Shown here: piece by piece, positions 1 through 38,094 of the stretch
Layout of the letters: each line of letters begins with the position of its first letter
How positions within the stretch are numbered: position 1 is the stretch's first letter
Assembly: GCA_033762295.1 (NCBI GenBank)
Contig: JANRLW010000079.1
Coordinates: 1-38,094 of the forward strand
Reading direction: 5' to 3'
DNA: 38,094 nucleotides
From: Capsulimonadales bacterium
GTDB lineage: Bacteria; Armatimonadota; Armatimonadia; Armatimonadales; Armatimonadaceae
Made by a program: the position numbers and the translations under genes
The notes under the pieces: model-generated
The model's input: the letters and a program-made list of their open reading frames with translations, nothing else
Database searches by the model: none
Told to the model about the DNA's origin: nothing

Positions 1-432
1 CCCCTTATCAAATGTGAACCGCCCCGCGTGCGCCGGGAGGCGCGACAGGATGTCATCGAACGGCTTAGCGGAGTAGGATTTCTGCTTCTCGGTCAAGATG
101 TAAATGATAACACGGTCGTACTTCTCGTACAGACGATGCTCGATCACTTTCTCTAACGTGTGTTTGACCTTCTCGCTGTCGCTGGTTGAAGTGATTTGGA
201 AAGCCACCCGCGCAGTCTCGTCGCCCAGATCAATACCAGGGTAGTTTGCCCCCTCCGTCGCGTTGAGATTTTTCAGGTCATGGAACCCGTAAACATGACG
301 AAGTAACGGAATCATAAAGTCTTCCGAAACGTGGTTGATGTCCGTCCGACTCATAGCGGTGAAGCCCTTGATCTGGGCGACGAAGCGGGACATCAACTCA
401 ACGATGCGATTTTGGGTATGCAGGGTCTTCAA
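1..432 (-). CDS. SMEK-domain protein, N-terminal part only (continues off the left edge); probable defence-associated protein
   Basis: Not in the ORF track; translated by hand from TTG at 432: MKTLHTQNRIVELMSRFVAQIKGFTAMSRTDINHVSEDFMIPLLRHVYGFHDLKNLNATEGANYPGIDLGDETARVAFQITSTSDSEKVKHTLEK..., open to base 1. The 'DIN..sE...L.NLN....N.PGIDLGD.....aFQITS.....K' pattern matches the N-terminal SMEK domain. Confidence 0.8.
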   Translation of the reverse strand, partial: MKTLHTQNRIVELMSRFVAQIKGFTAMSRTDINHVSEDFMIPLLRHVYGFHDLKNLNATEGANYPGIDLGDETARVAFQITSTSDSEKVKHTLEKVIEHRLYEKYDRVIIYILTEKQKSYSAKPFDDILSRLPAHAGRFTFDKG

Positions 433-591
433 TGGTGTGGTTTGACGCGGGTCGCGCTGGCAATGAAATTACGAAGTAAACTACGCTCAACTTCGGAAAC
501 CGGAAAGGTCGTCGAAAAAATTTATAGCACTGGACCCATCTCATGGGGTTGGTCTGCCAAGCCGTGATGTTCGGCTCGGCAGGCTTTTGCG

Positions 592-1374
592 TCAGACCCG
601 CTGTGGCACATTCAATGGGTATCGGTCACGGTCGATCTTGTAGGAGTGGAAATCTGACCACACATTATCAAGAACGTCCGCTACTTCGTGTTGGGACTCA
701 CTGGCGTGGGTTATTAACACTGGGTCAATCTCATCGCCCTCCTCGTGCCAGAGTTGCCACACACCATCGTGATTCTGCTCGAACTGCCCACCAGCGTGAT
801 AAAGCATCTGCAATAGAAAGATGGCCTTAACACGTGGCGGGATTGCTGTGGCATCACACATTCCCGCAATGACGGTAGCAACGATAACGGCGACTCCTTG
901 AAGCGTTACTGCTTCAGGCAGATGGGCACTCCCACTTTCCGACAGTCTGACGTTAGGATGTAAGCAACGAATCGCTTCGATTGCGAACGCCATCGCGTCC
1001 TTCACGTTATCGTGTCGCCCAAAATCAAATGCTATACCGCCTCGCTCGACTTCGACGCTCCATGAGCGTTCTGCTTCATCCCATCGAACGCATGAGGCGG
1101 CTTCCGCTTCCTTCGAAATCTCCCGAGTAGAACAGTCACGAGGAGCGCGGCGCTCAAACTTGGCGACGGCCTTCCAGACAGTCTCCACTCTGTCCTTGTC
1201 GATCATACGAGTGTAGCGGTCTGGGTCGCGATGTGCCGCTAACTCCTCGTCGGTGAGTAAGTCTGAGTTGTCGTATTCGTCGTAATGAACGCCGTCTTGG
1301 TTATCGTTGTAGATGCTGTGGTCATCTGATCCCAGTGGATCACAACCGGTGAGAAGCAGTTTTCTTGTAGTCAT
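592..1374 (-). CDS. Hypothetical protein (260 aa) with a central AP2-like DNA-binding segment
   Basis: Clean ORF with AAGGA upstream. Segment CVRWDEAERSWSVEVERGGIAFDFGRHDNVKDAMAFAIEAIRCLH resembles the AP2 pattern V.W.....W...I...G....lG.f....eA......a...lh. Confidence 0.55.
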   Translation of the reverse strand: MTTRKLLLTGCDPLGSDDHSIYNDNQDGVHYDEYDNSDLLTDEELAAHRDPDRYTRMIDKDRVETVWKAVAKFERRAPRDCSTREISKEAEAASCVRWDEAERSWSVEVERGGIAFDFGRHDNVKDAMAFAIEAIRCLHPNVRLSESGSAHLPEAVTLQGVAVIVATVIAGMCDATAIPPRVKAIFLLQMLYHAGGQFEQNHDGVWQLWHEEGDEIDPVLITHASESQHEVADVLDNVWSDFHSYKIDRDRYPLNVPQRV

Positions 1375-1624
1375 TTCTGTTGATTCCTTTTCTCAGTCCA
1401 GCACGGCTTTCCGCCGCACTGGGTCAGTATCTCACTGACATAATGTATGTCCTGCCGAGCCGCATATGATTCACCCGTTAAATTCGAAAATCGGTTTGCT
1501 TTTTTTGGCCTACCATTTGTAGGGCTTTTTTCTCTGCTCGCCTCGGCGTGTTGGTGTCAATAGAACATAAGAATCTACGGGTAAGGGGTGGGACACCCCG
1601 GAGCAAGTCAATTACCGAAGGATG

Positions 1625-3109
1625 TCACTCTGGCTCAAGAAGGGTCAACAATCCCAGTGATGCCGCACGCGCCGAGAAGACTGCTTGTAGACGGCGCACA
1701 ATTCGCTCACGTTGATTAGCGTCTGTGACGTGGACACTGACACCATCGTGCAACCAGGACACGACGACCAGATCGCGTTCGGCCTCAAAGATGGGAAGGA
1801 GGGATAGCATGAGGGCAACCTCATACGACTGGACCTCCTGAGCCAGCAGAGATCGCATTTTTGCCTGTCGGCGGTTATAGTCGATGCGACGCCCGAACGC
1901 ATCCACGATGTGTCGCTCCCTCTTAATTTGCCTTAGTCGAGCCTGACGGGCGGCGAGCAGTTCGGCGATGATAGGGTGGGCGAGGAAGGAATCCGCTGCC
2001 TCCCCACTAACATCGTTTACTGGTTTGACCGACATCGGCGTGCGCCTTCCTCTTTTTCGTGATTGTTGATAATTGGGTAGCCCGAGCAGGTTACGCCGGA
2101 CGTTGATGACCTTCATTCCAAAAATGATCGAGTATAGTGCTTCCTTAACTAAAGGCTTGGCATCAGGACCGACTCCCATTGCACTGAGAAGTTCGGTCCA
2201 AATAGACTGTCGGGACGAGAGGAATTCCGATACGCGGGGAACGTCCCACAGTTTTGCGACGACAGCCAGTTGGCAGGCGCGAGCATCCAGAGATACGCAA
2301 CCATGTAACGCCGCCTTGCGGAGTGCGCGAGGGAGTTGGTGGATCGTCGCTCCCAGCGCATGAAGCCGAGGTGTCCTTTCGGATGCCGCGTAGATCATCT
2401 TGCAGTAGTCCCGCAAAACCAAGAGGGTTCTATGAGCCGCATCCCTCGATGCGCCTTCGGGCATATTGTCAAACTCTCGCAGGACACGCGGCCAATTCGC
2501 CCGAACGATTTTGCCAATCGTGGTCTGCGGTTGGTTGTTGAGGTATGTCATCAAGGTGTGAGCAGGGTGATCTGGACCAACACCATCGGCGAGAAGTTTG
2601 AGCGTCTCCGTGTATGTTGCGGCCTCCGCGTACATCTTCTTGCGGGTCACAGGGATGCCGGTCACAAACCATACTTGGCCCCCGGTTTTGCCAAAGGCAT
2701 GGAGTGGCTCATCCTCAAGGATGTCCTGAACATCCTGGGGCAAATCACGGATAACCGTTCGGGCCTCACCTTCCCAATGGTTGTGGGGGCTCACGTTAAG
2801 CCGCCAAACGTCCTGGCTGAACGAGTAGAGCCAGTCGGCAGCCGCGAAGTGACGCTTGCCAGCAATGGGTTTGCCCCTGACAACTTTCTCGATGGTGGTC
2901 GCCGGGACAATCAGCCTCCCCTCGTCATCCTCGAAACGCGAGAAAATCAGGTATTCGACCATGCGGCGGTACGCCTCAGCGTGAGGATGGTACGAAAGGG
3001 CTGGATAGGAGGCGAGTAGGGCATCGCGGCCTTGCTGGCTGATTTTTGCCGGAAACGGCACATAGGAGCGCGTAAGTGCCGCGCTGGGTAGTGAGTATGT
3101 CTGTTGCAT
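1625..3109 (-). CDS. Stand-alone, divergent family A DNA polymerase-like protein (polymerase domain only)
   Basis: PolA motifs in order: TPRLHALGATIHQLP (TGRLSS..PNLQNIP-like), motif A SLDARACQL, motif B KPLVKEALYSIIFG, LAQEVQSYE (N..IQG-like), motif C SWLHDGV. No recognisable exonuclease motifs in the N-terminal part. Confidence 0.75.
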   Translation of the reverse strand: MQQTYSLPSAALTRSYVPFPAKISQQGRDALLASYPALSYHPHAEAYRRMVEYLIFSRFEDDEGRLIVPATTIEKVVRGKPIAGKRHFAAADWLYSFSQDVWRLNVSPHNHWEGEARTVIRDLPQDVQDILEDEPLHAFGKTGGQVWFVTGIPVTRKKMYAEAATYTETLKLLADGVGPDHPAHTLMTYLNNQPQTTIGKIVRANWPRVLREFDNMPEGASRDAAHRTLLVLRDYCKMIYAASERTPRLHALGATIHQLPRALRKAALHGCVSLDARACQLAVVAKLWDVPRVSEFLSSRQSIWTELLSAMGVGPDAKPLVKEALYSIIFGMKVINVRRNLLGLPNYQQSRKRGRRTPMSVKPVNDVSGEAADSFLAHPIIAELLAARQARLRQIKRERHIVDAFGRRIDYNRRQAKMRSLLAQEVQSYEVALMLSLLPIFEAERDLVVVSWLHDGVSVHVTDANQRERIVRRLQAVFSARAASLGLLTLLEPE

Positions 3110-3318
3110 ACCCGCTACGTCCTGCCAACATTAAAGCGATCCGACCGTTAATTGCGATTGAATTTTTGCCGATGCACGGGCTTCGACCACAGCGAAAAAA
3201 GTTTCAAAAAAGTTTGTCGCTGGACGCAACTTATACTGTCGCCACCCTGATAAGAAAATGCGCGGAGGAGACACGGTAACGGTCACAGTACACCGCGCTA
3301 CAGAACGAGGAGATCGCG

Positions 3319-3528
3319 ATGAGTAAACAATGGATTCTTCAAAGCGCCGCTGACATAAACGCGGCCTACCCTGACACGTTCCTAATTCCGAGCGTCAGGG
3401 AACGAAATAACCTCCGGGTGGGGGATGTTGTAAAACTGATCTTCGCTCCGGTTGACGGGGGGACTTGCCCCGAGCGTATGTGGGTCGAAGTTGTGAAGGT
3501 CGGGCCGGGGCTTCGTATTCGAGGTTAA
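3319..3528 (+). pseudogene. Probably truncated small conserved hypothetical protein (PDTF.IP...R..L..GD.VKLIF...ERMWV type)
   Basis: Good RBS (GAGGAG) and ATG. The conserved-looking sequence stops at ERMWVEVVKVGPG, where it runs into the antisense of the methyltransferase gene. Confidence 0.55.
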
Positions 3529-4201
3529 AAATTCGTTTCGCACCGGGATTCTTCGCATAAAAAAGAAGATCATCGTGCATCGACTGGTAATTCGTGGATG
3601 TCGAAGGCCAGCGCCTATAGCTCCAAATAACATGATTGAGAAACGCCTTTTCGCCAAATATCTCGTCCATCAACACTTTGATGTAGTGACTCTTCTTCTG
3701 GTCTAAATGCACATAGATGCAACCGTTATCTGACAATAAATCTCGAAGCATTATGAGGCGGCGGCGAATGAATTCAAGGAATTTGGCCCCTGCAATCTTG
3801 TCTTGGTATGCTTTCTGGTCTTGGCTACCGTGAAAATCCTGTTTAGTTGCAAAAGGTGGATCAATATAAATAAGGCGGACGCCTTCGGAGCCATCAGCAT
3901 TTTTGAGTTCTCCCCGTTTCTTCATCGCAAGTAAGGTCTTCATGGCCTGGAGGTTGTCACCAAATATGAGCAGATTGCGCCAATCGGTAGTGCCAGGGTT
4001 CGAGCCGAACGTGCGGACAGGCTGAAGCGGAACCGCCATCGTATCCGCCAGTATGTCGGCTTCGCGCTCCTTGCCGCCGTACACGAGTTCGTACTCGCGC
4101 CGCTCCGGGGGGAACAAGAACCGCTGGTACTCCAGCGGCACATCCTCGCCGCGCATAAGCAGGTCTACTATCTCATCTCGAATATCGTCAGGTAATGTCA
4201 T
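3395..4201 (-). pseudogene. Truncated type III Mod-like / beta-class N6-adenine DNA methyltransferase
   Basis: LIFGDNLQAM, catalytic IYIDPPF, GCIYVHLD and EIFG...F.N motifs are present. Resemblance ends at ...RIFNLEYEAP (~3506), and the SAM-binding FxGxG motif I is absent. Confidence 0.8.
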
Positions 4202-4474
4202 AAGCGTTTTGAGGTAGTTGAGCCGACTCTCCCAGCCCGCTCTTCTTCCTGATCCAGTATAGGACAGGAACTACCGGCGCGGTAGCCAAAGCGGAAACGT
4301 AAGGCAAACGATTAGGTAGCACAGGCTGGGGCAATCAACCTGTGCGGCGAGGGCGTTACCGAGGAACCCTTTGGAAGTTTGCCGCCGTCCGACGTAGAAT
4401 AGGCAGGGCGCGGCTGTGGACGGATTATCCTTCTCGGGGATTGAACGCATGGACCGCCGTGATAAGTTCACCCA

Positions 4475-5812
4475 ATGAGAGGCGCAAGAATGAGAGGGCG
4501 AGACCGTTCGGGGAAGCAGGTGGATGGGGCGATAACACGCCCTCTGATCCTGCTTGGGATAACTGTTCTGATAGATTTGTTGGGATTTGGAATTGTTTTG
4601 CCAAATCTCCCGCAATACATCGAACTGGCTGTCGGAAAGGATCATCGACACGCGGCGTTCATCGCCGGACTGCTCGCCGCCTCCTATTCGCTGACACAGT
4701 TCCTTTGCGCTCCGTTCTGGGGCAGTTACAGCGATCGGGCGGGCCGACGACCGGTAATCCTGATCTCCCTGATCGGGGTCGGCATCTCCTATATCTTCTT
4801 CGGGTTCGCGAACGGAAGTCTGACACTGCTGTTCATCGCCCGGCTGCTGGCCGGTCTGCTTTCGTCGGCGTCGATCGGGGTGGCGTTCGCCTATGTCGCC
4901 GATGTCACGTCGCCGGAGAACCGCGCGGTCGGCATGGGACTGCTCGGCGCATGTTTCGGACTCGGTTTCGCTTTCGGCCCGGTGGTCGGCGGACTGCTCG
5001 GAACCATCGACCTTGCCCTTCCCGCCTTTGTCGCCGCCGGAATGGCCTTCGCCAACTTTGTCCTTTCCTATTTCCTGCTGCCCGAATCGCTGACGGCGGG
5101 GCAGCGGACGGAACTGGCCCGACGGAAGCGGGAAGCCTATCCGGCCATGATGCGCCGGGTGCTGAAAGATCCCGCGTCTCCGCTCTTCCTGGTGACCTTC
5201 ATCCTGACCTTCGGCTTCGCCGCGATCGAGCAGGCGTTCGGCTTTTTCCTGATGGCGCGGGGCATCGCGACGCCGGAGACGCAGCAGGTGCGACAGGCCT
5301 ATCTGCTGGGATTCGTCGGGGTGGTCGGAATCGTTCTCCAGGGGTTTTTGATCGGACCGCTGGTCCGGAGATTCGGAGAGGGCCTGCTGGTCCGTCTGGG
5401 ACTGGCGATCCTGACCGTCGGGTATGTGCTGCTCCTGATCCCCCGCGAATGGGGCGTCATGGTCTTTGTGGCGACGCTGTTCGTGGCGTTCGGTCGGTCG
5501 ATGATCGGTCCGGCGGCGACCTCGCTGATTTCGCGGAGGACGCGGGTCGGTCAGGGATTGATCCAGTCGTCCTCGCAGGGGTTCGATGCGCTCGCACGCA
5601 CGGTCGGACCGTTGACGGCGGGCGCATTGTTCAACGCCCTCGGCCCGACCGCGCCCTATGTGTTCTCGGCCGGATTGACGGTGCTGGCGCTGTTCGTGAC
5701 GTTCGTCTTTGCCGGGGCGATGACCGTGCCGCCGCAGGAAGCGGTGGAGGTCGAGACGCAGAACACGGAGGCGGCGATGGTCTCCTCCGGGAAGGTCGGT
5801 GCGGTCGAATGA
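4475..5812 (+). CDS. MFS transporter, TetA/DHA1-like (start uncertain: 4475, 4490 or 4520)
   Basis: D.LGFGIVLP motif, motif A GSYSDRAGRR, motif C GFAFGPVVGG, about 12 hydrophobic segments. Confidence 0.9.
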   Translation: MRGARMRGRDRSGKQVDGAITRPLILLGITVLIDLLGFGIVLPNLPQYIELAVGKDHRHAAFIAGLLAASYSLTQFLCAPFWGSYSDRAGRRPVILISLIGVGISYIFFGFANGSLTLLFIARLLAGLLSSASIGVAFAYVADVTSPENRAVGMGLLGACFGLGFAFGPVVGGLLGTIDLALPAFVAAGMAFANFVLSYFLLPESLTAGQRTELARRKREAYPAMMRRVLKDPASPLFLVTFILTFGFAAIEQAFGFFLMARGIATPETQQVRQAYLLGFVGVVGIVLQGFLIGPLVRRFGEGLLVRLGLAILTVGYVLLLIPREWGVMVFVATLFVAFGRSMIGPAATSLISRRTRVGQGLIQSSSQGFDALARTVGPLTAGALFNALGPTAPYVFSAGLTVLALFVTFVFAGAMTVPPQEAVEVETQNTEAAMVSSGKVGAVE

Positions 5813-6573
5813 CGGTGTCGTGCAAGGGGCGGATCGGATGGGCCGGAATCGCGGTCCTCGTGCTGTTCGCGGCGGGCTGTACCCGACGTGTGGAGCAGGA
5901 GGCCGAAAAGCAGTTCAAAGCGGCGTTGCCCGAGTATGTCGGTCCGGCGGAACGCTACGACGTCCGGGTGAGGAGCGACAGCGCGGGAGCGGTGATGCGC
6001 GGACGACTGCGGCAGGTTCGGGTCGACGGGCGGAAGGTGCAGGTGGAACCGACGCTGACGCTGGATCGATTGACGCTGGATTTCGAGGAGGTCTCTCTGG
6101 ATACGCGGGCTCGCCGCCTGCAGAGTATCGGCCGCGCGACGTTCGAGTGCCGTATCCATGCGCCGGTGTTGCAGGAGTACGTGCGGCGTCAGCATCCGGA
6201 GATTCCGGACCTGGGGATCGCGCTCCGGGCGGACAGCCTTTTCATCACGGCGCGGCCGGACGCGCTCGGACTGGTGGAAAAACCGTTCCAACTCGACCTG
6301 CCGGGGAAGCTGCCGGTAACGATCACGGTGGAGGGGAAACTGACCCCGTCCGGGCCGACGCAGTTGAACTTTTCCCCCGAGAAGGCGGGGGTCAGCATCG
6401 TCCCGATACCGCGGTTCGCCCTGGAGTTTCTGGCGAAGCGTCTGAACCCGGTGGTCAATCTGTCGACCATGAAGGTGCCGATTCAGGCCGACCGCGCCTT
6501 CGTGCGCGGAGAGTATCTCCACTTCACCGGGACCATCCGACCGGAGGATCTTCTCCGACTCCCGTCCCGGTGA
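5809..6573 (+). CDS. DUF2993 / LmeA-like lipoprotein
   Basis: ATG overlaps the MFS stop (ATGA). Signal peptide with lipobox FAAGC, then a beta-rich body. This is the real part of the 743-aa track ORF. Confidence 0.65.
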   Translation: MTVSCKGRIGWAGIAVLVLFAAGCTRRVEQEAEKQFKAALPEYVGPAERYDVRVRSDSAGAVMRGRLRQVRVDGRKVQVEPTLTLDRLTLDFEEVSLDTRARRLQSIGRATFECRIHAPVLQEYVRRQHPEIPDLGIALRADSLFITARPDALGLVEKPFQLDLPGKLPVTITVEGKLTPSGPTQLNFSPEKAGVSIVPIPRFALEFLAKRLNPVVNLSTMKVPIQADRAFVRGEYLHFTGTIRPEDLLRLPSR

Positions 6574-6582
6574 CGACCCGAC

Positions 6583-6837
6583 TTACAGATATTTCTTCTT
6601 TTTGGCGGGCGCGGCGTAGGGTTCGGGCGTGAACTGCTTGTAGGCGGTCTGGAGATACTGCCAGATGTGCGCACAGCAGAAGAGGGCGACGAACGCGATA
6701 CCTGCCGCTCGGCGCGTGCCTTTCGGGATGAGGAAGATGACGCAGGCGGTCATCAGCATCGCCCAGATGCGCCACCACTTATCGGGACCGTACAGGAAAA
6801 GAAGGGTGTCGCGTACGGGTTGCGGCAAGGACTCCAT
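6583..6837 (-). CDS. Small membrane protein (2 TM), hypothetical
   Basis: GGAGG RBS before ATG, two hydrophobic segments, host-like codon usage. Confidence 0.7.
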   Translation of the reverse strand: MESLPQPVRDTLLFLYGPDKWWRIWAMLMTACVIFLIPKGTRRAAGIAFVALFCCAHIWQYLQTAYKQFTPEPYAAPAKKKKYL

Positions 6838-6965
6838 GAAACCTCCGGGAAACCTGTTTCAAATACCGATACCAACGTCGGATTTTCGATATTGATTATC
6901 GGTCCCGGGGGGAGGCTGGCTCAGGGGTAGTTTTGTCTGATGAAGTACGAAAGGCGATGGCGTAC

Positions 6966-6999
6966 CCGGTAGGTCCGACGATCCGGTAGGTCCGACGAT
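6966..6999. repeat. Perfect 17-bp tandem duplication (CCGGTAGGTCCGACGAT x2)
   Basis: Read directly: 6966-6982 and 6983-6999. Confidence 0.9.
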
Positions 7000-7853
7000 C
7001 ACAACAACTCGAACAGGAGTTCGACCGGGTAGAAGACACCGCCGAAGGGCGCGGTGGTCAGGTTCAGGCCGTTCTTTCCGGCGATCGCCTCGCAAAAGAC
7101 CCGCCAGTGGGTCGCCGGAATAATGCGGCTCTGCCGCAGTTTGCCATTGAGGGAACCGACCAGGCCCGCTTTACCGCCGCGCGGGGAGAAACTCACCCGC
7201 ACCCGTCGGCCCTCAGGGGCGTCGATCCGGAAGGCGTAGAGCATGCCGTAGGTGCCGTCGAGCGCATGATGCATCCCGATCTCCCGCTCCCCGATCCGGA
7301 AGTAGCGGGTTCGGGTTTCACCGGAAAGGGAGACCTCGATTTCCCGGCGCGGGTCCGGAACGACGATCGTGTGCACGCCCGGCGCGGTCCAGCGGTCGTG
7401 ACGGAAGTAGAGGCGCAGCACGGCATCGGTCTCGCAGCGGACGGTGAGAACGCCGGAGGCGACCTGACGCGGGCGCAGCGGGTAGGCGAAACGCGCGAAG
7501 CCTTTCTTCCCGACGAACTCCGTGTCGGGTGAGGACAGGTAGCGGGCCATCGCCTGCCGACCGGCGACGCTCGGATCGCGGTTCGGATCGGCCAACCCCT
7601 GCCGCGCCGAGAAGCGAAGCGGACTGCCGTTCGTCTCGCGCAGACCGATCACGAACGGGGCGGTGTCGCGGGTGACATTCCGGAAGTGATAAAAAATGGT
7701 ATACGTCTCTCCCGCCCTGAGGAGCGCGTTGCCGTACGCGCCGGGAAGACGGATTTTCTCCGGATTGTTGCAGAAGAGGAGATGCTCCCCGGCAAGGACG
7801 GGACACGGAAGAGCGAGCAGAACCAGCAGTAGGACGACGATGCTTCTGGGCAT
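6999..7853 (-). CDS. Secreted hypothetical protein (284 aa)
   Basis: Signal peptide MPRSIVVLLLVLLALPCPVLA, host-like codon usage, conserved-looking motifs LLFCNNPE, GTYGMLY and PRGG. Confidence 0.75.
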   Translation of the reverse strand: MPRSIVVLLLVLLALPCPVLAGEHLLFCNNPEKIRLPGAYGNALLRAGETYTIFYHFRNVTRDTAPFVIGLRETNGSPLRFSARQGLADPNRDPSVAGRQAMARYLSSPDTEFVGKKGFARFAYPLRPRQVASGVLTVRCETDAVLRLYFRHDRWTAPGVHTIVVPDPRREIEVSLSGETRTRYFRIGEREIGMHHALDGTYGMLYAFRIDAPEGRRVRVSFSPRGGKAGLVGSLNGKLRQSRIIPATHWRVFCEAIAGKNGLNLTTAPFGGVFYPVELLFELL

Positions 7854-7943
7854 GGAACCGTGAAATCCACTTTCCGGGAGGTTATCGTCAGGGTATCATA
7901 CCGATCCGGCCCCCGCTTTCGGTGCGAAGGAATCCGACGGGGC

Positions 7944-7975
7944 GTCCGGAGTTTGGCCCGTCCGGAGTTTGGCCC
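7944..7975. repeat. Perfect 16-bp tandem duplication (GTCCGGAGTTTGGCCC x2)
   Basis: Read directly: 7944-7959 and 7960-7975. Confidence 0.9.
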
Positions 7976-8002
7976 TTCGGGTGCGGCGGAACGTACGGAA
8001 CG

Positions 8003-8011
8003 TGCTATAAT
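8003..8011 (+). promoter_or_regulatory. Extended -10 promoter (TGCTATAAT) of the ileS operon leader
   Basis: Perfect TGnTATAAT about 280 nt upstream of the ileS start. Confidence 0.7.
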
Positions 8012-8025
8012 GGTTCTTGCGTAGC

Positions 8026-8127
8026 ATGTATCAACGGACGACGGCAATGAACGTGGCGTGCGCGGCGGTCAACCGCGGCGCGGGCAACGGCGGCATAGAA
8101 CAGATTATTTCGCGCCCCTCGGCGTGA
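8026..8127 (+). CDS. Putative ileS leader peptide (33 aa, MYQRTTAMNVACAAVNRGAGNGGIEQIISRPSA; alternative start at 8047)
   Basis: Short ORF just after the -10. It has Ile codons ATA, ATT, ATT near its end, followed by a segment (8111-8126) complementary to 8190-8205. Confidence 0.6.
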   Translation: MYQRTTAMNVACAAVNRGAGNGGIEQIISRPSA

Positions 8128-8292
8128 GGCCCCTGTGCGCGCGCGGCGAGAGTTCGCCCGGTGTGCGACGGATTCGACAGGTGCCTTACCATGCCGGGGG
8201 GCGCGTCCTGTTCGAACGTTCGTCGAGGAATCCGCTGCCCGCGCGGAAGGGAACGGGCTGACGCTCCCGCCCCTTCGAGAGTTGAAATCGTA

Positions 8293-11103
8293 ATGGACTT
8301 TTCGCAAACGCTCAATCTGCCGAAGACCGATTTTCCGATGAAGGCCGACCTCCCGACACGTGAACCCCTCTGGCAGGCGTTCTGGGAGGAGAATGCCATC
8401 TATCGGAAATCGCTGGAGAAGGAAGCCCCGCGCGGCTCCTTCGTTCTGCATGACGGACCGCCGTACTCCAACGGCAATATCCACCTCGGACACTCGCTCA
8501 ACAAAATCCTGAAGGACTTCATCACCCGGCACCGGACGATGCAGGGGTACCGCTCGCCGTATGTTCCCGGCTGGGATAACCATGGCCTGCCGATCGAAGT
8601 CCAGGTCATGAAGGAGTTCCGGGAAAAGAAGCAGACCTGGACCCCGGAGACGCTCCGGAAACGGTGCCGCTCGTTCGCCGCCGAATGGGTGGAGGTGCAG
8701 AAACGACAGTTTATGCGCCTCGGAGTGCGCGGCGACTGGGAACACCCCTACCTGACGATGTCCCCGGCGTTCGAAGCGAAAATCGTCGAGGTCTTTGCCC
8801 AACTCGCGAAACGCGGCTATGTCTATCGTGGCCTGAAGCCGGTGCTCTGGGACAGCGCGAACGAAACCGCCCTCGCCAATACGGAGGCCGAGTACAGGGA
8901 TCATACCTCGCCGTCGATCTACGTCACGTTCCCCCTGGTCGAGGACGCGCAGAACGTTTTCGAGGGACTGGATCGGTCGAAACTCTCGGCGGTGATCTGG
9001 ACCACGACCCCCTGGACCATCCCGGCCAACATGGCCCTCGCCTTCCATCCCGACTTCGACTACACCGTCGCGCGGACGGAGAGCGGTGACCTGCTGCTGG
9101 TCGCCGAGGACCTTCGCGAAGCCGTGGCCCGCGAGACCGAACTGGGAACCCTCACCCCGGTGAGAACGATCAAGGGCGCGCAGGTGGAAGGCTCCCGCTT
9201 CCGTCATCCGTTGCCCGAGATGAGCCGGGATTCGCTCGCCGTCCTGGCTTCGGACTACATCACCACCGATACCGGTACGGGTATCGTTCATACCGCGCCC
9301 GGCCATGGCGCGGACGACTACTTCACCGGACGACGCTACCACCTGCCGGTGCTCTGCGTGGTCGATGGCCGCGGACGTTACACCGAGGATGCCGGACCGT
9401 TCGTCGGATGGACGACGGAGGAGGCCAATACCCGCATCCCCGAACGGCTGAAGGAGGAGGGACGTCTGCTGGCCCATAAGCAATACGTCCACTCGTACCC
9501 CCATTCGCCGCGCGCGCCGTATCGTCCGCTGCTGTTCCGGGCCACCGTACAGTGGTTCGTCTCGGTCGAGCATGACAATCTGAAGGCCCGCGCCCTGGAG
9601 GAGATCGGCAAGGTCGAGTGGTTCCCGGCGGTATCCGAGAACCGCATCCGCGCCGCCATCGCCGGACGACCGGACTGGACCGTCTCACGTCAACGCTACT
9701 GGGGCGTCGGTATCCCCGTCTTTTACGCCAACGGCGAACCGGTGATGACGGAGGAATCGCTGGCGGCGGTCGTCCGTCTCGTGCGCGAAAAGGGCACCGA
9801 TGCCTGGTACGAGGTTCCGCCCGAGGAGATCCTGCCGCCCGGATTCACCTTTAACGGCGTTGCGGCAAAGGATTTCGTCAAGGAGACCGACGTTCTGGAC
9901 GTCTGGTTCGACTCCGGCACGACCAGCATGGCGGTCCTGGATTCCGGCCTCTGGGAGGGGCTGTCCTATCCGGCCGAGGTCTATCTGGAAGGATCGGACC
10001 AGCATCGGGGCTGGTTCAACTCCTCGCTGATGCTTGGCACCGCCATCAAGGGTAGCGCGCCGTTCCGGCAGGTCGTCACCAACGGGTTTACGGTGGATGA
10101 ACGCGGGATCAAGATGAGCAAGTCCAAGGGGAATTCGGTCGATCCTCTGGGCGTCATCGAACAGTTCGGCGCGGATGTTCTGCGCCTGTGGGTGGCCTCG
10201 ACCCAGTATCAGGAGGATACCCGTCTGGGCGAGAACATCCTGAAGCAGCAGACCGATAACTATCGCCAGCTGCGCAATACGTTCCGCTTTCTGCTCGGGA
10301 GCCTGTTCGATTTCGATCCGGCAGGGGATGCCGTCCCGGTGTCCGAGATGGATCTCCTCGACCGGTACGCGCTGTCCCGCCTGCAAAAACTGGTCGCCGC
10401 CTGTACGACGGCGTTCGAACGGTACGACTTCCAGGAGGCGTCCCAGGCGATCCTGCTCTTCTGCGGCACGGAACTGTCGGCGTTCTATCTGGATGTCCTG
10501 AAGGACCGGCTCTACACGTTGCTGCCGGAGGATCCGAAACGCCGGTCGTCCCAGACCGCTCTGTATGAGATCGCGTCCGTGCTGGCGCGGCTCCTCGCCC
10601 CGGTGCTGGTGCATACGGCGGAGGAGGTGTGGCAGCATCTTCCGGGTCGGTCGCCGCTGTCCGTGCATCTCGCGGACTGGCCGGAGGTGCGAACGGAGTA
10701 TGCGGACGACGCTCTGGAGGCGCGGTTCGCCGAACTGCTCGCCGTACGCAGTGAGTTCGACCGCCAGATGCAACCGCTCAAGGACGCCCGGACTTTGACC
10801 AAGTCGGCGGCGGCGTTCGTGACCGTGATCGCGGGCGGAGAGCGGCTGGCGCGGCTGGGTGCGATGGAGGAAACGCTGCGGGAGGCGTTGATCGTACCGA
10901 AACTGGCGCTGGTCGAAGGGCCGGCGGCGGACGCCGACGGGTTTTCACTGACGATCGAACCTGCCCCCGGCGAAAAGTGCGAGCGAAGCTGGTTTGTGCG
11001 CGAGGATGTGGGCGCCGATCCGGAGTTTCCGACGCTTTCGCTGCCGCAGGCGGCGATCGTGCGGGAACTGCTTCGCCGTGCCGACGGAAAGGCGGGTTCG
11101 TGA
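8293..11103 (+). CDS. ileS: Isoleucine--tRNA ligase (bacterial type 1)
   Basis: TLNLPKTDFPMKA N-terminus, HDGPPY, HIGH motif (HLGH), GWDNHGLPIE, WTTTPWT, GTGIVHTAPGHG, EGSDQHRGWF, KMSKS. Confidence 0.98.
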   Translation: MDFSQTLNLPKTDFPMKADLPTREPLWQAFWEENAIYRKSLEKEAPRGSFVLHDGPPYSNGNIHLGHSLNKILKDFITRHRTMQGYRSPYVPGWDNHGLPIEVQVMKEFREKKQTWTPETLRKRCRSFAAEWVEVQKRQFMRLGVRGDWEHPYLTMSPAFEAKIVEVFAQLAKRGYVYRGLKPVLWDSANETALANTEAEYRDHTSPSIYVTFPLVEDAQNVFEGLDRSKLSAVIWTTTPWTIPANMALAFHPDFDYTVARTESGDLLLVAEDLREAVARETELGTLTPVRTIKGAQVEGSRFRHPLPEMSRDSLAVLASDYITTDTGTGIVHTAPGHGADDYFTGRRYHLPVLCVVDGRGRYTEDAGPFVGWTTEEANTRIPERLKEEGRLLAHKQYVHSYPHSPRAPYRPLLFRATVQWFVSVEHDNLKARALEEIGKVEWFPAVSENRIRAAIAGRPDWTVSRQRYWGVGIPVFYANGEPVMTEESLAAVVRLVREKGTDAWYEVPPEEILPPGFTFNGVAAKDFVKETDVLDVWFDSGTTSMAVLDSGLWEGLSYPAEVYLEGSDQHRGWFNSSLMLGTAIKGSAPFRQVVTNGFTVDERGIKMSKSKGNSVDPLGVIEQFGADVLRLWVASTQYQEDTRLGENILKQQTDNYRQLRNTFRFLLGSLFDFDPAGDAVPVSEMDLLDRYALSRLQKLVAACTTAFERYDFQEASQAILLFCGTELSAFYLDVLKDRLYTLLPEDPKRRSSQTALYEIASVLARLLAPVLVHTAEEVWQHLPGRSPLSVHLADWPEVRTEYADDALEARFAELLAVRSEFDRQMQPLKDARTLTKSAAAFVTVIAGGERLARLGAMEETLREALIVPKLALVEGPAADADGFSLTIEPAPGEKCERSWFVREDVGADPEFPTLSLPQAAIVRELLRRADGKAGS

Positions 11104-11606
11104 AGTTATCGACCCTCGGGTTTTATGTCATCGCGATCGGGATCGTCGCTCTGGATCAGGCGGTAAAGGCCTGGACGCGGGCGACGCTTCCGGTGGGCGG
11201 AACGATCCCACTCTGGAAGGACGTATTCGAGCTGTCCCATGCCCAGAACCAGGGGATGGCCTTTTCGTTGCTGGAAGGGCAGCGGTGGCCGCTTGCGGGG
11301 GCGGCGATCCTGGTGGCCGGGGTGATTATCGTCGCCCAGCGCCGAATGGCCGACCGGACACCGCTCCTCCTGGGATTGGCGCTGGCCATGCCGCTGGGCG
11401 GGGCGGTCGGTAACCTGATCGATCGGCTCCGGTTCGGTTTTGTCACCGATCTGTTCTATTTCAAATTGATTAACTTTCCGGTCTTCAATGTGGCGGACGC
11501 CGCCATCACGGTCGGGATGGCGCTGCTGTTCTGGCATACCCTGACGGTACGGGAACCGGAACCCGCCGCCGTCGTTCCGCCGCTCCCGTCGAACGAACCG
11601 TCCTGA
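11100..11606 (+). CDS. lspA: Lipoprotein signal peptidase II
   Basis: GTG overlaps the ileS stop. DQAVK, N.GMAFS, GGAVGNLIDR and FPVFNVAD motifs; classic ileS-lspA order. Confidence 0.96.
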   Translation: MKLSTLGFYVIAIGIVALDQAVKAWTRATLPVGGTIPLWKDVFELSHAQNQGMAFSLLEGQRWPLAGAAILVAGVIIVAQRRMADRTPLLLGLALAMPLGGAVGNLIDRLRFGFVTDLFYFKLINFPVFNVADAAITVGMALLFWHTLTVREPEPAAVVPPLPSNEPS

Positions 11607-11635
11607 CCGCTTCCGAGATTTTGAGGGATACCAAC

Positions 11636-12409
11636 GTGCTGCCTGTCCTGTTTCATATTGGCAACTTTCCGGTACGCTCCTGGGGCCTGCTGCTGATGGT
11701 GGGCTTTCTGGCGGGGACCTGGTGGGCGGCGCGCAACGCCCGGCGTTACGGAATCGCGCCCGAGGACGTCTGGGATATCTCGCTGGTCGGTCTGTTCGGC
11801 GGCGTGGTCGGGGCGCGGCTCTTCTGGGTGGCACAGAACCTTCCCTATATCGCCCGGCACCCGCAGGAGATCGCGGCCGTCTGGACCGGGGGAATGACGT
11901 TTTACGGGGGGCTTTTCGGCGGGATTCTGGCAGGGATGCTTATGTGCCGCCGCAAAAAGGTAAACATGGCGGATATGGCCGACCTGGCGGGTCTGGCCTT
12001 CCCGATCGGTTATTTCTTTGGGCGGATCGGCTGTTTTCTCAATGGCTGCTGTTACGGCGGAGAGTGCGATTTGCCCTGGGGCACCCGGTTTCACCTGCCG
12101 AACGGAACGATGACGCCGCCGTCCCATCCGGCCCAGCTGTATGCCGCCGTGGCGGCGGTGATCATGTTCCTTGTACTGCGGACGATCGAGCGTCGGCGGG
12201 CGTTTCCCGGTCAGGTCATACTGAGCTTTGTCGGCCTGTATGCGATTTATCGGTTCTTCATCGAGTTCGTCCGCGAAGGCGCGACGGCGGACCTGGCGGG
12301 TATCGCTCACCTGACGGTCGGGCAGGTCTTCAGCCTCGGGGTGGCCGTGGCGGTCGCCGTCTGGTACGTCCTGGCCGCCCGGCGTCCGGTCCGATCGACG
12401 ACTCGATGA
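11636..12409 (+). CDS. lgt: Prolipoprotein diacylglyceryl transferase
   Basis: GARL, WTGGMTFYGG, GRIGCFLNGCCYG, HPAQLY and RFFIEFVR motifs. GTG at 11636 follows GAGGGA. Confidence 0.95.
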   Translation: MLPVLFHIGNFPVRSWGLLLMVGFLAGTWWAARNARRYGIAPEDVWDISLVGLFGGVVGARLFWVAQNLPYIARHPQEIAAVWTGGMTFYGGLFGGILAGMLMCRRKKVNMADMADLAGLAFPIGYFFGRIGCFLNGCCYGGECDLPWGTRFHLPNGTMTPPSHPAQLYAAVAAVIMFLVLRTIERRRAFPGQVILSFVGLYAIYRFFIEFVREGATADLAGIAHLTVGQVFSLGVAVAVAVWYVLAARRPVRSTTR

Positions 12410-12518
12410 AACGACGGGAACCAAACGACTAGCTAATCTATTACGGGTAGGAGAAGATTGTCACGGCGATCGTAACTCAGTCAAAGGTGCGGGCGATTCG
12501 GTAACGGTTACTGTTTTT

Positions 12519-13523
12519 ATGGCTACGGGGATCGAATATGCATTTATCGTGAGCGGGGGGGACATCGGCAAGCGACTCGATGTGTATCTGGCCGCCCGAC
12601 TTCCGGATATCTCGCGGTCGCAGTTGCAGCGCGTGATCGATTCCGGTACGGTTCAGGTAAACGGCGAGAACGCCAAGGCTTCCCGTAAGATGGAGGCCGG
12701 CGACCTGGTGCTGGTGACCTTGCTGCCGCCCCGGCCCTCCCATGTACAGCCACAGCCGATCGATCTGAACATCGTCTATGAAGACCGGGATGTGATCGTC
12801 ATCAATAAGGACAAGGGCATGGTCGTTCATCCCGCGCCGGGGGCGGAGGACGGAACGCTCGTCAATGCTCTGCTGGCGCACAGCAACGAATTGTCCGGGA
12901 TCGGCGGTATCGCCCGGCCGGGGATCGTGCATCGGCTGGACAAGGACACCACCGGCCTGATGATGGTCGCCAAGAACGATGTCGCCCATAACGGGCTGCA
13001 AAAGCAGATTCAGTCGCATTCGGCGAAACGGAAATATCTCGCGATCGTCTGGGGACGACCGCCGTTCGATGAGGCGATCATCGATGTGCCGATCATGCGC
13101 CACCCGATCGACCGGAAGAAGATGACGGTCTGCGAATCCTCCCGGCAGGGGGACGCTCGCGACGCCATTACCGAGGTCCGGGTCAAGGAGCGCTTTCCGC
13201 TGTTCTCCCTGTTCGAATGCACTCTGCAGACGGGACGGACGCATCAGATTCGAGTGCACTGTACCTACGCCGGTTATCCGGTGGTCGGCGACCCGACGTA
13301 CGGCGGCCTGAAAAAGGTAACTCCGGACCAACTGCGGGGCATGTACCCGTCCCGCATCAACGAGCGGATCAACCTGATGCAGGGGCAGTGTCTGCATGCC
13401 TATTCGCTGACCTTCGAGCACCCGACGACCGGGCAATCGATGGAGTTTTTCGCCCCGCTTCCCGAGGAGATGACCGAGTTTCTGGACCTTCTGCGTTCGA
13501 TTCCGGCGGAGGCGATCCGCTAG
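12519..13523 (+). CDS. RluA-family (RluD-like) pseudouridine synthase
   Basis: N-terminal S4 domain (RLDVYLA...SRSQLQ), GIVHRLDKDTTG catalytic motif, TGRTHQIRVH. Confidence 0.95.
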   Translation: MATGIEYAFIVSGGDIGKRLDVYLAARLPDISRSQLQRVIDSGTVQVNGENAKASRKMEAGDLVLVTLLPPRPSHVQPQPIDLNIVYEDRDVIVINKDKGMVVHPAPGAEDGTLVNALLAHSNELSGIGGIARPGIVHRLDKDTTGLMMVAKNDVAHNGLQKQIQSHSAKRKYLAIVWGRPPFDEAIIDVPIMRHPIDRKKMTVCESSRQGDARDAITEVRVKERFPLFSLFECTLQTGRTHQIRVHCTYAGYPVVGDPTYGGLKKVTPDQLRGMYPSRINERINLMQGQCLHAYSLTFEHPTTGQSMEFFAPLPEEMTEFLDLLRSIPAEAIR

Positions 13524-13531
13524 GCCGCCCG

Positions 13532-13747
13532 ATGCCGGAGGAATCGACGCCGGGCGAGGAGCGGCCACTGACGGTCGGCGATGTCGCTATTCTGCGTAAG
13601 GCGCACCCGTGCGGCGGTCGCGACTGGAAGATCCTCCGGGTAGGCGCGGATATCGGGCTGGAATGCCGGGTCTGCGGCCGGAAGATTCTGATTCCTCGCG
13701 CGGAGTTCGAACGGCGGTGCGTCACCGTTCGCCCGGAGACACCCTGA
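13532..13747 (+). CDS. DUF951-family small protein
   Basis: VGD...LRKAHPCGG..WKILRVGADI.LEC..CGR pattern. Confidence 0.85.
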   Translation: MPEESTPGEERPLTVGDVAILRKAHPCGGRDWKILRVGADIGLECRVCGRKILIPRAEFERRCVTVRPETP

Positions 13748-13800
13748 CCCCCGAACGGACGTCCCGTGCCCCGTCATCAGGAACGGACGGACCGCCGCTT

Positions 13801-15531
13801 CTACCGTTTCGGAAACACGATGGCCGCGACCGTCTGTTCCCCTTCGCGTATAAGCGAGAACTCACCGTTAAGATCGCCGCGTGTCAACGATTCGATAATC
13901 TGCAGGCCGAGGTCCCGGTCCTTGACCGGATCGAACCCTTCCTTGAGCGGGTCACCGGTATTCCGGACCTCCAGCAGCCATTTCGTCGGCAGTTCGGTCA
14001 GTCGGACGGCGATCTCTCCGTCGTTGACGGTTTTGAACCCGTGTTCGACGGCGTTCTGAACCATTTCGTTCAGAACGAGCGCCACCGAGTTCGCCTGATG
14101 CGAGGAGAGGAGGAGGTCCGGCCCTTCCACCTGCATCCGTATCCGTTTGTTCGGAAGGGTCAGGCTCTGCTGGGTCGCCGTGATGATCGAATCCGCGATT
14201 TTCCGTACGGAAATGGTGTCCAGGTCCTCGCGGGAGAGGAGGTCATGTACGGAGGCGACGGCAAGCACGCGATTGATGCTCTCATTCAATACCTGCACCG
14301 GCGACTGATCCCCGGCGTAATGCGCCTGGAGGCGAAGCAGGGAGGCGATCGTTTGCAGGTTGTTTTTCACCCGGTGGTGCATCTCCTGCAGGAGCGCGCC
14401 CTTGACCATCAGCTTGGCGTTCTCGATGGCGACGGCGACCTGATTGCCCAGAGTGGTCAGCACCGCGATCTCATCCTCGGTGAAGTCGTGCTGCTTTTCG
14501 GTATAGCAGTTCAGGACGCCGATAATCTTCTCGCGTACTTTGAGCGGGACGCAGGCGAGACTGGTCAGCCCTTCCTGACGGGCCATGTCCGTGAAACGGT
14601 AGCCGGGGGCACGGGTGACATCCAGCACCGTGACGACCCGACCCTTTTCCATGGCCTGTCCGGCGATGCCCTCTCCGAGCGGCAGGTTCGGTTTCTTGGC
14701 ATACTCGCGCGAGTTGGTCTGCACCGATTTGAGCACCAGTTCGCGTTTGTCCTCGTCCACCAGGAAGAGGGCGACGACTTTGAAGCTCATCGTCTGCGCG
14801 GTGGCGGCGACGGCCAGCTGCAGAATCTCCTCCAGATACAGATTGGAGGTGATGGTCCGGGAGACCTCGGCGACGGTCGAAAGATGGAGGGCGCGTTTCT
14901 CGACGGAACGATACCGTCGTGACGCCGTGATCGCCCCCGCCACCTGTGAGGCGATCGAGGACAGAAGCTGAACCTGGGTCATGGAGTAGTCATGCGGCGC
15001 GCGCGTCCGCACATTGACGACGCCGATGCAGTCGCCTCGCCAGATCAGCGGCACCGAGAGCATGCTCTGGAAATGCTCTTCGTTCAACTCGGCGATGTAC
15101 TTGAACCGTTCGTCGTTCCAGGCTTCGGCGGCGACGGCGACGTGCTTCTTTTCACGGGCGACCCAGCCGGTGATTCCCTCACCGACCTTCAGTTTGATCT
15201 TGCCCAGAACATCATGGGTGTCCGCATCGGTGGTCGCTCGCAGGATCAGGGTGTCGCGTTCCTCGTTGAACAGGTAGACCTGTGCGGATTCGGTACTGGT
15301 GATCTGGGTGGCGACTTCGGCGATCACCGGGATGATTTCGTCGGTATTCACGACATGGCCGACCGCCTCACCGATACGTCGCAGTGCGGACGCTTCGGCG
15401 GCGCGGGAATCGAGCGCGGTTTCCAGCTGGCGGATGCGGTTGCGGGCATCGGCCAGCTCCTGCTCACGCTTTTCCAGAAGGCGTGCCAGTTCATGTTCGG
15501 ATTTGCCGAGGGTAGTAAAGGGCAGGCGCAT
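13801..15531 (-). CDS. Two-GAF sensor histidine kinase, HisKA_2 (PdtaS/EutW-like) family; no cognate regulator in the window
   Basis: Two GAF repeats (GEGITGWVA / GEGIAGQAM), H-box EMHHRVKNNLQ, N-box LNEMVQNAVEHG, LGLQII. Confidence 0.9.
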   Translation of the reverse strand: MRLPFTTLGKSEHELARLLEKREQELADARNRIRQLETALDSRAAEASALRRIGEAVGHVVNTDEIIPVIAEVATQITSTESAQVYLFNEERDTLILRATTDADTHDVLGKIKLKVGEGITGWVAREKKHVAVAAEAWNDERFKYIAELNEEHFQSMLSVPLIWRGDCIGVVNVRTRAPHDYSMTQVQLLSSIASQVAGAITASRRYRSVEKRALHLSTVAEVSRTITSNLYLEEILQLAVAATAQTMSFKVVALFLVDEDKRELVLKSVQTNSREYAKKPNLPLGEGIAGQAMEKGRVVTVLDVTRAPGYRFTDMARQEGLTSLACVPLKVREKIIGVLNCYTEKQHDFTEDEIAVLTTLGNQVAVAIENAKLMVKGALLQEMHHRVKNNLQTIASLLRLQAHYAGDQSPVQVLNESINRVLAVASVHDLLSREDLDTISVRKIADSIITATQQSLTLPNKRIRMQVEGPDLLLSSHQANSVALVLNEMVQNAVEHGFKTVNDGEIAVRLTELPTKWLLEVRNTGDPLKEGFDPVKDRDLGLQIIESLTRGDLNGEFSLIREGEQTVAAIVFPKR

Positions 15532-15616
15532 TGGATCTATTGTACCGTACGGGGCCGTCGCCCGGCTTTTCCGCTCCGGAACCGCCATCGGAAATCGAAC
15601 AGGGGTACAATACCCC

Positions 15617-17581
15617 ATGGACGAGACAGAAAAGGAACTGATTCGGGATCGTACCGATATCGTGGAACTGATCGCCGGGTACACGACCCTGAAACCGTCC
15701 GGGAACCGCTTCAAGGGTCTCTGTCCCTTCCACCAGGAGAAGACCCCCTCCTTTACCGTCGATCCGGAACGTCGGCGTTACCACTGTTTCGGCTGCCAGG
15801 CGAGCGGCGATGTCTTTACCTTTCTGGAGAAGATCGAGAACCTCACCTTCCCGGAAGCGGCGGAACGTCTGGCGATGCGTGCCGGAATCACGCTCAGCCG
15901 GCGCGGAACGAACCCGGAGGAGGCGCGTCGTCAGCAGAGCGAGCGGGACCGGCTGTTTGCCGCCAATGCCGCCGCCCTGCGCTTCTTCCGTCAGGCGTAT
16001 CGGCGAGCGACCCTTGCCCAGGAGTACGCCGCGAAACGCGGTCTGGTGCAGGAGACGATGGAGGATTTCGGCATCGGTTATGCCCCGGATGACTGGAGTC
16101 AACTCGCCCATTTCCTGATCGAACGGGAGAAGGTCCACCCAGAAGATGCCATTCGTGCCGGGCTGATCACCGCCTCGCGCGTCCGCGACGGGGAGTTTAC
16201 CGACCGGTTCCGTGGACGCTTCCTGTTTCCGATCGTCGACGTGCAGGAGCGGGTCATCGGGTTCGGCGGTCGCCTGATCGTCGACAAGGCAGATGCCCCG
16301 AAGTATCTTAACTCGCCGGAAACCCCGATCTTTTCCAAGAGCCGGACGCTGTACGCGCTGAACCGGGCACGAAAGGCGATACAGGAGCAGGATATCGCGG
16401 TGATTGTCGAAGGATACATGGATGTGGTCGCTTCGCATCAGGCCGGTATCCGTTGCGTGGTTGCCACTCTCGGGACATCGATGACCGCCGATCATGTCTC
16501 GCTCCTGCGCCGCTATACGAAGAATGTGGTGCTGTCGTTCGACGCCGACAATGCCGGGGTGAAAGCGGCTCTGAAAGCGGCGGAACTGATTACCGCGGCG
16601 GGCGAGGATATGACGCTGAAGGTGTTGTCGCTGCCGCCGGGGGAGGACCCCGATTCAATGATCCGGAAAGGGGATGCCGCCGGGTTCCGCAAGGCGATCG
16701 ACAACGCGATGACGGTCCCCGAATTTCAACTGGGAATGCTCAAACGGCAGTCCCGTCTGGAAGATCCCTACGGCTGCGAACTGTTCCTGCGCGAAGCTGC
16801 GAAAATTATCGCCCCGCTGCCCAATTCGCTGACGATCAACATGCTGACCAAACGGATCGCTTCGACGCGCGAGGTTCTCCGGTTTCTCCCGGAGAGTCAG
16901 GCCGAAGCGGTGTTGCGGCAGGAGGTTGCGCGCCAGGTCGGAGAGCGGGGCTACCGGCCCACCGACTTCACCGAACCGTCGTCGAACCCATCGCGCTCCT
17001 CCGAGCGTTTCGCCGATCGGAACGGGAAACGGCCCTTCCGACAGCCGTCGTCACGAGCCGGCTGGCGCGAACGTCCACCGGAACCCCCGCCCGTGCCGTT
17101 TGTGCCCCAGGTGGCGGAAGAGGCGGAGCGCACCTTGATCCGTGCCATCATGGCGGAGGAGTTCCTTCCCGAGGTTCGGAAGCGTTTTCCGGCGACGAAG
17201 GGCGCGTTGCTGTTCGTCAATCCTCTGACCGAGCGGTTTCTGGAGATCGTCGAGCCGGCGCTCCGGGGAGAGGGCGACCCGCAGGACCGACTGATCCGGC
17301 ACGACGATCCCGATTTGAATGCCTATGTCGACGCCGTCCTCTTCTCGCCGGTATGGTCGGACGCCCGTGCCCGGTTGGAATTGAGCCAGGAGATGATCGG
17401 AGACGCGATTCTGGAACTGCGGAAACGGCGGATCAACGCCGATGCCGATCTGCAGGCGGAGGTGCTGGCGCGGGTCGCGGCACGCGGAGGAACCTTCACC
17501 CCGGAGGATGATGAGATTCTCCGGCAGATCACACTCCGGAAAAGCGCGTTGCGAAACGGTCGTCAACCGGCGAACGATTAG
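15617..17581 (+). CDS. dnaG: DNA primase
   Basis: CHC2 zinc finger (CPFHQEKTPSF...CFGC), PKYLNSPET, TOPRIM VEGYMDV and FDAD, DPD. Confidence 0.97.
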   Translation: MDETEKELIRDRTDIVELIAGYTTLKPSGNRFKGLCPFHQEKTPSFTVDPERRRYHCFGCQASGDVFTFLEKIENLTFPEAAERLAMRAGITLSRRGTNPEEARRQQSERDRLFAANAAALRFFRQAYRRATLAQEYAAKRGLVQETMEDFGIGYAPDDWSQLAHFLIEREKVHPEDAIRAGLITASRVRDGEFTDRFRGRFLFPIVDVQERVIGFGGRLIVDKADAPKYLNSPETPIFSKSRTLYALNRARKAIQEQDIAVIVEGYMDVVASHQAGIRCVVATLGTSMTADHVSLLRRYTKNVVLSFDADNAGVKAALKAAELITAAGEDMTLKVLSLPPGEDPDSMIRKGDAAGFRKAIDNAMTVPEFQLGMLKRQSRLEDPYGCELFLREAAKIIAPLPNSLTINMLTKRIASTREVLRFLPESQAEAVLRQEVARQVGERGYRPTDFTEPSSNPSRSSERFADRNGKRPFRQPSSRAGWRERPPEPPPVPFVPQVAEEAERTLIRAIMAEEFLPEVRKRFPATKGALLFVNPLTERFLEIVEPALRGEGDPQDRLIRHDDPDLNAYVDAVLFSPVWSDARARLELSQEMIGDAILELRKRRINADADLQAEVLARVAARGGTFTPEDDEILRQITLRKSALRNGRQPAND

Positions 17582-17840
17582 CGCAAAAAACAGGGAAATC
17601 GGCGCAAAACGCGTGTATTCGCCTGAAAATCACCCGAAAAGAAGGAAGTTCCCCGTCTCACGCAGAAAAACAGGCCAGTATATGCTGCGGCGAAAGGCGC
17701 TTCGTCCGTCTGGAAGCGCGTCGGAGTTCGGGTGATTTTCTCGTGTCCGGAAAGGACGGTTCGCCACCGAACGTCCCTGCGGCGTCGGCATCCGTTCCCG
17801 ACCGACCGGGACGCCGTATTTGAATAAAGGTGGGGACAGC

Positions 17841-19079
17841 GTGGCGATTAAACGTGATGACCGGGGCGAGCGATTCGATCGTTCCGTTTCGTTCGACCGG
17901 GCGGAAAAGCGCAATGCGATGATCTTCCGACGCGGAACCGTCGTTTTCTCCAACGGAGACCCGGTCCGACCCGCCGTGTCGCGCCCGGTTCGGGAGGCCG
18001 GTTTCGAAGAGGAGGGGGAACTGCGAGCGGTCGATTCCACTTTGCTACTCGATTTCGCCGCCGATATCCTGCCGCCGCACCTGATCCCCGGCGACACCGA
18101 CGTTCCCGTGGCGGAGTTGATCCGGGAAACCCTGGAATCCGAAGCCTTTCGTGCCGGGTCCCGACCCCGCCGGGCGGAAGCCGAGGAGACGGAGAAACCC
18201 GAACGGGTCGATACCGCCGAGGAACCGGCCGACGGAATGCCGCTCGACGATTCCGTCCGGATGTGGCTGCGCGAAATCGGCAAAACCCCGCTGCTTTCCC
18301 ATGATCAGGAGACCCGCCTCGCCCGGCGCATCGAACGCGGCGATGAGGAGGCGAAGGTCATTCTCACCCAGGCGAACCTGCGTCTGGTCGTCTCCATCGC
18401 CAAACGCTACAGTGGCCGCGGCATCTCCTTCTCCGACCTGATTCAGGAGGGGAATATCGGTCTCCTCCGGGCGGTCGAGAAGTATGATTACCGGAAGGGG
18501 TTCAAGTTCTCCACCTACGCGACCTGGTGGATACGACAGGCGATCACCCGCGCCATCGCCGATCAGGGGCGCACGATCCGGATACCGGTTCACATGGTCG
18601 AGACGATCAATCGCCTGGTCAAACTCTCCAGCCAACTCCTGCAGGAACTGGGACGCGAGCCAACCCTGGACGAGATCGCCCGTGAGATGGGCACCTCGGT
18701 CGAACGGGTCAGCGAGATCATGCGAATCGCCCCCGAACCGCTCTCTTTGGAGACGCCGGTCGGGGAGGAAGAGGACTCCCACCTGTCCGATTTCGTGCCC
18801 GATGACGACTGCCGCGCCCCCTCGGAGGCCGCCGCGCAGGCCGTGCTGCGGGAACGAATCGATATGGTCCTGGGACTGCTGACCGACCGCGAACGGGATG
18901 TCGTCAAAATGCGCTACGGACTGGAAGGCGACGGTTCGCCGCATACGCTGGAGGAGGTCGGACGGCATTTCCGGGTGACCCGCGAACGAATCCGCCAGAT
19001 CGAAGCGAAAGCGCTCAAGAAACTTCGTTGCCCCGAGAAGTCCGATTACCTTCGCGAATACGTCGACGTCGTCGATTAA
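17841..19079 (+). CDS. rpoD: Sigma-70 family primary-type RNA polymerase sigma factor (start uncertain)
   Basis: [72 protein letters not shown]; lies downstream of dnaG. Confidence 0.85.
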
Positions 19080-19100
19080 GGATTACCGGCGGATAGCAGG

Positions 19101-19137
19101 AAAACGAGCGAGGCGGACGCCTCGCTCGTTCCGTTTT
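19101..19137. terminator. Intrinsic terminator-like hairpin between convergent rpoD and the prepilin-like cluster
   Basis: AACGAGCGAGGC-ggac-GCCTCGCTCGTT, with an A-run on the left and TTTT on the right. Confidence 0.75.
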
Positions 19138-19337
19138 CAGTTCAGGCTTGCCGAAGGCTGGGACGGCATGGCGGAGCGTCCCTTTGCCCCGCCGGCTGCG
19201 GCTCCGCGGGATTCACCCGCGGATGTATCGCGTCGGACGACCGGCGGATTCAGGAAGAAAATCCCGATGCCGACGATCAATGCGAGGATCGCCATTGCCG
19301 CGACGATAATCATCGACCCGTTGACCTGCTGTTTCAT
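19137..19337 (-). CDS. Small single-TM protein (type b partner), paralogue of 22029..22226
   Basis: MKQQVNGSMIIVAAMAILALIVGIGIFFLNPPV...; GGAGGAG RBS; directly downstream of a DUF1559 gene. Confidence 0.8.
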   Translation of the reverse strand: MKQQVNGSMIIVAAMAILALIVGIGIFFLNPPVVRRDTSAGESRGAAAGGAKGRSAMPSQPSASLN

Positions 19338-19362
19338 GACATTCTCCTCCCGATCTCCGGGT

Positions 19363-19566
19363 TTACCAGCACTGATCGGTCGGCTGGAAGTCCGGCCGGA
19401 ACAGGTAGGGATGGCAGGTCCACTGCTCGCCGTTGGGACCGGCCTGATTCCATCCCCAGTAGGAGAGGCCGCTGGGATCGTATCCGAGGCCGGGGTCGGT
19501 CTTGCAGTCGGTCGGGCGCGGGTTGGACTGCGCCTCCTCGGCGGAGGCGTTGGTCGTGCCGCCGAG
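19363..19566. repeat. 204-bp near-identical repeat of 22353..22556 (1 mismatch)
   Basis: Aligned by eye at offset 2990; the only difference is 19438 A vs 22428 T. Confidence 0.92.
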
Positions 19567-20379
19567 CATCCGATATTTGGCATGGCCGTCCGTAAAGACG
19601 AAATTCTGCCCCTTCGTATGAACCCACATGGAGCCATCGCTCAGCCAGACGTTGCTCGTCTGTCCGTTCCTTCCGCCGTCGCAGGAATCGCTTGAGGGAG
19701 AGAACCGGCAGCCGGGAATGCTTGCCTCATCCGCGCCGGTCTCAGGGCAGATCAGGAACGGACTCGACAAAACCGCGCCTTCGAGCGAAATCTTTCCGTT
19801 GCCTTCCCAGAAGACGATCGTATCAGCGGGACTGGTCACACCGGCGATCGGGTAGGTGTGCAGGAGACCGTTGTAGGAGTAGGCGTTCCGGATCGGCGCG
19901 GTGACCCGTGCGGAGGAGGCCGCCGCTCCGTAGATATCGCGCGCCGTCTGGGACGGACAGGCAAACAACCCGATCGACTTGATATAGGGCAGGAGGACAT
20001 TCTGGGTGGCGCTGGCGGACATGGCACGGTTGATCGGGCCGAACGCCGTCGACCAGGCCAGAGGCGCGTGATGGTAGTAATCCCATGCCCACGCTCTCGT
20101 ATCCGACCGGGTGCCGTAGGCGGTCGGGAAGGTTTCATCGTAATCCTGAACGTACATCAGGGTCGCCGTGCCCAGCTGCTTGGCATTCGAGAGGCAGGAG
20201 ATGGCACGCGCCTTTTCCCGCGCCTGGGCGAAGACGGGGAACAGGATGGCTGCCAGAATGGCGATAATGGCAATGACGACGAGCAGTTCGATCAGCGTGA
20301 ATCCCGCTTCGAACGAAGAGCCGACCCGGTGCGAAATGGCCCGGGACGTGACAGCACGACGGCGATCGGTTGATAGCAT
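19363..20379 (-). CDS. Prepilin-type N-terminal cleavage/methylation + DUF1559/H-X9-DG protein (type B, copy 2)
   Basis: [56 protein letters not shown]. Confidence 0.92.
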
Positions 20380-20510
20380 GCAGAGTTCCTCAACCTGGCA
20401 TATTTCGCCTCGCACCCTGGCGTATCCGAATATTTACCGCTGGGCCGACATCGTTGTTAGGCCGGTTGGAGACTGACAAATGTATACCAGAGCGCCAGAA
20501 CGATGGAGTA

Positions 20511-20540
20511 TTCTTAACACGGATTTAATGAGGTGTCAAG
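20511..20540 (-). promoter_or_regulatory. Conserved 30-bp promoter-like box (TTGACA-containing), second copy at 24962..24991
   Basis: Minus strand CTTGACACCTCATTAAATCCGTGTTAAGAA vs CTTGACACTTCATTAAATCCATGTTAAGAA (28/30 identical); both lie upstream of DUF1559 genes. Confidence 0.7.
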
Positions 20541-20584
20541 AAAGGTCGGAAACAAGTAAGTCGCGCGGAGGAGCGGAGGATTAC

Positions 20585-20617
20585 AAAAAACGGGAGAACC
20601 CCGAAGGATTCTCCCGT
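20585..20617 (-). terminator. Intrinsic terminator after the type-a lipoprotein gene
   Basis: CGGGAGAA...TTCTCCCG hairpin followed by a T-run on the minus strand. Confidence 0.75.
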
Positions 20618-20640
20618 GGAATGGACGGTCCGTCCGGGTT

Positions 20641-20862
20641 TTACTGCTTGCCGCCGGACAGGTCGGTCTTGACGCCGGGCGGGGCCGGGGCCGTGTCGAC
20701 ATCCATCATGTTATTCGGTTTGGCGGCGGCGGCTCCCGAACCGGTCGCGGTCGCGGCCGCCGGGGAAGGAGAGGCCGCCGTCGTCGTTTCGCTCTGGCAA
20801 CCCGCCACGAAGGAAGCGGCCAGGAGCAGGAAAAGGGCGCCGAAGAAAGACATCTTCTTCAT
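20641..20862 (-). CDS. Small lipoprotein (type a partner), paralogue of 23674..23895
   Basis: Lipobox VAGC, Ala/Pro/Thr linker, conserved C-terminus PAPPGVKTDLSGGK. Confidence 0.85.
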   Translation of the reverse strand: MKKMSFFGALFLLLAASFVAGCQSETTTAASPSPAAATATGSGAAAAKPNNMMDVDTAPAPPGVKTDLSGGKQ

Positions 20863-20867
20863 CGATC

Positions 20868-21749
20868 TTACTCCCGGTCCCAGACGTAGAGGTCCTTGTT
20901 GGTGATGACGACGTTATCGCGAAGGACGCCCTGGGCGAAGTTGGTACCGGCGGCCAGCGCCTGCCACTTGGTGAACTTGGCATGACCGTCGACCCAGACG
21001 ACGTTCGCGCCGTCGTTGTGGCGCGGGGAGAGGAAGCCGAGCGCATCGGGTCGGGCCCTGTCCGCCGGCCAGTTCCAGCCGCCGTTCGTACCGGCCCAGG
21101 CATACACGCACTCATCCGGGGCCGGCGCGATGCGCGGCCAGCCATTCGGATCGTTGATCCAGGCCGACCCGGCGTTGACGCCGGCAATTTCGATGGTGCT
21201 GTCGGCGAAGGCGACGGTATCCGCCGGTCGGGAGATAGCGGCCAGGCTGACGCCGGAGGTGGTCTGGCAGTCGCCGTTGATCTTGGAAAGGTTCAGGTAG
21301 TTATAGCCGTAGTTCGGGAAGCGCATCTGGTTGCGGAACCAGGCGGAGCCATTACCCGGCGTGAAGACGCCCCGGTTGTCATGACCGATGGACGGACAGG
21401 CGAAGATGGCCCAGGACTTGAAGTAGGGGAAGAGCAACTGAGCGGTCCACTGCTGATACGGCGGGATCGGGTTTCCGTTGGCATCGCGCGGCGCGGCGGA
21501 CGGGTCGGGCAGGGCGAAGCTGTTGCAGATGGGCGGCATGGTCTCATCGTAGTCCTGGATGTACATCTGCCAGGCGGTGCCGATCTGCTTGATGTTGGAA
21601 AGACAGGAAATCTGGCGGGCCTTTTCGCGAGCCTGCGCGAAAACGGGGAACAGAATGGCAGCCAGGATTGCAATGATAGCGATCACGACGAGCAGTTCGA
21701 TAAGGGTGAACGCGCGAGCAGCGTTCCCTCGTTTCACAGAGAAGAACAT
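20868..21749 (-). CDS. Prepilin-type + DUF1559/H-X9-DG protein (type A, copy 2)
   Basis: [57 protein letters not shown]. Confidence 0.92.
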
Positions 21750-21959
21750 GCAGAGTTCCTTTATCCGAAAAATTTATCGTCCTGGGAACCCTGGCAGGCA
21801 GAAGGAGGTAATGCCGGCAAGTCAAATGATTGAGGATTGCTGCCTCACAAAATTCGGGGAAGCAGGGCAACCAAAACGATTGCCGTCTTTTTAGCACACG
21901 AAACGAACGTTGTCAAGGCAACAATGTTAATAGTGCTTATATTCAAAACGAATATTACA

Positions 21960-21999
21960 CGGAATCACCGGAGAACGGGATTTTCCTCCGGTGATTCCG
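21960..21999. terminator. Strong hairpin downstream of the type-b partner gene
   Basis: CGGAATCACCGGAG ... CTCCGGTGATTCCG inverted repeat; no clear U-tract. Confidence 0.55.
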
Positions 22000-22028
22000 G
22001 GTTTACCGGTACAGCGTCCGGAATTCGT

Positions 22029-22226
22029 TCAGTTGACGCTGGCGCGAGGACGCGTCGGCGGAGCGGATTTGCCGCTGACCATCCTCGCGCCACCGACCGC
22101 GCCCCGTTTGTCGACCGGTCGCATAGCAACCGGCGGGTTGAGATAAAAGTACCCTAAGCCGACCAGCAGGGCAAGGACGGTACCGGCGACGGCGATCATG
22201 ATCGGCAGACTGACCTGTTGCTTCAT
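22029..22226 (-). CDS. Small single-TM protein (type b partner)
   Basis: MKQQVSLPIMIAVAGTVLALLVGLGYFYLNPPV...; paralogue of 19137..19337. Confidence 0.8.
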   Translation of the reverse strand: MKQQVSLPIMIAVAGTVLALLVGLGYFYLNPPVAMRPVDKRGAVGGARMVSGKSAPPTRPRASVN

Positions 22227-22352
22227 GTCATGGTTCCTTCTGATGCAACCTGGCGCAACCCGGCGGAAGCGAAGGAGCGTCCGCTCAGGGGCGGGACTCC
22301 CGGCTTCCGCCGTGCCGGTTCCCAGGGCGATTACCGGGGGATGTCGAAACGA

Positions 22353-23345
22353 TTACCAGCACTGATCGGTCGGCTGGAAGTCCGGCCGGAACAGGTAGGG
22401 ATGGCAGGTCCACTGCTCGCCGTTGGGTCCGGCCTGATTCCATCCCCAGTAGGAGAGGCCGCTGGGATCGTATCCGAGGCCGGGGTCGGTCTTGCAGTCG
22501 GTCGGGCGCGGGTTGGACTGCGCCTCCTCGGCGGAGGCGTTGGTCGTGCCGCCGAGAATCCGGTATTTGGCATGACCATCGCTCATCACGAAGTTCGCGC
22601 CCCGGTTATGTATCCAGAAAGTTCCGTCGGCCGGCCACGTAACGCTGACCTGTCCGTTGACGGATTCGCTACAGAAATCGCTGGCGGGAGAGTAGCGACA
22701 CGCAGGAATATTGTTGGCATCCGCCCCGGCCTCGTCGCAGATCAGTGTCGGACTGGCCAGAACCGCTCCCCGGTTGGACACCTTGCCGTTTCCTTCCCAG
22801 AAAACGATCGTATCCACCGGATTGATCACACCGGCGAGCGGGTAGGTGTGCAGGAGACCGTTGTAGGTGTACGCGCTGACGATCGGATCGTTCACCCGGG
22901 CGCCGTACACGGTTTCATCGTATACGTTCTGCGTCACCTGCGACGGGCAGGAGAACAGGCCCAGACTCTTGATATAGGGCAGGAGGACATTCTGGGCAGC
23001 GCCGGCGGACATCTCGCGGTTGATCGGGCCGAACGCCGTCGACCAGGCCAGAGGCGCGTGATGATAGAAGTTCCACGCCCACGCCAGGGAGTCGGAGCGA
23101 GTACCGAACGCCGTCGGGAAGGTTTCATCGTAATCCTGAACGTACATCAGGGTCGCCGTGCCCAGCTGCTTGGCGTTCGAGATACAGGTGATGGCTCGGG
23201 CCTTTTCGCGAGCCTGAGCAAAAACCAGGAAAAGAATCGCCGCCAGGATGGCGATAATGGCGATTACAACGAGCAGTTCGATCAGCGTGAACGCCCGGGC
23301 GGCATTCCTTCGGCGGCTGATTGCCTGCATTTTAGTTGCCTGCAT
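22353..23345 (-). CDS. Prepilin-type + DUF1559/H-X9-DG protein (type B, copy 1)
   Basis: [52 protein letters not shown] before ATG at 23345. Confidence 0.92.
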
Positions 23346-23624
23346 ACGGTTACCTCGGCACGAGTTAGTTTCGTTTTGCCGTCGGCTTGTTTCGAAACCG
23401 GAACGAAAGGCATCAAGAATTCGAACAAAGCTATCGCGCAAAACCTTGATTCGATTATCGGTACCTGCAAATTTATCCGGAGGTAGTCGACTGATTAAAA
23501 TCAGTATGCGTAACTATAATTATATCAATATATTTTAAAGTAAGCGTCAACACGAAGACAAAAAGCGAATTATTTTCGTTGTGTTTGCGGAGATTCGGAA
23601 AGAGGAAAACGACGGGGGAAACGG

Positions 23625-23660
23625 GACGCTACCGGGCGATGAGCATCGCCCGGTAGCGTC
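23625..23660. terminator. Perfect long hairpin downstream of the type-a lipoprotein gene
   Basis: GACGCTACCGGGCGAT-gagc-ATCGCCCGGTAGCGTC. Confidence 0.7.
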
Positions 23661-23673
23661 GGCAGTAAAAAAC

Positions 23674-23895
23674 CTACTTCTTGCCGCCGGACAGGTCGGT
23701 TTTGACACCGGGCGGAGCCGGGTCTACCGAAAGGTCGACGGATCCCGCCATCTTCTTGTCGACCTGACCGGGCGGCGGAGCCTGCGCGGCGACCGTCGGC
23801 GAGGGCGACGGCGCAGGTTCCGGGTTGGAGCAACCGCTGATGGCGCTCAGGACGAGCAGGGCGGCGGACAGCGAAAGGCAAACGCGAAGTCGCAT
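23674..23895 (-). CDS. Small lipoprotein (type a partner)
   Basis: MRLRVCLSLSAALLVLSAISGC lipobox; C-terminus PAPPGVKTDLSGGKK shared with 20641..20862. Confidence 0.85.
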   Translation of the reverse strand: MRLRVCLSLSAALLVLSAISGCSNPEPAPSPSPTVAAQAPPPGQVDKKMAGSVDLSVDPAPPGVKTDLSGGKK

Positions 23896-23906
23896 TGTTA
23901 CTCCCG

Positions 23907-24800
23907 TTACTCCAGGTCCCAGACGTAAAGCTCTTTGTTGGTGACCACGACATCGTTCTCGCCGACGCCCGGTCCGAAGTTGGTACCGGCAGCCAGCGCC
24001 TGCCAGCGGTTGAACTTGGCATGGCCGTCGACCCAGACGACGTTGCTGCCGTCGGAGTGGCGCGGGTCCAGGAAGCCGAGGAAGTTCGGCTTGGTCGCGC
24101 CGGTCGGCCAGTTCCAGCCGCCGTTGACGCCGTTCCAGTAGATGCACTCGTCCGGAGCCGGCGCGATCACCGGCCATCGGTCCGGAGCGTTCACTACGCC
24201 GTACCCACGCTGGGTCAGGTCGGTCGCACCGTCCGCGCTCCGTCCGGTTCCGAGCTTGGTGTCCACGAAGGCGATGGTTTCCGCCGGCCTACCGACCGCG
24301 GCCAGGCTCTTGCCAAGGCTACGAGCGCAGTTACCGTCCCACTTGGAAAGGAACGTGTAGTTGTAGCCGTAGGCTCCGAAGCGCTGCTGGTTGTACCACC
24401 AGGCGACCGGATTTCCCGCGGTGAAGACGCTGGCGTAGTTTCCGGAGAAGCTCGGACAGGTGAAGATCGTCCAGGACTTGAAGTACGGTTCGAGAAGACC
24501 GATCGCCCAGCGGTTGGTCGACTTCTGCTGGCAGGCATCGGTGTTGGTGTTGGCCGGGGTACAGGCGTTGTCCTGCATATGGAGCGGCAGGGTCTCGTCA
24601 TAGTCCTGAACATACATCAGCATGGCGGTGCCGATCTGCTTCAGGTTGGACAGACAGGAGGTCTGCCGCGCTTTTTCGCGAGCCTGGGCGAAGACCGGGA
24701 ACAGGATGGCGGCCAGAATGGCGATGATGGCAATGACGACGAGCAACTCGATCAGAGTGAACGCCCGGGCGGCGTTCCCCTTGCGGAACGGGGTCTGCAT
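23907..24800 (-). CDS. Prepilin-type + DUF1559/H-X9-DG protein (type A, copy 1)
   Basis: [49 protein letters not shown]. Confidence 0.92.
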
Positions 24801-24961
24801 ACGAATACCTCAACGAAAAGTTCGGATTCGTTTCGTTCGGCGCAGCGTCGGTCGATCATTGAGGTAAGCCCGTAGGTGCAGAGCTCAGGCTTGACGATAC
24901 GTATTATGGCAAACAATAGTGGCGAAGAGAACAACTTGCGACGCGAACGAAACCTGCCACC

Positions 24962-24991
24962 TTCTTAACATGGATTTAATGAAGTGTCAAG
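24962..24991 (-). promoter_or_regulatory. Conserved 30-bp promoter-like box, copy of 20511..20540
   Basis: 28/30 identity; contains TTGACA on the minus strand. Confidence 0.7.
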
Positions 24992-25390
24992 TCGTTCGAG
25001 TATCTTTTACGAACAAAGTTATGCGTCGCCTGCGGATGGTCCGGAATTACACCAAAACGGCGATTTGCGACTCTATTTCCGGATAAAGTTTTCACAATGC
25101 TGCCGACCGACCGTTCGGAAGCCCTGTGTTTTCGGCGATTCCGTAACGTCCGAAGGATGTTCGGCGTATGAACTATATCCCCGGAATGTTCCCGGCAAGC
25201 CTCTCGTGAGATATGGTCGGCCGGTACCGATGCGATCCGTACCTTCAAAAGGGAACGTGAATGTGGAAAGCGTGTCTTTGAATTGGAAAGGTTTTTGCCA
25301 ATGATGAAAGAAAGAGACGGCGTGAGTGCCGCGTGTCCGGCCCAACCGTCCGTTTTAACGGTATCGGCAGGGTCGATGGCTTTCAATCAA

Positions 25391-25399
25391 TGGTATAAT
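25391..25399 (+). promoter_or_regulatory. Extended -10 promoter (TGGTATAAT) for ftsH
   Basis: Perfect TGnTATAAT about 130 nt upstream of ftsH. Confidence 0.6.
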
Positions 25400-25526
25400 C
25401 AAACAATGTTTGGCGACAAAACGGAACGGCTTTCGCTCCGCTGTTCGGAGGTCGCCTCGATCCTTCGCCCTGAGGATCGTGATTCGGGTTCGAGGGCGGC
25501 GTCGCCGCTCCGGAGGAGGCTCCGTT

Positions 25527-27521
<1,995 letters not shown>

Positions 27522-27716
27522 CCGAATTCCTCGTCACTTGAAGCGACGCTCTCCGGGCTCACCTACCGCCCGGAGAGCGTCGCTTCGTGTCGTTTTGGGG
27601 AATCTCGGTTATTTTCGCCAAAAGGAACCGGGGTACGGTACAATAGCCAGACGCCGGCGATATCCTCAAAATATCCCGCGCAGGGCTTGTGATCAGATCC
27701 AAGGAGAAAGAGTGGC

Positions 27717-28052
27717 TTGAACGAGGAAAGAGTGGCGACCAGTTATCGTCTGACGCGACTGGTGCGCACCCAGACCAGTGAAATCTATCTGATTTGGGAT
27801 GGTGATCAGCGGATCGGTCAAATCGACCTGCATTTCGCGCACGATACCATCCACGGAACACTGATTCTGGAGGCTGATCTGACCGTGGAACAGGAGGAAG
27901 GACTGATCGCGCAGATTGACGACGATATTGTCCATTCCTATCTGCCATCGTTCGATCGCGAGGACTTTCTCATAACGGTCTTTCGTGGCGAGGAAATCAG
28001 TCATTATACCGATTCCTCCGGCGCGATGGACGATATGGAAGAAGACGATTGA
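27717..28052 (+). CDS. Acidic hypothetical protein (111 aa)
   Basis: AAGGAG RBS, TTG start, followed by a terminator. Confidence 0.7.
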   Translation: MNEERVATSYRLTRLVRTQTSEIYLIWDGDQRIGQIDLHFAHDTIHGTLILEADLTVEQEEGLIAQIDDDIVHSYLPSFDREDFLITVFRGEEISHYTDSSGAMDDMEEDD

Positions 28053-28069
28053 CCCGGTGAACGAAAAAC

Positions 28070-28098
28070 AAAAAGCCCCCGATATTCGGGGGCTTTTT
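28070..28098. terminator. Bidirectional intrinsic terminator
   Basis: AAAAAGCCCCC-gatattc-GGGGGCTTTTT between convergent genes. Confidence 0.9.
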
Positions 28099-28119
28099 AT
28101 TGGTCGAATCGGACGGAAA

Positions 28120-28689
28120 CTATGTTCCTCGCCCGATGGTCGCCGGGATGTACTGCTCGAAATCGGGTGCGACCGCATCGCTGATCGGTCCCGTGACGCT
28201 GACGCCGGTGGTCTGCAGATAGGCGATGGCTCGGCCGATCTCCTCGATCGTTCCGTTCAGTTCCACCTCCGCCCATCCGGCATCCTCCGACAACATGGCA
28301 CGTCGGATATTGACCGTCAGGCGGAACCGCTTCCCGAGGTTGTGCAGGATCGGAACTTCGAACATCGCGCGGGTGAATGTCAGATTGTAGATGCCCCCTC
28401 CGGACGGCGTCACGCCCCCGGCGATGGCCGGGACGATGGATAACTCGTCCCCGTCGCCGAGCGGTGTTTCGGTGCCCTGAAGGAAGCGGATATCCTCGCC
28501 GTTGACGTAAAGATTGACGAAGCGGCGCGGTTTGCCCTCCTCGTCGATCAGCGGTTTGGCCAGTCCGTCATGCACGGTGACCAGAGTGTTGAGAAGAGAG
28601 CCGACGGTGTCGGCGTCGATATGCACGGAGTCCGCTTCGCCGGTAAACTTGCGGAGCGGAGTCGGTATCAGAACCTTAACGGTTGCCAT
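28120..28689 (-). CDS. MoaD/ThiS ubiquitin-like sulfur carrier fused to a C-terminal NIL domain
   Basis: VKVLIPTPLRKFT...FVNLYVNGEDIRFLQGTETPL.DGDELSIVPAIAGG, then a NIL-like LTF......PILHNLGKRFRLTVNIRRA.L....GW.EVEL.G. Confidence 0.85.
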   Translation of the reverse strand: MATVKVLIPTPLRKFTGEADSVHIDADTVGSLLNTLVTVHDGLAKPLIDEEGKPRRFVNLYVNGEDIRFLQGTETPLGDGDELSIVPAIAGGVTPSGGGIYNLTFTRAMFEVPILHNLGKRFRLTVNIRRAMLSEDAGWAEVELNGTIEEIGRAIAYLQTTGVSVTGPISDAVAPDFEQYIPATIGRGT

Positions 28690-28705
28690 GGTATTGTAGC
28701 CGTCC

Positions 28706-28945
28706 TCAATCAATTAGGTTCGGGAGGCGGGCATCCTCCGCACTCCGTATTTTTCGAACCGTCCCATCCGGCAGGATGACGGTGACGCCGTCACCGCATC
28801 GTCCCTGGCACATGGTCGGTCGAACCGGGTATCCCAGAGGAGCCGCCTGCGCTTCCATCAGGCGGAAGAGAGTCCGGTGTCCGCGAACCGTGCCGCAACG
28901 CGGTCCGCAACAGACGCGCAGACAGGGCGCATCGGAACCGGCCAT
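28706..28945 (-). CDS. Thioredoxin-like (2Fe-2S) ferredoxin
   Basis: VCCGPRC...CQGRC.DG four-Cys pattern; tightly packed between its neighbours. Confidence 0.75.
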   Translation of the reverse strand: MAGSDAPCLRVCCGPRCGTVRGHRTLFRLMEAQAAPLGYPVRPTMCQGRCGDGVTVILPDGTVRKIRSAEDARLPNLID

Positions 28946-28948
28946 CGC

Positions 28949-29662
28949 TCAGCCTCCGAGCGTATTCAGGACCGAGCGCAGATCGCCCCGAACACAGGTA
29001 AAGATCGGCGTATCCCGGACCGTATACCGGCTCGATTCCGTTTCCCGCAGATGCATCACCAGATCCAGGAAATCCGAAGGCCGGTTGGACTCGAACGCGA
29101 CCACCCATTCCTGGTCGTCCAGACCGAAGGAGTAGATCGTGTTCAACTTGATGCTCGGGTACTCGTGGCCGACCTGAATATGTTCACGCATGATCCGCTG
29201 CCGTTCCTCTTTCGGCAGAAGAAACCATTCGCGCGATTTGACGAAGGGGTAGATAAAGAGATATTTATACTCACCCGGACGAATACGGCTCCGCTTCTCC
29301 TCCTGGGACGGGTGGATGAATTCGTCCTCATAGACGCTGGTTTTTGCCTGTCCGAGATAGGAATACGGGGTCGTCAGCCAGTTCCCGAGTCCGGTCGCCA
29401 GCAGGCGACCGCTCATCTCCTGCAACGTTTCCAGATCGTAGGTGACTCGCCAGAGCATGAAATCACAGTCGCCCCGGATGCCTACGAGCGAGAAGGGAAG
29501 GACGATGGATCGTCCCTGGTAGTCGGCGACAACGCGTGCGAACGCATCCTTGCCGGCCGCCCGTTCCGCTTCCGGAAGACGCCGCCAGGCCGGATCGACC
29601 TTGAAGAAGGCGTAGTGAACGAATTGACGGGGCAGGGACGCATTGGGAGAGGGTTCGCTCAT
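28949..29662 (-). CDS. Chlorite dismutase-family heme protein (HemQ/ChdC-like)
   Basis: YPFVKSREWFLLP.EERQRIMREH, SFGLDDQEWVVAFE, LRETESSRYT.RDTPIF. The real start is at MSEPSP, inside the 535-aa track ORF. Confidence 0.85.
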   Translation of the reverse strand: MSEPSPNASLPRQFVHYAFFKVDPAWRRLPEAERAAGKDAFARVVADYQGRSIVLPFSLVGIRGDCDFMLWRVTYDLETLQEMSGRLLATGLGNWLTTPYSYLGQAKTSVYEDEFIHPSQEEKRSRIRPGEYKYLFIYPFVKSREWFLLPKEERQRIMREHIQVGHEYPSIKLNTIYSFGLDDQEWVVAFESNRPSDFLDLVMHLRETESSRYTVRDTPIFTCVRGDLRSVLNTLGG

Positions 29663-29744
29663 AATCTCGTTACCGATCTTTCGGGAGTATTTTACCCGAT
29701 CCTCCGTCGCTTCCCCACACACCGTCCCGGTGCGGCCCCGGGGC

Positions 29745-29774
29745 TTGACAGTGGCGGCGCGTAGCGAATACACT
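29745..29774 (+). promoter_or_regulatory. Sigma-70 promoter TTGACA-N18-TACACT, probably giving a leaderless transcript
   Basis: TTGACA at 29745-29750, TACACT at 29769-29774, ATG at 29780. Confidence 0.75.
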
Positions 29775-29779
29775 GAACT

Positions 29780-30616
29780 ATGAGAAAGACGTACTGGCAA
29801 AGCGGCCTCGCCGTGTGCGCTCTGCTGGCAACCATCGGCGTCGTTCGTCTTGTACTGGCAGGAGAACTCCCAAAAATGTCTCAAAATCTCGGGTATGACG
29901 ATACCCCTTTTCTTCCCTACAGCAAGTATCGGGTCCACGACGGACAGCGTCCACAGCCCGAAGTGGTTACGCCGGCCTATGTTCGCGAGAACGCGTTCGC
30001 GACTCCGCCGTCCGATGCGGTCGTGCTTTTCGATGGCAAGGATCTGTCCCGCTGGCGCAACGGAAACGGTGAGGCGATCGGCTGGAAACTGGTCGATGGC
30101 GAGATGGAAGTCGTGCGCGGCACGGGCGATATTTTCTCCCGCGATGAGTTTGGCGACTGCCAGCTGCACCTGGAATGGCGCGCTCCCGAAGAAGTGCGCG
30201 GCAGCAGCCAGGGACGCAGTAACAGCGGCCTGTTCTTCTTCGGCGTCTATGAGATCCAGATTCTCGACAATTACGACAACCCGACGTATGCCGACGGCAT
30301 CGCCGGTTCGGTCTACGGTCAGTATCCGCCGCTGGTGAACGCCTGCCGCAAGCCCGGCGAATGGCAGTCGTACGATGTGCTGTTCACCGCACCCCGGTTC
30401 AAGGACGGCAAGGTCGAGAAGCCGGCTTACGTGACCGTGATCCATAACGGCGTCGTGGTTCAAAATCATACCGAACTGATCGGCATGACCAACCACCGCG
30501 CGGTCGGCGAGTACAAACCGCATGCCGAGAAGGGGCCGATCAAACTGCAGGATCACGGTGATCCGGTCCGCTTCCGCAACATCTGGGTTCGCCCTCTCAA
30601 GGGACTTCCCGAATAG
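29780..30616 (+). CDS. DUF1080 (3-keto-disaccharide hydrolase-like) secreted protein
   Basis: PPSDAVVLFDGKDL, FGDCQLHLEW, NSG, YEIQILD, GEWQSYD, LQDHGDPVRFRNIW. Confidence 0.9.
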   Translation: MRKTYWQSGLAVCALLATIGVVRLVLAGELPKMSQNLGYDDTPFLPYSKYRVHDGQRPQPEVVTPAYVRENAFATPPSDAVVLFDGKDLSRWRNGNGEAIGWKLVDGEMEVVRGTGDIFSRDEFGDCQLHLEWRAPEEVRGSSQGRSNSGLFFFGVYEIQILDNYDNPTYADGIAGSVYGQYPPLVNACRKPGEWQSYDVLFTAPRFKDGKVEKPAYVTVIHNGVVVQNHTELIGMTNHRAVGEYKPHAEKGPIKLQDHGDPVRFRNIWVRPLKGLPE

Positions 30617-30632
30617 TCGGTCCCGCTCCGTC

Positions 30633-30657
30633 AGGAGGCTGCCCGGCAGCCTCCTTT
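30633..30657 (+). terminator. Intrinsic terminator
   Basis: AGGAGGCTGC-ccg-GCAGCCTCCT followed by TT. Confidence 0.7.
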
Positions 30658-30693
30658 ATCGTCTTCGCCCGAATGGACGATAAGGGGAGTGTC

Positions 30694-31449
30694 ATGAGAA
30701 CGATCCGCGAAACCGAAACGATCCGACCCCTCGACCTCTCCCGTTACCGGCATCTCTTTCTCCTCACCGGAGCCGGAATTTCGGCGGCGTCCGGCCTATC
30801 CACCTACCGAGGTCCCGGCGGGCTGTGGACGCAGAATGATGTCGCCCGGATCGCCGACGCCCGGAACCTGCCCGACTCCCTGCCCGATCTCTGGCGACTC
30901 TATCGAGGGCGGCGAGAACAGGCTCTCCGCGCCGAACCGAACGCCGCGCACCATGCGATCGCAACCCTGCAGCGGAACGCGTCATCCGGGCAGACCGTCA
31001 CCCTCGTCACCCAGAATGTCGACGGACTCCACGGACGCGCCGGAACCCCGCAGGTCGTGGAAATGCATGGATCGGCGTTCCGCTCCCGTTGCCGGGATCC
31101 TCGCTGTCCGACCGTACCGTTTCCCGATACGAACCTCTACGACGAAACGCCGCGCTGTTCCGTGTGTGGCGGCTACCTGCGTCCGGACGTCGTGCTGTTC
31201 AACGAGAGTATCCCCCGTGAAATCCTCGGGACGATTCTGCGCGCACTGGCGAGTTGCGACCTGTTCCTTGCCGTGGGAACGTCGGGGGTCGTCGCGCCGG
31301 CCGCCGAGTTCGTTCGGGGAGCCGCGTCCATCGGCGCTCGGACGATCAATGTCAACGTTGAACCGTCCGGTAACCCGGCGTTCGGCGAGGAGTATGTCGG
31401 TCCTGCGGAGGTGGTTCTGCCGCGCCTGTTCGGGATCGTTACGTCCTGA
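30694..31449 (+). CDS. cobB: NAD-dependent protein deacylase (sirtuin, CobB-like)
   Basis: LTGAGISAASG, PNAAH, TQNVDGLH, HGS, Cys zinc motifs, RPDVVLF.E, VGTSGVV.PA. Confidence 0.9.
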   Translation: MRTIRETETIRPLDLSRYRHLFLLTGAGISAASGLSTYRGPGGLWTQNDVARIADARNLPDSLPDLWRLYRGRREQALRAEPNAAHHAIATLQRNASSGQTVTLVTQNVDGLHGRAGTPQVVEMHGSAFRSRCRDPRCPTVPFPDTNLYDETPRCSVCGGYLRPDVVLFNESIPREILGTILRALASCDLFLAVGTSGVVAPAAEFVRGAASIGARTINVNVEPSGNPAFGEEYVGPAEVVLPRLFGIVTS

Positions 31450-32104
31450 TACCGGAGTTCGTCTCGGAGTTCGTCTCGGAGTTCGTCTCGGAAGGCGAAG
31501 GCATCCACCGCTCCCAGAGGGCGCGAACCTGTGCGCGTGTCTCCTCGAGAGGAAGATCGGTGCGAACGACGTGATGGGCGCGACGCGCCTTCTCGGCGGC
31601 GGGTAATTGTGCGGCCAGCCGTTCGGCAAGGGCGTCAGGCGTCAGCGGGGGACGACCGGCCGCCGCTTCCCGCGCCTGAAGACGCTCCGCCTGCACCTCG
31701 GGGGAGGCCAGGGTCGCCACGATTTCGTCAAACAGGGCCTCGCGCCGCTTTTCGAACAGGAGCGGCACCTCGTAGACCAGAACGCCCCGACCGCTCGAAC
31801 GCGCTTCGGCGACCGCCGCCGTCATCCGCGCAAAGATAGCCGGGTGCATGATCTTCTCCAGTCGGTCTCGTTCCGCCGGGTCGGCGAAGATGCGTCCTGC
31901 AAGCGCGGCGCGGTCCGGTGTTCCGTCCTCGGCCCGGCAGTCGGGAAAGGCGTCCAGAACCTCGCGGAGGGTAGGGGAGTCCGGGGCAAGCACGGCGCGT
32001 GCGTCCTCGTCCGCGGAACGGATGTGCGCGCCGAGTTCTGCGAAGAAGCGAGCTACCGTGCTTTTCCCGGAGGCGATGCCGCCGGTCAGGCCAACGATTC
32101 GCAT
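31439..32104 (-). CDS. coaE: Dephospho-CoA kinase
   Basis: MRIVGLTGGIASGKSTV, DRAALA..IF, LE.IMHP, EVPLLFE; follows rpsA. Confidence 0.93.
   Translation of the reverse strand: MRIVGLTGGIASGKSTVARFFAELGAHIRSADEDARAVLAPDSPTLREVLDAFPDCRAEDGTPDRAALAGRIFADPAERDRLEKIMHPAIFARMTAAVAEARSSGRGVLVYEVPLLFEKRREALFDEIVATLASPEVQAERLQAREAAAGRPPLTPDALAERLAAQLPAAEKARRAHHVVRTDLPLEETRAQVRALWERWMPSPSETNSETNSETNSGIRT
31453..31492. repeat. 12-bp tandem repeat (CGGAGTTCGTCT x3.3) encoding SETN repeats at the CoaE C-terminus
   Basis: Read directly from the sequence. Confidence 0.9.
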
Positions 32105-32164
32105 AGGTGTTTCAAAAAAGCGAACGCCCCGACGCAAAAGCGTCGGGGCGCATCCATCCGGGGT

Positions 32165-33769
32165 CTACTCCTGGGGTTCTTCGCCGTCGCCCTCAGTGAC
32201 TTCGGCATCGAAATCGATGTTATCGAGATCCTCGTCTTCGTCCTCGTTGCGTCGACGTCGGCCGCCTCCGGTGCGTTTGCCACCCTTGGCGGCGGCGGCG
32301 CCGCCGCGATCGGTGAACATATCGCCGAGAATATCGCCGATGGTGAAACCGCTGCCGGCGTCGCGGTTCCCGATGTACTGTCGGAAGTCGCCGCCTTCCT
32401 CGTCTCCGTCGCGCCGACCGCGATCCCGTTTGCTGCGCCGGGGGGCGGTGGTGCCGGCCGGAGCCTGACCTTCCTCGCCGGGAGCGGGCGGTGTAGCCGG
32501 CCCGCGTCCGCCACCTCGGTAGTCATCGCCGGCTTCGCGGGGCTGTAGCGCCTTGAGGGAGAGGGTCAGCCGACGCTCCTCCGGGCGGATATCGATGACC
32601 TTGATCTGGACCATCTGTCCCTGTTCCACGACATCGCCGGGTTTGGCGATCCGTTTGTAGGACAGTTCGCTGTTCGGGATGATGCCCTCGATGCCGCCTT
32701 CCAGCAGGACAAACGCGCCGAACGGCACCAGTCGGGTGACTTCCCCCTCGACCGTATCGCCGACGGAGAACTTGGACGCCGCTTCCTCCCACGGGTCGGG
32801 CAGGATCTGGCGCATACCCAGACTGACCCGGCCCTGATCGAGGTTGAGCTTCAGGATCATGACCTGCACCTGATCGCCGACCTTAACCACGTCGGACGGG
32901 TGCTTGACGCGGGTCCAGCGCATCTCGGAGACGTGAAGCAGGCCGTCGATTCCGCCCAGGTCGACGAACGCGCCGTAGTCCGTGACGCGTCGAACGGTCC
33001 CGGTTCGAACCTGGCCTTCGGCCAGACTGTTGATCGTCGTCTGCTTCTCCATCTCGCGCTCCTCTTCGGTCGCGAGTTTATGGGAAAGGACGACCTTGCG
33101 GTTCTGGCGGTCGACTTCCAGAACTTTGAGCGGGACGGTCTGTCCGACGAACTTGTCCAAATTCTTCAGCTTGCCGTTGCCGACATGGGAGGCGGGGACG
33201 AATCCGCGGATTCCGAGGTCGACCACCAGGCCGCCCTTGACCCGATCGTTGACGAATCCCTGAATGGTCCGGCGATCGCCGAGCGCTTCCTGTACCCGGT
33301 CCCAGGCGCGTTCGAAATCGGCGCGCTTTTTGGAGAGAAGGAGGTTGCCGTCGCGTCCTTCCGGTTCCAGTACCAGAACATCGATCTGGTCGCCGACCTT
33401 GACGACATCCTCGATATTGGTAATGGGTTCGCGGGAGAGCTCGTTGGGGCGGATCAACCCCTCGCTCTTCATCCCGACATCGACGAGGACACCTTCCTGA
33501 TCGATGTGTACGACTGTCCCTTTAACGACCTGACCTGTTCGAAGTTCGCTGTCATCGCTCTTTCGACTGCCGCGCCCGCTGCGCCGGGGTTCGGGCTCGC
33601 CGCCGGGAACCTCGATCTCGTCGAGGGGAGGCATCTGTTGCATAGCCAGCGCCATCTCGTCCGGTTCGGACGAGGCGGACCCGTTGGCCTGCACGGTCTG
33701 GTCAGGGGCGGTGGCCATCGCGGTGTCATTTTCCGCGTTCGAAACCACGCCGGTCGTTTCCTCGGACAT
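32165..33769 (-). CDS. rpsA: 30S ribosomal protein S1 (four S1 domains, long acidic/disordered termini)
   Basis: VDVGMKSEG, VKGGLVVDLGIRGFVPAS, YGAFVDLGGIDGLLHVSE, FGAFV.LEGGIEGIIPNSE; TAAGGAG upstream of the ATG at 33769. Confidence 0.95.
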   Translation of the reverse strand: MSEETTGVVSNAENDTAMATAPDQTVQANGSASSEPDEMALAMQQMPPLDEIEVPGGEPEPRRSGRGSRKSDDSELRTGQVVKGTVVHIDQEGVLVDVGMKSEGLIRPNELSREPITNIEDVVKVGDQIDVLVLEPEGRDGNLLLSKKRADFERAWDRVQEALGDRRTIQGFVNDRVKGGLVVDLGIRGFVPASHVGNGKLKNLDKFVGQTVPLKVLEVDRQNRKVVLSHKLATEEEREMEKQTTINSLAEGQVRTGTVRRVTDYGAFVDLGGIDGLLHVSEMRWTRVKHPSDVVKVGDQVQVMILKLNLDQGRVSLGMRQILPDPWEEAASKFSVGDTVEGEVTRLVPFGAFVLLEGGIEGIIPNSELSYKRIAKPGDVVEQGQMVQIKVIDIRPEERRLTLSLKALQPREAGDDYRGGGRGPATPPAPGEEGQAPAGTTAPRRSKRDRGRRDGDEEGGDFRQYIGNRDAGSGFTIGDILGDMFTDRGGAAAAKGGKRTGGGRRRRNEDEDEDLDNIDFDAEVTEGDGEEPQE

Positions 33770-33846
33770 AGGTAAAAATTGCTCCTTAAAGCAGAGCCAG
33801 CATCTGGCCCATTCAACAACGAATCCGGAGTTCTCCGGGTAAAAGT

Positions 33847-34767
33847 TCAACCAACCATTTCCGAAAACGGTTGGCAGCGGGAACAGTATACCGTACCTCG
33901 ACCGCCAAGGCGAATCCGTGTCAATTTTGTTCCGCAAACTCCGCAAGGTTGCCCGCCACGGTCATATACGCGCGGCGAGTACCGGCCCGGTTTTCCGGCC
34001 AGATCCGTATACTCGTCGGACAGGGTTCCGCCTCCGTTCACCGCTTCCGTCAAGACGGTTCGAATCGCCTCGGCCAACCGTTCGGTTTCCGTTTCGGTCA
34101 GCGACCGGGCAGGACGTTCGGGATGGATCCCCGCACGGTGGAGGGATTCGTCGGCATAAATGTTTCCGACCCCCGCCACCGTCCTCTGATCCAGCAGAAC
34201 CGATTTCACCGCTCCGCTCCGTTTCGCAAGGCGCCGTCGCAACTCCGCGCCGGACCAGTCCTTCGACAGCGGTTCCGGCCCCATACCTGCCAGACCGGCC
34301 ACCCCGGCCAGTTCCTCCGCCGTCAGCGCTCGGATCTCCCCCCAGGTCCACATATCGTGGAACCGCAAATCCCGGCCATCGTCCAGCCGAATGCGGACGC
34401 AATGATAAGGAGCGAGCCCGGTTTCCGCCGGCAGCAGAAGGAGTTGACCACGCATTTTCAGGTGAATACACAGAAAAAGGGGAGAAGCCAGGGGGAGATC
34501 ATGATGCTGGCGGTCATCACGGACGCTGGTTTTTCCGTTCTCACTTAAGTTGGCACGCGGGTCCGCATCACCAAGCAAGAGGAGAAGATACTTTCCGCGC
34601 CGGTCTATCTGCTGAATCCACCTGCCGACGATTCTTTCACGAAACGCGGCTTCCGTTTGCTCCTTCAGTACCTTCGCGTTCGCGACCACCGTTCCGAGAA
34701 TGCGACGCCCGGTGACTTCGATCTCTAACCCTCGCCGCAGCGTCTCTACTTCCGGTAGTTCCGGCAC
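33847..34767 (-). CDS. mutM: Formamidopyrimidine-DNA glycosylase
   Basis: GTG start giving PELPEVET, RRGKYL, H2TH LLDQ..VAGVGNIYADE, C-terminal zinc finger CGVC...CSRCQ. Confidence 0.95.
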   Translation of the reverse strand: MPELPEVETLRRGLEIEVTGRRILGTVVANAKVLKEQTEAAFRERIVGRWIQQIDRRGKYLLLLLGDADPRANLSENGKTSVRDDRQHHDLPLASPLFLCIHLKMRGQLLLLPAETGLAPYHCVRIRLDDGRDLRFHDMWTWGEIRALTAEELAGVAGLAGMGPEPLSKDWSGAELRRRLAKRSGAVKSVLLDQRTVAGVGNIYADESLHRAGIHPERPARSLTETETERLAEAIRTVLTEAVNGGGTLSDEYTDLAGKPGRYSPRVYDRGGQPCGVCGTKLTRIRLGGRGTVYCSRCQPFSEMVG

Positions 34768-34947
34768 GATCTGGCGACCTCGTCTCAAGGGGAGGAGCGG
34801 CAAGAAACACGTTCCCCACCAAAACGGCGATATTGTACCGTACCCCGTATAACCAGTCAAGACCCGAAGAAAAATCTGCCAGGAAAATACGGCGACCGCC
34901 CACGGTTTGTTTCACCGGTCGGGTCGCGACACCGACAATCAACCGAC

Positions 34948-34976
34948 AAAAAAAGGGCCGGACAGTTGTCCGGCCC
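34948..34976 (-). terminator. Intrinsic terminator after the GlsB-family gene
   Basis: GGGCCGGACA..TGTCCGGCCC hairpin with a T7 tract on the minus strand. Confidence 0.85.
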
Positions 34977-35020
34977 GAGTTCCCTTGTCCCGTGTTATAC
35001 TCGCTCGTCCGAAAACGCCG

Positions 35021-35284
35021 TTACCGGGCCACCGGGCGGCGGCTGAAGGCGCGAAGGATCGCGATCACAAGAATCGCGCCGACCGTCGCCATCAGGACTT
35101 CGCCGATGAAGTTGCCCGAACCGATTCCGAACAGGTTGCCGACGAAGCCGCCGACAAACGCGCCGACAATCCCGAGAACGATCGTCATGATCCAACCGGA
35201 CGGCTCATTCGACGCGCCCGGCATGATCGCCTTCGCCAGAATACCCGCAATCAACCCGACCAGCAGGAAGATCAAAAAGCTCAT
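35021..35284 (-). CDS. GlsB/YeaQ/YmgE family (transglycosylase-associated) membrane protein
   Basis: LLVGLIAGILAKAIMPG...TIVLGIVGAFVGG...ATVGAILV. Confidence 0.9.
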   Translation of the reverse strand: MSFLIFLLVGLIAGILAKAIMPGASNEPSGWIMTIVLGIVGAFVGGFVGNLFGIGSGNFIGEVLMATVGAILVIAILRAFSRRPVAR

Positions 35285-35393
35285 TTCCGTGTCCCTTTCT
35301 CCTTACCGTTCCTGATTACGCCTCCTTGCATCCCGCAGTACAGCGTATTGACGTTCACAAGTCGTCAGGGAAAGCCGAAATGGTTCCCGGTTT

Positions 35394-37521
<2,128 letters not shown>

Positions 37522-37681
37522 AACTGTGTCTCTCTTTCGAGTTAAGCGCTCAGGCTGCGTTCTCATTTTTCGAATTCTGTCACCTGGCCCCCGGAAATGT
37601 CAACGACTATCTGCCTGTGGCCGGAAAAGGACGGAAGGTGACGACGGAGACGGCTCCGATCGATTCCGAACGCTCGTTCGA

Positions 37682-38092
37682 TTAACGTTCGTTCGGAACG
37701 AATTCGTACACTGTTATTTCGGCGTTTTCGTAGAGAACCTTCAGGTAGGACGGAGCGGACGAACCGCGCCAATTTTCGGGGAGGTAAGGGGCGGCGGGGT
37801 CCGGAACCGGTGCGCCGTTCGGGTAGGGAGGAATGCCCTCGGCCAGAGCATTGGGGTAAAGGATGTACCGGATGTCGTGGTCGCGCAGGAGGGATTCGCG
37901 GAATGTGTCGTCGGTCCCCTGCCGGAAGAAGTCGTTCGCCCGGTTCCATTTACGAACGAAGTCGGCCGTCTCGCTCCAGTGGCCGTTGTAAACCGGGTGT
38001 CCGGTCCACCCCGGAATGAAAACCGACAGATACGGCTTGAGCGGAAAGCCGGGGAAACGAAGATGAGAGGTCGGGTCGGGCGCGACGAGGAC
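37682..38092 (-). CDS. C-terminal end of a gene entering from the right edge; resembles the extracytoplasmic tail of GT-C-like membrane proteins
   Basis: Hand translation, open for 136 codons to TAA: ...FIPGWTGHPVYNGHWSETADF...LLRDHDIRYILY...LKVLYENAEITVYEF; host-like codon usage. The family assignment is tentative. Confidence 0.6.
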   Translation of the reverse strand, partial: VLVAPDPTSHLRFPGFPLKPYLSVFIPGWTGHPVYNGHWSETADFVRKWNRANDFFRQGTDDTFRESLLRDHDIRYILYPNALAEGIPPYPNGAPVPDPAAPYLPENWRGSSAPSYLKVLYENAEITVYEFVPNER

Positions 38093-38094
38093 CC

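Follow-up and report, generated by a model that had tools for sequence, protein, structure and literature searches.

A minimal exonuclease-less family-A polymerase, probably of the TV-Pol kind, in low-GC DNA of a Capsulimonadales bacterium

Transposon-Virus polymerases (TV-Pols) were described as a family by Iyer, Abhiman and Aravind in 2008 (PMC2579912). In the sections of that paper covered here, TV-Pols are proteins of 400–600 residues built from a thumb, an Arg hairpin, palm and fingers, and nucleases are never part of them. Some of them have an extra N-terminal domain and are encoded beside integrases, resolvases or transposases, in hotspots rich in restriction-modification systems (PMC2579912). 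The sole biochemically tested relative of the TV-Pol kind, according to the covered part of the report on it, is CCPol-MP, an active dNTP-using primase-polymerase that primes de novo (Bebel 2020, PMC7581432). Divergent family-A polymerases named divPolA2, which possess an N-terminal globular domain and have variable gene neighbourhoods, were described in barbaviruses and other phages (Yutin et al. 2024, PMC11348598, in part).

Here we analyse a 494-residue polymerase encoded in a 38,094-nucleotide stretch of DNA from a Capsulimonadales bacterium (contig JANRLW010000079.1), referred to below as the window. The kind of enzyme has been known as a prediction since 2008, and the 494-residue polymerase is an unannotated member of it. 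It shares with the described TV-Pols the size range, the minimal core, the two catalytic aspartates, the basic xxxK motif in the fingers and the lack of a nuclease. Ma-LMM01 ORF030, which we take to be the phage member of the 2008 family, was the sole presumed TV-Pol compared, and has in common with the polymerase C-[Q/H] after the motif A aspartate, QSxE and HDG. The genome of Ma-LMM01 gave no match to the family profile at the first pass, and direct alignment with hhalign gave a weak match (probability 62.5%, E 7.3e-5, 180 columns), weaker than that to DNA polymerase I (Pol I) reported below. The polymerase differs from TV-Pols in that its RxxxK motif begins with a lysine, and no alignment was obtained between its N-terminal domain and those of the distant relatives compared. 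Furthermore, the N-terminal domain of TV-Pols was predicted to be all-helical, whereas that of the polymerase is modelled as a winged-helix-like α/β domain, and Armatimonadota are not among the phyla listed in the covered sections of the 2008 paper (PMC2579912).

CCPol-MP with the Cch2 helicase of SCCmec, and PolA-SSB of Bacillota elements, are likewise exonuclease-less family-A enzymes located on integrative elements (PMC7581432, PMC10061031, both in part). However, CCPol is described as retaining a remnant of an exonuclease domain, requiring the small OB-fold protein MP, and sharing its operon with a D5-type helicase. Neither an MP-like OB-fold partner nor a D5- or DUF927-type helicase was recognised by family searches among 94 proteins encoded next to relatives of the polymerase, and the small downstream open reading frames (ORFs) were unrelated and mostly spurious-looking. 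The divPolA2 proteins resemble the polymerase as divergent exonuclease-less PolA enzymes with an N-terminal globular domain that are present in addition to the normal polymerase of the phage, but were described, in the covered part of the source, without a recognisable thumb (PMC11348598), whereas the model of the 494-residue protein contains helices that align with the thumb of PolA. The family alignment did not match the single divPolA2 sequence AUR84708 (hhalign E 0.69), and a profile search of MG592441.1 gave no match.

Active site and predicted fold of the polymerase

The polymerase gene starts with ATG and contains no internal stop codons (Table 1). Its product (P0001) matched no Pfam family at E ≤ 0.1, exonuclease families included, and did not reach the threshold of PF00476. 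Similarly, there was no match to a phage PolA among PHROGs even at E 0.1, to any of 5027 PADLOC models at E ≤ 1, or in NCBIfam and phmmer searches of the PDB. Pfam annotation was absent from all 21 homologues, and the sole match of family profile A1 in the PDB was motif B of Pol theta, which was non-significant (E 0.64). The relationship to Pol I became apparent when the 87-sequence family alignment A2 was compared with an alignment of E. coli Pol I and two Armatimonadota Pol I genes (hhalign probability 96.8%, E 2.8e-10, 407 columns). The two alignments are in register, and a chance match of motifs was therefore rejected. R248 of the Arg hairpin is paired with R668 of E. coli Pol I; in motif A (VSLDARACQLAVVA), D275 is paired with D705 and Q280 with E710; in motif B, K318, K322, Y326 and F330 are paired with R754, K758, F762 and Y766; Q427 is paired with Q849, and H454-D455-G456 of motif C with H881-D882-E883. 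In whole-genome searches, the A2 profile also matched two true Pol I genes, both identified by PF00476 at E 1e-154, with E values of 1.2e-8 and 1.4e-7.

Residues R248, D275, W304, K322, E430 and G456 are invariant across the 87 sequences of A2, and Q280, K318, Y326, G331, Q427, H454 and D455 are conserved in at least 90% of them. The HDG form of motif C is also present in both distant relatives compared. As judged from these sequences, the active site of the family is under purifying selection. The initial annotation had listed the PolA core motifs in order, both catalytic aspartates, a glutamine in place of the steric-gate glutamate of Pol I, and the K...K...Y...FG and HDG forms of motifs B and C; all the strings that it quoted are present and in register. 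Its description of the catalytic motifs as altered is correct as to the substitutions but overstated, since HDG and the glutamine are conserved family-wide. It had also taken the gate residue as a hint of altered dNTP/rNTP selectivity. Glutamine is isosteric with glutamate, so the change by itself says little about the choice between dNTPs and rNTPs.

The AlphaFold2 model of the polymerase has a mean pLDDT of 87.2 and a pTM of 0.83. A Foldseek search of the PDB listed 50 matches, each of them a family-A DNA polymerase (best E 1.5e-7). VIA-align superimposed residues 165–494 of the model onto Aquifex Pol I, Klenow, apPol, Pol nu, T7 DNA polymerase, Pol theta and Taq, with 280–290 residues aligned and Z scores of 17.0–14.5, whereas the scores for T7 RNA polymerase, yeast mitochondrial RNA polymerase and N4 RNAPII were 10.5, 9.9 and 9.1. 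The predicted structure thus contains the palm, fingers and thumb of the Pol I type that define the family-A superfamily fold. The N-terminal domain modelled alone (pLDDT 87.5) matched only winged-helix domains, and these weakly (Z 4–6); the best VIA matches were PCI (6.0), MarR (4.7), the Pi initiator (4.7), RepE (4.3) and ORC2 (4.1). Helices 156–174, 184–192, 196–204, 206–214 and 220–232 of the model form the putative thumb, and structural alignments with PolA enzymes begin at residues 164–178. According to the model, the polymerase therefore has an N-terminal domain that resembles a winged helix, followed by a short thumb, palm and fingers, and no exonuclease. The N-terminal 200 residues or so had been noted for the lack of an exonuclease signature, which agrees with both the Pfam search and the domain model, but about 85 of them belong to the thumb.

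The polymerase thus shares the fold (Z about 17, 290 residues) and motif order with the polymerase domain of Pol I, as in Klenow and KlenTaq, but does not contain the 5'-3' and 3'-5' exonuclease domains, and its thumb is shorter. Glu710, Glu883, Arg754 and Tyr766 of Pol I are replaced by Gln, Gly, Lys and Phe. Whereas Pol I is a housekeeping enzyme, the polymerase is accessory, patchily distributed and mobile, and it lies below the detection limit of PF00476.

Surroundings of the gene and spread of the family

The GC content of the polymerase region is 0.50–0.56, compared to about 0.62 otherwise, which marks it as foreign DNA, in agreement with the initial view of a minimal exonuclease-less family-A polymerase in a mobile island. 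As also noted initially, no helicase, primase or phage structural gene flanks the polymerase among the ORFs within positions 1–9573 of the window. No integrase or other recombinase is visible among them either, because the contig of the window ends at base 1. The copy of the polymerase in the window is intact, yet it resides in a fragment of a decayed island that is cut by the contig end.

Table 1 Features of the polymerase region of the window
Feature	Position	Strand	Basis
SMEK-domain REase-type defence protein, N-terminus, cut by contig end	1..432	-	PF21941 SMEK_N E 5.2e-42
260-residue protein gene downstream of polymerase, no assigned function	592..1374	-	co-conserved in closest relatives
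494-residue minimal family-A (TV-Pol-like) polymerase gene, intact	1625..3109	-	ORF and translation; fold; hhalign to Pol I
Palm and fingers (residues 236-494)	1628..2404	-	motif content and conservation
Motif C SWLHDGV	1739-1759	-	within palm/fingers
QSYE	1817-1831	-	within palm/fingers
VDAFGRR	1886-1906	-	within palm/fingers
Motif B KPLVKEALYSIIFG	2117-2158	-	within palm/fingers
Motif A VSLDARACQLAVVAKL	2249-2296	-	within palm/fingers
Arg hairpin RTPRLHALGATIHQLP	2330-2377	-	within palm/fingers
Short helical thumb (residues about 150-235)	2405..2662	-	model helices; structural alignments
N-terminal winged-helix-like domain (residues about 20-135)	2705..3052	-	domain model pLDDT 87.5
Upstream intergenic region, polymerase gene to divergent small ORF	3110..3318	.	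DNA-level conservation in L058
Divergent DUF2314-like small ORF, 3'-truncated	3319..3528	+	L058 homologue, PF10077 E 7.7e-5
Truncated type III-like N6/N4 DNA methyltransferase	3395..4201	-	PF01555 E 6.7e-20, profile 1-123 of 221
Rearrangement junction; two convergent genes, each without 3' end	3515..3536	.	homology breakpoints

The upstream intergenic region contains AAAAAAGTTT twice, 11 nt apart (3195–3215). Neither iterons nor other origin-like repeats exceeded shuffled expectation around the polymerase gene, which weighs against a role in replication; the same was true of promoters and terminators. The divergent DUF2314-like ORF encodes 69 residues, compared to 107 in the related locus L058, and DNA homology to L058 ends at position 3515. 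On the other side of the junction, the methyltransferase, which has a PADLOC MTase_II/III match, is 70% identical in amino-acid sequence over residues 1–222 to a paralogue on another contig, and the homology ends at residue 222, at about position 3536; only about the first 222 residues of this ORF are real. The 260-residue protein encoded downstream of the polymerase had no family matches in Pfam, PHROGs, PADLOC or NCBIfam. It is 34% identical (E 2e-31) to the product of positions 8479–9849 of locus L057, located downstream of a polymerase that is 75% identical to that of the window, and the 5' end of its gene is also present in L058. Prediction of a complex of the polymerase with the 260-residue protein gave a score of 0.02 against a mark of 0.32 in runs without controls, and is evidence neither for nor against an interaction. 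The SMEK gene matches PADLOC Aga_REase-PNTD1-PNTD2 (E 6.2e-58), and the remainder of it was not found elsewhere in the assembly.

The polymerase family comprises 1134 clusters at 50% identity (E ≤ 1e-3). Within the phylum, matches are scattered over 32 of 401 genomes and 27 of 207 genera. There are up to three places per genome, six places contain internal stops, and degradation is frequent. Two plasmids and two viral contigs likewise carry family members, and a scan of metagenomes for relatives gave one locus. The polymerase thus has a mobile distribution: it is patchy, often degraded, located beside integrases, on plasmids and in phages, and insertion into phage genomes is another feature shared with TV-Pols as described (PMC2579912, in part). 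One of the viral contigs, 190 kb long, has PolB-type polymerase genes within 10 kb, so that the family-A gene is an extra there. Searches of 50,697 phage records by tblastn with the polymerase and its two relatives from viral contigs gave no match.

Neighbourhoods were compared in the 20 longest of the 42 places outside the window; the other 22 are mostly fragments and were left out. Tyrosine integrases are encoded within 8 kb of the polymerase in seven of the 20 loci, with confirmation by Pfam in five and assignment by BLAST clustering alone in two, and are absent from the other 13. An HTH_17 (excisionase-type) gene is located upstream of the polymerase on a Deinococcus megaplasmid (pDEIPE01 of Deinococcus peraridilitoris DSM 19664) and in locus L047, and a distant relative of 538 residues (hhalign E 1e-15) lies directly upstream of the RepA_C replication initiator of the 7.2-kb plasmid pW9NP1 of Polaromonas sp. 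W9N. Recognised defence systems occur within three ORFs in seven of the 20 loci, and also in the window. They are of unrelated kinds (DISARM, Hma, Gabija GajB, DndH/MADS-like and MkoA-like), none of which recurs as a partner, and such variety is the pattern expected of the core gene of an element beside variable cargo. The integrases and the defence or restriction-modification systems resemble the surroundings of TV-Pols, as does the lack of a nuclease neighbour, since no DnaQ- or FEN-type nuclease was found among the 94 neighbour proteins. The scan of these proteins also gave no other 3'-5' exonuclease, primase, or D5/DnaB-type helicase. The immediate neighbours are mostly unrelated or spurious small ORFs, and there is no fixed partner. 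No DNA similarity was detected between copies in one genome or among the 20 loci; recent transposition was therefore not seen, and ends of an element could not be defined.

Probable role of the polymerase

On balance, we favour the interpretation that the gene belongs to the core of integrating mobile DNA with anti-phage cargo, and that its product is an exonuclease-less family-A nucleic-acid polymerase of the TV-Pol kind, competent in catalysis. Its most likely role is that of a primase-polymerase of integrative elements. After excision or activation of the element, the N-terminal domain may hold the element DNA, either at an origin or as a single-stranded template. The PolA core would then synthesize a DNA primer de novo and extend it with dNTPs, and replication would be completed by host proteins. 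What is inferred in this mechanism is that the protein polymerises, uses dNTPs and primes de novo, that its N-terminal domain binds DNA, and that it takes part in replication of the element. A function in replication and priming is the best fit to the integrases in seven loci and to the plasmid relative adjacent to RepA, and is supported by its agreement with the published interpretation of TV-Pols (PMC2579912, in part) and the biochemistry of CCPol-MP (PMC7581432, in part). The initial annotation had suggested a replication or priming protein of a small integrative element, and the first part of the suggestion is retained, whereas a small element is not evident in the window. The lack of a recurrent helicase, SSB/OB-fold or primase partner across the 20 loci weighs against a replication role, and so does the gate residue, which is Gln in the family but Glu in CCPol (PMC7581432, in part). 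The 13 loci with no integrase within 8 kb, the dissimilar copies within one genome, the extra gene on the 190-kb viral contig and the weak match to Ma-LMM01 ORF030 likewise count against the favoured interpretation.

The position of the polymerase gene in the window, between the methylase fragment and the SMEK/REase-type defence gene, is consistent with an immune or counter-immune enzyme that would make a nucleic-acid product upon infection, as defence reverse transcriptases do, or counter the defence of the host. The defence systems in related loci, the solitary gene, set apart by intergenic spacers and without a replication partner, its moron-like single insertion on viral contigs, and the much faster evolution of the downstream 260-residue protein (34% identity, against 75% for the polymerase) point in the same direction. 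However, the neighbouring defence systems all differ, which leaves no operon partner that is conserved, the polymerase is not recognised by PADLOC, and the integrase and plasmid RepA contexts are more simply explained by replication. Co-location with restriction-modification hotspots had, moreover, already been noted for TV-Pol elements (PMC2579912, in part). We therefore consider an immune function unlikely. For the initial proposal of a polymerase repurposed for defence there is guilt by association: the defence genes nearby are of many unrelated kinds, and none recurs as a partner.

Somewhat less likely still is a role as a single-subunit RNA polymerase, or as an auxiliary DNA polymerase in repair or translesion synthesis, as suggested for phage divPolA2, whose description resembles the architecture and context of the 494-residue protein (PMC11348598, in part). 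The family alignment did not match the divPolA2 representative. RNA polymerases are among the structural matches, though with scores clearly below those of DNA polymerases, and a promoter could be recognised by the DNA-binding-like domain at the N-terminus. The third carboxylate is missing from motif C, as it is from T7 RNA polymerase. However, Phe330 occupies the position of Tyr639 of T7 RNA polymerase and Tyr766 of Klenow, the rNTP-selecting position, which is Tyr in T7-like single-subunit RNA polymerases, and Tyr326 that of Phe762 of Klenow; the pattern is DNA-polymerase-like. Separate polymerase and exonuclease genes exist in T7-like cyanophages (PMC10201439, in part), and the polymerase could accordingly be an ordinary phage-type PolA with its proofreading exonuclease encoded nearby. 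This is highly improbable, and contradicted by the failure to match PF00476 or a phage PolA PHROG, the absence of exonuclease families from the neighbour proteins of the 20 loci, and the lack of a match in phage records.

Returning to the element primase-polymerase, we speculate that a single protein may start replication by origin recognition, de novo priming and extension, with no MP-like subunit or dedicated helicase, or else that a solo polymerase of defence islands makes an immune DNA product; a bolder proposal of this kind is probably wrong. If correct, the one-protein starter would be the family-A equivalent of piPolB, the enzyme of pipolins that primes its own synthesis.

The family is absent from recent censuses of family-A polymerases, in the sections covered of PMC12926913 and PMC10201439. 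More than 1000 clusters, annotated everywhere as 'hypothetical protein' and missed by Pfam, PHROGs, NCBIfam and PADLOC, represent a complete minimal enzyme of the DNA polymerase I type. The concept dates from 2008, and the value of the finding therefore lies in annotation and a tractable test case rather than in a new principle. A small polymerase that has no exonuclease and conserves Gln at the sugar gate is also of interest for enzymology and for practical use. If the polymerase indeed primes and copies islands with anti-phage cargo, it would be a second, simpler primase on the Pol I fold, after CCPol-MP, and the family would mark a class of integrative elements that replicate themselves and ferry defence systems.

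Fold and active site of the polymerase

The 494-residue protein encoded on the minus strand near the start of the window contains all of the sequence strings quoted in the initial annotation, and the coordinates of these strings were re-derived. It has no match in Pfam or PHROGs (E≤0.1), in PADLOC or NCBIfam (E≤1), or, by sequence, among PDB chains (E≤10). A word-indexed search identified 21 related proteins, all unnamed or "hypothetical" and none with a precomputed Pfam domain. An exhaustive search matched 1134 cluster representatives at E≤1e-3, 862 of them at ≤1e-10.

The AlphaFold2 model of the full polymerase, built on 22 sequences (pLDDT 87.2, pTM 0.83), contains a short helical thumb followed by palm and fingers. 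The Foldseek comparison with the PDB, which the initial annotation had named as a check, recovered a PolA-type fold, with 169 matches at E≤0.001 (best E 1.5e-7); family-A DNA polymerases account for all 50 of the matches listed. In an independent all-against-all search of structures, Z scores of 17.0–14.5 were obtained for Aquifex Pol I, Klenow, apicoplast Pol, Pol nu, T7 DNAP, Pol theta, and Taq, aligned over 280–290 residues spanning positions 165–494 of the model. The N-terminal 162 residues were modelled separately on 19 sequences (pLDDT 87.5). This model matched winged-helix domains only (PCI, MarR, ORC2, and the plasmid initiators Pi and RepE), at Z 4–6, under the level trustworthy as homology. 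None of the 50 matches listed has an exonuclease-type fold, in agreement with the earlier remark that the N-terminal region bears no exonuclease signature.

An 87-sequence alignment of the family, run as a profile against whole genomes, matched two bona fide Pol I genes (E 1.2e-8 and 1.4e-7). Its hhalign comparison with E. coli Pol I and these two genes (probability 96.8%, E 2.8e-10, 407 columns) pairs R248 with R668, D275 with D705, Q280 with E710, K318 with R754, K322 with K758, Y326 with F762, F330 with Y766, Q427 with Q849, and HDG454–456 with HDE881–883 (E. coli numbering second). R248, D275, W304, K322, E430, and G456 are invariant across the alignment, and Q280, K318, Y326, G331, Q427, H454, and D455 are at least 90% conserved. 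Because the confident model with its PolA structural matches, the profile pairing to Pol I, and the conservation of the active site agree, the family-A polymerase assignment is confirmed, and the active site is under purifying selection. The glutamine at the sugar-gate position (Q280) is conserved in the family, but Gln is isosteric with Glu. Taken together with Tyr326 and Phe330, this residue suggests, with low confidence, that the polymerase uses dNTPs.

The polymerase locus in the window

The polymerase gene is flanked by a truncated type III-like methylase gene and a SMEK/REase-type gene. The GC content of the first 4 kb is 0.50–0.56, versus about 0.60–0.66 beyond. The source assembly comprises 5.16 Mb in 132 contigs. 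The window opens contig JANRLW010000079.1 and covers 38,094 bases of it; therefore, any sequence preceding base 1 is absent. The remainder of the SMEK gene was not found in the assembly. The gene for a 260-residue protein is co-conserved downstream of the polymerase in its closest relatives, and its product diverges much faster than the polymerase (34% vs 75% identity).

Features of the polymerase locus and domains of the polymerase (window positions unless residues are indicated)
Feature	Position	Match	Remarks
SMEK-domain protein, N-terminus	1–432	PADLOC 'Aga_REase-PNTD1-PNTD2', E 6e-58	cut by contig end
260-aa protein gene	592–1374	no family match	downstream of polymerase
Polymerase ORF, 494 aa	1625–3109		minus strand; ATG start, internal stops absent
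Short helical thumb	residues about 150–235		polymerase model
Palm and fingers	residues 236–494		polymerase model
Divergent DUF2314-like small ORF	3319–3528		cut to 69 of 107 codons
Type III-like methylase ORF	3395–4201	similarity to paralogue on contig C20 ends at residue 222, about base 3536	3'-truncated

A metagenome contig with a 90%-identical polymerase homologue shares DNA with the window from 3515 down to 1250, and the end of the methylase ORF (3395–3535) is read-through sequence and not methylase. Because homology breaks at 3515 and at about 3536, and the DUF2314-like ORF is cut, the segment 3515–3536 is a rearrangement junction at which two convergent genes, those of the methylase and the DUF2314-like protein, lost their 3' ends; the island has decayed.

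About 730 bp of the window (3677–4407) are repeated at about 80% identity on C20, another contig of the assembly (1186–1918). The repeat covers the 5' half of the methylase gene and its upstream region, its last 195 bp or so (4212–4407) lie outside any gene, and C20 carries a longer paralogous methylase. The intergenic stretch upstream of the polymerase gene carries two copies of AAAAAAGTTT with a spacing of 11 nt (3195–3215).

Distribution and neighbourhoods of the family

Matches occur in 32 of 401 sampled Armatimonadota genomes and 27 of 207 genera, at one to three places per genome among the genomes listed. Six places contain internal stops, and several are split fragments. No DNA similarity was detected between copies within one genome. 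Beyond the phylum, the profile matched a 468-residue gene on a Deinococcus peraridilitoris megaplasmid (E 7.5e-114). The 7.2-kb Polaromonas plasmid pW9NP1 carries a more distant 538-residue relative (hhalign E 1e-15). This gene directly precedes that of a RepA_C replication initiator, at a distance of 10 bp, and ParA comes next (L059 37–2497). Relatives are also present on two IMG/VR contigs. One lies between tail and terminase genes, with a homing endonuclease following it; the other, on a 190-kb contig, shares its strand with no further gene within about 7 kb and has PolB-type polymerase genes within 10 kb. At L062 759–4107 of the 190-kb contig, a polymerase piece (phrog_35406) is separated from an exonuclease/polymerase piece (phrog_31382, phrog_17) by an opposite-strand endonuclease gene.

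Neighbourhoods were sampled at the 20 longest of 42 places outside the window, up to 8 kb per side, the other 22 being mostly fragments. Neither a conserved neighbour nor pairwise DNA similarity was detected among the 20 loci. Tyrosine integrases occur in seven (five Pfam-confirmed, two by BLAST clustering only). Recognised defence systems of differing kinds also occur in seven: DISARM DrmD with DrmMI, Hma, GajB, DndH/MADS-like, MkoA-like, and a type III methylase with an LmuB-like ATPase. The 94 neighbour proteins scanned included no proofreading or flap nuclease, primase, or D5/DnaB-type helicase. The lack of a proofreading nuclease among them contradicts a split phage PolA with a separate exonuclease gene.

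Hma-type defence genes (HmaB methylase, HmaC ATPase with a Swt1-like HEPN domain, and HmaA-like SNF2) adjoin the polymerase in two unrelated loci (L057 13–5974, L041 3–5620). A homing-type endonuclease directly follows the polymerase gene in three: GIY-YIG/phrog_314 in L061 (9695–11970), HNH_3 in L040 (8001–10021), and a weak HNH_3 match in L060 (9947–12079).

Relationship to TV-Pols and probable role

Iyer, Abhiman and Aravind (2008) defined TV-Pols as minimal family-A polymerase relatives of 400–600 residues, for which a nuclease link was never seen (PMC2579912). A subset has an additional N-terminal domain, adjoins integrases, resolvases or transposases, and sits in hotspots rich in restriction-modification genes; the role predicted for TV-Pols was that of primase-polymerases in replicative mobile elements (PMC2579912). 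The polymerase family matches this description feature for feature. Bebel et al. (2020, PMC7581432) showed CCPol, one of the members, to be active as a dNTP-using polymerase and to prime de novo in combination with the small protein MP; Rice (2023, PMC10061031) widened this work to PolA-SSB pairs in Bacillota. Our own identification equates Ma-LMM01 ORF030, which adjoins IS605-type transposases, with the phage TV-Pol of PMC2579912. The profile link to this presumed member is weak (hhalign probability 62.5%, E 7.3e-5, 180 columns). Both have C-[Q/H] after the motif A Asp, QSxE, and HDG, which are departures from Pol I; C-H and HDG are present in the Polaromonas protein. The divPolA2 group has a similar architecture (Yutin et al. 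2024, PMC11348598); no similarity of its representative to the polymerase family was detected. The available portions of two recent PolA censuses (PMC10201439, PMC12926913) describe no such group.

The initial annotation proposed a replication or priming role, or one in defence. A direct immune or counter-immune role is unlikely; defence genes accompany the relatives at about a third of the sampled loci and differ in kind. A role in repair or as an RNA polymerase is slightly less likely still. RNA polymerases were recovered in the structural search, but T7 RNAP (Z 10.5), mitochondrial RNAP (9.9), and N4 RNAPII (9.1) rank below the DNA polymerases, which argues against the latter. We lean towards the most economical reading, in which the polymerase is a TV-Pol-type primase-polymerase and a core gene of elements that are integrative or plasmid-like and carry variable defence cargo. 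The relative on pW9NP1 provides a natural, cultured test case.

Follow-up and report, generated by a model that had tools for sequence, protein, structure and literature searches.

A probable isoleucine-responsive leader-peptide attenuator upstream of ileS in the Armatimonadaceae

The window (the whole 38,094-nucleotide stretch of DNA analysed here) contains an ileS gene preceded by a leader of 291 nt. What does this leader do? The earlier note had read it as a candidate isoleucine-sensing leader-peptide attenuator. That reading is supported: a short upstream open reading frame (uORF), its isoleucine codons and a covarying helix recur in related genomes, no T-box is present, and a second copy of the leader stands before a citramalate synthase gene. 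The leader is probably a ribosome-mediated transcription attenuator: stalling at isoleucine codons would place a ribosome over the 5' arm of a terminator. The window would hold its own copy of a family-wide, isoleucine-responsive element. The main features of the locus are:

8003..8011, + strand: extended -10 element TGCTATAAT, with the -10 hexamer at 8006-8011 (read from the sequence)
8026..8127, + strand: leader ORF of 33 codons plus TGA (ATG at 8026, TGA at 8125-8127), encoding MYQRTTAMNVACAAVNRGAGNGGIEQIISRPSA
8089..8115, + strand: codon block GGC GGC ATA GAA CAG ATT ATT TCG CGC (G G I E Q I I S R), conserved over 33 leaders
8293..11103, + strand: ileS, isoleucine--tRNA ligase of 936 aa (ATG at 8293; TIGR00392, 880.6 bits)
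frame 10977-11606, + strand: lspA, after ileS (TIGR00077, 124.5 bits)
11621-12409, + strand: lgt, after lspA (TIGR00544, 153.7 bits)

The 33-codon ORF lies at 8026-8127, where it had first been described. Direct reading bears out that its isoleucine codons are three, clustered, and none of them ATC; they are ATA (8095-8097), ATT (8104-8106) and ATT (8107-8109), and the ORF has no others. ATC is indeed the usual isoleucine codon in this genome, accounting for 70% in its long ORFs, with ATT at 20% and ATA at 10% (a crude ORF set, which may include shadow ORFs). The leader peptide has no Pfam or NCBIfam match, and there is no obvious Shine-Dalgarno sequence ahead of its ATG. The promoter claimed in the earlier note stands in part. 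The extended -10 element TGCTATAAT is present at 8003-8011; it has no recognisable -35 in front, and a two-hexamer sigma-70 scan of the window calls no + strand promoter there. The leader ATG is 14 nt 3' of this element, and the 5' UTR would therefore be very short. A -10-like hexamer is found 9-25 nt 5' of an in-frame leader ATG in 30 of 33 leaders. The spacer to the downstream start codon holds no -10 with 5/6 matches in 27 of 31 leaders; the four exceptions all belong to genus g6. The 291-nt leader of the window folds to -139.4 kcal/mol, against -126.8 +/- 4.8 in shuffles (z = -2.6), and 2 of 200 shuffles fold as stably.

Rfam 15 gave no match at the gathering score over the whole window and none at E<=10 in 7800-8400; at 18 loci of relatives, matches at the gathering score were to tRNAs only. 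The lack of any match down to E<=10, together with the result for the relatives, indicates that there is no T-box, as the earlier note had supposed. No published description of the Armatimonadaceae ileS leader was found in the literature available without subscription.

The leader is widely distributed in one family. A covariance model (R1) was built from it, the family being Armatimonadaceae as labelled in the records. Of 32 family genomes, 29 match R1, and these represent 12 of 12 genera; the three that do not match are 61-85% complete. In a sample of the phylum, R1 matched six of six family members and the window's own genome, and gave one marginal match among 144 genomes of other Armatimonadota families. 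This match (G042, E 0.009) was rejected as a leader; it is a plain hairpin after a gene and has no leader ORF. In the sister family, no such ORF is found at 8 loci and R1 matches none of 7 genomes. A search of 185,579 species genomes with a degenerate DNA pattern gave 10 loci, all of them labelled Armatimonadota, Armatimonadetes or Armatimonadaceae; in metagenomes the pattern gave 8 loci, each before ileS.

The leader precedes ileS in all genera. Among 22 family genomes that have an ileS locus, the motif directly adjoins the 5' side of the gene in 21; the exception is G012, where it is 1.7 kb upstream. Five genomes of two genera (G009, G017, G006, G020 and G178) contain a second copy before a citramalate synthase gene (TIGR00977, 627 bits; cutoff 450). 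Citramalate synthase is the first enzyme of an isoleucine pathway, and the copies before ileS and citramalate synthase make the controlled gene set isoleucine-specific. The window's genome has one R1 match, and the citramalate synthase gene of that genome is not preceded by such a leader. A search of this genome for similar leaders specific to other amino acids, with the pattern GG-X-x-x-X-x-x-R close to a stop codon, yielded 30 short ORFs, of which only the ileS leader looked real.

The earlier note had staked its reading on conservation of the uORF and its isoleucine codons in relatives, and both are found again in 29 of 32 family genomes and in each of the 33 leaders inspected. Every leader inspected (33/33) has a short ORF ending G-G-(I/L)-x-x-I-(I/T/M/L)-x-R-...-stop. 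An open frame with an in-frame ATG is found in 31 of 33 leaders in the leader frame, versus 7/33 and 8/33 in the other two; L036 is an exception, its ATG being out of frame. Judging from sequence, the leader ORF is probably translated.

Conservation within the codon block is uneven. The Gly-Gly pair is invariant at the amino acid level; its codons show all four bases in the third position and vary nowhere else (33 leaders). The first isoleucine position is ATA in 18 leaders, ATC in 13 and a leucine codon in 2. The second is ATT in all 33 and is followed by A in 32, L090 having C there. At the third position there is Ile in 18 leaders, Thr in 13, Met in 1 and Leu in 1. The arginine codon is CGC in 24 and CGT in 9. 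Motif positions 4, 5 and 8 vary freely; the spacing ATT-NNN-NNG-CGY to the first helix pairs is invariant (33/33). The number of isoleucine codons per leader is one to three, with a single one in, for example, the citramalate synthase leader L068; classical leaders carry more cognate codons than this. The long-range helix described below has invariant G-C pairs that explain both the arginine codon and the G just ahead of it. Plain codon sensing fails to explain the Gly-Gly pair, which, like the arginine, is conserved as strongly as the isoleucine codons.

The end of the leader ORF forms one arm of a long-range helix, with the following parts:

8111..8132, + strand: 5' arm (S1); region 1 covers the final codons of the ORF, region 2 its stop codon and the bases that follow
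8180..8205, + strand: 3' arm (S3), made up of regions 3 and 4, with the invariant GGCGCG core at its end and TCCTGTTCGAACG next in the window
8133..8169, + strand: variable central domain, with apical hairpin GGCGA 8145-8149 / TCGCC 8154-8158 (folding)
8098..8103, + strand: 5' strand GAACAG of P0, the basal extension of the long helix (minimum-free-energy fold)
8208..8213, + strand: 3' strand CTGTTC of P0, paired with 8098-8103 (minimum-free-energy fold)

The 16-bp helix with two G-U pairs drawn in the earlier note was recovered by an inverted-repeat search, with arms at 8111-8126 and 8190-8205 (16 nt, 88% Watson-Crick). Comparison of leaders, which that note had proposed, found the second isoleucine codon, ATT, conserved in all 33 leaders and compensatory changes at 8 of the 11 pairs of the consensus helix. 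Of the helix cells, 93.9% are paired, versus 82.5% in shuffles and 41-60% in slid controls, and the observed pairing or covariation is reached by none of 500 shuffles. The duplex energy ranges from -23 to -52 kcal/mol across all 33 leaders, and the gap between the arms is 60-110 nt. Folds of the relatives contain a hairpin at the place of the central domain, with unrelated sequence. Analogues of P0 can be seen by eye in L023 (GCGGA/TCCGC) and L029 (GCAGA/TCTGC).

Directly 3' of the S3 arm there is a T-rich tract (>=6 T in 8, i.e. at least six) in 20 of 33 leaders. The presence of this tract after the distal arm in most relatives indicates that the ancestral output is intrinsic termination and that the long helix is a terminator stem with its 5' arm within the ORF. 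Helices 1:4 and 2:3 can be drawn in the leaders, and 13 of 30 have in addition a local 3:4 hairpin with an energy of -15 kcal/mol or lower. A terminator scan found a hairpin and T-run at the expected place in two of three relatives tried; it was blank in L041, although a mismatched hairpin and T6 are visible there.

The window copy has lost its U-tract. Its absence had been remarked on in the earlier note and is confirmed here: a terminator scan of 7600-8600 gave no terminator-like site, and after S3 the best 8-nt window has 4 T and the longest T run is 2. The U-tract is likewise missing in eight other leaders (four of genus g6, plus L037, L042, L044 and L090). Canonical terminators exist elsewhere in the window's genome, for example after lexA. 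The translational or Rho-dependent output proposed earlier may still apply, though to the window genome only.

The comparisons establish conservation, covariation, a fixed geometry, an isoleucine-specific gene set and the absence of a second promoter. In the attenuator model, transcription would begin a few bases 3' of TGCTATAAT and a ribosome would translate the 33-codon leader ORF. Regions 1 and 2 would find their complements in regions 3 and 4, 60-110 nt downstream and, in most relatives, abutting a U-tract. When region 1 is free of the ribosome, 1:4 and 2:3 would zip into one long hairpin and transcription would stop at the U-tract; in some lineages, regions 3 and 4 may also make a local terminator when the ribosome sits on the stop codon. 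When charged tRNA-Ile is scarce, the ribosome would wait at the invariant ATT or its isoleucine neighbours, 5 nt upstream of the helix. It would then cover the lowest pairs of the 5' arm and leave region 4 without a partner in time, and RNA polymerase would read on into ileS-lspA-lgt. Translation of the ORF, stalling at isoleucine codons and the resulting rise in expression are the predicted steps of this scheme. In the window copy, with its U-tract decayed, the output may be weak or factor-aided termination, Rho action or something else.

To test the switch, 20 leaders were folded at equilibrium with 28 nt masked to represent a ribosome at the ATT codon. In 13 of the 20, the distal arm was classed as still having its 3' end paired with uORF sequence; this class takes in pairing with the arm portion left unmasked and may contain spurious pairs with ORF sequence 5' of the mask. 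The 3' end was in a local terminator hairpin in 5 and unpaired in 2. Equilibrium folding of these 20 masked leaders gives no clean switch; the model therefore needs kinetics, in that region 2:3 must form first.

Further structures surround the long helix or lie between it and ileS:

8170..8178, + strand: outer helix 5' strand GGATTCGAC, the equivalent of the relatives' conserved GATTCGGCG motif
8222..8233, + strand: outer helix 3' strand GTCG-AGG-AATCC, paired with 8170-8178 with a 3-nt bulge (read from the sequence)
8232..8244, + strand: outermost helix 3' arm, containing TGCCCGCGC, paired with 8078-8090 (13 nt, 92%; inverted-repeat search)
8246..8276, + strand: hairpin GAAGGG..CGGG / CCCG..CCCTTC, 16 nt 5' of the ileS start codon (read from the sequence, and folding)

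In the raw MAFFT alignment (A2), 66.4% of the outer helix cells are paired, versus 20-44% in slid controls; the observed covariation score, 0.214 versus 0.152, was reached by 1 of 500 shuffles; about 10 of the 25 alignment rows are misaligned, so these figures are conservative. The duplex energy of a leader's own 5' and 3' segments averages -28.6 kcal/mol versus -24.5 kcal/mol for segments of other species; this test is too noisy in GC-rich sequence, and pair counts on the alignment were used instead. The covarying outer helix encloses regions 3-4 together with the U-tract. The attenuator model gives it no function, and as a nested structure it is incompatible with the 1:4 helix. The 9-bp GCGCGGGCA/TGCCCGCGC pairing of the earlier note is present inside the 8078-8090 / 8232-8244 repeat. 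The outermost helix is not family-wide; among the relatives, a similar pairing is seen, by eye, only in L052 and L042. The hairpin described just ahead of the ileS start is likewise present, at 8246-8276; it has no counterpart in the relatives' spacers and is window-specific.

Several other explanations deserve attention. The nascent peptide G-G-(I/L)-x-x-I-(I/T)-x-R might be an arrest sequence, acting as sensor or sensitiser, with the helices reading out the stall as in the main model. One isoleucine codon could thereby be made enough to stall, or the ribosome could respond to a small molecule (e.g. free isoleucine), as TnaC does with tryptophan. Such a role would fit a Gly-Gly pair held invariant despite all four third-position bases, the retention of the motif in the single-isoleucine leaders L068 (Leu first, Thr third) and L038 (Leu first), and an ATT that is never swapped for the preferred ATC in 33 leaders. 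However, the arginine codon and its preceding G are accounted for by the invariant G-C helix pairs, and motif positions 4, 5 and 8 are free to vary. A stall at the stop codon caused by high free isoleucine would presumably leave the outcome unchanged, because the released and stop-bound states both predict termination. We know of no arrest peptide with this motif, and consider an arrest sequence quite improbable. A composite reading is also conceivable, if unlikely: the Gly-Gly...Ile...Arg chain would stall the ribosome decisively at one non-preferred ATT, or would sense isoleucine; the terminator would be double-locked, region 4 being closed by the ORF end or by the local arm; and a further conserved helix would refold read-through transcripts. 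If true, this would be a new design of amino-acid attenuator, common to a synthetase gene and a biosynthetic gene.

For the window genome only, there is a possible, though doubtful, output without intrinsic termination, in which Rho access, RNA stability or ileS translation would be controlled by the long helix or by the stalled ribosome. The window, genus g6 and three other lineages lack the T-tract but retain the ORF and helix in full; and for leader peptides without terminators in Actinobacteria, one study suggests Rho action (PMC1262725). No conserved pairing with the ileS start region was found to support such an output, and both the 8246-8276 hairpin and the outermost helix are unconserved. 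The T-tract is moreover present in most relatives (20/33), so the window copy may also have lost its function or have become leaky. An RNA-only element, T-box-like or operator-like, could instead bind tRNA-Ile or IleRS and make the short ORF incidental. The strong, conserved and covarying structure speaks for this, as does the ATT, which never changes in any of its three bases, has A next to it in 32 of 33 leaders and resembles a specifier codon plus purine. This is nonetheless very improbable: there is no T-box match at E<=10, nor at the gathering score in the 18 relatives' loci; frame and start codon are conserved (31/33 versus 7-8/33 in the other frames), with the ATG at a fixed short distance from the promoter; the Gly codons vary in a codon-position pattern; and L090 has C after its ATT. 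That the ORF is an independent small-protein gene with its own terminator, merely upstream of ileS, is scarcely credible. Conservation of the peptide motif and the terminator-like element after the ORF speak for it, but the 5' arm of that terminator falls within the coding sequence and is separated from the 3' arm by 60-110 nt, and the same leader precedes two isoleucine genes, ileS and citramalate synthase. There is also no promoter-like -10 between leader and downstream gene in 27 of 31 leaders, and the peptide has no family match.

With the ribosome-mediated attenuator as the preferred reading, the Armatimonadaceae, a barely studied family known mostly from metagenome bins, gain a testable isoleucine regulon consisting of ileS-lspA-lgt plus, in some genera, citramalate synthase. 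The leader adds an RNA family absent from Rfam, and its covariance model can be used at once for annotating Armatimonadaceae leaders. Leader-peptide control of synthetases would be extended past the proteobacterial pheST and the predicted actinobacterial attenuators, to a lineage where T-boxes might have been expected. If the conserved peptide aids stalling, hungry-codon attenuation would be linked with arrest peptides; the two are usually treated apart.

Among known systems, pheST of Escherichia coli is a synthetase attenuator with the pheM leader peptide. The textbook attenuator pairs as 1:2 / 2:3 / 3:4. In the E. coli pyrBI and pyrE attenuators and the cat and erm leader peptides, a ribosome on one hairpin arm blocks the hairpin. 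The pyrBI and pyrE attenuators sense UTP-dependent coupling and the cat and erm leaders sense antibiotics, whereas the Armatimonadaceae leader is proposed to sense amino-acid supply. Classical attenuators of trpS and leuS in Streptomyces are predicted in one study (PMC1262725). As in pheST and these two genes, a short ORF with cognate codons and a terminator precede a synthetase gene, the terminator being found in 20 of 33 leaders and not in the window. The Armatimonadaceae leader departs from them in its small number of sensor codons, just one to three within a conserved peptide motif, and in an extra, covarying helix that brackets the terminator. Unlike the textbook scheme, it has the 5' arm of its terminator in the ORF, with 1:4 nested around 2:3. 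No sequence or Rfam relation was found between the window's leader and the pheST, trpS and leuS attenuators.

The ileS T-boxes of Bacillota and Actinobacteria (RF00230), which are translational in Actinobacteria according to the same study (PMC1262725), resemble the Armatimonadaceae leader in serving the same gene through a leader RNA with alternative pairing. The signal is presumably also the same, namely tRNA-Ile charging. A T-box binds the tRNA directly and without translation, whereas the Armatimonadaceae leader has a conserved, putatively translated frame and no T-box match at the thresholds tried. In Caulobacter crescentus, CCNA_03934 is named 'ileS leader CDS' in a ribosome-profiling study (PMC4117421); it too is a small CDS upstream of ileS, a likeness of position and name. 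With leader-peptide control of synthetases known elsewhere, from pheST, from the predicted trpS and leuS attenuators (PMC1262725) and from the 'ileS leader CDS' of Caulobacter (PMC4117421), the principle is not new. The Armatimonadaceae leader is most likely a known kind of control in a new form.

The region upstream of ileS in the window belongs to a new RNA leader family, which is confined to one bacterial family. Its features in the window are:

8003-8011, + strand: extended -10 element TGCTATAAT, with no recognisable -35 (from sequence)
8026-8127, + strand: leader ORF of 33 codons, ATG at 8026, ending ...GGC GGC ATA GAA CAG ATT ATT TCG CGC CCC TCG GCG TGA at 8127 (from sequence)
8078-8090 / 8232-8244: inverted repeat of 13 nt (inverted-repeat tool)
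8111-8126 / 8190-8205: inverted repeat of 16 nt, two G-U pairs (inverted-repeat tool)
8170-8178 / 8222-8233: window copy of a second, outer helix; 8170-8178 reads GGATTCGAC
8246-8276: hairpin (from sequence)
8293, + strand: start of ileS, followed by lspA and lgt

All items listed in the earlier note (promoter, 33-codon ORF, helices, hairpin, ileS) were found in their places. Exactly two inverted-repeat pairs were returned by the tool for 7990-8300, and one of them is the 16-bp helix with two G-U pairs that the note had drawn. The clustered, non-ATC Ile codons also stand: they are ATA, ATT and ATT, whereas Ile codons in the genome's long ORFs (a crude ORF set) are 70% ATC, 20% ATT and 10% ATA. 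Only 2 of 200 shuffles fold as well as the leader (z = -2.6). TGCTATAAT was not called by a two-hexamer promoter scan, and a terminator scan of 7600-8600 gave no terminator-like site. The Rfam search proposed for excluding a T-box gave no match at gathering score in the whole window and none at E<=10 in 7800-8400. Two further structures proposed earlier are particular to few leaders: the outermost 9-bp helix is present in the window and, judged by eye, recurs in L052 alone, L042 having an analogue, and the hairpin before the ileS start is seen in no leader but the window's. An exact tandem duplication of a 16-nt unit, GTCCGGAGTTTGGCCC, lies at 7944-7975, about 30-65 nt upstream of the leader-promoter -10.

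Searched as DNA, the intergenic region matched 10 of 40 relatives, and eight of those matches fell on 8075-8147, the end of the small ORF. DNA upstream of ileS was collected from 38 genomes. In all 22 family genomes with an ileS locus there is a short ORF that closes with G-G-(I/L)-x-x-I-(I/T/M)-x-R, 1-4 further residues and a stop, and in 21 of these it is immediately upstream of ileS; in the sister family it was found in none of eight loci. The exception is G012 (L008 / L078 / L040), where the leader and its T-tract are followed by a 300-aa ORF (no NCBIfam match) and further coding sequence, and ileS comes only after 1.7 kb, on the same strand, as if DNA had been inserted into the leader-ileS unit. 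In the species-genome collection a degenerate pattern matched 10 loci, every title being Armatimonadota, Armatimonadetes or Armatimonadaceae, and in metagenomes it matched eight, each before ileS. The covariance model R1, built from 21 leaders, matches 29 of 32 family genomes and all 12 genera; the three genomes without a match are 61-85% complete. In a phylum-wide sample it matched six of six family members and the window's genome. One marginal match among 144 genomes of other families proved on inspection to be a plain hairpin, not a leader. The ORF and its Ile codons are thus conserved in relatives; the observation is confirmed, and the reading of it as an isoleucine leader-peptide attenuator is supported.

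The N-terminal part of the leader ORF varies in sequence and in length (17 to 59 residues), but its frame is preserved. Of 33 leaders, 31 have an in-frame ATG and an uninterrupted frame within 130 nt, compared with 7 and 8 for the other two frames, and a -10-like hexamer lies 9-25 nt upstream of the in-frame ATG in 30. In L036 (genome G018) alone the ATG is out of frame with the conserved motif; in the closely related L038 and L008 it is in frame. An indel in the assembly or decay of the leader may be the cause. The peptide has no Pfam or NCBIfam match. In the two Gly codons of the 33 leaders, positions 1 and 2 are constant and position 3 takes all four bases; Gly-Gly is kept as amino acids, a conservation for which codon counting does not account. 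The second Ile codon is ATT in all 33 leaders, never the preferred ATC. The first position is Ile in 31 (ATA 18, ATC 13); at the third, 18 leaders have Ile, 13 have Thr, one has Met and one Leu.

The spacing ATT-NNN-NNG-CGY is invariant, and the long-range helix begins at its G-CG. Its 5' arm (S1), made up of the final codons of the ORF, the stop codon and the bases that follow, pairs with a 3' arm (S3) 60-110 nt downstream, with a duplex energy of -23 to -52 kcal/mol in every leader. On alignment A1, 93.9% of helix cells are paired compared with 82.5% in shuffles (0 of 500 as high); sliding the S3 partner by 1-3 columns leaves 41-60%. The covariation that the earlier note had proposed to look for was found: the consensus helix has 11 pairs with compensatory changes at eight, and a covariation score of 0.464 versus 0.228 in shuffles, again reached by none of 500. 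Relatedness inflates counts of this sort, but the changes are diverse (CCCCTCG/CGAGGGG, CTCCTGA/TCAGGAG, CCCTCCG/CGGAGGG, TTCCTTCC/GGAAGGAA).

Directly 3' of S3, a T-rich tract (at least 6 T in 8) is present in 20 of 33 leaders; four more have 5 T in 8, and in the other nine the count is at most 4 (the window, four genomes of genus g6, L037, L042, L044 and L090). Of three leaders put through the terminator scan, L038 and L068 gave a hairpin and T-run where expected and L041 gave none. The spacer from S3 to the start codon is 40-132 nt. In 27 of 31 leaders it is free of any -10 matching at 5 of 6 positions, so the downstream gene has to be reached by read-through from the leader promoter. The four exceptions (L030-L033) are all from g6; they have no T-tract after the 3' arm and carry TATCAT 28 nt before the ileS ATG, the only such hexamer in any spacer, which may be a secondary promoter.

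R1 also detected second leader copies in two genera, with the same helix and T-tract and with ORF ends such as ...GGLEQITRRSFA and ...GGIAQITPRPHR. The following gene encodes citramalate synthase (TIGR00977 equivalog, 627 bits, cutoff 450) in G009, G017, G006 and G020, and in G178 after an inserted ORF. The copy in G020 (L094) is ~480 nt away from the gene; in G178 (L095) a ~250-aa ORF starting MTRTVPIRLL lies between. Citramalate synthase is the start of an isoleucine-specific pathway. Since the element is common to ileS and citramalate synthase, it most plausibly responds to isoleucine. In the window's genome the leader occurs once, before ileS; the citramalate synthase gene there lacks such a leader, and no sibling leaders for other amino acids were found in this genome. 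Upstream of that citramalate synthase (L092 705-1331, contig C6), a LexA-like ORF, named from its translation, is followed by a canonical hairpin and T6 terminator; the organism therefore uses ordinary intrinsic terminators.

Three ribosome-dependent states can be proposed, with S1 divided into region 1 (last ORF codons) and region 2 (stop codon and following bases), and S3 into regions 3 and 4. With S1 free of ribosomes, 1:4 and 2:3 would pair up as a single long hairpin right next to the U-tract and so end transcription. A ribosome on the stop codon would cover regions 1 and 2, and a local 3:4 hairpin, where formed, would end transcription; such a hairpin reaches -15 kcal/mol or better in 13 of 30 leaders, and in masked folds it forms with a stop-codon ribosome in 12 of 20. 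A ribosome stalled at Ile would cover region 1 while region 2 holds region 3, leaving region 4 single, and polymerase would read through. By textbook footprint sizes, a ribosome with ATT in its A site would extend some 9-12 nt further, over the bottom pairs of the 5' arm; these invariant G-C pairs face the U-tract on the opposite strand. Masked equilibrium folds failed to give the read-through state, and the model therefore depends on the order of folding. These folds and the window itself, which has no U-tract, are the main weak points of the mechanism; with that tract lost, output in the window's genome may be through weak or factor-aided termination, Rho or some other step.

One strand of the second helix is a motif immediately 5' to region 3, which reads GATTCGGCG in many leaders; the other strand lies 5-45 nt past the T-tract. 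Variants seen by eye across lineages are GATTCAG/CTGAATC, GGTTCGA/TCGAACC, CGTGAGCG/CGCTCACG, GGTCTGGA/TCCAGACC and GGGCTTAGC/GCCTAAGCCC. In the raw alignment some 10 of the 25 rows are misregistered; even so, 66.4% of cells are paired, compared with 20-44% when slid; its covariation was reached by one of 500 shuffles. This helix is possible only in read-through RNA and is not nested with 1:4, so two conformers of the leader seem to be under selection. The second has no assigned role in the model.

In the sister family, four loci of genus g14 (L045, L046, L049, L050) lack the element within about 150 nt upstream of ileS and share another conserved stretch, ..GGTGGA.CCGGCGCAG...CTGCGCC.C.TGATTGG.., readable as a short ORF ..RLR(R/H)(V/M/L)IG.L.. 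with a single ATT codon and an internal hairpin. They gave no Rfam match at gathering score, among 18 loci scanned. Possibly this stretch is another ileS leader, unrelated to the first.

Among synthetase genes, pheST is known to be controlled by leader-peptide attenuation. One study predicts it for trpS and leuS in Streptomyces and describes translational T-boxes for actinobacterial ileS (PMC1262725), and an 'ileS leader CDS' is named in a paper on Caulobacter ribosome profiling (PMC4117421). Full-text searches of literature outside the subscription journals gave nothing on the element or on leader peptides in Armatimonadetes. The type of control is a known one, ribosome-mediated attenuation, in a variant architecture: the logic is that of classical attenuation and the wiring is different, with 1:4 nested around 2:3 here, whereas classically 1:2 lies beside 3:4.
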